Positions 1-64,000 of a stretch of 64,000 bases of DNA are shown one piece after another. The stretch covers positions 288,001 through 352,000 of the forward strand of contig OZ223269.1 in NCBI GenBank assembly GCA_965140585.1, given 5' to 3'. Below the pieces are notes generated by a model. That model worked only from the letters and a program-made list of their open reading frames with translations. It was not told where the DNA came from and made no database searches. Origin of the DNA: Spirochaetia bacterium (lineage in GTDB: Bacteria > Spirochaetota > Spirochaetia > UBA9216). Position numbers and translations under genes: made by a program. Within the stretch, counting starts at the first letter, position 1, and each line of letters starts with the position of its first letter.

Positions 1-637
1 TATCCGTGTTCTTATTATTACCGGAAGCCCCAAGGTGTTCGTTGCCGGAGCTGATGTTACCGAACTTCTTGAGGCCGATGCCCAGGCAGCCTACAATAAC
101 TGTTCACTTGCACACAGCAACTTTACAACAATTGAAAATCTTTCAATTCCTGTAATCGCCGCAATAAACGGTCCTACGCTCGGCGGCGGATGTGAGCTTG
201 CACTCAGCTGTGATTTCAGAATTGCCGGTGAAGGCGCTTTTTTCGGACTGCCGGAAATTACTCTCGGAATTATTCCGGGCGCAGGCGGAACTCAAAGACT
301 TGCTCAGCTTATCGGTGCATCAAGGGCTAAAGAGCTTATCTTTACAGGAAAAACTGTTAAGGCTCCCAAGGCTCTTGAAATCGGACTGATCACTAAAATG
401 GTTGAAGACGACAAGGTTCTTGAGACAGCTAAGGAATATGCGGCAATGCTCTGCAAGTCTCCTAAATACGCTCTTGGTCTTGCGAAGGAGGCTGTTAATT
501 TCGGCGCCAACTATAATCTGGATACCGGTCGTAAGTATGAACAGCATAAGTTTGCGCTTGCATTTACAAGTCCTGATCAGAAGGAAGGTATGACTGCCTT
601 CGTAGAGAAAAGAAAGCCAAAATTTACCAATAAATAA
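1..637 (+). CDS. Enoyl-CoA hydratase (crotonase family), 5' end outside window
   Basis: Frame open from the window edge (IRVLIITGSPKVFVAGAD); AGAD oxyanion motif; both catalytic Glu motifs present (GGGCELALSCD, GLPEITLGIIPGAGGTQRL); C-terminal AFVEKRKPKF. Confidence 0.93.
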   Translation, partial: IRVLIITGSPKVFVAGADVTELLEADAQAAYNNCSLAHSNFTTIENLSIPVIAAINGPTLGGGCELALSCDFRIAGEGAFFGLPEITLGIIPGAGGTQRLAQLIGASRAKELIFTGKTVKAPKALEIGLITKMVEDDKVLETAKEYAAMLCKSPKYALGLAKEAVNFGANYNLDTGRKYEQHKFALAFTSPDQKEGMTAFVEKRKPKFTNK

Positions 638-646
638 ATCCGGAAT

Positions 647-1429
647 GTGAAATTGAACGTAAAGCAGTTGTTTGATTTAAGCGGTAAAAACGCTGTTATA
701 ACCGGCGGTTCGGTAGGGCTCGGAGCACAAATGGCCGAGGGGCTTGCGGAGGCCGGTGCAAATGTTGTTATTGCCGCCAGAAAAGTAGAACGATGTATTG
801 AGCTCTGTAAAAAGTTTACAGGCCTCGGCGTAAAAGCCGTGCCCGTTGCCTGTGATGTCAGCAGTGAAACCGATTGCAAGAATCTTGTTGATACGACAAT
901 CAGAGAACTCGGCAGCATTGATATTCTTGTAAACAATGCGGGAATCAGCTGGGTAACAGATTCACTTGATTTTCCAATGGACAAGTTTCAGAAAGTAATG
1001 AGTTTGAATGTCAACGGAACTTTTCAGCTGTCGGCAATTGCTGCACGTGAAATGAAAAAAAAGGGGAGCGGTAAAATTATAAATATCGCTTCAATCGGGG
1101 GCTTGGGCGGAGATATTCCGGAGAGCGTCGATTCAGTCCCATATACAGCAAGCAAGGGCGCGGTAATTAATATGACCCGTGACCTTGCAGTTAAATGGGC
1201 ACGTTACGGAATTACCGTGAATGCTATCTGTCCCGGCTGGTTCCCAACAAGTCTCAATGACAAGCTACTTGAATCAAAAGCTGAAATGCTGATTCCAAAA
1301 ATTCCACTTAACAGATACGGAACGGATGATGATTTAAAAGGTGCTGCGGTTTTTCTTGCTTCTGATGCATCAAAGTATATGACAGGACAGTACGTCGTTA
1401 TAGACGGCGGACAGACAGCCTGGGTTTAG
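647..1429 (+). CDS. Short-chain dehydrogenase/reductase (gluconate 5-dehydrogenase-like)
   Basis: TGGSVGLG Rossmann motif, NNAG, catalytic YTASK, VNAICPG, DGG C-terminus. Confidence 0.9.
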   Translation: MKLNVKQLFDLSGKNAVITGGSVGLGAQMAEGLAEAGANVVIAARKVERCIELCKKFTGLGVKAVPVACDVSSETDCKNLVDTTIRELGSIDILVNNAGISWVTDSLDFPMDKFQKVMSLNVNGTFQLSAIAAREMKKKGSGKIINIASIGGLGGDIPESVDSVPYTASKGAVINMTRDLAVKWARYGITVNAICPGWFPTSLNDKLLESKAEMLIPKIPLNRYGTDDDLKGAAVFLASDASKYMTGQYVVIDGGQTAWV

Positions 1430-1439
1430 GAGCAGCAGA

Positions 1440-2282
1440 GTGGCAGTAGAAAAATTAGGTATTTGCGGTGCTGGAAAGATGGGCAGCGGCATAGCGGTAA
1501 CTGCTGCCCTTTCCGGATATCCGGTGATGCTTGAAGACATCTCGGATGAAAGTCTTGAGAAAGCAATGTTCCATATAAGAGCTCAGCTTGACAAGATGTC
1601 TGCAAAAGATAAAATTTCCAAAACAGAAGCTGATGCCGCATTTAATCTGATCAGCTGTACAAGCAGCTACGAAGGCTATGAAGATGTTGATTTTGTCATA
1701 GAAGTCGTAGCCGAAAATCTTGATATAAAAAATTCAGTTTTTAAAAAATTAGACGAAATATGCAAGGAATCAGTTGTTCTTGCATCGAGTACTTCCACTT
1801 ATTCAATCACCTCAATAGCAGCCGCCACTAAAAGACCTGAATCCGTCTGCGGTATGCATTTTTTTCTTCCTCCTTCAAAGCTAATAGAAATAACAAAAGG
1901 ATACTATACAAGTCCTGCTTCTATGGCTGTCTGCCGTGAAGTTGCAGAAAGAATGGGGAAGCTCTGCGTTGATGTTGAAAAGGATTCTCCCGGATTTATC
2001 GCAAATAGAATATACACTCCGCTTTTTATTGAAGCATTTAAAGCTTATGAAGAAGGGCTGGCATCAATAGAAGATATAGATAAGGCGATGACTACAACCT
2101 ATCTTCCTGTCGGCCCCTTTGCTTTGGCTGATATTATCGGACTTGATATTATCTTAAGCGGACTTGAATACTATGAAAAAGAAATCGGACAGCAATGGAA
2201 AGCTCCGCGCTCTCTCAAAGAACTGGTGAAGGCCGGAAGGCTCGGTAAGAAGACGGGGAAGGGCTGGTTCGATTACACATAA
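1440..2282 (+). CDS. 3-hydroxyacyl-CoA dehydrogenase family protein (paralog 1, divergent active-site loop)
   Basis: GAGKMGSGIA, EVVAENLDIK, GMHFF, PGFIANR, GRLGKKTGKGWFDY; GTG start after AGGAG. Confidence 0.9.
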   Translation: MAVEKLGICGAGKMGSGIAVTAALSGYPVMLEDISDESLEKAMFHIRAQLDKMSAKDKISKTEADAAFNLISCTSSYEGYEDVDFVIEVVAENLDIKNSVFKKLDEICKESVVLASSTSTYSITSIAAATKRPESVCGMHFFLPPSKLIEITKGYYTSPASMAVCREVAERMGKLCVDVEKDSPGFIANRIYTPLFIEAFKAYEEGLASIEDIDKAMTTTYLPVGPFALADIIGLDIILSGLEYYEKEIGQQWKAPRSLKELVKAGRLGKKTGKGWFDYT

Positions 2283-2312
2283 AATATTTCGTAATTTTTT
2301 GGAGGAAATACG

Positions 2313-3164
2313 ATGGAAATTAAAACAATCGGTGTTCTTGGCGCCGGACAGATGGGCGCAGGGATTGCCCAGATAGCCGCTTCGAAGGGTTATTCGGTAA
2401 TCCTCAGAGATATAAAGCAGGAGTTCTGCGACAAGGCAATTGCTAAAATGCAGGCAGGTCTTGATAAAAGAGTTGCTGCCGGAAAGGCAAAGGCAGAAGA
2501 TGTTGCTGCAACTATGGCAAACATCTCAACCACGGAAAACATGGCTGATCTTAAAGACTGTGACATGGTCATCGAAGCAGCTGTTGAAATACTTGATATC
2601 AAAAAAAGCATATTTAAGGAACTGGGCGAAATATGCCGTCCTGATGCCATTATGTGTACAAATACTTCATCAATGTCAATTTCAGACATTATGTCTGATA
2701 TGAAGAACCCGGAAAGAGGTGCCGGTATGCACTTTTTCTTTCCGGTAACAGCTATGAAGCTGGTTGAGATTATTCGCGGCGACAAGACCTCTGATGCAAC
2801 AGTTTCAGCCGTTAAGGAAGTAGGTACAGGCATGGGGAAAAGCCCGGTTGAGTGTAAGACCGACACCCCGGGTTTTATTGTAAACAGATGTCTTTTTGCT
2901 TTTATGCTTGAGGCTATCCACTGCTATGAAGACGGCGTAGCTTCCATTGAAGATATCGATACAGCAATTAAAATGGGACTTAACCATCCTCTGGGCCCCT
3001 TCGAAATGATGGACCTTTCTGGTCTGGATACATTTCCTCATGTATGCGAAACAATGGAGGCGCTTCCTGTGACCGGTTGGGCAACTCCGGAATCAGTAAA
3101 GAAACTTGTTTCTGAAGGTAAGTTCGGAAGAAAGTCGGGTGAAGGCTGGCATAATTATAAATGA
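2313..3164 (+). CDS. hbd: 3-hydroxybutyryl-CoA dehydrogenase-like (paralog 2)
   Basis: GAGQMGAGIA, EAAVE, TNTSS, GMHFF..KLVE His-Glu dyad, PGFIVNR, GRKSGEGW; GGAGG RBS. Confidence 0.88.
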   Translation: MEIKTIGVLGAGQMGAGIAQIAASKGYSVILRDIKQEFCDKAIAKMQAGLDKRVAAGKAKAEDVAATMANISTTENMADLKDCDMVIEAAVEILDIKKSIFKELGEICRPDAIMCTNTSSMSISDIMSDMKNPERGAGMHFFFPVTAMKLVEIIRGDKTSDATVSAVKEVGTGMGKSPVECKTDTPGFIVNRCLFAFMLEAIHCYEDGVASIEDIDTAIKMGLNHPLGPFEMMDLSGLDTFPHVCETMEALPVTGWATPESVKKLVSEGKFGRKSGEGWHNYK

Positions 3165-3238
3165 ATTATGTAATGACTATTATATGATTTATTGCTACTA
3201 TTTTCACAACAATTTATTTTATAAAACAGGTGAAGAAT

Positions 3239-4420
3239 ATGAAAGACGTTTATTTAGTTGACGGCGGAAGAACTGCTGTCGGTTCCTTTGGAGGAACACT
3301 TTCCGCGGTAAATCCAGGAGACCTTGGTGCCGCTGTTATTAAGACTCTACTTGAAAGGCAGGGTATAGAGCCTTCGGATGTTGATGAAGTACAGTTCGGC
3401 TGTGTTCTTCAGGGAGCACTCGGTCAGAACATTTCAAGACAGGTTTCTATTAAAGCCGGAATTCCCGTTGAAAAAACAGCAATTACACTTAACATGGTCT
3501 GTGGTTCAGGCCTTAGAACAATAATGACTGCAGCTCAGAGCATTAAGTGCGGAGATGCGGATCTTATAGTTGCCGGTGGCACAGAGAATATGTCTATGTC
3601 TCCTTATGCTCTTACCAAAGCAAGATACGGTTACCGCATGGGTAACAGTCCTATGATTGACACAATGGTTAATGACGGGCTTTGGGATGCATTCAATGAT
3701 TACCACATGGGAATCACTGCTGAAAATCTTGCAGAAAAGTTTGACCTTTCAAGAGAGGCTCAGGACGCATTTGCTGCCGCTTCACAGAACAAGGCTGAGG
3801 CTGCAAGAAAGGCAGGAAAGTTCAAGGACGAAATTATCCCCTACATGATTCCTCAGAGAAAGGGAGATCCTGTTGTTTTTGATACTGATGAGTTTATCAG
3901 AGAGGGCGTCACTGCAGAATCTCTTGGAAAGCTTAAACCTGCATTCAAGAAAGACGGTACTGTTACAGCCGGGAACGCTTCAGGTGTTAATGATGGTGCT
4001 GCCGCCTTCCTTGTTGCTTCAGGTGAATATGTTAAAGATAAGAATCTTAAACCACTTGCCAAGGTTGTTTCCTACGGTGTTGCAGGTGTTGATCCTTCTA
4101 TAATGGGTTATGGCCCTGTAGAAGCTGTAAAAAAAGCTCTGGATAAAGCTGGCTGGAGCATTTCAGATCTTGAACTTGTTGAAGCAAATGAAGCCTTTGC
4201 TGCACAGGCAATGTCTGTAAACAAGGCACTCGGCTGGGATGAGTCAATAGTTAATGTTAACGGCGGAGCTATTGCAATAGGTCATCCGATTGGCGCAAGT
4301 GGTACAAGAATCCTTGTTACTCTCGTTCATGAAATGAAAAAGAGAGGTCTTAAGAAGGGACTTGCCACACTCTGTATCGGCGGCGGTATGGGTGCTGCAC
4401 TCTGTATCGAAATGGTATAA
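3239..4420 (+). CDS. thlA: Acetyl-CoA C-acetyltransferase (thiolase)
   Basis: [20 protein letters not shown] and LCIGGG motifs; ATG at 3239 preferred over GTG 3230 because AGGTGA lies 5 nt upstream. Confidence 0.95.
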
Positions 4421-4432
4421 GGATAGTATATA

Positions 4433-5110
4433 ATGGTAGAAAAAGAAATTTTAACAGCTGAAGAAGCTGTTAAAAAGATTTCCGACGGTGATATTGTAAT
4501 GTCCGGCGGATTCATGGGCTGCGGAGCTGCGCCTAAACTTTTAAAAGCTTTGAAAGATAGCGGCAAAAAAGACATGACTCTTATTTCAACCGACTGCGGA
4601 TGGGATAATGAGAAAATGGGTAAGCAGAACGGTGTTTATGCAAATATTCGCGACAAGCAGTTCAAAAAAGTAATTGCGTCGCATATCGGTCTTAATCAGG
4701 AAATCCAGCGTCAGATGATTGCTGAAGAGACTGAAGTTGAGCTTGTTCCTCAGGGAACACTGGCCGAGAAGATTCGCGCAGGCGGATGCGGTCTCGGCGG
4801 ATTCCTCACACCCACAGGTGTAGGTACTGAAGTTGAAATCGGTAAAACAGTTATTGAAGAGGATGGAACCAAGTATATTCTTGAGAAACCTTTGAAAGGC
4901 AATGTTGCACTTATCAAGGCAGCAAAGGCAGATAAGGCCGGCAATGTTGTATATTCTAAATCTGCAAGAAATTTTAACCCCATGATGGCAACTGCATGTG
5001 AAATCGTTATTGTTGAGGCTGATGAGATTGTTGAAATAGGTGAGCTTGATCCTGAAACTATCATTACCCCCGCAGTTTTCGTTAATTTTCTGGTACAGGG
5101 GGATAAGTGA
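4433..5110 (+). CDS. atoD: Family I CoA transferase subunit A (acetoacetate/butyrate:acetate CoA-transferase type)
   Basis: DGD.VM.GGF, SHIG.N, PQGTLAEKIRAGG.GLGG, ARNFNPMMA. Confidence 0.92.
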   Translation: MVEKEILTAEEAVKKISDGDIVMSGGFMGCGAAPKLLKALKDSGKKDMTLISTDCGWDNEKMGKQNGVYANIRDKQFKKVIASHIGLNQEIQRQMIAEETEVELVPQGTLAEKIRAGGCGLGGFLTPTGVGTEVEIGKTVIEEDGTKYILEKPLKGNVALIKAAKADKAGNVVYSKSARNFNPMMATACEIVIVEADEIVEIGELDPETIITPAVFVNFLVQGDK

Positions 5111-5775
5111 TGGAGTATAAGCCAAATAAAGAAATAATTGCAAAAAGAATTGCACAGTTTTTTAACAACGGTGATGTCGTAAACCTCGGAATCGGTCTTC
5201 CTACTCTTGTCGGTAATTATATTCCTGAGGATGTGAAGATTACCCTTCAGTCTGAAAACGGCTTTCTCGGTCTCGGGCCAGTACCTGCAGAAGGGGAAGA
5301 AGATCTGAATCTTGTTAATGCAGGCGGCATGCCTGTAACGCTGCTTGACGGCGGCTGTTACTTTGATTCAGCTACCTCCTTTGGAATAATCAGGGGAGGC
5401 CATGTTGATTATACAGTTCTTGGTGTTCTTCAGGTTGACCAGAACGGAAACCTTGCCAACTATAAAATTCCCGGAAAAATGGTTCCCGGTATGGGCGGTG
5501 CCATGGACCTTGTTGTTGGTGCACGGACTGTTATCTGTGCCGGTGTACACTTTGAAAAAAGCGGAACATCAAAGCTCCTTAAAGAGTGTACACTTCCTCT
5601 GACAGCTGTAAACCAGGTAGACTACCTTGTTACAGATGTCGGAGTTTTCAAAATTGAGGACGGAAAATTCATAATGAAAGAAGTTTTTGCTCCCTATACC
5701 GCAGAGTTTGTTCTTGAATCAACTGAAGCTGATGTCGTAAAAGCTGATGATTTTAAGATTGTAAATATCGACTGA
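5107..5775 (+). CDS. atoA: Family I CoA transferase subunit B
   Basis: VNLGIGLPT, catalytic SENG, IRGGH, GMGGAMDL; overlaps subunit A stop. Confidence 0.92.
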   Translation: MMEYKPNKEIIAKRIAQFFNNGDVVNLGIGLPTLVGNYIPEDVKITLQSENGFLGLGPVPAEGEEDLNLVNAGGMPVTLLDGGCYFDSATSFGIIRGGHVDYTVLGVLQVDQNGNLANYKIPGKMVPGMGGAMDLVVGARTVICAGVHFEKSGTSKLLKECTLPLTAVNQVDYLVTDVGVFKIEDGKFIMKEVFAPYTAEFVLESTEADVVKADDFKIVNID

Positions 5776-5789
5776 TTACTGCATAATAG

Positions 5790-5820
5790 ATACCGGACTG
5801 TTTCAGTCCGGTATTTTTTT
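5790..5820 (+). terminator. Rho-independent terminator of the acyl-CoA operon
   Basis: ATACCGGACTG-TTT-CAGTCCGGTAT perfect stem followed by a T run. Confidence 0.9.
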
Positions 5821-5934
5821 ATATTTCATTTGTTATGCAGGTTTTATTCCATTGAAGTTATTAAAATAATTTGTTAATACCTCATTCTGGATTATAATAA
5901 ATACTGCAGATTGTACTAAGGAGTTTTATCCAGT

Positions 5935-7485
5935 TTGCTGAAAATTGATTCAATAAAAAAAAGCAGAATACTATATACAGTCGGATTGTTACTTTACTTT
6001 ATGTGCTTTGTCCTCGTCTCTCTGATCGCTTTCAAGTCTTTCAGTGTCTCTGTTTTTCTGATTCTGTCGGTGGTGCAGGCTGCTGTCTTTACAGGACTTT
6101 TGATGTTCTTTTTCCGGCAGTCTATCAAATATCAAAATTCAAGAATCATTATGCGCAGGCTGATAAATAAACTCGGTGCGCGATCGATTCAGATAGAAGG
6201 AATTGAGCACCTTGGTCAGACTCTTGAAGAATCACTTGAAGAACTTGACAGCCATGCTGCAAGACTCAACCTTATAGATAGGGATGTACATTTTATTAGG
6301 TTGTTTAAAGGCATGGATCTCGATTTAAGCCTCGTATTAAAAAAACTTGAAGAATATGATGTCTTTTTTCCGGAAACAGGTTTCCTGCTTGTAGGTTTTG
6401 ATGTACACAAAGAGGAAAAACTTATTGATTATGAAGTTCGAACTGAAATAATAAGAAAAAGTTTAAAAGATAATCTTCCTGCTGAATTGACCGGATATGT
6501 GCTTGATTTAGAAGATATAAATATAGCTGTTTTCAACTTACCATTCAGTTCCAGTAAAAGTGAGGCTGATAGAATTAAGGATATCGCTGAGAATTTCGCC
6601 AATAAAGTATTTCGGTTTATGGAAGAAAAATACGGTGTATATCTTTCTGCTGTGATAAGTGAACTTCATGACGGCTATAATGATCTGCCGCTGATCTATA
6701 AAGAGGTGTACGGATCCTTTGAGTATAAATATATCACCGGTAATGATTCACGAATAATTCGATATACTGATTATTACGTCAGCCACGACAGCTGGTTTAA
6801 ATTCGGTGCCACCTATCATAAATTTGATGAAGTTCGAAGATTGATCACCAGCATTCAGGTTGGCGACTTCGAAAACGCGAAAACGTTAATTACAGAGCTA
6901 ATGACAAACGATTATTCACGTGAATATCCTTCTCTTCTGCTCGCACGCTGCAGACTTTACGGAGTGATTGACGCAGCTATAAATGCTATGGGACTTATCA
7001 AGGAAGATGTTGACGAAGATTTTATGAGGGAACTGGATCCTACCACCAGGATTGTTACATGCGGGACTTTCGATGAACTGCATGATCAGCTCATAATGAT
7101 TTTTGACGCTATTATTGAGTATTTTTCAAACAAGAATAAGGAACTGCCTCCTTCGTGGTTTGAGAACACTTTGTCCTACATTGATAAGCATTACAATGAT
7201 CCAGATATAAATGTTACTGCTATTGCCAACCATTTTGAAATTAACTCAGCTTATTACGCAAGAGTATTCAAAAAATATACCGGAATCTCTCCGCTTGATT
7301 ATATACACAAACTTAGAATGAAGAGTGCCAAGAAACTTATGGCGAAGGGTATCAGCGTAAAGGACGCAGCCAGTATCGTAGGATACTGTAATCCGCTTAC
7401 CATGAGCCGGGCTTTTAAACGCTATGAAGGTATTACACCAGGTAATTATTTAAAAAACTCCGGAAGACCCTCAGGAAGTTACTGA
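5935..7485 (+). CDS. Membrane-anchored AraC-family transcriptional regulator
   Basis: Two N-terminal hydrophobic helices, central GGDEF-like/PucR-type region, C-terminal AraC HTH (YYARVFKKYTGISP...VGY...RAFKRYEGITPG). Confidence 0.85.
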   Translation: MLKIDSIKKSRILYTVGLLLYFMCFVLVSLIAFKSFSVSVFLILSVVQAAVFTGLLMFFFRQSIKYQNSRIIMRRLINKLGARSIQIEGIEHLGQTLEESLEELDSHAARLNLIDRDVHFIRLFKGMDLDLSLVLKKLEEYDVFFPETGFLLVGFDVHKEEKLIDYEVRTEIIRKSLKDNLPAELTGYVLDLEDINIAVFNLPFSSSKSEADRIKDIAENFANKVFRFMEEKYGVYLSAVISELHDGYNDLPLIYKEVYGSFEYKYITGNDSRIIRYTDYYVSHDSWFKFGATYHKFDEVRRLITSIQVGDFENAKTLITELMTNDYSREYPSLLLARCRLYGVIDAAINAMGLIKEDVDEDFMRELDPTTRIVTCGTFDELHDQLIMIFDAIIEYFSNKNKELPPSWFENTLSYIDKHYNDPDINVTAIANHFEINSAYYARVFKKYTGISPLDYIHKLRMKSAKKLMAKGISVKDAASIVGYCNPLTMSRAFKRYEGITPGNYLKNSGRPSGSY

Positions 7486-7490
7486 TATTT

Positions 7491-9710
7491 TCATTCAGTC
7501 TTTTTATAAACTTTACAAATCTGAGATTTAAACGGGTATCCCAGCCCTGAACGGCCTGTCCAGCCTTTAGGAAGCAGCAGGTTTATATTAGCTTCCCAGA
7601 CACCGAAGAGTTCCGGCTCAGAAGCTGTTTTTTCTGGAAACCACCAACCGTGTTGTGCATGTACAACTTTCGGATGGATCCCTTCAGTCAGTTTTGCTTT
7701 CTGTATACATTTTCCATGAGCATTTTCAATATATACAGAATCGCCATTTGTGATTCCAAGATTTACCGCAGTATCTGGATGTATTTCCAGAAGCGGGTCT
7801 GGGTTCATTTTTCTGAGGCTTTTTATCTGTCTCTGTTCAGAGTGGAAAAATGCTTTTGTTTTACCGCCGGTGGTAAGAATTAGGGGATACTGTGTAAAAA
7901 GATCCGGAGTGCTTACAGGACTTTCCGGAGGCTCCTCATAATATGGAACAGGAGACAGTCCCCACTGCCTGAAAAGACTGGATGAAAGTTCCACCTTTCC
8001 TGAGGGGGTGTTAAATCCGGGTCTACCGTCAGGCCTTAATAGACCTTTTTCATATCTTCTGTATGAAAAACTATCATAAGCCCATCCCTTATCTCTCAGC
8101 TCTGCAAAAGTGAAGCCGGTTCTTTCGAGCATGTAATCAAACATCTCAATAGTATTCTCCCACGGCCAGTCTGATGGATTTAATTTCTTTCCAAGTTCGA
8201 GGATTATCTGCGCGTCCGGCCGGCACTCTCCCGGAGGTTCGATAGCTTTATTTATTGTTGCAAGATAGTTGGCCCCGTCAGTAACAGCAATTCCATCTTT
8301 TTCAGGATAAGCCGCCGCAGGTAAGACAATGTCGGCAAAAGCCATTGCCGTGGGCGTCATAAAAACATCGACAACAATGGTAAAATCGAGGTTTTTAAAC
8401 GCCTCATAGGTTCTTTTAGAGTCTCCGGATCCGCAGACGAAGGTGTTTGTTCCCTGTATCCATGCTGCTTTTATAGGGTAGGGCTCAGCACTGAGCATCT
8501 GCTCAAGAACTTCATCACCCTTGTAAAGATTTATTGCCTGAAGAAATGGATGTCCGTCAATTCCAAAGGCCTTGGCCCTCTGTGAAGGCGGCAGCTCAAC
8601 ATCATTCCAGCGGAACATTGCATCAAACTCAAAATTTCTGCCTGTAAAAACATTTCCGCCCGGAGTATCTAGGTTCCCTGTTATAGCCTTAAGAGCCAGA
8701 ATTGCATGAATAGCAGGAATACATTCTTTTGACTGATCAACAGCAACTCCCCATAAAATTAGTCCGGGAGAAGCCCGGGCATAATCACGGGCTGCTTCAA
8801 TTATTATCTGAGCTGGAATCCAGGTTATTTCCGAGGTTTTATTGGGTGTATATTCCGTAACTGCAATTTTAAGTTCATCAAAACCGAGGGTCCAGTTTTC
8901 AACAAAATCGGCATCATAGAGTTTTTCTTTGATGATAATATGAAGAAATCCCATAGCCAGTGCACCGTCGGTTCCGGGGCGCAGCTGCAGCCAGCTGTCC
9001 GCTTTTGATGCTGTGACAGTTTTTCTTGGATCAATAACTATCATCCTGCTTCCCATCTGCAGACATCTGCTTATCCAGCCGCCAAGGAATCCGTCCGAAT
9101 TGGACTGGGCCGGGGATTTCCCCCAGATAATGATAGTTTCTGGCTGTTTCCACTCAGGATTATCCCAACGATCCTCAAAATATTGGGAACAGTCTGCTAC
9201 CGGAAATCCTCCGCAGGTGAACATAGAGGCGGCTATTCGGGGCACAAAGCAGGCATGGCCCAGCAGGGGGCCGAAGGAGAGTGAATGGGGGCTTCCAAAG
9301 GCTGTAGCCATTCTGTTCATGTAGGAAGCGATGTCTCTTTGCGTTCCTGTGCAGAAAATGACCGATTCCGCTCCGAAATCGGTTTTATATGAATTTAATT
9401 TATCTGCAATTTTAGTGTAGGCTTCTTCCCAGCTTATCTGTTCCCAGCGATCCTCTCCTTTTTTACCTGCTCTTTTAAGAGGGTGGAGAAGTCTGTCCGG
9501 ATGGTAAATCACCTCGGGTAATACGGAACATCTGGGACATATCTTTCCTTCGCTGAAAGGGAATTCAGGATTGCCTCTGACTTTTTCAAGTTTGCCGTCT
9601 TTTGTATAAAGCAATACGCCGCAGCCCTGATGGCAGCCGGGTGCTGTTCTTGCCGTACTTCGTACTATTCTGTAGCCGTTTTCGTGTTTAATCCAGCTGT
9701 TATCATTCAA
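7491..9710 (-). CDS. Cytoplasmic Mo/W-bisPGD oxidoreductase (DMSO reductase superfamily; acetylene hydratase/catechol dehydroxylase-like branch)
   Basis: GCHQGC...CPRC Fe-S motif, DRLLHPLKR, WEQISWEEA, GHACFVPR putative metal-ligand Cys, LRPGTD, FMTPTAMAFADIVLP, TPSGKVEL, C-terminal molydop-binding domain; no Tat signal. Confidence 0.9.
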   Translation of the reverse strand: MNDNSWIKHENGYRIVRSTARTAPGCHQGCGVLLYTKDGKLEKVRGNPEFPFSEGKICPRCSVLPEVIYHPDRLLHPLKRAGKKGEDRWEQISWEEAYTKIADKLNSYKTDFGAESVIFCTGTQRDIASYMNRMATAFGSPHSLSFGPLLGHACFVPRIAASMFTCGGFPVADCSQYFEDRWDNPEWKQPETIIIWGKSPAQSNSDGFLGGWISRCLQMGSRMIVIDPRKTVTASKADSWLQLRPGTDGALAMGFLHIIIKEKLYDADFVENWTLGFDELKIAVTEYTPNKTSEITWIPAQIIIEAARDYARASPGLILWGVAVDQSKECIPAIHAILALKAITGNLDTPGGNVFTGRNFEFDAMFRWNDVELPPSQRAKAFGIDGHPFLQAINLYKGDEVLEQMLSAEPYPIKAAWIQGTNTFVCGSGDSKRTYEAFKNLDFTIVVDVFMTPTAMAFADIVLPAAAYPEKDGIAVTDGANYLATINKAIEPPGECRPDAQIILELGKKLNPSDWPWENTIEMFDYMLERTGFTFAELRDKGWAYDSFSYRRYEKGLLRPDGRPGFNTPSGKVELSSSLFRQWGLSPVPYYEEPPESPVSTPDLFTQYPLILTTGGKTKAFFHSEQRQIKSLRKMNPDPLLEIHPDTAVNLGITNGDSVYIENAHGKCIQKAKLTEGIHPKVVHAQHGWWFPEKTASEPELFGVWEANINLLLPKGWTGRSGLGYPFKSQICKVYKKTE

Positions 9711-11080
9711 ATTACGATAACCTTCAATCCTGTTCTTGATTCTAGATCCATGAAATCAAGCATATTATAATCATAGCCTTCAGAATCAAAGCTTTCCTGA
9801 GGCAGAATAAGCTGAGTGATTTCATTGGCTTTTTCAACCGAATCAGCCATAAACATCCTGTAGGCATTTTCATAGTCGTCGATACTGAGCATTTTATCTG
9901 TTCCGATTAATCTGTCGGAGCTTTCGCAGGATACAAGAACCGCCTGAGCCTCATCCTGTTTCAGCTTGAGCTTTTTCAAAACAGCAGAAAGGATTCCGAA
10001 TCCTATTTCTGAACACATAAGAAGTGATTTACCTTTATTTTTTTCAACAGCCTGCCGGATATATTCAGCACGGTTTGGGCTGAAGTCATTTTCCATTATA
10101 ATTCCTGAACAGTACTGGAATGGGTTTGACCATTTCAGTGTTTCAACTGATTCATCACATTTTACAGCAACTTCCACAGGTCCGGGTATCGAGAGCATAT
10201 TAAAAGCATCTTCTCTGCTTATAGGAATATTTCCATTTACAGCCAGAATTGTATCACCGGTTCTGATTCCAGCATCCCAGGCCGGAGCATTTTTTACGAC
10301 ACCGGTGACAATCGGAAGTAAATCCTGTATTAGTTCTGACGCCAGGTTTATAGGGGTATTTATTTGAGATGAAATATTTTTTATTTTAGAGCGGAGTTCA
10401 CAGTATACTTTCCGCAGCTCAGGAAAAAGATCCCGTTCTATAAAAGCGGAGCATAAAGGCAGGCTGATTTCTATTTTATCAGCTCTGTTGGCATCAAGGA
10501 ATAAAGCGGTTTTTAGCAAATGCTCGTCGTCAGTAAGTTTGGGTACGGCCATGATAATTCCGCTGTAGGCAATTTCTGATTCACCAAGCAGAATAATTCC
10601 GTTAACGGTATTTTCAGATTGAAGCTCATGATCTCCCATGACAGCTCTCCGGGTATCCGTGTCGGAACTGTTGAAGATGACCTTAATATAAACATCTCCC
10701 ATTTCATTAAGAAAATTAATATTATCAGCTGTCAGAAAATGTCCGTTTGTTGTAATCTCAATCGGAGCAGCAGGATGTATCTCCCGTATATGCCTTATAA
10801 TCTTTTTGAAATCCGGATGAAGAAAGGGTTCTCCTTCGGTTACCAGAATATCCGACTGTCCTATTGAAATAGGAATTTCCGGATCAAGCTGGATAATAAT
10901 TTTTCTGATTGCAGCAATATCCTTATGCCCGCTCCGCACTGACTGAAAATCGGTAAAGTCCTGCGTCTGGCCGCAGTAGGTGCACTTACTGTCGCATAGT
11001 GTTGTGATACTAAGCTGATTCTTCTCTGCCGCTGATTTTTTCATCAGACGGGAAATGGCTTCTGTATTGTAGATACTCAT
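9707..11080 (-). CDS. Radical SAM protein with PDZ-like and DUF512-like domains
   Basis: CDSKCTYC (CxxxCxxC), EGEPFLHP, ITTNG; PAWDAGIRTGDTILAVNG PDZ signature; C-terminal LILP..SFD..G.D pattern; 4-bp overlap with Mo enzyme start. Confidence 0.8.
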   Translation of the reverse strand: MSIYNTEAISRLMKKSAAEKNQLSITTLCDSKCTYCGQTQDFTDFQSVRSGHKDIAAIRKIIIQLDPEIPISIGQSDILVTEGEPFLHPDFKKIIRHIREIHPAAPIEITTNGHFLTADNINFLNEMGDVYIKVIFNSSDTDTRRAVMGDHELQSENTVNGIILLGESEIAYSGIIMAVPKLTDDEHLLKTALFLDANRADKIEISLPLCSAFIERDLFPELRKVYCELRSKIKNISSQINTPINLASELIQDLLPIVTGVVKNAPAWDAGIRTGDTILAVNGNIPISREDAFNMLSIPGPVEVAVKCDESVETLKWSNPFQYCSGIIMENDFSPNRAEYIRQAVEKNKGKSLLMCSEIGFGILSAVLKKLKLKQDEAQAVLVSCESSDRLIGTDKMLSIDDYENAYRMFMADSVEKANEITQLILPQESFDSEGYDYNMLDFMDLESRTGLKVIVI

Positions 11081-11303
11081 TGTTGTTAATGTTATTCCTT
11101 TACTTATAATACTTTATAAAAGCCCGGAGCACCATCTTCAGTATTATAGATCGGACATTCATAATTGTATTCAGTCTGGGCTAATTGAAAGTATAAAACT
11201 GATTGTGTGATCTAAAGAAATGCATCTTACCAACTCAGGTAATGTTTGATATCATTTATCATCCTTTAAAAAGACACAACTAATTTTACCAGGAGTAATT
11301 TTC

Positions 11304-13418
11304 TTGAAAGAGATTTCACTTACTATTGATGGTGTTGAAGTAAAAGCCGTAGAAGGACAGAGTGTTCTTGACGCAGCCCTCGATGCCGGCGTTTATATTC
11401 CACATATTTGTTCACATCCTGACTTGTCTCCCCAGGGAGAGTGTAAACTCTGTGTTGTAGAAACCGGTGGAGATACAGTCCTCTCCTGTATGACTGTGGC
11501 TTCCGAGGGGATGGTTGTAAATACCAAATCCGACAAGCTCCACCATCTGCGGGTTACGGCTTTAGAGCTGATGCTGGCGTGTCATCCACATGATTGTACA
11601 TCATGTGTTGTTTATCTTAACTGCGAACTTCAGGCTATGATGCAGTACCTTAGTGCAGCACATTCCAGAATGCGAGATATAAAAAAGAAAACTATAAACC
11701 TTAACACTAATAATCCGCTGATCATCCGGGAAATGGAAAGATGTATTCAGTGCGGCCGCTGTGTTCGTGCATGTAATGAACTGCGCGGTGTAAAAGTCCT
11801 TGATTACAGAAACCATGACGGAGAAAGCTATGTAGGTACTACTGACGATTTGTCTCTGATTGAATCAAACTGCCGCTTCTGCGGAGCCTGTATTGAGGTT
11901 TGTCCGACTGGAGCACTCAGAGATGCAGACGGAATATTCAAAAAAGATGCTCCGGCTGATATTGCCAAGATTCCATGCCGGGTGGGCTGTCCCGCTCATA
12001 TTGATATCCCCCGCTATGTAAGACTTGCAAAAGAAGGCAGGTATTCTGAAGCCACGGCTGTAATCCGTGAAAAAGCGCCTTTTCCAATAAGTCTGGGATA
12101 TGTCTGCAACAGACTCTGTGAGTCTGAATGTAAACGAAACAGCCTGAATGACCCTGTATCAATCAGGGATATAAAGCGCTTTGCCGCCGAGCACGATTTT
12201 GATGAGGTTTGGAAGGAAAAGCATGAGAAAAAAACTGCAACCGGTAAAAAAATTGCGGTAGTAGGAGGCGGACCTTGCGGAATCACCGCTGCATATTTTC
12301 TTAACCGCTGCGGTCATGATGTAACTGTCCTTGAAAAACTTCCTGTTGCAGGCGGTATGCTTGCATACGGTATCCCCGAGTACAGAATGCCCAGAGACCT
12401 AATCAAAAAGGAAGTCGACACCGTTATCGCTGACGGTATTACACTCAAAACCGGGAATCAGGTTGAAAATGCTCCGGATTTGCTTAATGATGGTTTTGAT
12501 GCAGTACTTGTAGCTGTCGGCGCCTCTGAAGGCCGCAAAATAGGTATACCCGGTTCCGATCTTCCATATGTGTACACAGCTCTTGATGTCCTTCGCGAGA
12601 CTGCACTTGGTAATAAGGTTGAGCTGGGTAACAGTGTTGCTGTACTCGGAGGCGGAAATGTTGCCTTTGATATTGCCAGAGTCTGCAGAAGGCTCGGAAT
12701 TGAAGATGTCAATATGGTCTGCCTGGAAGCCGACGGAAAAATGCTCGCCGATGAAGAAGAGATAGTACAGGGCCGGGAGGAAGGAGTTAGAATTCATAAT
12801 TCCCGTACGATGATCGCTATTGAAGAAAAGGACGGAAGACCATCAGGAATCAGAAGTGCAGGAGTTAACAGCTTTTACTTTGATGCCGAGAGAAAGCTTG
12901 TTATGGACATTGCTCCTGATTCCGAAACAGTTATCCCTGCAGATACAATTATTTTTGCAACCGGACAGAAAACGGATATCGATGAGTCCTTCGGACTGGG
13001 GCTTACCCCCTTCGGTTTTGTTGATGTTAAACCGGGTAAATATGAAACAAGTGTTGAAGGCGTATTTGCTGCCGGAGATGTTGTCAGCGGGACAAAGTTC
13101 GTTATCGAGGGAATCGCCAGAGGCAAGGACGCTGCATCTGCCATAGATATCTATCTTGGTGGAGACGGAGCAGTTGGTGAAGTACTGCTTGAGCAGGAAC
13201 CGACTGAAGATAATATCGGACAGAAAGAAGGCTTTGCACTTGAAACTAGAAAACACACAGATCTTGCTCCGGCTGAAGAACGCATCAGCAGTTTTGCCAG
13301 GGTTGATCTTGGGCTTTCAAGCTGCAATGCGACTGAAGAATCTGCACGATGTCTGCAGTGTGATCTAAGGATGAAGATTGCTAAACCAAGAATTTGGACG
13401 GAATTTATAAAGAAATGA
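11304..13418 (+). CDS. Fe-S flavoprotein: NuoG/HydA-type N-terminal cluster domains fused to GltD-like FAD/NAD(P)H domain
   Basis: [2Fe-2S] PHIC..GECKLC..SC; His-ligated HPHDCTSC..C; two CxxCxxCxxxC ferredoxin motifs; GltD clusters PCRVGCPAH and VCNRLCESEC; GGGPCG and GGGNVAFD; C-terminal RCLQC. Confidence 0.9.
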   Translation: MKEISLTIDGVEVKAVEGQSVLDAALDAGVYIPHICSHPDLSPQGECKLCVVETGGDTVLSCMTVASEGMVVNTKSDKLHHLRVTALELMLACHPHDCTSCVVYLNCELQAMMQYLSAAHSRMRDIKKKTINLNTNNPLIIREMERCIQCGRCVRACNELRGVKVLDYRNHDGESYVGTTDDLSLIESNCRFCGACIEVCPTGALRDADGIFKKDAPADIAKIPCRVGCPAHIDIPRYVRLAKEGRYSEATAVIREKAPFPISLGYVCNRLCESECKRNSLNDPVSIRDIKRFAAEHDFDEVWKEKHEKKTATGKKIAVVGGGPCGITAAYFLNRCGHDVTVLEKLPVAGGMLAYGIPEYRMPRDLIKKEVDTVIADGITLKTGNQVENAPDLLNDGFDAVLVAVGASEGRKIGIPGSDLPYVYTALDVLRETALGNKVELGNSVAVLGGGNVAFDIARVCRRLGIEDVNMVCLEADGKMLADEEEIVQGREEGVRIHNSRTMIAIEEKDGRPSGIRSAGVNSFYFDAERKLVMDIAPDSETVIPADTIIFATGQKTDIDESFGLGLTPFGFVDVKPGKYETSVEGVFAAGDVVSGTKFVIEGIARGKDAASAIDIYLGGDGAVGEVLLEQEPTEDNIGQKEGFALETRKHTDLAPAEERISSFARVDLGLSSCNATEESARCLQCDLRMKIAKPRIWTEFIKK

Positions 13419-14074
13419 GCCAGAATACAGAACTATTTTTATGTGAAAAGACCGGAGAGCTTTTTCCGGATGTAAGTGAGATTCTTGAGAAGAAGGATGA
13501 TGTATGTCCTGTAGACTGGGCGCTTAATATTGCTGAAGCAGGAAGTAAAGCTTCCTGCGGCAAATGTGTTATGTGCCGCGAAGGTCTTCTGCAGATTTAT
13601 ACAATTATTTCAGATATAACCATGGATCAGGGGGAATCAGAAGATCTTGAGCTGATTACCGATGTTTGTCAGGTGATTCAGGACATTGCCGGCTGTGAGA
13701 TGGCAAAAAAAGCCTCTGAGCTTGTTTTAGCCTCAGTGCACAATTACAGTGATGAATGGGGAAAGCATATTCGTATGAAAAGATGTTCCACCCTTGTCTG
13801 TAAAAAGTTTATTAACTTTGTTATACTCCCCGATAAATGTCAGGGCTGTTTAGTCTGTAAGGAAAAGTGCCCAGATAATGCAATCCTGGGCGACAACGGC
13901 CTTATTCATGTTGTCGAACATAGTAAGTGTACTAAGTGCGGATTATGTCTTGAGATCTGTCCTCATGAAGCTGTAGTGAAAGCCGGAGCAGTTTTGCCGA
14001 AAATACCTGAAGCTCCTGTACCTGTCGGCTCATTTGAAGCGGCTGCACCTGCAAGACGTAGACGCCGCGGATAA
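13415..14074 (+). CDS. Stand-alone NuoF/HydB C-terminal Fe-S fragment with 2x[4Fe-4S] ferredoxin domain
   Basis: CPVD, SCGKCVMCREG...C (N3-type cluster), H..KRC...VC, CQGCLVCKEKCP and CTKCGLCLEICP; ATG 13415 overlaps upstream TGA. Confidence 0.85.
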   Translation: MSQNTELFLCEKTGELFPDVSEILEKKDDVCPVDWALNIAEAGSKASCGKCVMCREGLLQIYTIISDITMDQGESEDLELITDVCQVIQDIAGCEMAKKASELVLASVHNYSDEWGKHIRMKRCSTLVCKKFINFVILPDKCQGCLVCKEKCPDNAILGDNGLIHVVEHSKCTKCGLCLEICPHEAVVKAGAVLPKIPEAPVPVGSFEAAAPARRRRRG

Positions 14075-14078
14075 TTTT

Positions 14079-15059
14079 ATGGTAAATGAATTATTTCCCG
14101 GAGTATTTTCAATCGATATACCGCTGCCGGGAAACCCTTTGAAAAATTTAAACAGCTACCTAATAAAAGGTAGCGAGAGAAATCTGCTTATAGACACCGG
14201 ATTCAATATGAAGGAATGCCTTGAGGCCATGAACACCGGACTGGCTGAACTTGATGTTGATATGTCGAAAACCGACATCTTTCTTACACATCTGCATTCT
14301 GATCATATCGGACTTACTCCCTCCATTGCTTCCGACTCAAGCAGGGTTTTTATCAGTCTGGAAGATCTTGATTTGATGCTTCAGTTTATGACTGATGAGT
14401 ATAAAAATGAGATAGATCAGAAATATCTTCAGATAGGCTTTCCTTATGATGACCTTATGAGAAACAAAAGCCTCAATCCTGCAATGATATATCTTCCCTC
14501 TGAAGATGTATCATACACTAAAGTTTCCAACGGGCAGGTACTGAATCCAGGCGGTTTTAAACTGCAGTGTATTCTAACCCCCGGGCATACTCCGGGTCAT
14601 ATGTGTCTGTACAATGCTGAGCATAAAATTCTTTTCAGCGGAGATCACGTGATATTCGGTATTTCACCAAATATTACAACCTGGAAAACCCTTCCGGATC
14701 CTCTTGGAGCCTATTATACAAGTCTAAGGAAAATTGAAGAACTTGATGTTGAAAAGACTTTTTCTGCGCATCGTCAGATTGAAGGTGATGTAAAGGCAAG
14801 AAGCCGGGAATTAATTCACCATCATGATCTCAGACTTGATGAAACCATGGATATTGTTGGAAAAATAGGTAAATCGACTCCCTATGACATTGCTTCTTAC
14901 ATGAAGTGGTCAATACGCGCAAAAGACTGGACTGATTTTCCTGTTTCACAGAAATGGTTTGCGGTTGGCGAAGCCTATGCTCATCTTGAGTATCTGAGGT
15001 TCCGGGATAAACTTATTCAGACAGAGGCAGATGGTCTGTTCTATTACGAAATACAGTAG
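14079..15059 (+). CDS. MBL-fold metallo-hydrolase with C-terminal winged-helix extension
   Basis: LIDTG, THLHSDH, GHTPGH, SGDH; ATG 14079 just after upstream stop. Confidence 0.88.
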   Translation: MVNELFPGVFSIDIPLPGNPLKNLNSYLIKGSERNLLIDTGFNMKECLEAMNTGLAELDVDMSKTDIFLTHLHSDHIGLTPSIASDSSRVFISLEDLDLMLQFMTDEYKNEIDQKYLQIGFPYDDLMRNKSLNPAMIYLPSEDVSYTKVSNGQVLNPGGFKLQCILTPGHTPGHMCLYNAEHKILFSGDHVIFGISPNITTWKTLPDPLGAYYTSLRKIEELDVEKTFSAHRQIEGDVKARSRELIHHHDLRLDETMDIVGKIGKSTPYDIASYMKWSIRAKDWTDFPVSQKWFAVGEAYAHLEYLRFRDKLIQTEADGLFYYEIQ

Positions 15060-15098
15060 AGGCTCTTTCAAAACAAACTGAGTTTTGAATGCAGCTCC
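15057..15098. repeat. Short imperfect inverted repeat (REP/MITE-like hairpin)
   Basis: TAGAGGCTCT-TTCAAAAC-N7-GTTTTGAA-TGCAGCTC; no T-tail, within an operon gap. Confidence 0.45.
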
Positions 15099-15131
15099 AT
15101 ATTTTTATAAAAACACAGAAAGGAGCAGGGG

Positions 15132-17087
15132 TTGCTTAGAAATACCCGTTATCCTGAAGTATTTAAACCCATCTCCGTACGGGGAATTACTCTAAAAAAC
15201 CGGCTTCAGTATGCACCGACTGTTGTTCTTCGATGTACACCTGATGGAAAAGTCACTTCCGAGATGATCGATTACGTCGCTTTTCAGGCGAAGACCGGTG
15301 TGGCTTATGTAACCCTCGGCAATGCACCTGTTGTATATGATCGCAATTCCTCCTGGCATTGTGAAATGGATATCACAAATGATCGAAGTATTTTCGGCCT
15401 CTCCAAGCTGGTAAATGCAGCAAGAGAAAATGGAGCAGAAATTTCAATTCAGCTTTCACATGCAGGCAGGGGCGCAATGCCGCAAAAGGGAGACTATGCC
15501 CTTGCTCCGTCGGTTGTCCCTCTTCCGGGAAGAAGTGTAGACAGTCTGAAAGAGATGGATGTAGAGGATCTTGAATTTATCAAGTCTCGTTTCTGTGACT
15601 GTGCTGCCCGCTGTGTAAATGCAGGAATGAGGATGCTGATGATACAGTGCGGTCACAATAATCTGCTTGGGCAGTTCCTTTCTCCTGAAAGTAATATCAG
15701 AAAAGATCAGTACGGAGGTTCACCTGCTGCAAGGAGACGATACCCTCTTGAGATCCTGAAGGCCGTTCGGGAGACCGTCGGAGAAAATGTAATTCTTGAA
15801 ATCCGTGTAAGCGCGACTGAGGATACACCGGGAGGACTTGAATTTGATGAATCGCTTGAGTTTATGATTGAAGCCGAAGAATTTATAGATATAGTGCATA
15901 TTTCAAGGGGAAATATTTATACAAGCGGCGGAAGTTTTGCGATTTCGACTCTTTTTAAAGACAGGCTTCACAATGTTGAGTTTTCTAGAAAGGCAAAACA
16001 AGTCCTCAAAGTACCTGTCGCTGTCGTCGGAAACATCAATACAGTGGACGATGCAAATATGATAATCTCTTCCGGCAGTGCCGATATTATAGCTATGGCC
16101 AAGGCATTTCAGGCTGATAACGGTTTAATACGAAAAGCTATTATGGGCAAACCTGAAGATGTCAGACCCTGCTGCAGGTGTGATGAATGCGGAAAATTTC
16201 ATAAATTCGGAATCAGTATGCGCTGTGCAGTAAATCCATGGCTTGGGATGGATTTTAAAAACAGATGTATAATTACTCCGTCTAACAGTAAGAAAATACT
16301 TGTCGCCGGCGGCGGACCTGCTGGTATGATGGCTGCACAGATTCTGTCAGAGAAGGGGCACTCGGTTATTCTTTTTGAAAAATCAGACCATCTTGGCGGA
16401 CTGCTTTCCGACGGGTGTATGATTTCCTTCAAGAAATATATGAAAGAATATCTTGAATGGGATATTCGTGCTACACGGAAATCTGGAACAGAGATTGTTT
16501 ATAAAACTGAGGTTACAAGCAGCCTTGTAGCAGATATCAATCCTGATGCGGTAGTGGTTGCCACAGGCTCCCGGTATAGAATGCCCGACTGTACCGGTCT
16601 TGAAAGTTTGAATGTGATTCTGCTTAAAGATCTGCTGTATGGAAGAAAAACTCCGGGTGAAGAGGTTGTTATCTGCGGAGCTGGAATGAGCGGGCTTGAA
16701 ACAGCTTTGATGCTTGCCGAAACGGGACGAAAGGTCAGAATCATTGATCACATCACTGTAGAACACTTTGGTGAAAGTCTTCCGAATGTCTACGGGATGG
16801 AGTTGATGGAGAAATTGAAGAACTATCATGTAATTCTTGACGGCGGAAAATTAATCAGCAAGTTTTCCGAGCACGGTGCTGTAGCCACAGACCTTGAAGG
16901 ACGCCGGCATATAATAAAGGCTGACAGCTTTATCATTGCAACCGGTGTTGAACCGGCTGTTGAATTGTCCGAAAAGCTCCTGTCTGAATATCCGGGATAT
17001 ATTTATCCTGTCGGTTCATGTATGGGAACCGGCAGAAATCTGTATAATGCTAATCAGGAAGCCTTCTATACAGCTATTTCTCTGTAG
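15132..17087 (+). CDS. NADH:flavin oxidoreductase (OYE TIM barrel + 4Fe-4S + FAD domain; DCR/BaiCD/enoate reductase-like)
   Basis: LKNR, QLSHAGR, QFLSP..NIRKDQYGGS, CCRCDEC..CAVNP cluster, GGGPAGM, GAGMSGLE; TTG start after AAGGAG. Confidence 0.9.
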   Translation: MLRNTRYPEVFKPISVRGITLKNRLQYAPTVVLRCTPDGKVTSEMIDYVAFQAKTGVAYVTLGNAPVVYDRNSSWHCEMDITNDRSIFGLSKLVNAARENGAEISIQLSHAGRGAMPQKGDYALAPSVVPLPGRSVDSLKEMDVEDLEFIKSRFCDCAARCVNAGMRMLMIQCGHNNLLGQFLSPESNIRKDQYGGSPAARRRYPLEILKAVRETVGENVILEIRVSATEDTPGGLEFDESLEFMIEAEEFIDIVHISRGNIYTSGGSFAISTLFKDRLHNVEFSRKAKQVLKVPVAVVGNINTVDDANMIISSGSADIIAMAKAFQADNGLIRKAIMGKPEDVRPCCRCDECGKFHKFGISMRCAVNPWLGMDFKNRCIITPSNSKKILVAGGGPAGMMAAQILSEKGHSVILFEKSDHLGGLLSDGCMISFKKYMKEYLEWDIRATRKSGTEIVYKTEVTSSLVADINPDAVVVATGSRYRMPDCTGLESLNVILLKDLLYGRKTPGEEVVICGAGMSGLETALMLAETGRKVRIIDHITVEHFGESLPNVYGMELMEKLKNYHVILDGGKLISKFSEHGAVATDLEGRRHIIKADSFIIATGVEPAVELSEKLLSEYPGYIYPVGSCMGTGRNLYNANQEAFYTAISL

Positions 17088-17100
17088 ATGCTAAGACGAA

Positions 17101-18012
17101 TTAATTTAAACCGGCTCCTGCATTTTTAAAGTAGTTAATCAGATATTCATAGAAATCTTTACTCGAATTAGTCATATGCCTGCTTTTTCTCATTGATATC
17201 CCCATTACTCTCTGTCCAACGGGTTCGATTATATGGAGCGGAGTTGCAAGAACCTCCGGGGGCGGAAATTCCCTGAAGTGGAATATATAAGCAGTAGATG
17301 GGACGAAGAGAATACCTAGGTTGTTTTCAACCAGTTTATCTGAAACTTCATTCTCCATCCCTTCATAAAAGACATCAGGTTCAAAACCAAGCCTGCGACA
17401 ATAATCGCATATTATCTCTCTTACATTGAAGCTTGAGCTGTTGAAAATAAATCTTTCATTTTTAAGATCTCTCAGCGAGATTGTATGGCGATTGGAAAGC
17501 GGGTTCTGGAAATTAACAAAAGCCAGTATCTCTTCTGTGACAAGAGGTTTCCATTCAATCATATCTGAATTTATCGGGGTAAAAGAAATGGCGAAATCAA
17601 AATCACCGTTTTCAAGTCCTTCCTTCATTTCAGGAATTGTTTGAAGATACTGTTTTACATGAATATGAGGATTTTCAATCATGAAATTTACAAGAGGTCC
17701 GGAAATAAATCCGGATTCTGTTATCGCAAAAGAGACAGTACCGCTGGAGCTTTGTTCAGCCTCTTTTACTTCTCTAAGACCTTCCTCTATCTCAAGCAGG
17801 GCCATCTGAGCTCTTCTTAGAAAAATACGGCCGTTCTCATTAAGGCTTATCTTGTTTCCGTTTCTGCTGAATAACTTCTTTCCCACATTATCTTCAAGCC
17901 GTGAAATAGTCCGGCTGAGAGCAGGCTGTGATATATTTAATTCTATTGCGGCCTGAGTCATATGTTCGTATTTAGCGACAGTTTTAAAGTATTGCAGCTG
18001 TGTCAGTTCCAT
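17101..18012 (-). CDS. LysR-family transcriptional regulator
   Basis: QLQYF..VA...MTQAA.EL.ISQPALSR.I..LE...G..LF.R HTH; LysR substrate domain. Confidence 0.95.
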   Translation of the reverse strand: MELTQLQYFKTVAKYEHMTQAAIELNISQPALSRTISRLEDNVGKKLFSRNGNKISLNENGRIFLRRAQMALLEIEEGLREVKEAEQSSSGTVSFAITESGFISGPLVNFMIENPHIHVKQYLQTIPEMKEGLENGDFDFAISFTPINSDMIEWKPLVTEEILAFVNFQNPLSNRHTISLRDLKNERFIFNSSSFNVREIICDYCRRLGFEPDVFYEGMENEVSDKLVENNLGILFVPSTAYIFHFREFPPPEVLATPLHIIEPVGQRVMGISMRKSRHMTNSSKDFYEYLINYFKNAGAGLN

Positions 18013-18036
18013 TAAAATAATCCTCCTAAGTTGTCA

Positions 18037-18081
18037 CATAGCTTCAATGTAATGGAAGCATAATTATATTACATTGGACAG
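18037..18081. promoter_or_regulatory. Putative LysR binding site, copy 1
   Basis: CAT-N7-ATG dyad within CATA-N6-ATGTAATGGAA-N14-CATTGGACAG; identical conserved blocks in copy 2. Confidence 0.65.
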
Positions 18082-18194
18082 ACTGAAAGATCAATGATCC
18101 TTAAATATATTAATTCTGTCAGCATGAAGCTAAAATATTAAAAGACGTAAAACAAAAATTAAAAAAATATACAATTTTGTTAAATTCGGTTTAT

Positions 18195-18218
18195 CCGAAG
18201 TTTTATATAAAATTTCGG
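18195..18218. promoter_or_regulatory. Near-perfect 24-bp palindrome, candidate operator
   Basis: CCGAAGTTTTAT|ATAAAATTTCGG, one mismatch. Confidence 0.45.
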
Positions 18219-18256
18219 TATAAAAATTGTTTAAAAACGATATTTATAAATTTTAT

Positions 18257-18323
18257 CATAAACTGTATGTAATGGAAAGATTGTAAAACCTCATTGGACA
18301 GTAATAGTGAAGGGTGGTAGCAT
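18257..18323 (+). promoter_or_regulatory. LysR site copy 2 plus sigma70-type promoter of the ABC operon
   Basis: Same bipartite motif; TGGACA(18295-18300)-N17-TAGCAT(18318-18323) with TGn extension; GGAGGT RBS at 18341. Confidence 0.7.
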
Positions 18324-18351
18324 TATTTATCGCTTAATTTGGAGGTGTTTA

Positions 18352-19839
18352 TTGCAACCTTTTATTGAATTGCAGAACATTACAAAGAAATTTCCGGGAG
18401 TTACCGCCCTCAGCAATGTTTCTTTTTCTCTGCTCCCCGGAGAAATACATGCGCTGTGCGGAGAGAACGGAGCCGGTAAATCAACAATGATAAAGGTCAT
18501 CACAGGAGCTCATATGCATACTGAAGGAGAGTACCTGCTCGACGGAGAGAAATCATTGTTTAAATCAACACAGGATGGAATAGCAAAGGGCGTTTCCTGT
18601 GTTTACCAGGAGCTATCTATTGTTCCTGAACAGAGTGTTGCTAAAAATCTATTTATCGGAAATCTTACTATGAAGGGTTCCATCATTGACTATAAAGCTC
18701 TTTATTCAAAATCCAGGGAAATACTTGAAGAACTCGGACTTGATGTTTCTCCAAAGGTGCATGCAGGAAGTTTATCTGTTGGTCAGCAGCAGATGATTGA
18801 AATAGGCAGGGCTTTAACTAGAAATGCCCGCTGCATAATCATGGATGAGCCCACATCATCACTATCAGAATCTGAAACAGATACTCTGATGAAGCTGATA
18901 TTCACACTGAAAGAAAAAAATATAGCCATCATCTATATTTCTCATAAACTCGATGAAGTAATGCATCTTGCGGATCGAATTACAGTAATAAGAGACGGCG
19001 AGAATATAATTACTGTAAATAAAAATGATATTACAGAAAAGCAGCTTGTAGCCTACATGATTGGCCGCAACCTTGAAAATATGTACAACAAGAGAAAAGT
19101 TCCGATAGGTGATGAAGTTCTTAAAGTAAAAAATCTGACAAGTTCGGGTCTTTTTGAAGATGTTTCTTTTGATGTGCGGGCCGGTGAAATTGTAGGGTTC
19201 TTCGGTCTGATTGGTGCCGGACGATCCGAGATAATGCGGGCAGTTTTCGGTGTTGATAAATACAGTTCAGGTGAAGTTTATATTGAGGGTAAAAAACTCA
19301 GAAAAGGTTCTCCTGTTACCTCAATAAGTGCAGGTATGGGCTTTGCCACCGAAGACAGAAAAAAAGACGGTCTTATGCTACAGCTTTCAATTCTGCTTAA
19401 TATGACAATTGTTAAATTAAGGGATTTGAATTTTCTTGGTGTAATCAACAGAAAGAAACAGCGGGAAATTACAGATAAGTACATCAAGAGTATCAGTATT
19501 AAGACTCCTTCTTCAAATCAGCTTACCGGAAACTTATCCGGAGGAAATCAGCAGAAGGTTATAGTTGCCAAATGGCTCATGATGGGCCCAAAGGTTCTGA
19601 TTGTAGATGAACCTACCAGAGGTATCGATATAGGTTCTAAAGCAGAAATTTATACGCTGCTCGGAGAACTTGCAGAGCAGGGGGTTGCGGTTATTATTGT
19701 CTCATCAGAAATAGAAGAGATTATGGGACTCAGCGACAAGGTAATAACAATCCATGAAGGTAAGGAAACGGCTCAGTTTAAAATGTCCGGAAACCCTTCC
19801 CGTGAAGAAATTCTTGAAGCAGCTTTGGGAGTGGTGTAG
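18352..19839 (+). CDS. Sugar-type (CUT2) ABC transporter ATPase, RbsA/MglA-like
   Basis: GENGAGKST, LSVGQQQ, MDEPT, second domain LSGGNQQK, DEPTRGID; TTG start at 18352 after GGAGGT. Confidence 0.95.
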   Translation: MQPFIELQNITKKFPGVTALSNVSFSLLPGEIHALCGENGAGKSTMIKVITGAHMHTEGEYLLDGEKSLFKSTQDGIAKGVSCVYQELSIVPEQSVAKNLFIGNLTMKGSIIDYKALYSKSREILEELGLDVSPKVHAGSLSVGQQQMIEIGRALTRNARCIIMDEPTSSLSESETDTLMKLIFTLKEKNIAIIYISHKLDEVMHLADRITVIRDGENIITVNKNDITEKQLVAYMIGRNLENMYNKRKVPIGDEVLKVKNLTSSGLFEDVSFDVRAGEIVGFFGLIGAGRSEIMRAVFGVDKYSSGEVYIEGKKLRKGSPVTSISAGMGFATEDRKKDGLMLQLSILLNMTIVKLRDLNFLGVINRKKQREITDKYIKSISIKTPSSNQLTGNLSGGNQQKVIVAKWLMMGPKVLIVDEPTRGIDIGSKAEIYTLLGELAEQGVAVIIVSSEIEEIMGLSDKVITIHEGKETAQFKMSGNPSREEILEAALGVV

Positions 19840-19841
19840 GT

Positions 19842-20810
19842 ATGAGTGATTTAAAGATAACTCAGAGTAGTTTATGGAAGAGAGTGTCCAGTAAAGATAA
19901 CCTGGGCGTTATTGCGATGATGATAATCTTCATTGTGATAGTAGTTGCATTCAGCGGTCCGAAGTTCTTTACCGGAAAGAATATCACAAATCTGCTTCGG
20001 TCAGTTTCTGTTGTAGGCATCATGTCCTGTGCAGTCACTCTGGTAATGGTAACCGGGAACATTGATTTATCCCTCGGCTGGATGATCGGATTCTGTGCTG
20101 TAATAGCCGGCCACCACTCATTCAATTTCGGAGAAGCTCTGTTTTTTGCGGTGATTGCCGGTATGGCCTGTGGTGCTGTGAATGGGATTCTGGTAGGAGG
20201 CTTAAAGCTCAATCCCTTCATCGGAACCCTCGGAACCATGTATGTCTTTAAAGGTATAACAACCCTGTATTCAGACGGAGAATTCGTAACAGGACAGGAA
20301 CCAAGTTCAGTTCTTGCATTTATAGGTCAGGGACAGATATTAGGTATCCCGACACCAATTCTCATTTTTGTTCTTTTTGCACTTACATTCTGGTTCCTGC
20401 TTAAAAGAACAACCTTCGGAACCAAAGTTTATGCGGTCGGAGCCAACGGAATCGCAGCCAGAGCATCGGGTATACGTACCGGATTAATAGTACTTGCAGT
20501 GTACATGCTTGCAGGACTTGCCACCGGTGTAGCTGGAACGGTGTTTTATGCAAAGGTAATGTCGGTTCAGCCGTATTCCGGAGTCGGACTTGAGTTCGAT
20601 GTCCTGACTGCGGTTGTTCTGGGCGGAACCAGTGTTACCGGCGGAAAGGGTAATGTTATAGGAACTATTCTTGGCGTTCTCTTTGTAGGAATTCTCACAA
20701 ACGGTTTTACCATGATGGGGTTAGGTTCAAATGCAACTTATATTACCCAGGGCGTAATTCTGCTTGTGGCCATGTGGGCGGATGTTAAGAGTTCGGGAGG
20801 CTTGAAATAA
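19842..20810 (+). CDS. CUT2 ABC permease (RbsC-like)
   Basis: GNIDLS, PFIGTLG, TTFG..YAVGAN..AA..SGI, AVVLGGTS..GGKG. Confidence 0.93.
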   Translation: MSDLKITQSSLWKRVSSKDNLGVIAMMIIFIVIVVAFSGPKFFTGKNITNLLRSVSVVGIMSCAVTLVMVTGNIDLSLGWMIGFCAVIAGHHSFNFGEALFFAVIAGMACGAVNGILVGGLKLNPFIGTLGTMYVFKGITTLYSDGEFVTGQEPSSVLAFIGQGQILGIPTPILIFVLFALTFWFLLKRTTFGTKVYAVGANGIAARASGIRTGLIVLAVYMLAGLATGVAGTVFYAKVMSVQPYSGVGLEFDVLTAVVLGGTSVTGGKGNVIGTILGVLFVGILTNGFTMMGLGSNATYITQGVILLVAMWADVKSSGGLK

Positions 20811-21802
20811 TGAATAACAAACTGGCAAAACTCAGGCAGACACCTGTCGTACGATTTTTTGATGAGCATAACAGTGCATATATTCTGATACTTATAATTA
20901 TTGCAGCTGTAATAACTGCATCACCGAAATTTACAAGACCGGGAAATATTTTCAATCTAACTCAGGCAATAAGTACATACGGCATACTTGCCATTGGTCT
21001 TACATTTATATTCCTTGTAAGGGGTATTGATTTATCACTGGCTTATCAGGTTGCTCTTGACGGCACATTGTTCGTTGTTATTTGTAACTCATGGGGATTT
21101 CTTCCTGCAGTATTAATAACGCTGATATTCGGAAGCCTTATAGGATACCTAAACGGAACTATTGTTACCAGGCTGAGGATTCCCTCACTTATTGGAACGC
21201 TGGCTGTCATGACGACTCTCAAGGGCTTTGTACTGATACTAAATAAAAATAACGGCAGCCGGATGATTGACATCACTCTTTTTGGAGAAAAATTCTCCAG
21301 AATCTACAACGGAAAGCTTTTCTGGTACATTGCACCTGCTCATATTATCTGTCTGCTGTTTCTTGTTGTGCTTGGACTTTTTCTTCACTACAAACGCAGC
21401 GGTGCAAATATGTATGTAGTTGGGGGCAATCCGGAAGCCGGTCTATTCTCGGGTATCAATAATGACCGTCTCACCAGAACGGCTTTTACCATCGGCGGCC
21501 TCTCGGCTGCTGTGACTTCAATGCTTGTTGCTATGAGAATAAATGCTTCTACATACAATATGGGTGACAATCTGGACATCATTGCCATCTGTTCTGTAGT
21601 TGTCGGCGGTGTAAAGATGCAGGGCGGCAAGGGAAACATGGCCATGTGTATCATGGGTGTGGCTACTATTCAGATTATTAACAATGTTATGACGAAGCTT
21701 GGAATGCGTACTGCAATGCAGGCCCTCATAACAGGAATTGTGGTTATTCTGGTTCTTATGCTGGATAAGTTTACTACCAGTATCAAAGCCAAGAAAATAT
21801 AA
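20810..21802 (+). CDS. CUT2 ABC permease (second)
   Basis: GIDLS, PSLIGTL, YVVGGN.EA..FSGI, SVVVGG...GGKG. Confidence 0.92.
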   Translation: MNNKLAKLRQTPVVRFFDEHNSAYILILIIIAAVITASPKFTRPGNIFNLTQAISTYGILAIGLTFIFLVRGIDLSLAYQVALDGTLFVVICNSWGFLPAVLITLIFGSLIGYLNGTIVTRLRIPSLIGTLAVMTTLKGFVLILNKNNGSRMIDITLFGEKFSRIYNGKLFWYIAPAHIICLLFLVVLGLFLHYKRSGANMYVVGGNPEAGLFSGINNDRLTRTAFTIGGLSAAVTSMLVAMRINASTYNMGDNLDIIAICSVVVGGVKMQGGKGNMAMCIMGVATIQIINNVMTKLGMRTAMQALITGIVVILVLMLDKFTTSIKAKKI

Positions 21803-21826
21803 GAAATACTTATGGAGGATGGATAA

Positions 21827-22831
21827 ATGAAAAGATTTCTAGTGATTCTTTTGGTTGCCATGATGGTGTTCGGTGCAGTGTCTGCATTTGCTTCCGGACA
21901 GGGCGAAGACGGTTCAGGAAAAGCTTCCGATGTTGCCGGTGATGTAAACGGGGATGGTGTGTTTACAGTATCTTTCATTGCTGTAACTACAACTTTGGCG
22001 CCTTATCCGATCGATATACTTGTTCAGTTTCAGAACCTTGCAGACGCAAAAGGCTGGGAACTCGAAGTATACGACAGTAACGGAGATGTTAATACTCAGA
22101 CTGAGCAGGTAGCTTCTGTAATTGCAGATGATATGGCAGACCTTGTAGTTATATTTCCTGTAGATTCAGGTGCTGCTGTTACTTACGTTCAGGACTTAGC
22201 TGATGCTGGAATTGATGTAATCACAATCAGTTCAGATGTTAAAGAAGAAGGTCAGTCTGAAGTATACTGCTATGTCGGTCCGGATCAGAAGAACAGTCTT
22301 GTTAAACCAGGTGCAGATTATATAATGGAAAATTTCAAATCTGGAGCCAACTATGTAATTCTTTCAGGCTGGGAAGCTCAGTATGACTATATCGTACGTG
22401 AAGCAGCTGTTAATGAATTCTTTGCTGGCAGCGGATACAACCAGCTTGCAGTTAAGTACTGTGGTGCATCAAGAGACAATGCTTATGAAGAAATGAGTGC
22501 ACTTCTTGTTGCCAACAAAAACATTGACTTTGTATTTGCACTTTCTGATGAGTTTGCACTCGGCGGAATCCAGGCAATTAAGGAAGCAGGTTATAAACCC
22601 GGTGAAATAACAGTCGTTTCACTTGAGGCATTTATCAACAGTATGAAACAGATTGAAGAGGGATGGCTACAGCTTACTGTTACCCAGACAGGTACCGATA
22701 TTATCAACAAACTTGATGAAGTTATTGCTTCCTGGATGAAGGGTGAGTCAATCGAATACAACCAGCTTTCCGTTGGTACCCCCATTACAAAAGTAAACGC
22801 CGCTGAATGGGAACCTAAGCTTCCTTACTAA
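21827..22831 (+). CDS. Sugar-type ABC substrate-binding protein (PBP1 fold)
   Basis: Signal peptide ending AFASGQGE; DSNGD..TQ, PVD, YVGPD, ALSDEFALG; last gene of the ABC operon. Confidence 0.88.
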   Translation: MKRFLVILLVAMMVFGAVSAFASGQGEDGSGKASDVAGDVNGDGVFTVSFIAVTTTLAPYPIDILVQFQNLADAKGWELEVYDSNGDVNTQTEQVASVIADDMADLVVIFPVDSGAAVTYVQDLADAGIDVITISSDVKEEGQSEVYCYVGPDQKNSLVKPGADYIMENFKSGANYVILSGWEAQYDYIVREAAVNEFFAGSGYNQLAVKYCGASRDNAYEEMSALLVANKNIDFVFALSDEFALGGIQAIKEAGYKPGEITVVSLEAFINSMKQIEEGWLQLTVTQTGTDIINKLDEVIASWMKGESIEYNQLSVGTPITKVNAAEWEPKLPY

Positions 22832-22852
22832 AATAAGAAGGCTGATAATTAC

Positions 22853-22887
22853 AAGGGGCATCTTCAATTGAAGATGCCCCTTTTTTT
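22853..22887 (+). terminator. Rho-independent terminator
   Basis: Perfect 30-bp palindrome AAGGGGCATCTTCAA|TTGAAGATGCCCCTT followed by a T run. Confidence 0.92.
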
Positions 22888-22943
22888 ACAGAATTTTAAC
22901 AAAATTCAAGAATATTTTACTCTTTTTACTGTGTTAAATATTA

Positions 22944-22977
22944 AATAATGGACTTGGGATTCAAGTCTTATTATCTT
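22944..22977 (+). promoter_or_regulatory. Putative promoter with overlapping dyad, upstream of the Lol-like operon
   Basis: TGGACT(22949)-N17-TATCTT(22972); GACTTG-N5-CAAGTC dyad flanked by ATAAT/ATTAT. Confidence 0.5.
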
Positions 22978-23026
22978 AAAATTATATGTATAAAAAGCCT
23001 ATAAACCCCGTGGTAAGGAGTATTAA

Positions 23027-23746
23027 TTGTCTATCGTTGAACTAAAGGATGTAAAGAAAATATATCCGCTCGGAAAAACAGAGGTGCATGCCGTAAAGGG
23101 CGTCAGTTTTGAAATTTGCCGCGGCGATTTTATCTCAATTGCAGGACCTTCGGGTTCCGGTAAATCTACGATACTTAACATGATTGGATGTATCGATGTT
23201 CCGACAGAAGGCAGTGTACTGATAAACGGTACTGAGACCGGCGGGCTTTCAGATACGGATATAACAAAGCTGAGACACCAGGTTCTCGGATTTATCTTTC
23301 AGAGTTTTAATCTAATTCCAGTCCTTAACGTATATGAGAATATTGAGTTTCCAATGCTGCTTGGGAAAGAAAAGATATCCAGGTCCGAAAAAGCCGACTG
23401 GATAAATATGCTTATAGAAGAAGTCGGTCTTTCTGAGTGGAGGAATCATAAGCCGAATGAACTATCCGGCGGTCAGAGACAGCGTGTCGCCATTGCAAGA
23501 GCTTTGGTAACAAAACCGGAAATTGTTCTGGCTGATGAACCTACAGCCAACCTTGATTCAGTTACAAGCGAGGCTATCATAACCCTGATGAAGAAGATAA
23601 ACCGTGATCTTGGAACTACATTTATCTTTTCGACACATGACCCGTCAATTGTCGAGGTTGCCGATCATATTATAAGACTCAGAGACGGTCTAATTACCGA
23701 GAACTACCGTCAGGAAGACAGCCGTGCATGCAGGGAGACTGATTGA
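23027..23746 (+). CDS. ABC ATPase, LolD/MacB family
   Basis: GPSGSGKST, GFIFQSFNLIP, LSGGQRQRVAIARAL, LADEPTANLD, STHD. Confidence 0.95.
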   Translation: MSIVELKDVKKIYPLGKTEVHAVKGVSFEICRGDFISIAGPSGSGKSTILNMIGCIDVPTEGSVLINGTETGGLSDTDITKLRHQVLGFIFQSFNLIPVLNVYENIEFPMLLGKEKISRSEKADWINMLIEEVGLSEWRNHKPNELSGGQRQRVAIARALVTKPEIVLADEPTANLDSVTSEAIITLMKKINRDLGTTFIFSTHDPSIVEVADHIIRLRDGLITENYRQEDSRACRETD

Positions 23747-25257
23747 TGGGCGTAATTCTCAGAATAGCGCTTCGAAACCTGAGGGAACACAGATCAAAGA
23801 GCCTTATTATTGGTATTATTATGGCTGTAGGGGTGATGATCCTGGTTATTGGAAATACCCTTATCAATACCATTCAAACAGGAATAGAACGCAGTTTTAT
23901 TGACAACTATACAGGCAATATCATGATAACCGGCGTGACGGAGAACCAGATATCGTTATTTGGTGTTCAGTCTCCGGGTGGTCTTGAAGAAACACCTACA
24001 ATTCCGGAATATGATCTTATAACAGCACACCTTAATGATATACCGGCTGTGGAGGATTACACCTCGCAGATTACAGGCTTCGGAATTATCAATATTGAAG
24101 GAGCGCCTGAGGATAAGGGGCCTTACATGGGGCTGCTATTCGGAGTAGAACCTGAGGACTACCATAGCATCTTCACAAATGCGGTTATAATAGAAGGAAC
24201 TTATCTCCAGCCTGGTGAAGAGGGTCTGATAATATCGCAAAGCAACCTGGATACTATCAATGAAATATTTGAAATGGATACGGGGGTTGGTGACAAGCTT
24301 ATAATAACTTCACCGGCCTCGGCAGGGTTTAAAATCCGTGAACTTACGATACGCGGAATATACAGCCTTGAATTCGATTCCGAGGCTGCCGGTTATATTT
24401 CCTATATAGATGCTCAGACTCTTCGTGTTCTTAAAGGGATGAATCTTGGTAATCAGGGGGAAGTAGAGCTTTCTGAAGATGAAACCTCACTATTGGATCT
24501 ATCCAGCTTTGATTCGGTTTTCTCAGAAGATGAAATTACTTTTGAGACCGATAATGATTTTGAACTGACAGAAGATAATCTATTCAGTATACTCGAACTT
24601 GATTCCGGTGAAGAAGCTGGTGATGACACTGTAATATCAGAGCTCAGTGCTGCTGAAGATACTGATAAATCTTCAACCTGGGAATATATTCTTGTTAAAA
24701 CAAGAACAGCGTCGTCGGCTTCAAGGGTTATAGCAGAACTTAATCTATGGTTTTCTCAGGAAGGAATAGATGCCCGGGCCTATGACTGGAAAGCAGCTGC
24801 CGGCCCATTTTCGACAACAGCTGATGTAATACGGATTGTATTTAATGTTGCAATCATACTTGTAGCAGTTGTTGCTATAATTATCATGACTAATACTCTC
24901 GTTATAAATGTTGTAGAACGGACTGCGGAGATTGGTACTATGCGGGCTCTGGGTGCAAGGAAGGGGTTTATACGCAGGATGATCTCTGCAGAAGTAATTA
25001 CGATAACCGTTATTTTCGGATTTATTGGTATGCTTGCCGGCGTGATCGTTCTATGGATAGTCGGACTGATCGGCTTTGAGGCTACAAACCCTTTTCTGGA
25101 AATACTTTTTGCAGGACCTGTTCTTAAACCGGTATATTCCGTCTTTTCAGTGCTTGGTTCATGGATAATAATTTTGCTTATCGGCATGATTGCGAATATC
25201 TATCCCCTGAGACTTGCTCTCAGGGTTCAGCCAATTAAGGCTATGATGAGTGAGTAG
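23746..25257 (+). CDS. FtsX/LolE-like ABC permease with acidic periplasmic insertion
   Basis: IALRNL N-terminus, one TM + large periplasmic domain + three TM, ERTAEIGTMRALG; acidic low-complexity insert. Confidence 0.88.
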   Translation: MGVILRIALRNLREHRSKSLIIGIIMAVGVMILVIGNTLINTIQTGIERSFIDNYTGNIMITGVTENQISLFGVQSPGGLEETPTIPEYDLITAHLNDIPAVEDYTSQITGFGIINIEGAPEDKGPYMGLLFGVEPEDYHSIFTNAVIIEGTYLQPGEEGLIISQSNLDTINEIFEMDTGVGDKLIITSPASAGFKIRELTIRGIYSLEFDSEAAGYISYIDAQTLRVLKGMNLGNQGEVELSEDETSLLDLSSFDSVFSEDEITFETDNDFELTEDNLFSILELDSGEEAGDDTVISELSAAEDTDKSSTWEYILVKTRTASSASRVIAELNLWFSQEGIDARAYDWKAAAGPFSTTADVIRIVFNVAIILVAVVAIIIMTNTLVINVVERTAEIGTMRALGARKGFIRRMISAEVITITVIFGFIGMLAGVIVLWIVGLIGFEATNPFLEILFAGPVLKPVYSVFSVLGSWIIILLIGMIANIYPLRLALRVQPIKAMMSE

Positions 25258-25265
25258 GGGAGCGT

Positions 25266-26579
25266 ATGCGTGATATAAAAATTTCACTCCGGAACCTTAC
25301 CCGGCAGAAAAAGAGAACAATTCTTCTTTCTGCTGCGATTGCTTTCGGAATATATATTATAACCATGATAAACGGATTTACAGGCAGTTTTATAGAGAAT
25401 GTCAGTGAGAACTTTTCAAATATTCTCGCCGGTCATATATTCATTGAGGGTGTTGAGAAATCCGAATCAGGCAAAACTCTCTTTCTTGTCCGGAATGACG
25501 ATATCCTGATGTCGGCAATCGAAGAGGCAGAAGTCCCCTGGCAGTATATAACTAAACGTTCAGATATAAATGCAACACTGATTTTTGAAGGCAGCAACAT
25601 TCGTCAGAGCATTACCGGAGCGGATTGGGGAATTGAGGAATATTTTAAAGAACGTATAATTTTAAAAGCGGGAACCTTTGAAGACCTTGAAAATGATCGT
25701 CATGGAATTATTCTAAGTGAAAAGGTTGCCGACAGATTGAATGTCCAGATTGGCGATAGTCTTCTTGTGAAATGTAAAACCTATACCGGTCAGCAGAATG
25801 CGGGAGAGCTCAGGGTTACAGGTATCATGATAGATACCAACCTCTTCGGATCTACAACTTCATACGCTAATATCTCTTATGTTAACGAGCTTCTTAACCT
25901 GCAGCCGGATGAATATATGACTATGGGTATTTTCCTTCAGAACATGGACCAGATTGATTCCTCTGCTGCCGCCTTATACGATAATTTAAAAAACAGAGTC
26001 AACATGTTCGATCGTGAAGCTGCAGATGATGATGAGAATCCGATTCTTGCCATGCTTGAGCAGGAAGAGGAAGATGAGTGGAGCGGACTGCGCTTCCGAT
26101 TGATGACCCTGAATGATATCATGAAAGAAGTTCAGCAGATTGTTAATGTTCTGAATACCGCAGCCTTAATCATTCTTCTTGTTCTTTTTGCAATAATTAT
26201 GGTAGGAGTTACCAATACTTTCCGGATGGTTCTAATGGAGAGAACCAAAGAGATAGGAACAATGCGGGCAGTCGGAATGCAGAGAGGCATAGTGCGGAAA
26301 CTATTTCTTTACGAAGCCTTTTTCATTTCAGTTATAGGAGTTTTGTCGGGACTGATTCTGGCCGGTATCTCCATGTTTATTCTGATGCAGATTTACTGGG
26401 GTGTTGAAACTCCGGCATTTATGCTGATGAAAAACGGCTACATGACCTTCAGAATATCGGCGCTGCAGGTTCTTTTTAATTTTGCTGTAGTGAGCGGATT
26501 GACTCTGCTAGCCGCTTTCTTTCCGTCAAACAAAGCCGCTAAGCTGCAGCCTGCTGATGCACTTAGAACTACAAACTGA
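25266..26579 (+). CDS. FtsX/LolC-like ABC permease
   Basis: ISLRNL.RQKKRT, ERTKEIGTMRAVG, P..KAAKLQPADALR. Confidence 0.9.
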   Translation: MRDIKISLRNLTRQKKRTILLSAAIAFGIYIITMINGFTGSFIENVSENFSNILAGHIFIEGVEKSESGKTLFLVRNDDILMSAIEEAEVPWQYITKRSDINATLIFEGSNIRQSITGADWGIEEYFKERIILKAGTFEDLENDRHGIILSEKVADRLNVQIGDSLLVKCKTYTGQQNAGELRVTGIMIDTNLFGSTTSYANISYVNELLNLQPDEYMTMGIFLQNMDQIDSSAAALYDNLKNRVNMFDREAADDDENPILAMLEQEEEDEWSGLRFRLMTLNDIMKEVQQIVNVLNTAALIILLVLFAIIMVGVTNTFRMVLMERTKEIGTMRAVGMQRGIVRKLFLYEAFFISVIGVLSGLILAGISMFILMQIYWGVETPAFMLMKNGYMTFRISALQVLFNFAVVSGLTLLAAFFPSNKAAKLQPADALRTTN

Positions 26580-26594
26580 TAACAGGATGATAAT

Positions 26595-27344
26595 ATGAAT
26601 AAAAAAACTTTAATAATGATGCTGCTTTCAGCATTTACCTTAGTCAGTCTTCATGCTGAACCTGATTTTAATACAATGCTTAAAGAAATTGATCAGCTGG
26701 GTAGTTTTGAAGATACTGATTTTTCATGTGTATATACTTTTGTTTCAGAAAAACCGGGTGAAGAGACTGAAGTTACCCAGGCCAGAATGTTCAGACGTGA
26801 TGCAAATGAGCAGTTTGTAATGCTTATTTTGAAGCCTGAAGTTCAGAAAGGGCAGGGCTACCTTAAAGTAGATGAAAACGTCTGGTTCTACGATCCCGAA
26901 AGCCGTAAATTTACCCATTCATCGCTGAAAGAAAATATTCAGAACTCGGAAGCCAAGAACTCCGATATTGACGGACTTTCCCTGGCGGAAGACTATAACG
27001 TTGAATCATGGGAAACAGATAAACTCGGGAATTTTGAAACCTATATCCTGAACCTGAAGGCTAAGAACAATGAGGTCTCATATCCTAATATCAAATTATG
27101 GGTTAGAACAGATCAAACCATTGTCCTTAAAGAAGAAGATTACAGTCTATCGGGACGTCTTATGAGAACTTCATACTATCCAAAGTATGTTCAGGTCGGG
27201 GCTAAGTTTGTCCCGGCCCAGATTCTTATAGTTGATGAACTTCAGGAAGGTGAAAAGACACAACTGACTATGAAAAATCCCTCCACTGCAGCTCTTCCTG
27301 ATTCTGTATTTACTAAGGCCTATATCGAAAGGGTTAATAATTAA
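26595..27344 (+). CDS. LolA-like 'outer membrane lipoprotein-sorting' periplasmic protein
   Basis: Sec signal (SLHA-EP); P..QKGQGYL...NVWFYDP, SY....LWV, LPDSVFT pattern typical of LolA_like proteins. Confidence 0.78.
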   Translation: MNKKTLIMMLLSAFTLVSLHAEPDFNTMLKEIDQLGSFEDTDFSCVYTFVSEKPGEETEVTQARMFRRDANEQFVMLILKPEVQKGQGYLKVDENVWFYDPESRKFTHSSLKENIQNSEAKNSDIDGLSLAEDYNVESWETDKLGNFETYILNLKAKNNEVSYPNIKLWVRTDQTIVLKEEDYSLSGRLMRTSYYPKYVQVGAKFVPAQILIVDELQEGEKTQLTMKNPSTAALPDSVFTKAYIERVNN

Positions 27345-27345
27345 T

Positions 27346-29139
27346 ATGAAAAGAACAGGCAGGAAGCAATTTTCTGTGATAATTCTTTTCATTCTGCTTC
27401 TGCTTCCGGCTATTTATGGTAATGCACAGGATGCTGATGAAGATATCCTTTCTGTAATTGATGATCCCTTTGCAGAGGACGATGAAATTTTCTCAGTTAT
27501 AGATGATCCCTTTGCCGTTGAAGAAGATGATCAGGACCTTTCTGCAGTAATTGATGATCCTTTTGCGGCTGATGATGAAGAAGCCCTTCCTGATTCTGAT
27601 TTGGATGATTTAGATTCCATGTTTGATACGGATTCCATGATTGAGGTCGTCGATGAGGACGCTGCTTCTGAAGATACGGGTAGTTTTGAAGAGTTTCTCA
27701 AATCTGAAGGAGTTGAGTTCGGCGGATCCTTTTCCGGTTCACTTTCAAACAGCTTCAGTTATGATTACCTCTGGGACCCGGCATTTGACATTACCAATCC
27801 TGAAATGACTCTTACTCCATCTGTTTCAGCCGATTTATTTTTTGATGCCCGTCCCGATACACATTATCGTGTTTTCGGTAAGCTCGGCTTTACTTCTGCA
27901 AGCGGCGACAGCAACACTGTTGCTTCAATAATTCCGGATGACGGACTTACTTTTGAACAGGTCACTGATGAAGACGGTAACACCACTTTTCAGATAGTAG
28001 ATTCTGCAGATGTAGACGAATCGGATCCCAACCAGACGACAATTACCCAGGAGGATGTAGCTTCCGATACAAGCACTGAATTAAATATAAGCGTTAAGGA
28101 ATTATTTGCCGATTTTGACTGGGATAACAGGGTATACTTTCGTTTTGGTAAAAGTACAATAAAATGGGGCGTCGGCTATTTCTGGAGTCCCACTGATGTT
28201 CTTAATCTTACGTCAATAGATGTCGAAGATCCCACCGCTGAGCTGGAAGGCCCGGTTTCATTAAAGATTCATTATCCGATAGACATCAATAATCTATACC
28301 TGTATCTGATAACTGAAAATGTTGAAGAACCTCTTGATACGGCTATTGCTCCTAAATATGAGTTTGTAGTCGGCAATACCGAAATAGGAATAGGCGGATA
28401 TTATCAGCGGGATCTTGCTCCTCGGGCTGTTGCCACAGTTTCAACTACTATTGGAGATTTTGCGGTTTTCGGTGAGGGCCTTGCAAGCTGGGGGTCTGAT
28501 AAGGTTTTTGTAAGGAAATCAAAGGACCAGTCAGCAGCAGAGGAAGATGAAGAAGATGATCTTGATATAGTTCTCGATACCTATACAGCAGACAGCGGAT
28601 TTTTTCTTTCAGGTACAATCGGTACAAGTTATATGCATGAGTTTGAAGGTGATAACGGAACTTTTATGATAACAGGGCAGTATTACTATAATGGTGAAGG
28701 CTACAGTTATGAAGACGGACTTCTCGAAGCCGCCTATCATCTTGCCCTAAATTCAGGTGATAATGGACTTGCCCTGGACGCGGAAGAGCAGCCTGAAGGC
28801 TATGAAGATCCACCTGCTCTTGGTACTGCTGATCTGACTAATTTTGGTAAACACTATCTTGGTATGGCGGTTTCCTTCAGCTCAATCAGCGGAAGTGATC
28901 TGAGTTTTTCAACGCTGGGGATTGCAAACCTGTCAGATTTTTCTGGTATGATTATACCTACTGTGACCTACAGTTTTATGGATTACCTTTCTGCCTCTGC
29001 AGGAATGAGAATCACTTTTGGTGAAGAGGGAGACGAGTATACAAATCCGGCAGCTCTCATATCCGGAAGCAGTGATGACTGGAAGGGGCCTACAATGAGT
29101 TTTACACTTGAGTTTTCAATCGGAGGAGGCAGTTTCTGA
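27346..29139 (+). CDS. Putative outer-membrane beta-barrel protein with acidic N-terminal repeats
   Basis: Signal peptide; ELFADF...FRFGK..IKWG.GYFWSPTD.LN motif; alternating amphipathic strands; C-terminal strand ending in Phe (FTLEFSIGGGSF). Confidence 0.7.
   Translation: MKRTGRKQFSVIILFILLLLPAIYGNAQDADEDILSVIDDPFAEDDEIFSVIDDPFAVEEDDQDLSAVIDDPFAADDEEALPDSDLDDLDSMFDTDSMIEVVDEDAASEDTGSFEEFLKSEGVEFGGSFSGSLSNSFSYDYLWDPAFDITNPEMTLTPSVSADLFFDARPDTHYRVFGKLGFTSASGDSNTVASIIPDDGLTFEQVTDEDGNTTFQIVDSADVDESDPNQTTITQEDVASDTSTELNISVKELFADFDWDNRVYFRFGKSTIKWGVGYFWSPTDVLNLTSIDVEDPTAELEGPVSLKIHYPIDINNLYLYLITENVEEPLDTAIAPKYEFVVGNTEIGIGGYYQRDLAPRAVATVSTTIGDFAVFGEGLASWGSDKVFVRKSKDQSAAEEDEEDDLDIVLDTYTADSGFFLSGTIGTSYMHEFEGDNGTFMITGQYYYNGEGYSYEDGLLEAAYHLALNSGDNGLALDAEEQPEGYEDPPALGTADLTNFGKHYLGMAVSFSSISGSDLSFSTLGIANLSDFSGMIIPTVTYSFMDYLSASAGMRITFGEEGDEYTNPAALISGSSDDWKGPTMSFTLEFSIGGGSF
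27442..27582 (+). repeat. Three in-frame degenerate tandem repeats encoding VIDDPFA plus acidic spacer
   Basis: SVIDDPFAEDD / SVIDDPFAVEEDD / AVIDDPFAADDEE; GATGATCC(C/T)TTTGC three times in the DNA. Confidence 0.85.
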
Positions 29140-30638
29140 TGAATAAAAAATATATATCCATTATACTGCTGATACCATTTATTATAATCATTTCGTTCTC
29201 CGGCTGCGGAGTCAGCGGTCTGGCTGCACCGACGGATCTGGCGGCAGAGGAAGGTAATCCCGATTACCCCAATAGAACACAGATCAGCTGGCTGCCCGTT
29301 GAGAATGCCGGTATATACTATGTATACCGTGCTCCTTCCAGCGACTCTGCCGAGGCAGATTATGACTATGCAGGTTTTTCGGTAACCAGCTACGTAGATG
29401 ATGAAAGTTCGGAAATCCGTTTCAGCTTTATTGAAAGCTTTGAAGAAGGTGAGGGAGGTACTTTCGCTTACAGGGTAACCGCCGCAGCCGCTACAGATAC
29501 TGTGGTAGAGAGCGCAATGAGTGATGCTGTTGAGGCTTCAACCTACAGCGGGAGCTGGAGCAGTGTTTCAAGTACAAACTCGCAGATTACAGATGATGCT
29601 GTAAGTCTTGACCTTGTTTATTCAGGCGGTGTCCTGTACGCAGTTACAGCGTCTACCAGTGGTACAATATCTGTTAAACAGTATGCTGATGAGGAAGATT
29701 CCGAAGAAGATAATCCTCCGAAGGTCTGGACAGCTCTTTCCGGCAGTCCGGGGAGTATTACAACTTCGAAAACTAATCCTGTATCGGCTTTTTACTCAGG
29801 TGATTTGTATGTTGCATATACATTTGATTCTGATTTAAGTACAGGTACTGCTGCTGATGATGATGGTACCATTAATTTAAAATATTATGATTCAGATTCA
29901 GACTCGTGGAAATCTTCTCTGAACATGGAATTGGCTGATAATTTACTTGATCATGTCAGTTCAATCAGCTCCGGAGCATTTGCTACCAAGTTTTATACTT
30001 CTGCTGTTAACCTTGATGCTGTTACTGATGCTACGCCAGATGAAATTATTGTATATTCAGATGGCTCCTCTGTTGCGGACATAAGCCAGCTTCCTATAGT
30101 TGTTTCCGATTTTACCCAGATGTTTACCAACAACAGTTCTCTGTATGTCGGCTACACAGCCTCTACCGGTGGTCTCTACATGAACGAAATCAACACCAAT
30201 ACCGATGTTCTTCAGGATTCTGTCACTGTTTCCACCGATACAGTTGGCGGCAGCCTCGCAGCCTTTGTTTCCGGCAGCGGAATAATCTATGCTGTATACA
30301 TCACCAGCGGAAACGCACTGGTTGTAAGGAAATACGAGGACAGCAGCTGGACTGCCTATGCCTCCATAACAGACGCGAACGCTGCTTACACCGGTACGCT
30401 TGCTTCTGCCTGGTATAACGGTTATTTGTATGTTTTTTATGTGGATGGCTCAGATAAAGCATGGGTGAAATATTTCGATGAGGATGAGGGCTGGCAGAAT
30501 GCCGCCAGAGGCAGTTCTGAGTTAATTACCGATGCAGGTTCATACTCCGGATTCAATCTTACTACTGCGGGCACTTCCATTTTGTATGCATCATATATTG
30601 ATGATTTAGATTCTGCCTGGCTGAAAGGTCTTGAATAG
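29139..30638 (+). CDS. Acidic lipoprotein: FN3-like domain plus probable beta-propeller
   Basis: Lipobox FSG-C after hydrophobic stretch; APTDL..ISW..V..A..Y.VYR..YRVTA FN3 pattern; repeated LY(V/A)xY...VKYxD..W blades; TGATG coupling to barrel gene. Confidence 0.7.
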   Translation: MNKKYISIILLIPFIIIISFSGCGVSGLAAPTDLAAEEGNPDYPNRTQISWLPVENAGIYYVYRAPSSDSAEADYDYAGFSVTSYVDDESSEIRFSFIESFEEGEGGTFAYRVTAAAATDTVVESAMSDAVEASTYSGSWSSVSSTNSQITDDAVSLDLVYSGGVLYAVTASTSGTISVKQYADEEDSEEDNPPKVWTALSGSPGSITTSKTNPVSAFYSGDLYVAYTFDSDLSTGTAADDDGTINLKYYDSDSDSWKSSLNMELADNLLDHVSSISSGAFATKFYTSAVNLDAVTDATPDEIIVYSDGSSVADISQLPIVVSDFTQMFTNNSSLYVGYTASTGGLYMNEINTNTDVLQDSVTVSTDTVGGSLAAFVSGSGIIYAVYITSGNALVVRKYEDSSWTAYASITDANAAYTGTLASAWYNGYLYVFYVDGSDKAWVKYFDEDEGWQNAARGSSELITDAGSYSGFNLTTAGTSILYASYIDDLDSAWLKGLE

Positions 30639-30660
30639 TTAAAAAACGGAGCATCTGTAA

Positions 30661-32301
30661 ATGCAGTTTAAAAATATATATTTTTCACTTCGAAGGAAGA
30701 AATCGGCCGGCAGTGACTACTACGGCACCAGAACAGAAATGCCTTACGGACTTTCTCTTGAAGTGATTGAAAATCTTCACAGTGAAATACATTCAATCGG
30801 TCTTGAAGAAAATCGTCCTCTGGTAGATGAACAGACCTGGAAAGATCTGGAATTATCTGATTTTTTTAACCTGATTAACTATGCACAAAGTGCTCCAGGA
30901 TTTTATTATTTGTATCGTTCTCTTAAAAACCCGGAGCTGGAATCAGATTCGGTCCTTCAAAAAAACCGCGCTGCAGATTATTTCCATAATAACAGCAGTA
31001 TTCGGGACAGCCTTTCAAAGATCTTTACATCCATGAGAGAACATCAATTTCTGGATATCCTGAGACTTATAAAAACAATAAATCTGCCTGTTTTTTATTA
31101 CCGGCTTTGCATAATTTTACGTGTTCTATCAGTCCTTTCCATAGTTTCAATTCTGCTTATTCCGGGCGGAAGGGGAATTCTCGCAGTACTCAGCATGTTT
31201 GTCGTCAATATGTTTGTCTACGGCCGAATTGCCCGTTTCACCGAAGGGACTGTGCCTGCACTTGGTGCTTTAATGAGTTTCCTGCAGAAATCGAAAACTA
31301 TTCTGAAACTTTTACAAAAAAATAATTTTCCTGAAAATACAGGAATCCATAAAATCTCTGATGAGATTAGTTCAGTTCTAAGCTCCCTTGAACCTCTTCA
31401 GAAATCTTCAAGATTTCTTGGACAGACTTTTGCTTCTCCGGAAAATCTATCGGCTTCACTATGGATGTATCTTGATATTTTCTTTCATCTGAGTGCAGTA
31501 AGTTTTTATAAATCTCTCGACAGTATCAGTGAAAATAGAGATTCCGTTTACAGCTTATATCTGCTCTGCGGCAGGATAGATTTTCTTATCTCGCTTGCTT
31601 CTGCCAGAAAAGGAATGGAGGAAGCCGGACTGGCAATATGTACTCCCGTTCTTAAAGAGCATATCCGGAGTATATACACCGAAAAACTGTATATGCCTGT
31701 AATACCTGAAGCTGTTGGAAACAGCATTCTGATAGAAAAACCGGGCATACTGCTTACCGGAGCGAATATGGCCGGAAAATCCACCTTTTTGAGAACTGTT
31801 GGTTTGAATGCGGTATGTGGCCAGAGTCTCGGATTCTGTTTTGCAGATTCCTGGAAATCAGGCTTATATATAGTAAAATCCTCAATAGACAAAAAGGACA
31901 GCACTCAGGACGGAGAAAGCCTCTATTTTGCAGAAGCTCAAAGAATCGGAGAAATATTAAAAACCGCTTCTGAGTCAAAAACTACAATTTTATGCCTCTT
32001 CGATGAACTCCTTTCCGGCACAAACACTGAAGAGCGTGAAGCGGCCGTTGCTGCTATCCTTAGAGGTGTCTGCAGCATGAATGCGCTGACTGTTTCAGCC
32101 ACACATGATCTGTCAATTGTAGAAGAATTTAAATCCTTTATGAGTCTAAAGTACTTTACTTATAGAATTGAAGATGGAGGACTGTTTTTTGATTATAAAA
32201 TAAGAAACGGTAGAGCTGGCAACGGAAATGCTGTTCGTCTGCTCAGATATCTCGGTTATCCGGAAAATATTGTATCGGATGCTGAATTACGTCTGTTCTG
32301 A
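30661..32301 (+). CDS. MutS domain V ATPase with transmembrane segment (MutS-related protein)
   Basis: TWKDL, hydrophobic hairpin, LTGANMAGKSTFLR, S.YFAE, DELLSGTN..ER, ATHD, FDYK...G...NA..LL. Confidence 0.85.
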   Translation: MQFKNIYFSLRRKKSAGSDYYGTRTEMPYGLSLEVIENLHSEIHSIGLEENRPLVDEQTWKDLELSDFFNLINYAQSAPGFYYLYRSLKNPELESDSVLQKNRAADYFHNNSSIRDSLSKIFTSMREHQFLDILRLIKTINLPVFYYRLCIILRVLSVLSIVSILLIPGGRGILAVLSMFVVNMFVYGRIARFTEGTVPALGALMSFLQKSKTILKLLQKNNFPENTGIHKISDEISSVLSSLEPLQKSSRFLGQTFASPENLSASLWMYLDIFFHLSAVSFYKSLDSISENRDSVYSLYLLCGRIDFLISLASARKGMEEAGLAICTPVLKEHIRSIYTEKLYMPVIPEAVGNSILIEKPGILLTGANMAGKSTFLRTVGLNAVCGQSLGFCFADSWKSGLYIVKSSIDKKDSTQDGESLYFAEAQRIGEILKTASESKTTILCLFDELLSGTNTEEREAAVAAILRGVCSMNALTVSATHDLSIVEEFKSFMSLKYFTYRIEDGGLFFDYKIRNGRAGNGNAVRLLRYLGYPENIVSDAELRLF

Positions 32302-32302
32302 A

Positions 32303-32668
32303 TCAGCTTTCAGTAACCAGCTCAGATTGTTTAAAGTAAGAATTGAAGGCTTTATGCCCGCAGTAATTACTGATGTCAGTCAGCTGTCCATTATTAAAAT
32401 ACAAAATAAAAGGGACCTGATGGTTCTTCCAGGTGGTTTCTTTTACAAACATAAATTCTCTAAAGTACGGTTTATTGTTATAACTGAGATAATAAATCTT
32501 CACTTCATCTTCAGGAATCTTTTTAAGAAAAGTTTCCATAAACTTCCATTGCGGACACCAGTCCTGAGTTAATATCACCGCAACCCTTTCTGATGAATTG
32601 ACTATTTCATCCGGAATTTCTTTATTATTGATAATGAATTCTGCCTGAATATCTGTAATCTCTGTCAT
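32303..32668 (-). CDS. Thioredoxin-fold protein with single-Cys WCPQW motif
   Basis: VILTQDWCPQW, cis-Pro-like QVP, YFNNG. Confidence 0.6.
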   Translation of the reverse strand: MTEITDIQAEFIINNKEIPDEIVNSSERVAVILTQDWCPQWKFMETFLKKIPEDEVKIYYLSYNNKPYFREFMFVKETTWKNHQVPFILYFNNGQLTDISNYCGHKAFNSYFKQSELVTES

Positions 32669-32764
32669 TATAGTAAGGTAACTAATATATATAATAAATT
32701 CAATATTATTAAGAAAAATATTGCGAATATAACAAATAGCAATTAATATTTATTAAATGCAAGG

Positions 32765-33988
32765 ATGCTTTTTGTAATGATTGCTTTTATTATTTCATTA
32801 TTCTTAAATCTTTTTCTTATTATTCTGGTACTTTATTTTATATATAGGTGCAGAGTAATCCGTAAATCGGCTGCTGATATTAAAAACAAGATAGAGAAGC
32901 TGGATCTTACTTTAAAAGCTACACGTGACGGGCTCTGGGAGCTTGAAATAGGAAAAAACAAGGCATATTACAGTCCGCGATGGTATGAAATGCTTGGGTA
33001 CAGGCCAGATCTGTTCGGTTCGGACCCGGAATCCTGGAAAACCCTGATTCATCCGGATGAAAGAGAAACAATCGACTCATTATTTCAGGACTACTGCAGA
33101 ACAGGTGAACCATTTAAGTATGAAATGAGAATGAAAACAAATGATGGCAGTTATAAGTGGATTTTAAGCCGGGGACAGTGTATTGAATGGGATTCTCAAG
33201 GTAAGCCTGCCAGAGTAATCGGAACTCATACCGATATTGATCAGGTAAAATTATATGCTGAAGAATTAAAGGAAGCCAGGATAAAAGCTGAAGAGAGTGA
33301 CAGGCTTAAATCTGCATTTCTTGCAAATATGAGTCATGAGATAAGAACCCCGCTTAATGGTATTGTCGGTTTTTCAAAGTTACTTGCGGAAGAGGAACTC
33401 CCCGCAGAGAAAAGAGAACTTTTCAGTGCAATAATCTCATCTAATTCGGAACAGCTTTTACGGCTTATTTCGGATATTATAGATTTTGCCAGAATAGAAA
33501 GCGGTCGTCTTGATATCTTTTCTGAAGAATTTGACCTCGATGAAATTATGGATGAAATATTTACCAATTTCTCTTCAATAATTGAACTTGATGACAGAAA
33601 ATCTATTAAGATTAAGCTTATTAAGGATTCCCCGGATTCATCTAATAGAATAGATACTGATAGTATTCGCCTGAGACAGATTCTGAACAATCTGATCAGC
33701 AACGCCATTAAATTTACGGAATCCGGATATATTGAGTTTGGTTACCGTAAAGCCGACGGAGCATATAATTTCTTTGTTAAAGATACGGGTGTTGGAATTG
33801 AAGAAGCGAAATTGGAAACTATTTTTGAAAGGTTCAGGCAGGAGGATGAAACGCTTACCAGAAAGTACGGTGGAACCGGACTGGGTTTGACTATTTCACG
33901 AAGTCTGGTTGAAAATCTGGGAGGAGTGCTTTTAGCCGAGTCAGAGAAAAACAGAGGTTCTCTGTTTTATTTCACTCTTTTAGAATGA
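32765..33988 (+). CDS. PAS-domain sensor histidine kinase
   Basis: N-terminal TM, PAS_3 (IHPDE..YKWI..RG..GTHTDI), FLANMSHEIRTPLN, NAIKFT, DTGVGI, GGTGLGL. Confidence 0.93.
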   Translation: MLFVMIAFIISLFLNLFLIILVLYFIYRCRVIRKSAADIKNKIEKLDLTLKATRDGLWELEIGKNKAYYSPRWYEMLGYRPDLFGSDPESWKTLIHPDERETIDSLFQDYCRTGEPFKYEMRMKTNDGSYKWILSRGQCIEWDSQGKPARVIGTHTDIDQVKLYAEELKEARIKAEESDRLKSAFLANMSHEIRTPLNGIVGFSKLLAEEELPAEKRELFSAIISSNSEQLLRLISDIIDFARIESGRLDIFSEEFDLDEIMDEIFTNFSSIIELDDRKSIKIKLIKDSPDSSNRIDTDSIRLRQILNNLISNAIKFTESGYIEFGYRKADGAYNFFVKDTGVGIEEAKLETIFERFRQEDETLTRKYGGTGLGLTISRSLVENLGGVLLAESEKNRGSLFYFTLLE

Positions 33989-34039
33989 AATTCAGAACAG
34001 TTATTGATAAAAATACGAACAGGATCTAAAGTATTATCT

Positions 34040-35176
34040 ATGGAAAATAAAGAGCGTCAGATTAAAGATTTTGAGAAAAGTATAGAAAAAACCGGAGACT
34101 TGATTCGTCAGCTATACCTTGATTCCGGTTCCATAGCATACGCTGAATTCAAAAATTCCTCTGATGATTCAAGTGCATCTACTTATATGACCGGAATCAG
34201 TAAGCTGGATAGGCTTATAGCGGATGAATTATCCAGAAAAGATAATATTATAAAAACTGCCAAGAGAAGTGATGAAATTGAAGAAATTCGCAAAAGTCTC
34301 AAACAGCAGATTCGTCTGCTTGAAAAGGACAATATTTCAAATTATGAAACAATCGGCAGAGCCAGTTTTGAGGCTTTCCGTCAGGGAAGTCTGCCTATGG
34401 AGAATTATGAACAGATATTTGCAGATATTATAGGCAGTAAAGAAAAAATAAAACAACTTGAAGATGATCAAATCGATATAGAAGCTGCCCTGGGGCGTGA
34501 AAAACTGCTTCGAAAGGTTCAGCTCACAGCAAAAAAAATAAGTAATAAGAGTTCAATATCATCCCAGTACAGGCTGCTCTCAAAACATTATAGAAAGGCC
34601 GGGGAGCAGATTTGTAATTCGGAACTGATAATGAATCTTGAAGCTGATTCTGTGAAAAATGCAGTACAGCCGTTTCGTGATAATCTTGACGGGATGGAGA
34701 AACTTGAAATGGAAGACCAGCAGCTTCATCTTGAAAAAGAAGAGCTGCGGGGCAGTCTTGAGGGGCTTGGGGCAGGAGATAATCTCAAGAAAACCATAGC
34801 TGACCTTGATCAGCTTATTGCCGAATACAATTCTGAAAGAGAAGAACTTCTTGTGAGTGTTGGAGAAATACTTTATAACAATCAGAAAGATCCGCTCTCT
34901 GATAACGATAAAATGAAGGACATATTCTCGCAGATTAATGATGCAAATTCTGAGATTACAGTTTTTAATGCTGAGATTGAAAAACTGAAGGCTGAAGCTG
35001 AGATTGAAAAACAGAATAAGGAAATTCAGTCCCTAAATAAAAAAATATACGGATATGAAGAGAAAATTCAGAGTTTCAGTGATGAAACAGGCAAGCTGAA
35101 AGATCAGATTAAGAAAGCCGAAGATGAAATAAAGAAGCTCGAAACTGTTATAAAAGAAGAGAAGGTGAAGAAATGA
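34040..35176 (+). CDS. Coiled-coil hypothetical protein
   Basis: Long heptad-rich E/K/Q sequence; ATG 34040 preferred over TTG 34004; stop overlaps mtnP start. Confidence 0.75.
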   Translation: MENKERQIKDFEKSIEKTGDLIRQLYLDSGSIAYAEFKNSSDDSSASTYMTGISKLDRLIADELSRKDNIIKTAKRSDEIEEIRKSLKQQIRLLEKDNISNYETIGRASFEAFRQGSLPMENYEQIFADIIGSKEKIKQLEDDQIDIEAALGREKLLRKVQLTAKKISNKSSISSQYRLLSKHYRKAGEQICNSELIMNLEADSVKNAVQPFRDNLDGMEKLEMEDQQLHLEKEELRGSLEGLGAGDNLKKTIADLDQLIAEYNSEREELLVSVGEILYNNQKDPLSDNDKMKDIFSQINDANSEITVFNAEIEKLKAEAEIEKQNKEIQSLNKKIYGYEEKIQSFSDETGKLKDQIKKAEDEIKKLETVIKEEKVKK

Positions 35177-35922
35177 CTAAAATAGGTATAATCGGAGGGA
35201 GTGGTCTTGATAATCCTGAAATACTCTTAAACCCGAAGGATACAGAAGTTACAACATTGTATGGTCTGCCTTCATCGCTGCTGAAAACCGGAACAATAGG
35301 AAACACAGAGGTCGTGCTTATCGCAAGGCACGGCCGGGAACATACAATTCCGCCGACACAGGTTAATTACCGTGCTAATATAATGGCCTTGAAAGAGGCC
35401 GGATGCACACATATCGTGGCCACCACCGCAGTCGGTTCTCTCAGAGAAGAAATAGGCCGCGGTGATTTTGTGATTCTTGACCAGTTTATAGATTTTACAA
35501 GGCACAGAACGGTTTCATTTCATGAAAGCTTCGAACCGGGCAAGGCTGTTCATACCGGCATGGCTGACCCTTTTTCGGAAGATATCCGGCAGGTCCTTAT
35601 CCGGCAGGCAGAATCTGCTGGACTAAATTATCATAAAACAGGAACGGTTATAACCATTGAGGGGCCGCGCTTTTCCACCAGAGCCGAATCTAAAATGTTT
35701 AGAATGTGGGGTGCTGATGTTATAAATATGTCAATCGCTCCAGAGGCTATTCTGGCCAATGAAGCAGGTATCCCCTATGCCGCTGTAGCAATGAGTACCG
35801 ATTATGACTGCTGGAAAGAAGATGAAGCTCCTGTGAGCTGGGAAGATATCCTTGTCGCTTTTTCCGGAAACGTTGAAAAGATGACCACATTGCTGGTCTC
35901 TGCAATACCGGAGATCCATTGA
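35173..35922 (+). CDS. mtnP: S-methyl-5'-thioadenosine phosphorylase
   Basis: IGIIGGSG, ARHG..H.IPP..VNYRANI, EGPRFSTRAES, INMS..PE, TDYD (6-amino-purine type). Confidence 0.92.
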   Translation: MTKIGIIGGSGLDNPEILLNPKDTEVTTLYGLPSSLLKTGTIGNTEVVLIARHGREHTIPPTQVNYRANIMALKEAGCTHIVATTAVGSLREEIGRGDFVILDQFIDFTRHRTVSFHESFEPGKAVHTGMADPFSEDIRQVLIRQAESAGLNYHKTGTVITIEGPRFSTRAESKMFRMWGADVINMSIAPEAILANEAGIPYAAVAMSTDYDCWKEDEAPVSWEDILVAFSGNVEKMTTLLVSAIPEIH

Positions 35923-36608
35923 TAGCAATCATTGCAGCAATGGATCCTGAACTCAGAATGATTAGGAATTCCATTCGGAACAGAAAAATTGAGAACTGGA
36001 ATGGATATGAGTTTATTCATGGACAGCTGGGTGGAAAAGAGGTCGTAGCGGTTAGATGCGGAGTAGGGAAGGTTCTGACTGCACTGATAACGCAGAGGCT
36101 TTGTGATGAATATTCCCCTTCGGCTATAATCATGAGCGGTATAGCAGGCTCTATAACTCCCGAAATTGTCCTCGGTGATATTGTGGCTGCCCGTGACTGC
36201 GTACAGCATGATCTTGATGCAACCATGTTCGGCTTTTCACGAGGCGAGATCCCGTATTCCGGAATACATATAGTCGAAGCGGATACTCATCTTTTAAATA
36301 TAGCTTTAGGCTTCGGTAATGACTCTATCAAATCCGGAAGGGTTCTGACCGGAGACCAGTTTATTACTGGTTCAGACCGGCCTGAATATGCATATCTGAA
36401 GGATGAGCTTGAGGGGGATCTGGTTGAGATGGAAGGTGCTGCTTCTGCAATAACCGCTGCAATAAACAAGACCCCCTTTCTGCTTATCAGGGTTGTTTCT
36501 GATAATGCCGATGGAAAAGCTCCGGAAAACTACAATAAATTTCTGAAGTCTGCTTCTGAAAGAAGCTACCATCTTGTTGAATATATTCTTGGTGAATGCC
36601 GGTATTGA
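35919..36608 (+). CDS. mtnN: 5'-methylthioadenosine/SAH nucleosidase
   Basis: IAAMDPE, GVGKV, GIAG, QHD.D, TGDQFI, EMEGAA, SDNAD. Confidence 0.9.
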   Translation: MIAIIAAMDPELRMIRNSIRNRKIENWNGYEFIHGQLGGKEVVAVRCGVGKVLTALITQRLCDEYSPSAIIMSGIAGSITPEIVLGDIVAARDCVQHDLDATMFGFSRGEIPYSGIHIVEADTHLLNIALGFGNDSIKSGRVLTGDQFITGSDRPEYAYLKDELEGDLVEMEGAASAITAAINKTPFLLIRVVSDNADGKAPENYNKFLKSASERSYHLVEYILGECRY

Positions 36609-37493
36609 ATGACTGCAATTAAAAAAAATACTCGTGCTGAAATATTTATTATTTTTACTACTGTTATATGGGGCGGCACCTTTGTCGTGATCAAAAATGG
36701 GCTGAACGATGCCTCACCGCTTATGTTTCTCGCCTTAAGGTTTGGAGCTGCCTTTATTCCATACTTTCTGATATTCAGAAAGCATTTTTATAGATTAAGC
36801 AGACGGACTGTATTCAGGGCTTTTATTCTGTCTTTGTTTTTTTTCTGCGGTTATGCAATGCAGACAATAGGCCTGTCTTATACAACAGTGGCTAAATCCA
36901 GTTTATTCACATATCTTTTTGCTCTGGTAGTTCCGCCGCTTCAGTTTTTCTTCACAGGTAAAAGGTTGAACACTGAAAATATATTAGGTCTTGTGATTGT
37001 AGTTTCCGGAATGGTGATCTTTACCCGGCCGGGAAATTCTTCGCTTAATATCGGTGATTTTCTTACAATGGCCGGTGCAGCAGGCTACGCCTTTTTTATT
37101 CTGTTTATAGACAGGTATTCTAATGAAGAGGACCCTGCAGTTTTAACGGGATTTCAGTTTCTAATTTCAGCACTTCTTGCACTTGTTTTCTCATTGTTGC
37201 TTGAAGAGCCATTCGTAAATCCGGGGTTTAACCTGTATATTTCTATAGGTTATCTTGCGCTTCCCGGCAGTATTCTGGCTATCTATCTGATGAACCGTTA
37301 TCAGGGCGATATCACACCGCTGAAAGCCTGCCTGCTTTATTCTCTTGAACCTGTATTTTCCATTATCTTTGGATGGATAATCCTGCATGAGACGTTATCG
37401 TTTTCTGAGTCGATTGGGGCTTTGCTTATCCTGGCAGGTGTTCTGGCTTCAGAGCTTATCGGACATCTGAGATCGCTCAGGCATTATGTGTGA
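36609..37493 (+). CDS. DMT (EamA) family transporter
   Basis: IWGGTF..IK, RF, GL.YTT, SLEPVF; about 10 TM. Confidence 0.9.
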   Translation: MTAIKKNTRAEIFIIFTTVIWGGTFVVIKNGLNDASPLMFLALRFGAAFIPYFLIFRKHFYRLSRRTVFRAFILSLFFFCGYAMQTIGLSYTTVAKSSLFTYLFALVVPPLQFFFTGKRLNTENILGLVIVVSGMVIFTRPGNSSLNIGDFLTMAGAAGYAFFILFIDRYSNEEDPAVLTGFQFLISALLALVFSLLLEEPFVNPGFNLYISIGYLALPGSILAIYLMNRYQGDITPLKACLLYSLEPVFSIIFGWIILHETLSFSESIGALLILAGVLASELIGHLRSLRHYV

Positions 37494-38100
37494 ACTTATC
37501 TGAATTCCCGAGAAAAATAGATTCAAGACTGTAATCCTTTCCGGAACCATCGAAAACGACTTTTATTATTTCACCGTTATTAGGGAAATCTTTGGGGTAG
37601 TCCGGAAGAATATTTTTAAGAGTCGCAATTATCAGCCTCATGGTTACAGCATGAGTTACTATAAGAATATTTTTATTTTTATATTTTTCATGTAAGTCTT
37701 TAAAAAACGAGTCTACCCTGTCTGCAATCATTTTATATGACTCGCCTCCGCCTGCAGGTTCCCATTCCCATCTTTTCAGCTGATCCTGGATGTAATCGGG
37801 TTCGAGTTTTACCTGGTCATAGCTCATACCCGAAAATCTGCCGAGGTGCTGTTCAGTTATCCTCTCATCTAGTTCAATAGAAGTATCGAAAAGCATGCTG
37901 AACGGCTCTGCTGTCTGTACAGCCCTGATCAGCGGAGATGAAATTATATGATCTATATCAGCAATATCCTTCAGTTCTTCGGCAATAAGAGCAGCTTCGT
38001 TCCGGCCTTCTTCTGTCAGCGGATATGCCAACTGACTAGCCATGATTCTGGCTTTGTTGGCTTCGCTTTCTGCATGACGAATAAAATAGAGCGTATTCAT
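37477..38100 (-). CDS. Histidine phosphatase family protein
   Basis: RHAES..N, SSPL.RA.QTA, GES, VTH. Confidence 0.9.
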   Translation of the reverse strand: MNTLYFIRHAESEANKARIMASQLAYPLTEEGRNEAALIAEELKDIADIDHIISSPLIRAVQTAEPFSMLFDTSIELDERITEQHLGRFSGMSYDQVKLEPDYIQDQLKRWEWEPAGGGESYKMIADRVDSFFKDLHEKYKNKNILIVTHAVTMRLIIATLKNILPDYPKDFPNNGEIIKVVFDGSGKDYSLESIFLGNSDKFTHNA

Positions 38101-38144
38101 ATCTGAATTATACTGATTTTATCTTATACTATCTATATCAGCAC

Positions 38145-38188
38145 TTGATTATGTTTTTTTGAAGACATAATATAGTTAATCGATTAAC
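38145..38188 (+). promoter_or_regulatory. Promoter and LacI-type operator of kbaZ-like gene
   Basis: TTGATT(38145)-N17-TAATAT(38168), then perfect palindrome GTTAATCGATTAAC (38175-38188) with central CG. Confidence 0.7.
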
Positions 38189-38214
38189 CTATTGTTTATT
38201 TTAAGGAGCAGCTT

Positions 38215-39522
38215 ATGTCGGCAATTGAAGAGTTTAACAATATTCTAAAATCCAACTTGGAAGGAGAATCCAGAGGTATATATTCGCTCTGCAGTGCTCA
38301 TTCAGAGGTAATAAAGGCGGCTATGAAGCAGTCTATGAGCGATGGTTCTCTTCTGCTTATTGAATCGACTAGTAATCAGGTCGATCAGTTCGGCGGATAC
38401 ACCGGAATGAAACCTGCTGATTTTATATCCTATGTTAAAAAAATTGCCGGTGAGACAGGCTATCCCGATGAACGTATTTTGTTTGGTGGAGACCATCTGG
38501 GGCCGAATGCCTGGCAATCCCTTAAAGCTGCAGATGCTATGAAAAACGCCAGAGAGCTCATCGCAGGCTATGTTAAAGCAGGATACCAGAAGATTCATCT
38601 TGATGCGAGTATGTACTGTGCAGATGATGAAGGGGACAGGCATAAACCGCTTGCCGATGAGATAGTAGCCGAAAGGGCCGCAGATTTGTGCAGTGTCGCA
38701 GAGAAAACCATAGTGGAAATGGGCAATCCGCATCGGCTTTCATATATTATCGGTACAGAAGTTCCTGTCCCGGGGGGAAGCAGAGAAAAGGAAGAGCAGG
38801 TAAATCCCACATCATCGGAAGATGCAATTCGAACTTATGAGGTAACCAGAGCTGCATTTGAAAAAAAAGGCTTGTCGTCGGCCTGGAAACGAGTATGCGG
38901 TCTTGTTGTTCAGCCGGGAGTGGAGTTCGGGGATGATCAGGTTTTTCATTACAACAGGAACATGGCCTCCGGGCTGTCTTCACTTGCAGGAAACCGTCTG
39001 CCGATTATTTTTGAAGCTCACTCCACGGACTATCAGACCGGTGAAGGTTTAAAACACCTTGTTGAGGATCACTTTTGTATTCTTAAAGTCGGGCCCTGGG
39101 TTACCTTTGCGTACAGAGAAGCGGTATTTGCTCTCGAATTGATTGAAAGGGAATTATGCGGAAAATCAGGGTGTCAGTTATCAGCGCTTCGGGATACAAT
39201 TGAAAATGTTATGATTGGTAATCCAAAATACTGGAAATCATACTATTCCGGAACTGAGGAAGAGATTGAACAAAAAAGGAAGTACAGTTTCAGTGACCGG
39301 GTAAGATACTACTGGCCCGATTCCGCAATTAAGGATTCGATATCCAGGCTCATGAATAATCTGTCAGGAAGACAGATCCCACTGTCACTATTAAGCCAGT
39401 TCATGCCCTCTCAGTTCTACTCAGTCCAGGATGGCTGGATACAGCCTGTAGCCGAAGAACTGATACACGATAGAATAGCTGATGTAATTAGAATTTATTC
39501 AGCAGCCTGCGGGACACTTTAG
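38215..39522 (+). CDS. kbaZ: KbaZ/GatZ family protein (tagatose-6-phosphate/fructose-6-phosphate 4-epimerase-like)
   Basis: SLCSAH, ESTSNQVDQFGGYTGM, GGDHLGP, KIHLDAS, GTEVPVPGG, VVQPGVEF, EAHSTDYQ, LKVGP, SDRVRYYW. Confidence 0.9.
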   Translation: MSAIEEFNNILKSNLEGESRGIYSLCSAHSEVIKAAMKQSMSDGSLLLIESTSNQVDQFGGYTGMKPADFISYVKKIAGETGYPDERILFGGDHLGPNAWQSLKAADAMKNARELIAGYVKAGYQKIHLDASMYCADDEGDRHKPLADEIVAERAADLCSVAEKTIVEMGNPHRLSYIIGTEVPVPGGSREKEEQVNPTSSEDAIRTYEVTRAAFEKKGLSSAWKRVCGLVVQPGVEFGDDQVFHYNRNMASGLSSLAGNRLPIIFEAHSTDYQTGEGLKHLVEDHFCILKVGPWVTFAYREAVFALELIERELCGKSGCQLSALRDTIENVMIGNPKYWKSYYSGTEEEIEQKRKYSFSDRVRYYWPDSAIKDSISRLMNNLSGRQIPLSLLSQFMPSQFYSVQDGWIQPVAEELIHDRIADVIRIYSAACGTL

Positions 39523-40086
39523 TATACCGCGGGTAAAATCCTTCACGAAACGGAGCATGCACTCATCAAGAGTGTAGGGATCTTTAAGTTCAGCATGATG
39601 CATATAGTGAAAAGTTGCTCCGGATATTATATTCACAAAGTGCCTTGAACTTTTTGCGGCATCAGTATCATCCTTCAGCTGATTCGAGTGGCTTTCAATA
39701 TAGTTTTTTACTATTTCTATCATCTGTTCCGGCTGGTTTTTAAGTTCTTTTTCAATTTCCTCAAAGGCAATAATTTCTTTAAAACTCATCTGGATAAGTC
39801 TGCTGTTCTTTTTAAAAAGATTAACCATTGCATTGCAGATAAGTATGAAATCCTTCTCAATATCATCTGTTGTATCCTGAAGAAGATATTCAGGAGTCGG
39901 TCGTACAATATATTTTCTGAAAGTCTCATGATAAATACTCTTTTTATTACCGAAGCACCTGAAGAGGGTTACCTCATTAACCCCGGCCGATTCTGCTATC
40001 TCCCGTGTTCTTACCGCGGCATAGCCCTTATCTGAAAATAGTTTTACAGATGCAGCAAGAATTTTATCTTTTGTATCTACGCTCAT
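39499..40086 (-). CDS. TetR-family regulator
   Basis: ILAAS..LF..KGY...TREIA..AGVNEVTLFR.F..K HTH. Confidence 0.92.
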   Translation of the reverse strand: MSVDTKDKILAASVKLFSDKGYAAVRTREIAESAGVNEVTLFRCFGNKKSIYHETFRKYIVRPTPEYLLQDTTDDIEKDFILICNAMVNLFKKNSRLIQMSFKEIIAFEEIEKELKNQPEQMIEIVKNYIESHSNQLKDDTDAAKSSRHFVNIISGATFHYMHHAELKDPYTLDECMLRFVKDFTRGILKCPAGC

Positions 40087-40136
40087 CTTTCTCCTCTTAC
40101 TATTAAATATACAATAATCAGAAAAGTGTTAAAAGT

Positions 40137-40152
40137 GCAAGTAAGTACTTGC
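40137..40152. promoter_or_regulatory. Putative TetR operator between tetR and MATE gene
   Basis: GCAAGTA-AG-TACTTGC palindrome in the divergent intergenic region. Confidence 0.7.
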
Positions 40153-40186
40153 TTTTATTATGTGATCTATATAAATTATTAAATGT

Positions 40187-41626
40187 ATGAAAGATATTAA
40201 TAATACAGATAAATCAGAATTTCTGGGAAAAGAAAAGATATTCCCTCTTTTAATAAAGATGGCCGCACCTGCTGCAGCAGGAATGCTTGTACAGGCCTTA
40301 TATAACATTGTTGATACTATTTTTGTTGGAAGAGGAGTCGGTTCACTTGCAATCGGAGCACTCTCTCTGGTTTTTCCAATTCAGATGATTGTTGCTTCTA
40401 TCGCAATGGCACTGGGAATAGGTACAGCTTCTATTGTTTCAAGAAGACTTGGAGAAAAACGGTTTGATGATGCATCAAAAGCAGTAGGAACCGGATACAC
40501 TTCCATGCTTGCAGGAACATTTATTCTTACTGCAATACTTGTCATTTTCATGAAGCCCATACTTGGATTTTTTGGAACTACAGAAGTGCTTATGCCGCTT
40601 ACATCGGAATATACAAAATGGGTTTCAATCGGATTTTTCTTTTTTGCCTTTTCATCCTTTGCAAGTACAATGGCAAGAGCGGAAGGAAACTCAAAAGGTG
40701 CAATGATAGGTATGATGGTGGGTGCAGTCCTTAACTGCCTGCTGGATCCGCTGTTTATATTCGGATTCGACCTCGGTGTTATGGGTGCTGCAATTGCCAC
40801 TTCCATAAGCCAGATGGTTTCCGCCTTGTATTTCATAAGTATCTATGTTAGGAAAAAAAATACAGTAAAGATAAGACCGGGATACTTTCGAATTGATACA
40901 AAGATTCTGAAAGAAAGCGTTGTTCTCGGTATTCCGCCCTTTATTCAGAATGCAGGAATGAGCCTGCTTGTTCTGATTGTTAACAATTCGCTAGGACATT
41001 ACGGCGGAGAAGAAGCCATAGTAAACTACGGAATGTCAAACCGGTTTATGTCTGTTCTGATTATGCCTATTATCGGTATTGCTCAGGGCTTTCAGCCTAT
41101 TGCAGGCTACAATATCGGGGCAAAGAATTATGACAGGGTTAAACAAAGCCTTAAAACCGCAATAATTACCGGATTGTCAGTTACCATGGTAGGCTACAGT
41201 ATTGCAATGATCTTTCCTCAGGCATGTATGGGGCTTTTTACCTCAGATACTGCGATAATTGAATCAAGTGCGAGAGTACTGAGAATTGTAATGTTATCTA
41301 TTCCACTGGTTGCAGTGCAGTTTATCGGAATAAGCTATTTTCAGGCCGTGGGAAAAGCAAAACAGTCAATGCTTCTCGGCCTTTCAAGACAACTGCTGCT
41401 TTTTCTGCCGGTTCTTATCATACTTCCGCTGATAATAGGACTTGATGGTGTCTGGGGAACTTTCCCTGTTGCTGACACCTTATCATCAGTACTTACCTAT
41501 ATCCTGCTTATTGTTGAATTAAAGAAGCTCGGCAGGGCTGATGAGGAAAGAAAGGCTGATATTGAAATAGAAAAGGATAATTATGTAAAAGTGCAGCTTC
41601 AGCCGGAATTGAGGGCTGAAGCCTGA
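40187..41626 (+). CDS. MATE efflux transporter (MepA-like)
   Basis: LYNIVDTIFVG, LDPLFIF, QGFQPI.GYN.GA, LSRQ; 12 TM. Confidence 0.93.
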   Translation: MKDINNTDKSEFLGKEKIFPLLIKMAAPAAAGMLVQALYNIVDTIFVGRGVGSLAIGALSLVFPIQMIVASIAMALGIGTASIVSRRLGEKRFDDASKAVGTGYTSMLAGTFILTAILVIFMKPILGFFGTTEVLMPLTSEYTKWVSIGFFFFAFSSFASTMARAEGNSKGAMIGMMVGAVLNCLLDPLFIFGFDLGVMGAAIATSISQMVSALYFISIYVRKKNTVKIRPGYFRIDTKILKESVVLGIPPFIQNAGMSLLVLIVNNSLGHYGGEEAIVNYGMSNRFMSVLIMPIIGIAQGFQPIAGYNIGAKNYDRVKQSLKTAIITGLSVTMVGYSIAMIFPQACMGLFTSDTAIIESSARVLRIVMLSIPLVAVQFIGISYFQAVGKAKQSMLLGLSRQLLLFLPVLIILPLIIGLDGVWGTFPVADTLSSVLTYILLIVELKKLGRADEERKADIEIEKDNYVKVQLQPELRAEA

Positions 41627-41638
41627 TTAAAATAGATC

Positions 41639-41902
41639 TTACTGCCAGCGTTCCAGTTTGGGAATGCCGGCGGCAAAAAATGAAGCTATGAAGCCGGGCA
41701 TCTTCATTTTTTTCAGCTGTTCCTTGACCAGGGATTTCATTTCTTCCATGGTCATCTCAGGCTGAACGAAGGCTCCGTTTTCATAGCAGTAACTGCAGTA
41801 TTTATTATTCAGGGACCCGTCTGGTTCGGTTCCCCCGCCTTTCGGGTCCTGTTTCATAGGTATACCGCAGCTTTGACAATTTTTGTATTTTACCTTATTC
41901 AT
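41639..41902 (-). CDS. Zinc-ribbon protein (Zn_ribbon_2 type)
   Basis: CQSCGIPM...GTE.DGS...YCSYCY..G.F...LERW. Confidence 0.85.
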   Translation of the reverse strand: MNKVKYKNCQSCGIPMKQDPKGGGTEPDGSLNNKYCSYCYENGAFVQPEMTMEEMKSLVKEQLKKMKMPGFIASFFAAGIPKLERWQ

Positions 41903-41905
41903 CGA

Positions 41906-42358
41906 TTAATCCTCTTTAATATAAAAGTAAATCTCTGTTATCAGATCTTCAGGCTTTGTATCTTCGGGTGAATTCATGTACTGCTCGTACATAGCTGTTT
42001 CAAAAACTATACCCTTAGTTTTCGCATATTCGCTGATTTTATCGTATGTTTCACTAAGATTTGCGTATGTACCCTTATGTGTTTCAATCAGCATCTTTCC
42101 TCCGGGTAGATATCCTGAATTTACATTACCTCCGTTTTTAAAGCTTCCTGAAACTGGAAAACCGGCCTCAATCTCCAGATTATCCATATCCATGTTGAAA
42201 TACATTGCGTAAGGTGCGCCTGTGAACTGAATATTCTGATTTTCAGCATATTCAGCTATCTCTCCATAAGCTTTTGCCAGAAACGCAGGTATTTCCTGCA
42301 TTGTTGTGATTCCTTTTACAGCCATAGTCGGCTGTTCTTCCTTCTGAATTATCTTCAT
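41906..42358 (-). CDS. GyrI-like small-molecule-binding protein
   Basis: GAPYA.Y, IEAGFPV, H.G.Y..L..TY, YEQY.N.P......L.TEI. Confidence 0.88.
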   Translation of the reverse strand: MKIIQKEEQPTMAVKGITTMQEIPAFLAKAYGEIAEYAENQNIQFTGAPYAMYFNMDMDNLEIEAGFPVSGSFKNGGNVNSGYLPGGKMLIETHKGTYANLSETYDKISEYAKTKGIVFETAMYEQYMNSPEDTKPEDLITEIYFYIKED

Positions 42359-42403
42359 AATGGAACTCCTTTGTTTTAGCGATAATTCATTATTTCACCA
42401 TGT

Positions 42404-42425
42404 ATACGACAGCAGTATGTCGTAA
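42404..42425. promoter_or_regulatory. Putative WYL/YafY regulator binding site upstream of gyrI-like gene
   Basis: TACGACA-N6-TGTCGTA perfect dyad (42405-42424). Confidence 0.65.
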
Positions 42426-42484
42426 TTATTTTAAATATATTTTAACAAATCATTTCAGTATGCTGTGATAGAATCATAATTAAG

Positions 42485-43366
42485 ATGAGTAAAATAAAAT
42501 TTAATAATGATTTATGCAGAATATGCGGTTTGTGTGAAAAAGTATGTCCTAACAAAATTATTATAAGGACAGATTCAGGAATGACTACTAGAAATGACCA
42601 TGTTTTCTCCTGTTTCCAGTGCGGACAATGTATGGCTGTCTGTCCTGCCTGCGCTGTCGAGGTGGAAGGTTTAAATTATAATAGTGATTTTTTTGAACTC
42701 CCCAATGCTGCAGAAAGTAAAGAGCTGTTTAGTAATCTGATAAAAACAAGAAGATCAGTGCGTAATTTTCAAAAAAAGGCTGTACAGGAAGAGCATCTAA
42801 CAAAAATAGTTGAAGCAATAAGTCTTGCTCCACCGGGATTTCCTCCCCTAAGGTATGAGCTGACAGTAATCAATGATGCTGATCTGATGACTGAATGTAT
42901 ACCGCTAATGATAGAATTCTATGAAAAACTTGTAAAGCAGATGAAAAATCCGGTTATCAGATTTTTTATTAAAAACAGTGTCGGAAATCAGGCATTTTTA
43001 ACCATGAAGCAGCATCTTATTCCACTGCTTAAAATACGGCTTCCTGATTTAAAAAACGGAAATGAAAATACCTTAACAAGAGATGCTCCTGCAATGATAC
43101 TTTTTCATCAAAATAGAAATGAAGAGGACCTGACAGAAGATATTTTGATTGCTGCGACATTCGGAGTATTATCTGCACATTCATGGGGCCTTGGAGGCTC
43201 AATTATGAGTATAATACCACCTGCAGTTGATAGAAGTCCGGAACTTAGGAAATTATTTAAAATACCTGAACAGAATAAAGTTGTGTCATCACTTATCATG
43301 GGATATCCCAATATAAAATACCAGCGCGGGATAAAACGCGAAATAAAAAAAATAATAAGGCTGTAA
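42485..43366 (+). CDS. Nitroreductase with N-terminal 2x[4Fe-4S] domain
   Basis: CRICGLCEKVCP, CFQCGQCMAVCP, TRRSVRNF, AHSWGLG. Confidence 0.9.
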   Translation: MSKIKFNNDLCRICGLCEKVCPNKIIIRTDSGMTTRNDHVFSCFQCGQCMAVCPACAVEVEGLNYNSDFFELPNAAESKELFSNLIKTRRSVRNFQKKAVQEEHLTKIVEAISLAPPGFPPLRYELTVINDADLMTECIPLMIEFYEKLVKQMKNPVIRFFIKNSVGNQAFLTMKQHLIPLLKIRLPDLKNGNENTLTRDAPAMILFHQNRNEEDLTEDILIAATFGVLSAHSWGLGGSIMSIIPPAVDRSPELRKLFKIPEQNKVVSSLIMGYPNIKYQRGIKREIKKIIRL

Positions 43367-43376
43367 GTTTAAATCC

Positions 43377-44222
43377 ATGATAGATTCACCTGTGATATAT
43401 TATTTTTCAGGTACCGGAAATTCTCTCCATGTAGCAGAGCTGCTTAAGGCTAAACTTCCAAATTCAGATATAATCCCGGTAATCAAAGCATATTATGAAA
43501 GAAAATTTATATGCACATCAAATAAAGTTATCTTCGTTTTTCCATGTCACGGCCTGACTATTCCTATCCCGGTAAAGAAATTTATACAAAACCTTGAAAT
43601 TGATAAAGGATCATATATATCTTCAATAGTGACGAGGGGAGGCACAGTTTTTAAAGGTAATATCCTGCTTAAAAAATTATTAAACCGGAAAAGACTTAAA
43701 CTTAATTCCTCATTTCTAATCGATATGATATCCAATGATCCAAAATTCAAAAATTATTCACTTCCAGATATAGCCGATTTTAAAAACATTATGAAAAAGT
43801 CTGAGTCCAGTGTTTGGAATGCTGCTGAAATTATTGAATCTGGTAAGGATTATTCTGCCCCTGATACGGGTGTTTCATTCAGCCGGAACCGAATCCTTAA
43901 CACAATTCTTGAATTGTTAATCCCTTTTTTGACTCATAATATATCGCCAAAAGTCAGTAAATATTTTTATTATGATAAAAAGTGTACGGGTTGCGGAGTA
44001 TGTGAAAAGGTTTGCCCGTCATCAAAAATTATGATAATTAAAAATGAACCCGTATGGCAGAAAAAGATTACCTGCTATCTCTGTTATTCCTGTCTTAATT
44101 ACTGTCCCCAAAGCGCAGTACAGATTTATTCGAAAAAATGGATGAGATCATATACTGGTGAAAATCCCAGATATCATCATCCAGAATGCAATTTCGCAAA
44201 GATTGCAAAGCAGAAAGTATAG
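43377..44222 (+). CDS. EFR1-family flavodoxin-ferredoxin fusion
   Basis: YYFSGTGNS flavodoxin loop; CTGCGVCEKVCP and CYLCYSCLNYCP; RYHHP. Confidence 0.88.
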   Translation: MIDSPVIYYFSGTGNSLHVAELLKAKLPNSDIIPVIKAYYERKFICTSNKVIFVFPCHGLTIPIPVKKFIQNLEIDKGSYISSIVTRGGTVFKGNILLKKLLNRKRLKLNSSFLIDMISNDPKFKNYSLPDIADFKNIMKKSESSVWNAAEIIESGKDYSAPDTGVSFSRNRILNTILELLIPFLTHNISPKVSKYFYYDKKCTGCGVCEKVCPSSKIMIIKNEPVWQKKITCYLCYSCLNYCPQSAVQIYSKKWMRSYTGENPRYHHPECNFAKIAKQKV

Positions 44223-44256
44223 CCTGTGGAGTATTATAGCTTCAGAGGGTAATAAA

Positions 44257-45030
44257 ATGTCAAAGGCCATATCAGATGAAATTAAGATAATAGATCTTAC
44301 ACCGGATAACATAGCAGACTATGGTGTCTGCGGATATAAGGATGTGAAAAAGCATCTTGAACTGAGGCGAAAAATTGACTGGGTGAAAAAATACTACCCT
44401 AAAGGACTCCGGATAAAAGCACTGATACATCAAGAGGGTGGATACCAGGGGATGATAGAATATATTCCCGGAGAATATGCACACAGACCGGTGAATGCTG
44501 AAGGCTACATGTTTATACACTGTCTCTTTGTAGGGTTTAAAAAAGAATACAAAGGCAGAGGTTATGCCTCTCTGCTTACTGAAGAATGTATTAAAGAAAG
44601 CCGTAATACCGGATATAAAGGCGTAGCTGCTGTGACCCGCATCGGTTCTTTTATGGCTGACAGCGGCGTTTTTATAAAAAACAATTTCAAAGCAGTAGCT
44701 TCCGTGAAGCCTGATTTTGAACTGCTTGTGAACAAATTTGATAATTCATATCCAAATCCTGACTTCCGGAAAATCCACCCAGAGAAGTTTGATAAGGGAT
44801 TTTATATTTTCAGATCAGCCCAGTGCCCCTACACAGTGAAGAATGTTGATGCCATCATAAAAGCAGCTGAAGATAAAAGGCTTAATCCGCAGCTGATAGA
44901 AATCAATTCACATGAAGAGGCTCAGAACTCTCCAAGCCCCTTCGGTGCATTCGGTATTATTCATAATGGAAAAATTCTTAGTTATCATCCTATAAGTGTT
45001 AAAAGGTTTGAAAACATAATTAATAAATAA
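44257..45030 (+). CDS. GNAT acetyltransferase with C-terminal YoaP-like domain
   Basis: IEYIPGEYA.RPV, IHC, KGRGYAS, QCPY, AQNSPSPF; ATG 44257 after GAGGG. Confidence 0.82.
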   Translation: MSKAISDEIKIIDLTPDNIADYGVCGYKDVKKHLELRRKIDWVKKYYPKGLRIKALIHQEGGYQGMIEYIPGEYAHRPVNAEGYMFIHCLFVGFKKEYKGRGYASLLTEECIKESRNTGYKGVAAVTRIGSFMADSGVFIKNNFKAVASVKPDFELLVNKFDNSYPNPDFRKIHPEKFDKGFYIFRSAQCPYTVKNVDAIIKAAEDKRLNPQLIEINSHEEAQNSPSPFGAFGIIHNGKILSYHPISVKRFENIINK

Positions 45031-45071
45031 ACAGCTGGACATGTCAATTAAAATCAATATAAATTAAAAAT

Positions 45072-46715
45072 ATGACTAATCCAAGTGCATATTTCTTAAA
45101 ATGTTATTCAGAAAGTCCGCTCGAAGTTCAGAAAAAAGCTTCGATTCTTGTAGTGATCAATTTTCTATTTATCATTCTTTCACTATTGCTGACACTGGCA
45201 ATGGCTTTAACCGGAGCGGTTGTGGCTATGGTTATGACCTCAGTTCTGGCTGTCTGCTGCTTATTTTTTCTTGTTCTGATTAAAAAAGGGAAATTTAAAA
45301 TAGCTGTAAATTTATTTCTTGCAGTATTCTTTTTAATAATTTTTGCAACAATCAAGTTTGATGCCTATGTAGATGTATATGAAACCTATGTGATTTCAGC
45401 ACTTGGGCTGTTTTTTCTCATTATCACCTGTCTTGTAGGATATTCTATATACCAGCCTGTTGCTGCAACGATATTAAATTGTGCAGCAATATCTGCAATT
45501 TATCTGGTTGATGTTCTTCCTTCACAGAAGGGACAAGTCGGTATTCTTGATGTTCAGAATCTGGTTACCTGTTATATAATAGTTATCGGCTCAGGCTTTA
45601 CAGCTGTTATGATACTCAGACTGCTTAAAACTCTTGTGAAGGATGCGGAAGATTCAAAGTCGGAAGTTCAGAAACATTTTGCAGAGTTTAATACAGGAGT
45701 TAAGGAAACATTTGAAATCTTCACCGGAATAGGTGAGGAGCTCAGGAGTTCCTCGGATACTTCGATTAATACGATTAGCAGAGTTTCATCAGATTTAAAC
45801 CGTATTAAAACCTCTGTAGAAGAATTGGAAACAAGCATATTTGAGATGTCAGGAGCAAATAAAAAATCTGTTGAATCGGTAGATTTTCTCAATTCAACCC
45901 TCGATAAATACAATCTTACCGTACAGACTACATCTTCTTCTGTAGAGCAGCTAATCGCCAATATTAATTCAATTTCATCAAATACAGCCTCACAGATGAA
46001 GGCAGTGGAGGCTTTGGTTTCCTCCTCGATGTCCGGTGAAGCAGAAATGGATGATTCTGTTGGACTGATTAACAGTATAGACAAGAGTTCATCTGATATG
46101 CTTGAAATGGTTCAGATTATTATGAGTATTGCTGATCGTACAAACTTACTGGCAATGAATGCGGCAATTGAAGCAGCCCATGCGGGAGAATCAGGTAAAG
46201 GTTTTGCAGTTGTCGCCGACGAAATAAGAAAACTGGCGGAAGAAACAGCTAAAAATTCCAGGAATATTTCTGAACGTTTATCAGAAAGTCTCTCTGCAGT
46301 CAGCAGGACTACTGAAGCCAGTCAGAGAGTAGGGCAGACATTTCACTTAATTACAGAAGAAATACGAAAGGTTTCATCGATGTTCAGGGAGGCTTCTGCA
46401 GGTATAGATGAGATGTCTCAGGGAACCGGTGCTATTCTGTCCGAAATTGAAGGAATAGTTGATAAATCGGCACTTGCCGATGAAGCTATGAAGAACCTTG
46501 AAAATATAAATGCACAAAACACAGAGAAGCTCGATGAGATAGTCAGCCGGGCAGAAAATGTAGCAGAAACCATATCTGATATAAAAAGAATTTTCACTGA
46601 TGCAGAAGCCCAGGCTGTGAGAGTCTCTGAAATAGGACAGGAAAATGTCAGTCAGCTTAACCGTTTCAGTAAAAAAATGAATTCACTCAATTCAGAAAAA
46701 AGGGCTCCGGCTTAA
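45072..46715 (+). CDS. Methyl-accepting chemotaxis protein with multi-TM sensor
   Basis: About six N-terminal TM helices; [38 protein letters not shown] signalling hairpin. Confidence 0.93.
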
Positions 46716-46735
46716 GCTGAGGCTCCAGCCGGAGC
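46696..46735 (-). terminator. Terminator for the GRE operon (possibly bidirectional)
   Basis: GCTCCGGCT (46704-46712) / AGCCGGAGC (46727-46735) stem; the A run at 46696-46701 gives a U tail on the minus strand. Confidence 0.6.
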
Positions 46736-46763
46736 AAAATGAAAAGGAATTATTAGGACGATG

Positions 46764-48047
46764 CTAATAGATACCTATAGCAACCAAAATTAAATAAAGT
46801 GCAAGGTTAATAAACGGCCAGCCAAGAAGGAAGTTGAAAATAGTTTTCCTGTGACCGTCATCATCAACACTTGCGACTACAAGACCGCCTGAACCGGAGA
46901 ACGGTGATACTGCAGTAGCCATTGCTCCTACTGCTACAGCTGCATAGCCGATACCGGGCACAAATCCGCCGGCTATTGCCAGTGCCGGAACCAGGGCAAA
47001 GAAAGTAGTGTTAACTACGAACCCGCTTACAAAAAGACTCATCACTCCTGCAATAAGTGCAAGCACTATTGGTACAATTGCAACCGGAACGCTTTCTCCA
47101 AGCCATGTTGATACCATCTCGATAGCTCCGGTTTTGCTGACTATTCCGATAAGTGTTCCCATACCGCAGAGAGTTGTAAGGGCGGAAAGAGGAACACGCT
47201 TAAAAGCTGCTTTTTCATCACCGACTTTAAGTACAGAAAGAACTACTGTACCGATGAAAGCGATCCAGACCAGGTATACACCACTGGCTATTTTCGTAGC
47301 AGCAGGGCTGTTCGGGAAAATTAGTCCAAGAAGCGGTGCTGCAACAAGAACTACTACAAAGCCGATGATAACAGCAAGATTTGCCTTCTGTTTCGACTCG
47401 AAGGGTTCAGGTTTTTCAAGAACCGGTGCTTCAATTTTATATCCCTTGAAAATTATATAAGCGGCAATAAATATTATTGTGAAAAGAAGTGTAATCTGAA
47501 AAAACGCATGGTTTCCGTAACTGTTCACTTCTTCAACTGAATGCCCACCTGCAGTCATGGCCATCTCCCTGAGGAAGATACCTGCAGTACTTATCGGTGA
47601 AAAACCTCCTGCACTGATACCAGATACACAGGATACAGCAGCAAGAATATTATTCATTCCTGTAACTTTGGCTATGGACAGACCGATAGGAATCATCATA
47701 ACAGTAGCGCCGTCTCCGGCTCCTATCGCAGCCATAATAAATGATAGAATGAACAGTACAATGGGAATTGCCCATGGCATGTTCCGGACAGCATAAACGA
47801 CCTTATCCGCAACTTTTCCAAGTGTTCCGTTAAGTACGGCAAAGCTGTAGAAAAGTGTAACAGAAAAAAGCAGCAGAAATAGTCTTGTTGGAAATACTCC
47901 CACTAAACCTCGTGGTGATTCGCCAAGGACAAAGACTCCGATAATATAGGCTGCAGCTATAGCCCACAGACCTATATTAGTTTTAGTTTTAGCTCCTAAT
48001 GCAATTACAGCAACAATTGCAATTAGACTGATGATGATAATCGACAT
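46764..48047 (-). CDS. MatC/SLC13-like (IT superfamily) carboxylate carrier
   Basis: NIGLWAI...FP..LF..LFSVTL.Y..A..NGTL MatC-N pattern; SPIS..G and SPFS.SG hairpins; about 11 TM; start after AGGGGG. Confidence 0.8.
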   Translation of the reverse strand: MSIIIISLIAIVAVIALGAKTKTNIGLWAIAAAYIIGVFVLGESPRGLVGVFPTRLFLLLFSVTLFYSFAVLNGTLGKVADKVVYAVRNMPWAIPIVLFILSFIMAAIGAGDGATVMMIPIGLSIAKVTGMNNILAAVSCVSGISAGGFSPISTAGIFLREMAMTAGGHSVEEVNSYGNHAFFQITLLFTIIFIAAYIIFKGYKIEAPVLEKPEPFESKQKANLAVIIGFVVVLVAAPLLGLIFPNSPAATKIASGVYLVWIAFIGTVVLSVLKVGDEKAAFKRVPLSALTTLCGMGTLIGIVSKTGAIEMVSTWLGESVPVAIVPIVLALIAGVMSLFVSGFVVNTTFFALVPALAIAGGFVPGIGYAAVAVGAMATAVSPFSGSGGLVVASVDDDGHRKTIFNFLLGWPFINLALYLILVAIGIY

Positions 48048-48106
48048 CACGCCCCCTTGAAAGTAAATATTTAAATGCCGGGTTCTCATCCGGCATTATA
48101 CCCTAG

Positions 48107-50494
48107 TTAAACCTGAGAGAATTCGGTTCGTTCTATAATTTCATCCTGCATTGGTTCGCCAAGTGCTGTAAAATAAGCACTGTATCCGGCAACTCTTACT
48201 ACAAGATCCTTATGCTTTTCAGGTTCGATCTTTGCAGCTATAAGATGATCTTTATCAACTATATTGAACTGCATATGTTTTCCGCCCTGGGCAAAATAAG
48301 TTTTAATCAGGTTCCCGAGTTTTACAAGATCAGCTTCTGTTTTAAGAGCTGATGGATGAAACTTCATATTTAGAAGAGTTGCCTGGTAGGTGTCCTGATT
48401 GATTTTCATTGCGCTCTTAAGAACGCCCGTAGGTCCTTTTCTGTCCATTCCATGCATCGGGGACATTGAGCCGTCGGCAAGAATCTCACCGCTCTTTCTT
48501 CCATCCGGAGTTGCTCCTGTAAGAAGCCCGCCGGGCTGGTGCGAGGTGATTGAAATAGCAGTTGTTACAGCACGTCCGCCGTAGTACGTAGGCATGGAAG
48601 CCAGCTTCTTCTCAATATGGTCATACAGCTCCGCGGCCAGTACGTCAACTTCGTCAATGTCATTACCGTATTTAGGTGCGTCAAGGAAGTGCTGTCGCAT
48701 TTCTTCGTAACCTTCCCAGTCAGCATCCAGCGCAGTGAGAAGTTCCTGCATCGTGTATTTCTTTTTATCAAACACAAGATGTTTAACTGCTGCCAGCGAA
48801 TCTGCCACGTTTATTGCGCCAATAGTACAGAGAACAAGTCCGTTTTCAAGCGGCATGGTTCTTCTAAGAATGTCTTTGCCTTCCTTGATTGCATCCTTCA
48901 TTAGTGATGATCTGAATGGATCAGGGAAGAGATCCTGTTCTGCTTTAAGTTCTATATTGCTTTTTTCTACCCCGAGTTCAAGAAGATAATCAAGCTGCTT
49001 GTAGAATGCATCCTTGTACAGATTGAAATCAGACATACCTGTTACATCTCCGGTTTCAATACCGACCATTTCTTCTGTTCCCTTGTTATATCCGTTGTGC
49101 ATGAAGATATCGTAGGCAAGTGCAATTATGAACATACCTACTGCAACTGTTCTTGCTTTAGCCGGTATATTTCCATCAAGACATCCTGTCATAATGTAAT
49201 TACGTGAGTCTTCCATGGACATTCCCTGATAGCGGAAGAAGTTGATGTAGGATTTATCTCCTACGAAGGCAGGCATTCCCATACCGGTTTTTACTACTTC
49301 AAGTGCCTTAACCATGAGGTCATCAGGTGTTTTGTCATGAATACGAAGTGTCAGAGTATGATGCGGAACTCTGGTTTCTTTTGCAGCATCAAGAAGGAGG
49401 TAGGTGAGCGGGTTGCTGGCATCATTTCCATCCTTATCCACGCCGCCGATAGTCCAGTTATGCCATTTTGCCATACCCGCATTTTTCTTTCTGTTCTGTT
49501 TTCCTGAAACCCTGTTAAGCTTCATATCCTTTATTCTAAGGTTCTCAAGCAGTTCGAGAATTTCGTCATTGTTTGTTACCCCGTTTTCTATATCCTTTTT
49601 GTAGAAAGGATACATAAACTGGTCGAAACGGGCACCCGCTGTTGTAGGTGAGGGTGATGCAAGCAGGAATGTGAACCAGAAAGACTGAATTGCTTCAAAG
49701 AAGCTTTCAGCAGGCTTGGCTGGAACTTTTCGGCAGGCTTCTGCAATTCTGAAAAGCTCTGCTTTTCTCTGCTTGTCATTTTCTTCAGCACCCATTTTTT
49801 CAGCGAGATCAGCATATCTTTCAGCAAGTTTTATTACTGCATGGTGAACTATAATAATAGATTTTAGAAAATCTACAGCTTCCTTGTCAGAATTACCCTT
49901 CGCTTCATGTTCTTTAAGTGCTGCTTCACAGTCAGCGATGATCTTTAGAGACCCGTCATTAAGCATTCTTTCAAAATCCATTCCGACAAGGAAGAAGCCA
50001 GGACCAAGGCCGAGGCCTGACTGTGCATATCCGCCGCCGCTTCCTTCTTTTCCCTTCCACGGAGGGAGGATCATTCCTGATTTCATAAAAGGCCAGAGTT
50101 TTTCATTCTTCATGAAAACAGCGCCCATTGCAGAAACGAGGTTGTAATCACCGAAGTTGGCATTTATTTCCTGAAGTTCTTTTTCATCTTCGGGGGTAAT
50201 GCTGTAGTTTTCGGATTTAAGCGAATCAACCTCATCCGGAGTCCATGTTCCGTATTCATAATCAATTTCAAGCCCGAATGGCTTGCTTGCACCTGCTCCG
50301 GCAAATAGATCGCCTTCTTCGATGAAAATTGTTATGTTTTCGAGGATGTTCTTCATAATCTGCGCACGACGCAGAACATTCGGCTGCCCCTCGGTTTCTG
50401 AAAGTGTCTTGGTTGCGATACGGAATTTTTCAATGCATAGCGGGTATTTATCGACATGCAGCTCATTCAGCATCTTTTCAATTCTTGGTGTCAT
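48107..50494 (-). CDS. Glycyl radical enzyme of unassigned function
   Basis: Gly loop LVVRVAGYSAYF, Cys loop MTGCLDG, PA.SFFEAIQSFWF, RFDQ, PKYGND, GATPDGR, GG.HMQFN; ATG 50494 after GGAGG. Confidence 0.95.
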   Translation of the reverse strand: MTPRIEKMLNELHVDKYPLCIEKFRIATKTLSETEGQPNVLRRAQIMKNILENITIFIEEGDLFAGAGASKPFGLEIDYEYGTWTPDEVDSLKSENYSITPEDEKELQEINANFGDYNLVSAMGAVFMKNEKLWPFMKSGMILPPWKGKEGSGGGYAQSGLGLGPGFFLVGMDFERMLNDGSLKIIADCEAALKEHEAKGNSDKEAVDFLKSIIIVHHAVIKLAERYADLAEKMGAEENDKQRKAELFRIAEACRKVPAKPAESFFEAIQSFWFTFLLASPSPTTAGARFDQFMYPFYKKDIENGVTNNDEILELLENLRIKDMKLNRVSGKQNRKKNAGMAKWHNWTIGGVDKDGNDASNPLTYLLLDAAKETRVPHHTLTLRIHDKTPDDLMVKALEVVKTGMGMPAFVGDKSYINFFRYQGMSMEDSRNYIMTGCLDGNIPAKARTVAVGMFIIALAYDIFMHNGYNKGTEEMVGIETGDVTGMSDFNLYKDAFYKQLDYLLELGVEKSNIELKAEQDLFPDPFRSSLMKDAIKEGKDILRRTMPLENGLVLCTIGAINVADSLAAVKHLVFDKKKYTMQELLTALDADWEGYEEMRQHFLDAPKYGNDIDEVDVLAAELYDHIEKKLASMPTYYGGRAVTTAISITSHQPGGLLTGATPDGRKSGEILADGSMSPMHGMDRKGPTGVLKSAMKINQDTYQATLLNMKFHPSALKTEADLVKLGNLIKTYFAQGGKHMQFNIVDKDHLIAAKIEPEKHKDLVVRVAGYSAYFTALGEPMQDEIIERTEFSQV

Positions 50495-50495
50495 T

Positions 50496-51419
50496 TTAGC
50501 CTCCAATCTGACTGATCAGGTTATACTGATCGAAAATAAATTTTACAGAATTCATATGTGCATCATCAGGCGGATCAGCCTCAAAGGAAGGAGCTTCTTT
50601 TTCAAGCTGTTCCCATTTTCCGATTCCCATTCGATGATAGGGAAGAAGACTGACCGGTGTGTCTTCACCCAGTTTCTCTTTGATGAATCGGGCTGTCTGA
50701 TTAAGATTTTCTGATGAATCGTTATATCCTGGTATAAGAGGGATACGAATATTGACAGGAATATTCAGTTCTTTCTTAATTTTAACTATGTTCTCAAGAA
50801 TCCTTTTATTTCCTACACCAGTACCGAATTTGTGTCCTTCGGAATCCATGTGCTTGAGATCATAAAGTACGAGATCGGCATCTTTTATAGTATCTTTTAC
50901 TACATCCCAGTCAGCATTTCCTGTAGTTTCTACTGCTGTTGATATGCCTGATTCTTTAAGCATAGCAAGCAGTGTCCGGGAGAATTCCGGCTGAAAAAGA
51001 ATTTCACCGCCGCTGAGAGTTACTCCTCCTCCTGAACCTTCGTAGAAAATCTTGTCAGATTCGACATCAGCAATAACCATGGCCGCTGTCATTTCCTTAC
51101 CGATTATACTTCTTGCTTCAGTAGGACAGACTGGTACGCAGGCTCCGCATGCAGTACACAGTGTGCGGTTTGTATGTATTTTATTATCTTCAAGAAAAAT
51201 AGCCTTTTCCGGACATACGCTGATGCAGGCCCCGCATGTGATGCATTTATCAGCATTAAAAGATAATACCGGTTTAATAGTATGAGATTCCGGGTTCTGG
51301 CACCATTTGCACCTTAATGAACAGCCGCTAAGAAATACAGTTGTTCTTATTCCGGGCCCATCATGAATAGAATAGTGCTGAATATCGAAAACCCAGCCCT
51401 TTATGTGTTGATCAGCCAA
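50496..51419 (-). CDS. Glycyl-radical activating enzyme with two auxiliary [4Fe-4S] clusters
   Basis: HDGPGIRTTVFLSGCSLRCKWCQNPES; CITCGACISVCP, CTACGACVPVCP; GGGVTLSGGE; LLPYH; TTG 51419 after GAGGG (alternative ATG 51434). Confidence 0.95.
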   Translation of the reverse strand: MADQHIKGWVFDIQHYSIHDGPGIRTTVFLSGCSLRCKWCQNPESHTIKPVLSFNADKCITCGACISVCPEKAIFLEDNKIHTNRTLCTACGACVPVCPTEARSIIGKEMTAAMVIADVESDKIFYEGSGGGVTLSGGEILFQPEFSRTLLAMLKESGISTAVETTGNADWDVVKDTIKDADLVLYDLKHMDSEGHKFGTGVGNKRILENIVKIKKELNIPVNIRIPLIPGYNDSSENLNQTARFIKEKLGEDTPVSLLPYHRMGIGKWEQLEKEAPSFEADPPDDAHMNSVKFIFDQYNLISQIGG

Positions 51420-51451
51420 TAGGTAAACCCTCATTTATTTTGGTATAAGTG

Positions 51452-51482
51452 ATGGTAAACCTTACCACTGTGGGAAGGTCAA
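51452..51482 (-). promoter_or_regulatory. MerR-type promoter/operator of the GRE operon
   Basis: Minus strand TTGACC-N19-TACCAT with dyad ACCTTCCCAC-A-GTGGTAAGGT (51459-51479). Confidence 0.88.
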
Positions 51483-52342
51483 ATTTTTTTATTAATTTTT
51501 TTTACAGGAACATAAAGCTCGGCAAGGTGGTCATGCTTTCCGGATATGGTACCGGGTGCTACGCATTTTCTGATTACATCTCCGACTATTTCGTAATCTT
51601 CCTTTTTCAGAAAATCTTTAAGCTTATCATAATATTCATCAGAGTTATTAAGACTGCCCCAGAACCTCATTGTTGCATATTCAGAGTTCTCAGGAACTTT
51701 CTGGACATATTTATTACGGGATTTATAAATACCATATTTAAGGCTGATTCCAATAAACTGATTATATTTACCGTTAATAAAATCGTCCTTACTGAACACA
51801 GTTGAAACCTGTGAAATTAAAAGCGTTGGATTGCCTTCAAGTACCGATTCAAGTTTTCGTACCGCTATCTCAAAATCTTTACGATTATCAAAGGGATATT
51901 CAAGATATATCAGCTTTAGATCCCTTGCCTGTGAAATATGAAGAACTTCGACTTCTTTATTATGTAGTGCTTCTTCAATCGATTCTATATGGCTCGTGAA
52001 GGTCCTTTTAATATTTGATAGCTCCCTTACTTTGTTTTCTGTCTCATTTATCTGCTCAATCATCAGCTCTTCAAGACTCTCTATGTTGGTTTCATTCAAT
52101 TTGGTTTTTATCATGTCATACGAAACATCGAGTTTTCTAAGGTATTTGATGAAATTGATTAAATAAAACTGAGAGGAAGAGTAGTATCTGTAGCCATTAA
52201 TCTGATCAATTTTATAAGGTTTTAACAGATTAATACTATCCCAGTATCTCAGCATTTTTGATGGAATGCCGAATATATTTGAGACTTCACCGATCGAATA
52301 ATTGTTATTGATCCACTGGTTTTTCACAGGTGCTTCTACCAT
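51479..52342 (-). CDS. MerR-family regulator, BmrR/BltR-type with C-terminal effector domain
   Basis: YSIGEVS..FGI..KMLRYWD..NLLKP...NGYRYY HTH; coiled coil; GyrI-like C-terminus. Confidence 0.9.
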   Translation of the reverse strand: MVEAPVKNQWINNNYSIGEVSNIFGIPSKMLRYWDSINLLKPYKIDQINGYRYYSSSQFYLINFIKYLRKLDVSYDMIKTKLNETNIESLEELMIEQINETENKVRELSNIKRTFTSHIESIEEALHNKEVEVLHISQARDLKLIYLEYPFDNRKDFEIAVRKLESVLEGNPTLLISQVSTVFSKDDFINGKYNQFIGISLKYGIYKSRNKYVQKVPENSEYATMRFWGSLNNSDEYYDKLKDFLKKEDYEIVGDVIRKCVAPGTISGKHDHLAELYVPVKKINKKI

Positions 52343-52545
52343 GTAGTATTTACTTTTACACGACTTTATGTATTCGTCAAGAAAAATCGTCGAATGCGTT
52401 CTGTGAAATCAGATTTCAGCGTGACTGCATACAGGGCCTGCAAAAATTTGGTAAAATAAAATATTCTTCTTGTCCTTGATTTGATTAATATTAACGAATA
52501 TAAATAAAAGGGCAGGTTTTTTTAAAAGGAAAGACTTCATTCCAG

Positions 52546-53676
52546 ATGATAAATGAAATACAGGCGAAAAGCATATTAAGGAAGTATAAGAAGATAGATT
52601 CCTGGTTTATAAGCGCATATGCTATAAACCTGTACAGAGGATGCACTCATAATTGTGTTTATTGTGACGGCCGAGATGACAAATATCAGGTTGAAGGAGT
52701 TTTTGGACGTGATGTGAGTGTAAAAAGCAATGCAATTGAACTTCTGAGAAAGGAGCTTGATCCTGCCAGGAAGAGAAAACCCTTTAAAAACGGATATTTT
52801 ATCATCTGCGGCGGAGTAAGCGATTCATACCAGCCCTTCGAAAATGAGCTGCAGCTGTGCAGGCAGACTCTGGAACTATTTCGTGAATTTAATCATCCGG
52901 TTCACATCCTGACTAAATCAACTTTGGTTGAACGGGATATGGAACTGCTGCTTGATATTAACCGGAACATAGGTGCAACAGTCAGCTTCAGTTTTTCAAC
53001 CGTTGATGATGAGCTGGGGAAGCTGCTGGAACCGGGAGTGCCTCTGCCTTCAAAGCGTCTTGCTCTTATTAAAAGGATAAAAGAAGCCGGCCTTAACTGC
53101 GGAATGTTTCTTATGCCGGTTGTCCCTGGCATTACAGATTCGGCTGAGCAGATTGATGCGTCGGTAGAGGCGGCCTCAAAGGCCGGAGCTGATTACGCTG
53201 TATTCAGCGGTATGACTCTTAAACCGGGCAGGCAGAAAGATTATTTTATGAATTTCCTGGATAATTACCGCCCTGAATTAAAAAGCGGATATAATAAGGT
53301 TTACGGCAGCGAAAACAGCTGGGGTTCACCGTCTTTGACCTACGCCGCGGCTGTTGCACGGCGCTTTGATGCTGCCGCCTCAAGGCATGCATTAGCAAAA
53401 CGAATACCTTCAGAGATTTTTGAGTCTCTGGTTTCAAGGGATGAACTGATTATTCTGATTCTCGAACAGCTTGACTGGCTGATGAAACTTAAGAATCGTG
53501 AAAGTCCATATGGTTATGCAGCCTATTCCCTCACTAAAAATGAAAAGCCGGTTACTGAAATGACTTATAAAGAGTTAACCGCAATGCGCGGTATAGGAAG
53601 CTTTACAGCCCGCCTTATTCTCGAAATTATAGAGACCGGAAGCTCAGCATATTACCGTAAAATGCTGAGAGGGTAA
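52546..53676 (+). CDS. SPL-like radical SAM protein with C-terminal helix-hairpin-helix domain
   Basis: NLYRGCTHNCVYC, SDSYQP.E, ILTKS.LV.RD, LEPG, MPVVPGITD; C-terminal RGIG..TA HhH. Confidence 0.85.
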   Translation: MINEIQAKSILRKYKKIDSWFISAYAINLYRGCTHNCVYCDGRDDKYQVEGVFGRDVSVKSNAIELLRKELDPARKRKPFKNGYFIICGGVSDSYQPFENELQLCRQTLELFREFNHPVHILTKSTLVERDMELLLDINRNIGATVSFSFSTVDDELGKLLEPGVPLPSKRLALIKRIKEAGLNCGMFLMPVVPGITDSAEQIDASVEAASKAGADYAVFSGMTLKPGRQKDYFMNFLDNYRPELKSGYNKVYGSENSWGSPSLTYAAAVARRFDAAASRHALAKRIPSEIFESLVSRDELIILILEQLDWLMKLKNRESPYGYAAYSLTKNEKPVTEMTYKELTAMRGIGSFTARLILEIIETGSSAYYRKMLRG

Positions 53677-53734
53677 ACTTTACTTTCAGCCTGCAGCTCT
53701 ATTACATAGTAAAAACGGTATTAAGGAGAAAAAG

Positions 53735-54535
53735 TTGAAAAAAGGGCAGATTTTAAGTTCGGGAATAAACCTTATTCTTATCATTTTTATTGGAATGGCT
53801 ACATTATCATGTGCAACTTTAGAAGATAAGAATATTTCAAGACCAGAGAAAGGTACAAACGGCGGTCTCATGGAATATCGTAGCTCAGAAGAAATCCAGC
53901 TGGATTATATTATCACAATTCCGGAAGGATATAGTGACATCAGCTCAGAAGGATATCCTTTTATCGTCTTCCTTCACAGTGTTCAGGAACGCGGAAATGA
54001 ACTCTCCAGGCTTATCGAAAATCCGGAAGGAGAGGGCTATGGTCTTGCATATTACGCCTCCGAAATAGATGATTTTCCTTTTATTACACTTTCTCCGCAA
54101 TGTCCCTGCAGCACTTTCTGGCCGTTCATTTCCGGGCGGGTCAAAAGGCTGATAGATGAAGTTACAGATACATACAATATAGATCCAAAACGGATCTACA
54201 TTACAGGGGTAAGCATGGGCGGAATAGGAACATGGGATATGATAATGAAATATCCGGATTTATTCGCTGCATCTGCACCGATCGCAGGTGGGGTATATCC
54301 TATGCTGATGAATAACAGCTACAAAAGGATTCTTGAGCTGCCTGTATGGGCATTTCACGATCTATATGATCCATCTCTTAAAATTAAAGATGAAATCAAT
54401 TTTATTATGAAATTAAATAATGCAGGCGGCAATATCAAATATACAATTACACAGAAGGGTATTCATTATATACAGCCGGCAATTTACTCAGGACAGGAAT
54501 TGTACGACTGGTTTTTAGCTGCAGAAAAACCCTAA
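53735..54535 (+). CDS. Alpha/beta hydrolase (carboxylesterase-like), probable lipoprotein
   Basis: TLS-C lipobox-like; YPFIVFLH, SPQCP, IDPKRIYITGVSMGG nucleophile elbow, D and H downstream. Confidence 0.8.
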   Translation: MKKGQILSSGINLILIIFIGMATLSCATLEDKNISRPEKGTNGGLMEYRSSEEIQLDYIITIPEGYSDISSEGYPFIVFLHSVQERGNELSRLIENPEGEGYGLAYYASEIDDFPFITLSPQCPCSTFWPFISGRVKRLIDEVTDTYNIDPKRIYITGVSMGGIGTWDMIMKYPDLFAASAPIAGGVYPMLMNNSYKRILELPVWAFHDLYDPSLKIKDEINFIMKLNNAGGNIKYTITQKGIHYIQPAIYSGQELYDWFLAAEKP

Positions 54536-55476
54536 TCATAGATTGCGGTAATTTTTTGTGCTCCATCTTTAATTATCTTTCGAAGATGGGGTGGAGACAG
54601 CACTTCTACATATTCACCGAAACTCAGAATGTAGCCGTAAAGCCATCCGTCTTCAGGCATTGAAACCGTACAAATTATGCTGCCGTCATCAAGTTTTTCA
54701 CAGGTCTTCTCATCATAATATTCTTCAACCAGATCGGTCATAGGAGTTTTAAAATGCAGTTTTATTTCAATACTGTCCCTGCCGGTACCTGTAGGACCAT
54801 ATGAATTCCGGGATTCAAACTCCTCATAGCCTTGGTCTCTTCTGATAAATCCACGTTCGAGAATTTCAGGTTCCCTGATTCTTGAAATACGGAAAAAACG
54901 GTAATCCTCCTTGCTTCTGCACCAGGCATAGAGATACCATGCACGCCATTTGAAAACTATGGTCATCGGTTCTACTATTCTGGCATCTTTCTCAAGTTTA
55001 TTGTTCGTGTAGTAGATTCTAAGAACTTTTTCCTTCTCTACTGCGGTATTTACTATCTGAAATATACGCTTCTGATCAGGTCCTCCGCCAAGCATTGTAA
55101 AATCAATATGGAGTTTAGAACTATGCTTCATAAAGGCGTCACCGGGGTGTCCAGGCATCAATCCTTTCATTTTTTCAAGAGTATTTTCAAGTTTCGGGTT
55201 GTCAATTGAATCGCTTATGCTCTTCAACGCTGTTATTATGTAGAAAATATCTTCCGGGCTGACAAGCTGCCGGTCAAGTTTAAATGTCTTCATTATACCG
55301 TAGCCGCCACGGGGACCCTGGACTGTCACAACCGGAATCCCCGCCATATCTATGGCTTCCATATCCCTCTGTATTGTACGTACTGAAACTTCAAATTTAT
55401 CAGCAAGCTCACTTGCGCTGACAAGTTCTCTGTTGAGCAGATACACTACAATTGATAACAGCCGGTCTATTTTCAT
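54532..55476 (-). CDS. WYL-domain transcriptional regulator (YafY/DriD-like)
   Basis: ELADKFEVSVRTIQRD HTH, G..GGY; R.VEP..I....WYL.AWC...YRFFRISRI; WCX C-terminus. Confidence 0.93.
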   Translation of the reverse strand: MKIDRLLSIVVYLLNRELVSASELADKFEVSVRTIQRDMEAIDMAGIPVVTVQGPRGGYGIMKTFKLDRQLVSPEDIFYIITALKSISDSIDNPKLENTLEKMKGLMPGHPGDAFMKHSSKLHIDFTMLGGGPDQKRIFQIVNTAVEKEKVLRIYYTNNKLEKDARIVEPMTIVFKWRAWYLYAWCRSKEDYRFFRISRIREPEILERGFIRRDQGYEEFESRNSYGPTGTGRDSIEIKLHFKTPMTDLVEEYYDEKTCEKLDDGSIICTVSMPEDGWLYGYILSFGEYVEVLSPPHLRKIIKDGAQKITAIYD

Positions 55477-55563
55477 CTCTGTTTGAAAGGATATCGTTAT
55501 GTGAATGTTTTTGCAATAAATAAAACCTTGTGAATTTTATAGATAGAAATTAGAATTATATAT

Positions 55564-57150
55564 ATGGGCATTACAAGCAGCAATTTTTTTTCCTGGAAAT
55601 GCTTCATTCTCATATTCGCCTTTTTTATCCCAATCGAAAATCTTTTTTCAGATGAAAATTTGATAAATGCCGGATTTTTCCCCGCGGCTCCATTAGTTTC
55701 CGATACTGATGGCGAACCTGACGGCTTCTTTGTTGAATTACTGGAACGAATAGCCGAGGAAGACGGATGGCAGCTTAACTGGATAAAGGGGGCCTGGAAT
55801 GAACAGCTGCATCGGCTGGAAAAAGGCGAACTGGATATTTTACCGGCTGTCGGTCTGACTATGGAGAGAATGGATAAGTTCGATTTCTCCATTTTACCGG
55901 CCTATATTGACAGCGGTGTCCTGTATATTCGTAAAGATGATGAGATAAATGATCTTAAATCACTGGAAGGCAAAAAGGTTGCAGGTGTAGAAGGCAGTAT
56001 TTTTACAAAAGGTTTTATTGATTATTTGAGTTCTTTTGGTGTTGAATCCTCTATTCTTTATACATCAAATAATATTGAAGCTATGCAGTATCTTGAACAG
56101 GGAAAGGTCGATGCGGCTATCTGTATTTACTCGCTTGGAAATGAACTCACAAAGAGTTTTAATGTGAAGATCACATCTGTAACCTTCTCTCCAATCAATT
56201 TGATGTATGCGGTTAAAAAAGGAGAGTCTCAAGAATTTCTTGAATATTTAAATAGACGCCTATCTGAATTAATACACAATGAAAACAGTTATTACTATGA
56301 ATTATATCAAAAATGGATAAATCCGAAACCTGAATCATGGACTATCCCGATGTGGATTAAAAGTGCTGTGATGTTTCTGCTCCTTGCTGCTGGTATTATG
56401 ATAGTCTGGATAGTTTTACTTAGACTGAAGGTTAAAAGCAGAACTTGGACACTGGAAACTGAGGTAATAAAAAAGACAAAAGTAGAGGAGGAACTGAAAT
56501 CTGCACTTGAACAGAAAGATTTACTGCTTCATGAACTGTATCATCGAAATAAAAATACACTGCAAATGATATATGGAATGATACAGCTGAAATCATTCGA
56601 ATTTTCAGAGAACAGGTTAATCCATGAATTTGTTAAAAGCATGGGCAGCAGAATCATGGCGATCTCACTTGTCCATCAAATGCTCTACGAAGCCGATGAT
56701 TTTTCTAGAATTTCCCTCGATGCATATATAAAACAGCTTACAGATTTAAATATAGGCAGTTTTTCCGATATGGATACAGTGATTGATGCTGAGATTTCAG
56801 TTGATAAAATATACCTTGAAATAGATGCCGCAGTGCCTTTCGGGCTGGTTTTGAACGAGTTGATAACCAACTCGCTCAAATATGCTTTTAAGGAAACTAA
56901 AAGAGGTTTAATAAATATCACTCTGCATAAGACTGAAAATAACTATTATATTCTTGAGTACAGTGATGATGGAATTCAGATTGAAAATATTTCCGATATT
57001 TCAGATTCTTCAGGATTCGGAATCAGGATGATAAAAAAACTGGTTGAATCACAGCTGAACGGACGGCTTTACTTTTCTGCAGGTACTCCTAAGGGTCTGA
57101 CATGCAGAATAGAACTTCCGGAAACCCTCTATAACCCCAGGCTTTATTAA
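55564..57150 (+). CDS. Sensor histidine kinase, PBPb periplasmic domain, HisKA_2 type
   Basis: N-terminal solute-binding domain, TM, ELYHRNKNTLQ, VH..LY, NELITNSLKYAF, DDG, GFG. Confidence 0.88.
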   Translation: MGITSSNFFSWKCFILIFAFFIPIENLFSDENLINAGFFPAAPLVSDTDGEPDGFFVELLERIAEEDGWQLNWIKGAWNEQLHRLEKGELDILPAVGLTMERMDKFDFSILPAYIDSGVLYIRKDDEINDLKSLEGKKVAGVEGSIFTKGFIDYLSSFGVESSILYTSNNIEAMQYLEQGKVDAAICIYSLGNELTKSFNVKITSVTFSPINLMYAVKKGESQEFLEYLNRRLSELIHNENSYYYELYQKWINPKPESWTIPMWIKSAVMFLLLAAGIMIVWIVLLRLKVKSRTWTLETEVIKKTKVEEELKSALEQKDLLLHELYHRNKNTLQMIYGMIQLKSFEFSENRLIHEFVKSMGSRIMAISLVHQMLYEADDFSRISLDAYIKQLTDLNIGSFSDMDTVIDAEISVDKIYLEIDAAVPFGLVLNELITNSLKYAFKETKRGLINITLHKTENNYYILEYSDDGIQIENISDISDSSGFGIRMIKKLVESQLNGRLYFSAGTPKGLTCRIELPETLYNPRLY

Positions 57151-57155
57151 CTCCA

Positions 57156-57184
57156 TTGACTTTTTTCATGCCTACAGGTATATT
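57156..57184 (+). promoter_or_regulatory. Near-consensus sigma70 promoter
   Basis: TTGACT-N17-TATATT; AAGGAG RBS at 57240. Confidence 0.75.
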
Positions 57185-57251
57185 AACAGACCGGATTTTA
57201 TATCTGTAAATCAGTTATCAACCGCGGCAGGCGGTATGAAAGGAGATATTA

Positions 57252-57446
57252 ATGTCAAAATCACATAGAGGTTTTGGTGTTCGTGAGCTGGTCAATAACG
57301 GAAGAGGGAGCTGCCCTGTCTGCAAGAGAACCGGTATCAAAGTTATCTACGAATACTCTAAAGATGAGAAGAAATTCATGATCTGTAAGCAGTGTAAGGC
57401 AGCAATTGCAGCCGGAAAAAAGGCTGAAGCTGTAGCTGCTCTTTAA
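57252..57446 (+). CDS. Small basic zinc-finger protein (CPVC...CKQC)
   Basis: Own promoter, strong RBS, four Cys in two CxxC pairs, Lys/Arg-rich, followed by a terminator. Confidence 0.8.
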   Translation: MSKSHRGFGVRELVNNGRGSCPVCKRTGIKVIYEYSKDEKKFMICKQCKAAIAAGKKAEAVAAL

Positions 57447-58747
57447 TCATCAGATTCTGATGCTGAAAGCCCGGTTTTTTGACCGGGTTTTTTTTGTATC
57501 AGAAGGTCAGACATGTTCAGCGATGATACCTGATCTATACCAGTATACAAAATACGCTGGATTACTCTGGCCGCTTCCCTGTTGTATACGTTTCTAAACT
57601 GTATTTCCCCGAACAGTACTTTAACAACATCTTCAACATCCATTGACGTAAGACTTCGTGAAGGCACCAGAGCCTCTGAGTCTTCTCCTGTTGTTATCAG
57701 CAAATTAGAAGTTATCAGCAGATCGGTGACTGTTTTTATATCTTCAGTGGAAACTGCAAACTTAATGGCCAGTTCGTTGATGTCCGGCGCTTCTCCGCCT
57801 TCGTCGAATTTTTCAGCTATAAAGACAAAGACTTCAAGACCAAAGGCGGCTTTTTCAGCAGGCTGCATCTCTGAAGGTTCCTGTCTGGTCCATGGCTTGT
57901 TTCTATGCTGATGAAGCCAGGTCAGTTCCATAGCGGCAATAATGATTATCCAGAGAATATAAAGCCAGAAAAGAAAGACCGGTACAATTGCTATTGTTCC
58001 GTAAATTACAGATGCCCGCAAAGCCCAGCTGGATATGTTTACGAAGCCGAATTTCATAATTTCCCAGGCTATCGAGCCGAGCACCGCTGCAATAGCGGCA
58101 CTTGAAGGCTTAACTTTTGCCGATGGAGTGAGGATAATCAGCATGCTTATTATCATAAAATTGAACACAAAGGGTGAAATCGATATAAATACCCGGGTTA
58201 ATGCCTTTGCCTTATCGAAGATCCAGGGATTGATTCCCTTTGAGAGGGTAAGGCTTACAGTGATAAGCAAAGTTCCGAATATTATAACCGATGTGTAGGT
58301 TGTAAATTTAGAAAAGAAGTTGTTTTTAGGCTTGCTGCCCCATATTGCATTGAGATTGCTGCTTATGCTGTCCAGAAGAAAAACACTCGAAATTGTAAAA
58401 AAAACCAGTCCGACCACCCCAAGCTTTCCTGAGTTTTCCAGAAACTGTTCAAGAAGGGCTGTCGCCTCAGCTTGTCTGGTTGGAATCATAAGCTGAACAA
58501 TGAACTCTGTCAGTTTAGTTTGTGCTGAATCAAGAATTCCAAAGGAATTCATAAGGGAAATACCCAGCGCCGCAAGAGGCACAGCTGCAAGCAGGGTTGA
58601 ATATGCCATGCTTCCAGCCCTTGCAAGACCGTTGTCTCTCATAAATTTTGTATATGTATGCACTATGGTCTGCAGAAATATTATAACCAGCGATACCGGA
58701 AGCTTATAATGCGCAGGGTTGATGTTCATTAATCTGTTCATACTCAT
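57443..58747 (-). CDS. YihY/BrkB family membrane protein with C-terminal HTH
   Basis: AGSMAYSTLL..VP, LN.IW, YG..A.VP.FL.WLY..W; C-terminal winged-helix-like region. Confidence 0.88.
   Translation of the reverse strand: MSMNRLMNINPAHYKLPVSLVIIFLQTIVHTYTKFMRDNGLARAGSMAYSTLLAAVPLAALGISLMNSFGILDSAQTKLTEFIVQLMIPTRQAEATALLEQFLENSGKLGVVGLVFFTISSVFLLDSISSNLNAIWGSKPKNNFFSKFTTYTSVIIFGTLLITVSLTLSKGINPWIFDKAKALTRVFISISPFVFNFMIISMLIILTPSAKVKPSSAAIAAVLGSIAWEIMKFGFVNISSWALRASVIYGTIAIVPVFLFWLYILWIIIIAAMELTWLHQHRNKPWTRQEPSEMQPAEKAAFGLEVFVFIAEKFDEGGEAPDINELAIKFAVSTEDIKTVTDLLITSNLLITTGEDSEALVPSRSLTSMDVEDVVKVLFGEIQFRNVYNREAARVIQRILYTGIDQVSSLNMSDLLIQKKPGQKTGLSASESDD
57466..57495 (+). terminator. Rho-independent terminator overlapping the 3' end of the convergent gene
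   Basis: GCCCGGTT-TTTT-GACCGGGT then T run. Confidence 0.75.
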
Positions 58748-58805
58748 TTATCGGTAAGATCCGTCTCTAATTGAAATTATAACGATTTTACTCTATTATA
58801 ACATT

Positions 58806-60257
58806 ATGATAGAAAAAGCGTTACCGGAGCTTAGCGGTTCCGTTATATTTTTTACAGGAATAAAGGGAACAGGAATGACGGCACTTGCCGAGATTTTTCG
58901 AAGCAGGGGAGCAATTGTTACCGGTTCCGATGTTGATGAACATTTTTATACAGATGAGATCCTTACCCAGCTTGGAATCCCGGTTTTCAAGGGTTTCAGC
59001 CCCGATAATATTCCGGAAAGCACAGATCTTCTTGTTTATTCAGCGGCTTATTCGCTGACCGAGCATCCTGAACTTACAGCCGCTGCTGAACGCGGTATCA
59101 GGATGATGAGCTATGCAGAGGCTCTCGGCTCTTTATCAAGAATGAGCCGGTCAGCGGCCATAGCAGGAGTACATGGTAAAACCACTACAACTGCAATGAC
59201 AGGGACTATTCTAAATGCGCTGGAACTGCCGGCTTCAATATTAACCGGATCTGCAGCAGCCAACTTCGGCGGCAGATCCACTCTTGTTAAGGGTAATGAT
59301 TATTTTGTAGCTGAAACCTGTGAGTATAAAAGAAATTTCCTGAACTTCAGCCCCCAGTGGCTGGTTATTACCAGTGTTGAACCCGATCATCTGGATTACT
59401 ACCGTGATTATGATGATATACTCAGCGCATTTGTAGAATACGGTATGAAGCTCAGCAATGGCGGGGCACTTATTTACTGTGCAGATGATGCGGGTGCGTC
59501 TGAAGCGGCTGAACGTATAAGGGCCAACAGAGATGATGTAAGACTTGTGCCTTACGGTCTTACCGTTGACGGCGATTTTGGGCTTACTGACCTTCTACAG
59601 GCTGACGGAGAAACCAGTTTTAAAATCAACAGATTCCCTTCAGTAAAAATGAAACTTCTCGTTCCCGGAACTCATAATGTTCTCAATGCAGCTGCTGCAA
59701 TTGCCGTGGCCTGTCAGCTTCTTGATATAGAAGACCGCGGCCGTGATTCCGGTGAGCTTATTTCAGAGGCTCTCGCCGGATTCAGGGGAACCAAACGCAG
59801 AAGTGAGATACTTGGAAGCTCCGGCGATATAGTTTTCATGGATGATTACGGACACCATCCTGCTGCAATAAAAACCACTCTCCGCGGACTCAGGGATTTT
59901 TATCCAAATAGACGGATAATTGTCGATTTCATGAGCCATACGTACTCAAGAACCGAAGCCCTCCTTGATGATTTCAGCAAATCCTTTGATGCAGCGGATG
60001 TTGTAATTCTTCATAAAATCTATGCCTCGGCAAGAGAAAAACAGGGAACTGTCCGCGGTCAGGATCTTTATGAGCAGACAAAGAAAAACCACAGTGCTGT
60101 TCAGTATTTCGAAGAAGTAATGGACGCAAAAGACTTTGTTATAAACGAACTCAAACCCGGTGACCTTTTTGTAACGATGGGTGCCGGTGATAACTGGAAA
60201 CTCGGCGAGTCGGTTTACAGTTATTTTAAAGAAGAACAATACGGATGTACTGAATGA
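58806..60257 (+). CDS. murC: UDP-N-acetylmuramate--L-alanine ligase
   Basis: GIKGTGM..LA, AGVHGKTTTT, E.CEY, EPDHLD, DDYGHHP, H.YSRT, MGAGD. Confidence 0.95.
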   Translation: MIEKALPELSGSVIFFTGIKGTGMTALAEIFRSRGAIVTGSDVDEHFYTDEILTQLGIPVFKGFSPDNIPESTDLLVYSAAYSLTEHPELTAAAERGIRMMSYAEALGSLSRMSRSAAIAGVHGKTTTTAMTGTILNALELPASILTGSAAANFGGRSTLVKGNDYFVAETCEYKRNFLNFSPQWLVITSVEPDHLDYYRDYDDILSAFVEYGMKLSNGGALIYCADDAGASEAAERIRANRDDVRLVPYGLTVDGDFGLTDLLQADGETSFKINRFPSVKMKLLVPGTHNVLNAAAAIAVACQLLDIEDRGRDSGELISEALAGFRGTKRRSEILGSSGDIVFMDDYGHHPAAIKTTLRGLRDFYPNRRIIVDFMSHTYSRTEALLDDFSKSFDAADVVILHKIYASAREKQGTVRGQDLYEQTKKNHSAVQYFEEVMDAKDFVINELKPGDLFVTMGAGDNWKLGESVYSYFKEEQYGCTE

Positions 60258-61120
60258 AAAGCATGACCGGATACGGCTATACCGAGTTCCAGGATGAGAA
60301 AATCCATATCACTCTTGAGATTAAATCATACAATAACAGATACCTTGATATTATTATCAATCAGCCGGTATTTCTTAATCCGCTTGAAGCAGAGCTGCGT
60401 AAGTTTATCTCAAGCAGGGCTGAAAGGGGCAGAGTTGAAGTATATATCAGGGTAAGGGAACTTGAAGAGGATATAGTTGTCCATCTTGATAAACCTGCTG
60501 TCGCTGTATATTCAGAAACCCTGAATAAAATTAAGGAGCTTGCCGGTATTGAGCAGAGCCTTGAACTTTCTCATTTTCTTGCCCTCGACGGGATTCTTAA
60601 AACTGAAAAAAAGCGGGATATTGATCATTACCGTGAACTGCTTGCGCCGATGTATGAGGAAGGCTTCAGACAGTGGGATGCTTCAAGACAGAAAGAGGGA
60701 GCAGAAACAGAAGCCGATATACGTAATAATATAAACGGAATCTACAGTGCCCTTGAACTCTTTGAGCAGAAGGGTGACGAGATGGAATCCGAAATCAGAA
60801 ACGGAATTGCTTCAAAATTTCAGGAAGTGCTGGGAAGTGAAATTGATGAGCAGCGGATTCTTACTGAAACAGCAGTCCTGCTGGTAAAATATACAATCAA
60901 TGAAGAGATTATGCGTCTTCGCGGCCATCTTGATTCCTTCATTGAGGGGGTAGAGTCAGGGGAAGCCGTCGGAAAAAAGCTCGACTTTATTTGCCAGGAA
61001 ATTAACCGTGAGGTGAACACAATCGGTTCTAAATCGACAATATTTGAAGTGAATAAAAGGGTTGTTGAAGTAAAAGACAACCTTGAAAAGATTCGGGAAC
61101 AGCTGAGGAATGTTGAATAG
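60254..61120 (+). CDS. yicC: YicC/YloC endoribonuclease
   Basis: SMTGYG, S.NNRYLD, RGRVE, GKKLDF..QE.NRE.NTIGSK, REQ..NVE. Confidence 0.95.
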   Translation: MKSMTGYGYTEFQDEKIHITLEIKSYNNRYLDIIINQPVFLNPLEAELRKFISSRAERGRVEVYIRVRELEEDIVVHLDKPAVAVYSETLNKIKELAGIEQSLELSHFLALDGILKTEKKRDIDHYRELLAPMYEEGFRQWDASRQKEGAETEADIRNNINGIYSALELFEQKGDEMESEIRNGIASKFQEVLGSEIDEQRILTETAVLLVKYTINEEIMRLRGHLDSFIEGVESGEAVGKKLDFICQEINREVNTIGSKSTIFEVNKRVVEVKDNLEKIREQLRNVE

Positions 61121-61648
61121 ATGAAAAAGGATATCAAGATAGCCATATCAGGCAAGAGCGGCTGCGGTAATACAACTGTAACCGGTCTTGTTGCTGAAAA
61201 ACTTGGACTGAAAATGATTAACTATACCTTCAGGCAGATGGCTGATGAAATGGGAATTCCTTTTGAAGAGCTTCATGCTATGACCAAGGATGATTTTTCA
61301 TATGACCGAAAGCTTGATAACCGGAATGTTGAGCTGGCTATGGAAGGAAACTGTGTATACGGAAGCCGCCTTGCTATCTGGATGCTTAAAGAGGCTGACC
61401 TGAAAATTTATTTAACAGCTTCCGATGAGGTCAGGGCTTCAAGAATTCACAATAGGGAAGGCGGAGATTCGAAGGCCATTGCCGATTTTACAAAAAAAAG
61501 GGATCAAAATGATTCCGAGCGTTACCGTCAGATATACGACATTGATAATAATGATTTTGCCTTTGCTGATCTTATCATAAATGTAGACCGTTTCAATCAG
61601 TATCAGGTTGCAGATATCATAATAAAAGCTGCGGAATCTTTACAATAA
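61121..61648 (+). CDS. cmk: Archaeal-type cytidylate kinase-like nucleoside monophosphate kinase
   Basis: ISGKSGCGNTT P-loop, FRQMA..MG, D..LD, SRLA.W, RA.RI..REG, RD..D..RY..IY.ID. Confidence 0.75.
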   Translation: MKKDIKIAISGKSGCGNTTVTGLVAEKLGLKMINYTFRQMADEMGIPFEELHAMTKDDFSYDRKLDNRNVELAMEGNCVYGSRLAIWMLKEADLKIYLTASDEVRASRIHNREGGDSKAIADFTKKRDQNDSERYRQIYDIDNNDFAFADLIINVDRFNQYQVADIIIKAAESLQ

Positions 61649-61702
61649 AGCCGAATTTTGTTATATTTTATTATAAATTTGAAAGAAATCCAGGAGTAGC
61701 CG

Positions 61703-61894
61703 ATGATTCTTCCTCTCTATAAACTTATTGATCTTCAGGAAGATGTATATGCCTGTACATCTGCAATTATCAAAAGAGCACAGCAGGTTACCGTTGCAGG
61801 TGATGAAGACCTCGATAGAAATAACGGCAAGGTTGTATCAACTGCAATAGATCAGATTCTTACATCTAAAGTTGAATACGCAATAGAGGACTAA
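61703..61894 (+). CDS. rpoZ: RNA polymerase omega subunit (spirochaete type)
   Basis: Y......IKRAQQ...K.V..AI pattern; position after yicC-kinase; AGGAG RBS. Confidence 0.75.
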   Translation: MILPLYKLIDLQEDVYACTSAIIKRAQQVTVAGDEDLDRNNGKVVSTAIDQILTSKVEYAIED

Positions 61895-61904
61895 ATACCG
61901 GTAA

Positions 61905-62837
61905 ATGGGCAGTATACCGGTTGTCCTGATTTTTGGACCTACCGCAACTGGGAAAACCAATCTTCTTCTTTCACCAGTCTTTAATAATTCAGAAATAATA
62001 AACGCAGACTCAATGCAGGTATATCGCGGAATGGATATCGGCACGGCCAAGCCGTCTGCTGATTTTCTGGGCGAAGTTAAGCATCACTTGATCGATATTC
62101 GTGAGCCCTCAATGCAGTTTCATGCCGGAGATTTCGTCCGTCTTGCAGATGAGCTTTGTTCCGATATCTTTCATCGTCAAAAGCTTCCAGTCATCTGCGG
62201 AGGTACAGGCTTTTATTTTAAAAATTTTATTTTCGGACTGCCTGAGGCTCCTGCTTCTTCAGAAGAAATCAGGGTCAGGCTTGAAAAACGTCTGCAGACC
62301 GAAGGTCCATCTGAATTACTCAAAGAACTCGCACAGGTTGACCCTGTATCCGCAGAACGAATAGAAAAAAATGATCATTACAGACTTGTCCGGACACTGG
62401 AGGTTTTTCAAAATACCGGTAAACCTCTCTCTGATTATAAGATTCCCGATACCCCTAGAGGCGGTTACAGGTTTTTTCTGATAGGGCTGGATCGTCCGCG
62501 GGATGAGCTTTACCGGAGAATAAATGAACGTGTAGAACAGATGCTCGATGAAGGACTTGAATCCGAGTTTAAGAAATTAAAAGAAGCTGGATACGGCCCC
62601 GAAGATCCGGGGATGAAGGCAATAGGCTACAGTGAATTTTTTGATTATGAATCAGGAAAGACAAGCTTTGAAAAAACTGTTGAGCTAATAAAACGCAATT
62701 CCAGACGTTATGCAAAGCGGCAGATTACTTTCTTCCGTCAGCTCCCTGATATCAACTGGTACAGTCCGGAAGACCTGGAAGGAATATCAGACGCTGTCAG
62801 GGAATTTGCCGTAACAACTCAGCAGAAGAATCGCTAA
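61905..62837 (+). CDS. miaA: tRNA dimethylallyltransferase
   Basis: GPTATGKT, NADSMQVYRGMDIGTAKP, HHLID, GGTGFY, AIGY.E, RRYAKRQ.TFF. Confidence 0.96.
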   Translation: MGSIPVVLIFGPTATGKTNLLLSPVFNNSEIINADSMQVYRGMDIGTAKPSADFLGEVKHHLIDIREPSMQFHAGDFVRLADELCSDIFHRQKLPVICGGTGFYFKNFIFGLPEAPASSEEIRVRLEKRLQTEGPSELLKELAQVDPVSAERIEKNDHYRLVRTLEVFQNTGKPLSDYKIPDTPRGGYRFFLIGLDRPRDELYRRINERVEQMLDEGLESEFKKLKEAGYGPEDPGMKAIGYSEFFDYESGKTSFEKTVELIKRNSRRYAKRQITFFRQLPDINWYSPEDLEGISDAVREFAVTTQQKNR

Positions 62838-63388
62838 ATATCCTTTTCGCCGAACACAATAGCAGTAAAAAGATAAATCTCCATTGCAGGATCTTTCCAT
62901 GCATCCGGTGGAAGCCCGGCTTTCAGGCATGTATGCTGTACAAATCTGTCGCGGTCCCAGCCCTGCTCGATTGGTACCTGTGGAAGAAGCACCCCGGAGT
63001 GATATCCCTTTTTCATGAAGATGCCGTGCTTACCAACCTCAATTTCATTCACACCAGCTGCCTGATGCAGGGGAGAAAGGACAGATATTTCAATATCAAT
63101 CATATTCCACTCGCCTTTGGTCAGCGGTGGAAATCTGGGATCTTCAAAGGCCGCCGCGTGTGCCATTTCTTTAACTGTGGTAATTAACGGAAGTCTCCCG
63201 ACAATATTTCCAATACAGCCTCTAAGGCTTCCGGTAATATGAAGTGTAACAAAGGCTCCGCAGATTTCATTGAGAACCCCCGAAGCTTCGGGATATTCAG
63301 GATCTTCGCCGAAAAGTTCTGTCCTTATTCTTCCGCGTGCCGTTTGTATAAGAGCCGACTTCTCGTCGCCGGTGAGAGTGAAATCCAT
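62834..63388 (-). CDS. amrA: AMMECR1-domain protein (AmmeMemoRadiSam protein A)
   Basis: GAFVTL...LRGCIG, AAFEDPRFPP, EISVLS, G.HG, LLPQV..EQGW, KAGL. Confidence 0.9.
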   Translation of the reverse strand: MDFTLTGDEKSALIQTARGRIRTELFGEDPEYPEASGVLNEICGAFVTLHITGSLRGCIGNIVGRLPLITTVKEMAHAAAFEDPRFPPLTKGEWNMIDIEISVLSPLHQAAGVNEIEVGKHGIFMKKGYHSGVLLPQVPIEQGWDRDRFVQHTCLKAGLPPDAWKDPAMEIYLFTAIVFGEKDI

Positions 63389-63402
63389 TTCATCCTCCTT
63401 TT

Positions 63403-64000
63403 TTAATTCTCCGGGTTCATAATCCGGTCTATCCGCCTTTGATCAAGTATAACCGAAAGATTCTTTTCCTGGGTCGGCAGAACAAGCCCTGTTTTACCAT
63501 CTTTTGCCCTTCGAAGGTACTTGACCTGGGTATAATAGAGTTCTGCCTTCCCTGAGTTCCTGGCCTTACTGTAGAAGAGCGCCAGATTTCCTGCATCAAG
63601 CAGAATATCCAGTGGAACTGATTTCCCGGGCAATGTTTTAATGAATACATATCCGCCGGGATAATCTCTAGTATGCAGCCATATATCATTACCGCGGACG
63701 TGCTTTCGAAGCAGCTGATCATTCTCGGTTGCGCTGCGGCCTACAAGTATTCTGTACATTCCGGATCTGAAACTGAGTCCGGGAGTTGATTCTTTTTCTT
63801 TTGTCTTCTGTTGCTGCTTCGGTGAAGATTCCGAGATTTTTTTTAGAAGTGACGAATCCTCAGTTGTTTCTGCTATTAAAAGATCCCCTCTCAGGTTTTT
63901 AAGCTGGAGCCTGTGATTTTCAATATCCTCATTAACTATATCAATACCGGATTTTGCTTTTCTGTACATTGTATAGTATTTTTCCGCATTCTTTTCAGCA
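63403..64000 (-). CDS. NFACT/RqcH-like protein, C-terminal part (5' end outside window)
   Basis: Frame open to window edge (AEKNAEKYYTMYRKAK); ILVGRSA.END.L, DIWLH..DYPG.YV, A..LA..YSK NFACT-R motifs. Confidence 0.85.
   Translation of the reverse strand, partial: AEKNAEKYYTMYRKAKSGIDIVNEDIENHRLQLKNLRGDLLIAETTEDSSLLKKISESSPKQQQKTKEKESTPGLSFRSGMYRILVGRSATENDQLLRKHVRGNDIWLHTRDYPGGYVFIKTLPGKSVPLDILLDAGNLALFYSKARNSGKAELYYTQVKYLRRAKDGKTGLVLPTQEKNLSVILDQRRIDRIMNPEN

Follow-up and report, generated by a model that had tools for sequence, protein, structure and literature searches.

A glycyl radical enzyme with a Cys-x-Asp loop, encoded with its own activase, MerR-type regulator and presumed organic-anion carrier in a Spirochaetia bacterium

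Introduction

Glycyl radical enzymes (GREs) are responsible for important anaerobic conversions in guts and sediments, among them the formation of TMA, H2S, p-cresol and skatole. Whole GRE clades remain untested according to a 2026 review (PMC13450708), in which a Cys-x-Glu (CXE) motif is kept in all eliminases and isomerases, its Glu acting as the base that hydrogen-bonds to and deprotonates the substrate hydroxyl. A 64,000-nucleotide stretch of DNA from a Spirochaetia bacterium (GenBank assembly GCA_965140585.1, contig OZ223269.1, positions 288,001 to 352,000), here called the window, encodes a GRE with Asp in place of this Glu, and the question is what such an enzyme does, and to which substrate. 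The original prediction for this locus was an uncharacterised single-subunit GRE acting on an imported organic acid. The Cys-x-Asp (CXD) clade alters the one residue that defines eliminase/isomerase catalysis, and its reaction, once identified, would add an anaerobic organic-acid pathway and possibly a new type of radical reaction. Searches of the full-text literature outside subscription journals turned up no study of a Cys-x-Asp GRE, nor of any GRE with aliphatic carboxylates as substrates, and the GRE of bioRxiv 10.1101/536078 is a fumarate-adding-like gene without bearing on the CXD clade.

Results and Discussion

An intact four-gene cassette

The cassette and its flanks comprise the following features.

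51479..52342, minus strand: merR, MerR-family regulator, 287 aa (Pfam MerR_1 E 5.4e-14, MerR E 3.7e-10)
51452..51482, minus strand: predicted MerR-type promoter upstream of the activase gene
50496..51434, minus strand: glycyl-radical activating enzyme, 312 aa (Pfam Radical_SAM and two Fer4)
48107..50506, minus strand: GRE, 799-aa open reading frame from TTG (PFL-like PF02901 E 8.6e-155, Gly_radical PF01228 E 3.2e-31)
46764..48089, minus strand: MatC_N/CitMHS carrier (ion-transporter superfamily), 441 aa, presumed organic-anion carrier
46690..46735, minus strand: intrinsic terminator, hairpin at approximately 46704-46735 followed by the T-run CCTTTTTTCTG (RNAfold dG -23.5 kcal/mol)
45072-46715: convergent MCP gene, flank, unrelated to the cassette
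52546-53676: divergent radical-SAM/HHH gene, flank, unrelated to the cassette

The predicted order was recovered: merR, activase, GRE and carrier follow each other tightly on the minus strand, each assigned by Pfam, with the hairpin terminator after the carrier. The spacing is 44 nt between merR and the activase gene, 1 nt from the stop codon of the activase gene to the probable GRE start (ATG at codon 5, base 50494) and 17-59 nt between GRE and carrier, depending on the choice of carrier start. The later GRE start gives 795 aa, the length of a relative at 97% identity, and homologues align from query residue 5; the likely carrier start, ATG 48047, gives 427 aa, homologues being 426-428 aa long. 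There is no small same-strand open reading frame within the operon, and its gaps of 1-59 nt leave no room for a small subunit, whereas the X-succinate synthases and HPAD are multisubunit enzymes with small-subunit genes beside the catalytic gene. The claimed absence of BMC shell, aldehyde dehydrogenase and alcohol dehydrogenase genes also held by Pfam between 38215 and 62837.

The terminator runs into the end of the convergent MCP gene, with an overlap of 12 nt. Read as a single stem it has a loop of about 14 nt, and by our own reading the RNAfold closure requires an inner stem. A consensus scan for promoters and terminators gave counts not above those of shuffled sequences and missed the cassette hairpin, probably because it accepts loops of 3-8 nt only; the functional sites were recognised from direct inspection of the sequence and from comparison between loci.

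The four genes are complete and their catalytic motifs are kept. A decaying or inactive remnant of horizontal transfer could be suspected from the patchy distribution, with relatives of at least 44% identity in 5 of the 301 genomes sampled from the class, and from two broken genes in the same genome, one for a CXD GRE and the other for an activase. The integrity of the cassette, its conserved promoter and terminator, and the presence in a sister genome of a copy with 97% identity and unchanged gene order make this extremely improbable.

The regulator and its promoter

The nearest solved relatives of the window MerR are BmrR entries (E ~6e-12), with the match confined to the N-terminal 110 residues. 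GyrI-like matches, weak and below the gathering score, were obtained for the MerR orthologues of loci L017 (E 2.5e-4) and L077 (7.5e-5), and none for the window MerR itself, whose C-terminal effector domain is not recognisable. The window protein thus shares with BmrR-type activators a similar length (287 aa against 278), the N-terminal MerR helix-turn-helix and a 19-bp-spacer promoter with central dyad, and differs from them in lacking a recognised effector domain. A MerR-type regulator is also a point in common with choline (CutC) loci, to judge by a weak match to NF053782 (49.7 bits, cut-off 450).

In the predicted promoter the -35 element TTGACC (51482-51477) overlaps the merR stop codon and is separated by a 19-bp spacer from the -10 element TACCAT (51457-51452). 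The dyad ACCTTCCCAC-a-GTGGTAAGGT spans 21 bp (51479-51459), its arms agreeing at 9 of 10 positions. The same layout lies 5' of the activase gene in five related loci (L009, L017, L008, L015 and L037), and L077, a paralogue locus of the window genome, has it at two sites. A loose form of the promoter pattern has three matches on both strands of the 64-kb window, the other two without such a repeat by eye; the dyad search covered promoter stretches only. By its sequence the pair would be a MerR activator and its target promoter, over-long spacers of 19-20 bp with a dyad operator being characteristic of the family.

The activase and the radical enzyme

The activase is a radical SAM protein with CX3CX2C and two ferredoxin-like Cys clusters, and scores 356.2 bits against TIGR02494 (cut-off 174), and no second intact GRE activase was found in the genome; the adjacent gene is the predicted cognate activase that GREs of the superfamily have. 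The two loops of the GRE were located as predicted: the Gly loop RVAGYS begins at residue 771 (Gly774, codon 48185-48187) and the Cys loop MTGCLDG at residue 439 (Cys442, codon 49181-49183; Asp444, codon 49175-49177), and the Gly774 and Cys442 motifs are invariant in 59 aligned sequences. With a PFL-like barrel, a C-terminal glycyl radical domain bearing RVxG[FWY] and a catalytic Cys, the protein is by all sequence features a GRE. Its AF2 model (mean pLDDT 84, pTM 0.88) superimposes on solved GREs with TM 0.87-0.90.

The basic stretch that had been noted upstream of the Cys loop, RVSGKQNRKKNAGMAKWH, comprises residues 332-349. Across the 76 CXD clade members R339 is present in 76, position 341 is Lys in 73 and Arg in two, position 347 is Lys in 57 and Arg in 19, and R452, flanking the strand after the Cys loop, is present in 75. 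R339, K341 and K/R347 flank the invariant W348, which aligns with Tyr339 of glycerol dehydratase (GD), a known active-site position. The position of the stretch was borne out, and part of it is invariant across the clade; its proposed role as a pocket is more tentative, since the clade-specific conserved segments 157-167 and ~335-350 are the least confident parts of the model (pLDDT ~57 for the segment with the basic stretch), and the functions given to the basic residues below are accordingly putative.

Placement outside the characterised GRE families

Asp at Cys+2, earlier singled out as distinctive, proved to be a fixed character of a clade. GC[LV]D is found in 120 of 120 homologues among the matches listed, at 57-97% identity, so the Cys-x-Asp loop is not due to chance. 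Among 86 full-length GREs taken from the window genome and the compared loci, 76 carry GC[LVIM]D. By tree topology these 76 form one clade separate from the Cys-x-Glu enzymes, and within their clade Asp never swaps with Glu (76/76). CXD relatives number more than 1,400 database proteins at E <= 0.001 among 8,000 candidates scored, and the clade ranges over Clostridia, Spirochaetia, Planctomycetota, Acidobacteriota and Desulfobacterota. The window genome has two other intact CXD GREs, each in a TctBAC operon.

NCBIfam, PDB sequence and fold searches placed the window enzyme in no characterised GRE family, and it clusters with none of the characterised GREs. For the PFL2/glycerol dehydratase subfamily, TIGR01774, it scores 534.6 bits, below the cut-off of 678.2 (CXD enzymes 514-535), whereas the two CXE paralogues of the genome pass at 981 and 777. 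Scores and cut-offs for the NCBIfam equivalogs are 511/1000 for HpsG (DHPS enzyme), the best of them, 469/1050 for CutC, 451/1100 for HypD, 438/1100 for IAD, 420/1109 for PRK09983, 419/1000 for HpfG, 346/1150 for HPAD and 126/994 for PFL. Pyruvate formate-lyase needs two adjacent Cys and was rejected, the GCLD loop having a single one, and the loop Cys442-Leu-Asp444 departs from the CXE of eliminases and isomerases. With 28-32% identity to the closest solved structures, the predicted uncharacterised single-subunit GRE is upheld. The earlier description of the HPAD loop as GCLE agrees with PMC13450708 as to Cys503/Glu505; the same description has benzylsuccinate synthases without this acid and dependent on beta/gamma subunits.

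The ten-stranded barrel is common to the window GRE, the B12-independent GD of C. butyricum (1R8W) and 1,2-propanediol dehydratase, PD (5I2G, 9RCO), with Foldseek E ~1e-50 to 1e-52, and the alignment with GD is full-length (phmmer E 1.3e-126). Like GD and PD the window GRE has a single catalytic subunit, a Gly loop and an acidic residue at Cys+2 of the Cys loop, and their activases likewise have two extra Fe-S clusters. The differences are Cys-x-Glu-Pro against Cys-x-Asp-Gly, 29-32% identity, a 6-residue insertion in the GGG loop and the clade-specific Arg/Lys of the window enzyme, together with a context of diol/aldehyde metabolism for GD and PD and of carboxylate carriers for CXD enzymes. 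In the active site, mapped by phmmer alignment to GD and by a MAFFT alignment that is noisy against distant GREs, GD His164 corresponds to Leu173 (68 Leu and 8 Phe across the clade), Ser282 to Thr288 and Tyr339 to Trp348, while GD Asp447 has no counterpart.

The best sequence matches are CutC and the C-S lyases IslA, IseG and HpsG (9f3w, E 1.3e-131). These have CXE where the window GRE has CXD, CutC Asp216 corresponds to window Tyr160, and the window enzyme comes without microcompartment genes and without a sulfite or TMA theme. HpsG, IslA and IseG are often encoded with TRAP carriers, as are some CXD GREs, and according to PMC13450708 their small anionic substrates are anchored by two Arg.

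It could be argued that the change from Glu to Asp is conservative and functionally silent, and the enzyme an ordinary eliminase of the diol dehydratase or sulfonate lyase type. In the fold search 1,2-propanediol and glycerol dehydratases do indeed come first, and the best equivalog, HpsG, also handles an anionic C3 diol. Scores of about half the cut-offs for HpsG, CutC and HypD, the low identity, the loss of GD His164 and Ser282, the fixed Asp and the absence of BMC, aldehyde dehydrogenase and sulfite-handling genes render this very improbable.

The carrier and its linkage to CXD enzymes

The carrier belongs to its family by Pfam (MatC_N 102.4 bits, E 3.1e-29, cut-off 23; CitMHS 70.5 bits, cut-off 31.9). 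It has no NCBIfam match, none of its close relatives is characterised, their names being generic ('di/tricarboxylate transporter', 'SLC13 family permease'), and it is present as a single copy in the window genome. Conservation of the link between carrier and GRE had been set beforehand as a test of the prediction, and the link was found: a MatC carrier lies directly 3' of the GRE in most of the window's subclade (8 of 11 members) and of the sister subclade (6 of 7), one member having TRAP in its place, and the metagenome loci L102 and L103 carry it too. Over 54 loci with a CXD GRE, a MatC/CitMHS, TRAP or MFS carrier is at most three genes away in 29, and other CXD subclades adjoin TTT, TRAP or MFS carriers. 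These transport genes indicate an anionic substrate. The TRAP substrate-binding protein of L015 has 4n6d as its best match (116 bits), for which no ligand was returned, and TctC of the paralogue locus of the window genome has only remote likeness to terephthalate and Bug binders; neither binding protein points to a particular substrate.

The reaction and its alternatives

We consider it highly probable that this uncharacterised CXD-clade GRE acts on an imported organic anion. If it does, 1,2-elimination is our tentative first choice, Kolbe-type decarboxylation seems somewhat unlikely, and the same estimate is given to the other reactions taken together (isomerase, C-N or C-C lyase). The overall reading to which we commit, at slightly less than even probability, is a ligand-inducible, self-standing cassette that imports and radically converts a (poly)carboxylate, with 1,2-elimination to a 2-oxo acid as the guess at the chemistry. 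The BmrR-like activator would sense a small molecule, presumably the substrate, and turn on the 19-bp-spacer promoter for activase, GRE and carrier; the carrier would bring in an organic anion, a hydroxy- or poly-carboxylate being the likeliest kind. The activase would place the radical on Gly774, from which a thiyl radical on Cys442 would form and attack the bound carboxylate, its anionic groups gripped by R452, K/R347, R339 and K341. We infer that an H-atom is taken from the carbinol carbon beside the carboxylate, that Asp444 replaces the Glu of known enzymes as acid/base and deprotonates, and that the neighbouring leaving group is lost. The 2-oxo acid could enter central metabolism directly, so that no downstream enzyme would be needed in the operon.

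Elimination is favoured by the nearest sequences and structures, which are C-O and C-N eliminases (PD 5i2g, GD 1r8w, PD 9rco, HypD and CutC), by the alignment of Thr288 with GD Ser282, and by the retained acidic residue at Cys+2, the hydroxyl-deprotonating base of eliminases and isomerases according to PMC13450708. Aldehyde-handling genes are almost absent around CXD GREs, as would suit an enzyme whose product is a ketone or a 2-oxo acid. In other CXD subclades the neighbours include PrpD-like and PGA_cap-like genes, CoA-transferases, 2-hydroxyacyl-CoA dehydratases and acryloyl-CoA-reductase-like ACAD/ETF and GlcDEF-like genes; the dehydratase, CoA-transferase, ACAD/ETF and GlcDEF-like genes we read as 2-oxo/2-hydroxy-acid processing. 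The replacement of GD His164, which protonates the leaving OH, by Leu173 suggests that the GD-type dehydratase mechanism is not conserved, an equivalence made uncertain by the alignment of this region across the 6-residue insertion. Also counting against elimination, CXD enzymes are about equally similar to IAD and to eliminases on NCBIfam scores: the window GRE scores lower for IAD than for CutC, but both paralogues score higher for IAD.

Decarboxylation of a non-aromatic di- or tricarboxylate by a Kolbe-type radical reaction is the alternative that these scores, near or above those of eliminases, bring forward. The substrate carboxylate would lie beside Cys442, where the shorter Asp leaves room. 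Its oxidation by the thiyl radical would release CO2, and the stabilised carbon radical left behind, of alpha-carboxy, allylic, alpha-hydroxy or alpha-amino type, would regain H; the carrier might act as an energy-conserving exchanger of precursor and product. GRE decarboxylases are known, and they set the substrate carboxylate nearest the Cys. A minimal operon of activase, GRE and carrier also resembles decarboxylase/antiporter modules. URO-D-like genes, of decarboxylase fold, are present in 8 CXD loci, and together with the minimal enzyme-plus-carrier layout they would fit decarboxylation equally well as elimination. Tandem GREs with one shared carrier, found in some loci, could strip carboxylates stepwise, and CoA ligases and CoA-transferases follow downstream in several. 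PMC13598205 and PMC13450708 describe a water in IAD at the site filled by the CXE glutamate in other GREs, the same space that a shorter Asp would free.

The arylacetate decarboxylases HPAD, IAD, PAD and AAD have carboxylate substrates and a comparable level of similarity to the window GRE (IAD 438 bits, 7e7l E 4.2e-116), and IAD and AAD are single-subunit, but HPAD also requires a small subunit, and aromatic-amino-acid fermentation genes are absent from the window operon. Oxidation of an aliphatic carboxylate by a thiyl radical is energetically harder. Eliminases lead both the sequence and the fold neighbours, with the arylacetate decarboxylase 7e7l ranking 49th by Foldseek, and all four known GRE decarboxylases, according to PMC13450708, use arylacetates and keep CXE. 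Decarboxylation is on balance unlikely.

Among the enzymes encoded beside GREs of the CXD clade, the PrpD-like and PGA_cap-like proteins are the most frequent, and they bear on a further alternative. The nearest solved relatives of the former are IDS epimerase and cis-aconitate decarboxylase (IDS epimerase 135 bits, 2-methylcitrate dehydratase 36), the second of which also speaks for decarboxylation. The latter matches three chains only, 8gq9, 8gqb and 8ith, whose deposited name is poly-gamma-glutamate synthesis protein and which we take to be MslH; its single NCBIfam match is the lasso-peptide C-terminal Trp epimerase MslH, at 97 bits against a cut-off of 700. Both partners are thus nearest to epimerases acting beside a carboxylate, and L103, whose GRE is 69% identical to that of the window, has activase, GRE, carrier, PrpD-like and PGA_cap-like genes in one row. 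The GRE might then be a C-N lyase or isomerase of an amino- or imino-polycarboxylate (opine- or iminodisuccinate-like) or another chiral alpha-substituted acid, with Asp444 binding or deprotonating the heteroatom and the epimerases supplying the right stereoisomer. GRE isomerases and hydroxyproline pathways also employ epimerases, in part according to PMC13450708. The window operon has neither partner, the partner matches are remote and far below family cut-offs, and there is no recurring aminotransferase or deaminase theme, which makes such an activity improbable.

A broader proposal, which we regard as possible but rather doubtful, is that the CXD enzymes form a new functional class of GRE, with chemistry so far unseen in the family: they would decarboxylate non-aromatic hydroxy-, amino- or poly-carboxylic acids or cleave their C-C or C-N bonds, the substrate carboxylate taking the site that the longer Glu occupies in all known members. 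As the minimal inducible form of such a system, the window operon would have four parts (sensor, activase, enzyme and carrier), possibly with energy-conserving substrate/product exchange. The locus is a compact test case, with its own sensor, a defined predicted operator, a sole intact activase and a dedicated carrier, and these parts offer a route to the substrate, for example by a reporter on the MerR promoter, and to expression of active enzyme.

Carnitine- or betaine-type zwitterions seemed unlikely as substrates, the carriers being presumably of anion type. The candidates considered were malonate and substituted malonates, tartrate/glycerate, sulfolactate, aconitate, itaconate/tricarballylate, opine-like imino acids and quinate/shikimate, the last suggested by esterase, enoate-reductase and CarCDE-like genes that neighbour the GRE in other subclades.

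Organization of the cassette

The merR, activase, glycyl radical enzyme (GRE) and MatC_N/CitMHS carrier genes at window positions 46764-52342 lie head-to-tail on the minus strand, and very probably serve to take up an organic anion under MerR induction and to transform it through a radical reaction of a GRE whose clade has Cys-x-Asp (CXD) on the Cys loop.

Features of the cassette in the window
51479-52342, minus strand, MerR regulator gene, 287 aa, MerR_1/MerR HTH
50496-51434, minus strand, activase gene, 312 aa, Radical_SAM and two ferredoxin-type clusters
48107-50506, minus strand, GRE gene, 799-aa ORF, PFL-like E 8.6e-155, Gly_radical E 3.2e-31
46764-48089, minus strand, carrier gene, 441-aa ORF, MatC_N 102 bits, CitMHS 70 bits
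about 46704-46735, operon end, terminator hairpin followed by a T-run, dG -23.5 kcal/mol

The activase scored 356 bits with the glycyl-radical activase model TIGR02494 (cut-off 174). The GRE probably starts at the ATG at 50494, 1 nt past the activase stop, since alignments with homologues begin at residue 5 of the query and the relative of 97% identity has 795 aa, and the homologue length of 426-428 aa places the probable start of the carrier at the ATG at 48047. A chemoreceptor (MCP) gene converges on the cassette, and its end overlaps the terminator hairpin. The flanking genes (this MCP gene, a radical-SAM/helix-hairpin-helix gene, a WYL regulator and a sensor kinase) are unrelated to the cassette. 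No small subunit, microcompartment, aldehyde or alcohol dehydrogenase genes were found in the operon or its flanks, as the original prediction had said of the operon.

The gene divergent from merR, at 52546-53676, encodes a radical-SAM protein whose C-terminal domain is of the helix-hairpin-helix type; this gene and the merR promoter may have the 203-nt intergenic region in common. A small redox cluster at 41906-45030 holds a GyrI-like gene and then, on the other strand, genes for a nitroreductase-ferredoxin fusion, a 4Fe-4S dicluster protein and a protein with a YoaP-like C-terminus.

The GRE and the CXD clade

Both predicted motifs were exact down to their codons, MTGCLDG with Cys442 at 49181-49183 and RVAGYS with Gly774 at 48185-48187. 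The GRE belongs to no characterised family, as had been proposed, and its NCBIfam scores were below every cut-off: TIGR01774 534.6 (678), HpsG 511 (1000), CutC 469 (1050), HypD 451 (1100), indoleacetate decarboxylase (IAD) 438 (1100), 4-hydroxyphenylacetate decarboxylase (HPAD) 346 (1150) and PFL 126 (994). The best solved relatives by sequence were CutC (E 1.3e-131), glycerol dehydratase (GD; 1.3e-126) and propanediol dehydratase (1.1e-122). Modelled with AlphaFold2 from 59 sequences (mean pLDDT 84, pTM 0.88), the GRE was closest in fold to propanediol and glycerol dehydratases, HypD and CutC, with TM-scores of 0.87-0.90 at 28-32% identity.

The homology search matched more than 1,400 of 8,000 candidate proteins scored, and GC[LV]D together with RVAGYS was present in all 120 homologues listed (57-97% identity to the window GRE). 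Compared were 68 genome and 52 metagenome loci, numbered with the prefix L, plus the paralogues in the window's own genome. In a FastTree phylogeny of 86 full-length GREs from the genome loci and the own genome, the 76 with GC[LVIM]D formed a single clade, apart from 10 with Cys-x-Glu (CXE) or other loops; by this tree Cys-x-Asp defines a large GRE clade. In the own genome the two other intact CXD GREs failed TIGR01774 (514 and 517 bits) and two CXE GREs passed it (981 and 777 bits). That the GRE is an ordinary enzyme of diols or sulfonates in which Glu changed silently to Asp is unlikely. According to the sections consulted of a 2026 review (PMC13450708), all six C-O eliminases, CutC, C-S lyases and three isomerases keep CXE with the Glu hydrogen-bonded to the substrate, and HPAD uses Cys503/Glu505; these sections make no mention of a CXD loop, and a full-text literature search found no paper on a CXD GRE.

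Among 301 sampled genomes of the same class, with CXD status assigned by identity, relatives at 44% identity or more occurred in five only, all other matches being at or below 39%. The closest relatives outside the genus were found in Planctomycetota, Desulfobacterota and Clostridia MAGs. This patchy presence, with the nearest outside relatives in other phyla, suggests horizontal spread of CXD GREs.

Three distant matches on Desulfobacteraceae and Deltaproteobacteria MAG contigs (L071-L073) have 832-aa GREs in which the Cys loop reads ACMSP and an Arg lies 15 residues past the Cys. Small ORFs (123-137 aa) in a conserved row and 580-635-aa proteins follow the GREs, and these loci look like X-succinate-synthase-type systems.

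Conserved residues

Conservation was counted over the 76 clade members. W348 is invariant (76/76); W150, G159, R293, D295, Q296, N350, C442, D444, I651, S652, I653 and P658 are invariant or nearly so, and T288 (72) and H656 (69) are near-invariant. The clade basic residues are R339 (76), K341 (73 K, 2 R), K/R347 (57/19) and R452 (75). The basic stretch of the original prediction, residues 332-349 (RVSGKQNRKKNAGMAKWH), holds three clade-fixed basic residues that adjoin a known active-site position and may line the pocket. The basic-residue segment and the 157-167 loop are where the AlphaFold2 model has its lowest confidence.

By phmmer alignment, W348 corresponds to Tyr339 and T288 to Ser282 of GD, L173 falls on His164 across a 6-residue insertion, which makes that equivalence somewhat uncertain, and Asp447 of GD meets a one-residue gap near A455/V456. 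R452 is at the start of the strand following the Cys loop, and X-succinate-synthase-like sequences in the alignment have an Arg within one column of it, which we take to be the fumarate-binding Arg of benzylsuccinate synthase.

Carrier linkage and partner genes

Linkage to the carrier, which the original prediction had named as a test, was retained, the carrier being the next downstream gene in 8 of 11 members of the window subclade and 6 of 7 of its sister subclade. In the window subclade a MatC-type carrier directly follows in the window, L009, L011, L012, L013, L014, L017 and L045; the exceptions are L015 with TRAP DctPQM in the carrier's place, L008 with a second GRE and L010 with nothing relevant. 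The contig of the seventh sister member is too short to show the carrier position. The order activase-GRE-carrier also occurs in two relatives from metagenomes (74% and 69% identity). More widely, a carrier of the MatC/CitMHS, TRAP or MFS type lies no more than three genes away in 29 of all 54 CXD-GRE loci, ABC systems are present in several others, and CXD paralogues, two or three in tandem, often flank one single carrier.

Among the recurrent neighbours of CXD GREs, PucR-type regulators occur at 13 loci and URO-D-like proteins at 8. The others are subunits of HGD-type 2-hydroxyacyl-CoA dehydratases together with an activase-type ATPase, CoA-transferases of families I and III, AMP-forming ligases, and ACAD with ETF, for which the acryloyl-CoA reductase AcrABC is the closest match (518 bits, cut-off 640), as well as GlcDEF-like flavoproteins, proteins of the PrpD-like and PGA_cap-like types, esterases (tannase, feruloyl and carboxyl) and an enoate-reductase-like flavoenzyme. 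Aldehyde-handling genes are nearly absent. These recurrent partners, the near absence of aldehyde genes and the tandem GREs around one carrier point to organic-acid catabolism via 2-oxo/2-hydroxy acids and CoA esters.

The PrpD-like partner is nearest to iminodisuccinate epimerase and second to cis-aconitate decarboxylase. Among solved structures the PGA_cap-like partner matches only three chains, which were deposited under the name poly-gamma-glutamate synthesis protein; in NCBIfam it matches the MslH epimerase model alone, far below cut-off. Judged by nearest relatives, the commonest partner proteins would be epimerase-like; that the GRE itself works on chiral amino- or imino-acids, either as a C-N lyase or as an isomerase, is improbable. 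The PrpD-like and PGA_cap-like pair accompanies CXD GREs in many phyla, as at L076 (11245-13799, own-genome contig C9), L103, L123, L135, L046 and L037.

Candidate reactions

Tentatively, the GRE would act on a hydroxy-carboxylate by 1,2-elimination, Asp444 serving as base and a 2-oxo acid being the product. Elimination is favoured because the nearest relatives are eliminases, an acidic residue is kept at Cys+2, no additional dedicated enzyme would be required for the product and genes of aldehyde metabolism are missing from the surroundings. Kolbe-type decarboxylation by the GRE, the main rival, is rather unlikely. The URO-D-like partners and the enzyme-plus-carrier layout fit it as well. In the IAD structure, as described in PMC13598205, a water occupies the place where the CXE glutamate normally sits and the substrate carboxylate is nearest the Cys; the shorter Asp would free this water site for the substrate carboxylate.

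Regulation

The 44-nt merR-activase gap and the end of merR hold TTGACC and TACCAT, separated by 19 bp, the -35 hexamer overlapping the merR stop codon and the spacer holding the dyad ACCTTCCCAC-a-GTGGTAAGGT. Spacers of 19 bp that have a dyad at their centre are the hallmark of MerR-type activation by promoter distortion. The same layout precedes the activase gene in L009, L017 (where the dyad is perfect), L008, L015 and L037, and was found twice in the own-genome GRE-TctBAC-MerR locus, before GRE and before tctB. BmrR matches the N-terminal half of the window MerR regulator; for the C-terminal half weak GyrI-like matches were obtained in orthologues and none in the window protein itself. With this promoter and a BmrR-like regulator, the cassette most likely responds to a small ligand that turns it on, presumably the GRE substrate.

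The two promoters of the own-genome locus (L077, contig C7, sites 8627 and 11214) have an operator dyad almost the same as that of the window. Given such near-identical dyads, the two MerR paralogues may cross-regulate each other's operons.

Paralogues and activases in the own genome

Both other intact CXD GREs of the genome lie within TctBAC operons, one reading TctB-TctA-TctC-PrpD-like-PGA_cap-like-GRE with a divergent PucR-type regulator and the other, L077, GRE-TctB-TctA-TctC-MerR. The only other activase gene (contig C1, 752986-753720), which adjoins a CXE GRE (C1, 750357-752738), is broken up into three fragments, one of which contains a TAA stop, so that the window activase appears to be the sole intact GRE activase of the genome, serving up to five GREs (three CXD, two CXE). 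A fourth CXD GRE at C9:321440-323750 (L004, L007, L078), has an IAGCMDLM loop and adjoins an AraC-type regulator. The reading frame of this GRE is interrupted by TGA and TAG stops, which leave three ORFs of 176, 109 and 454 aa.
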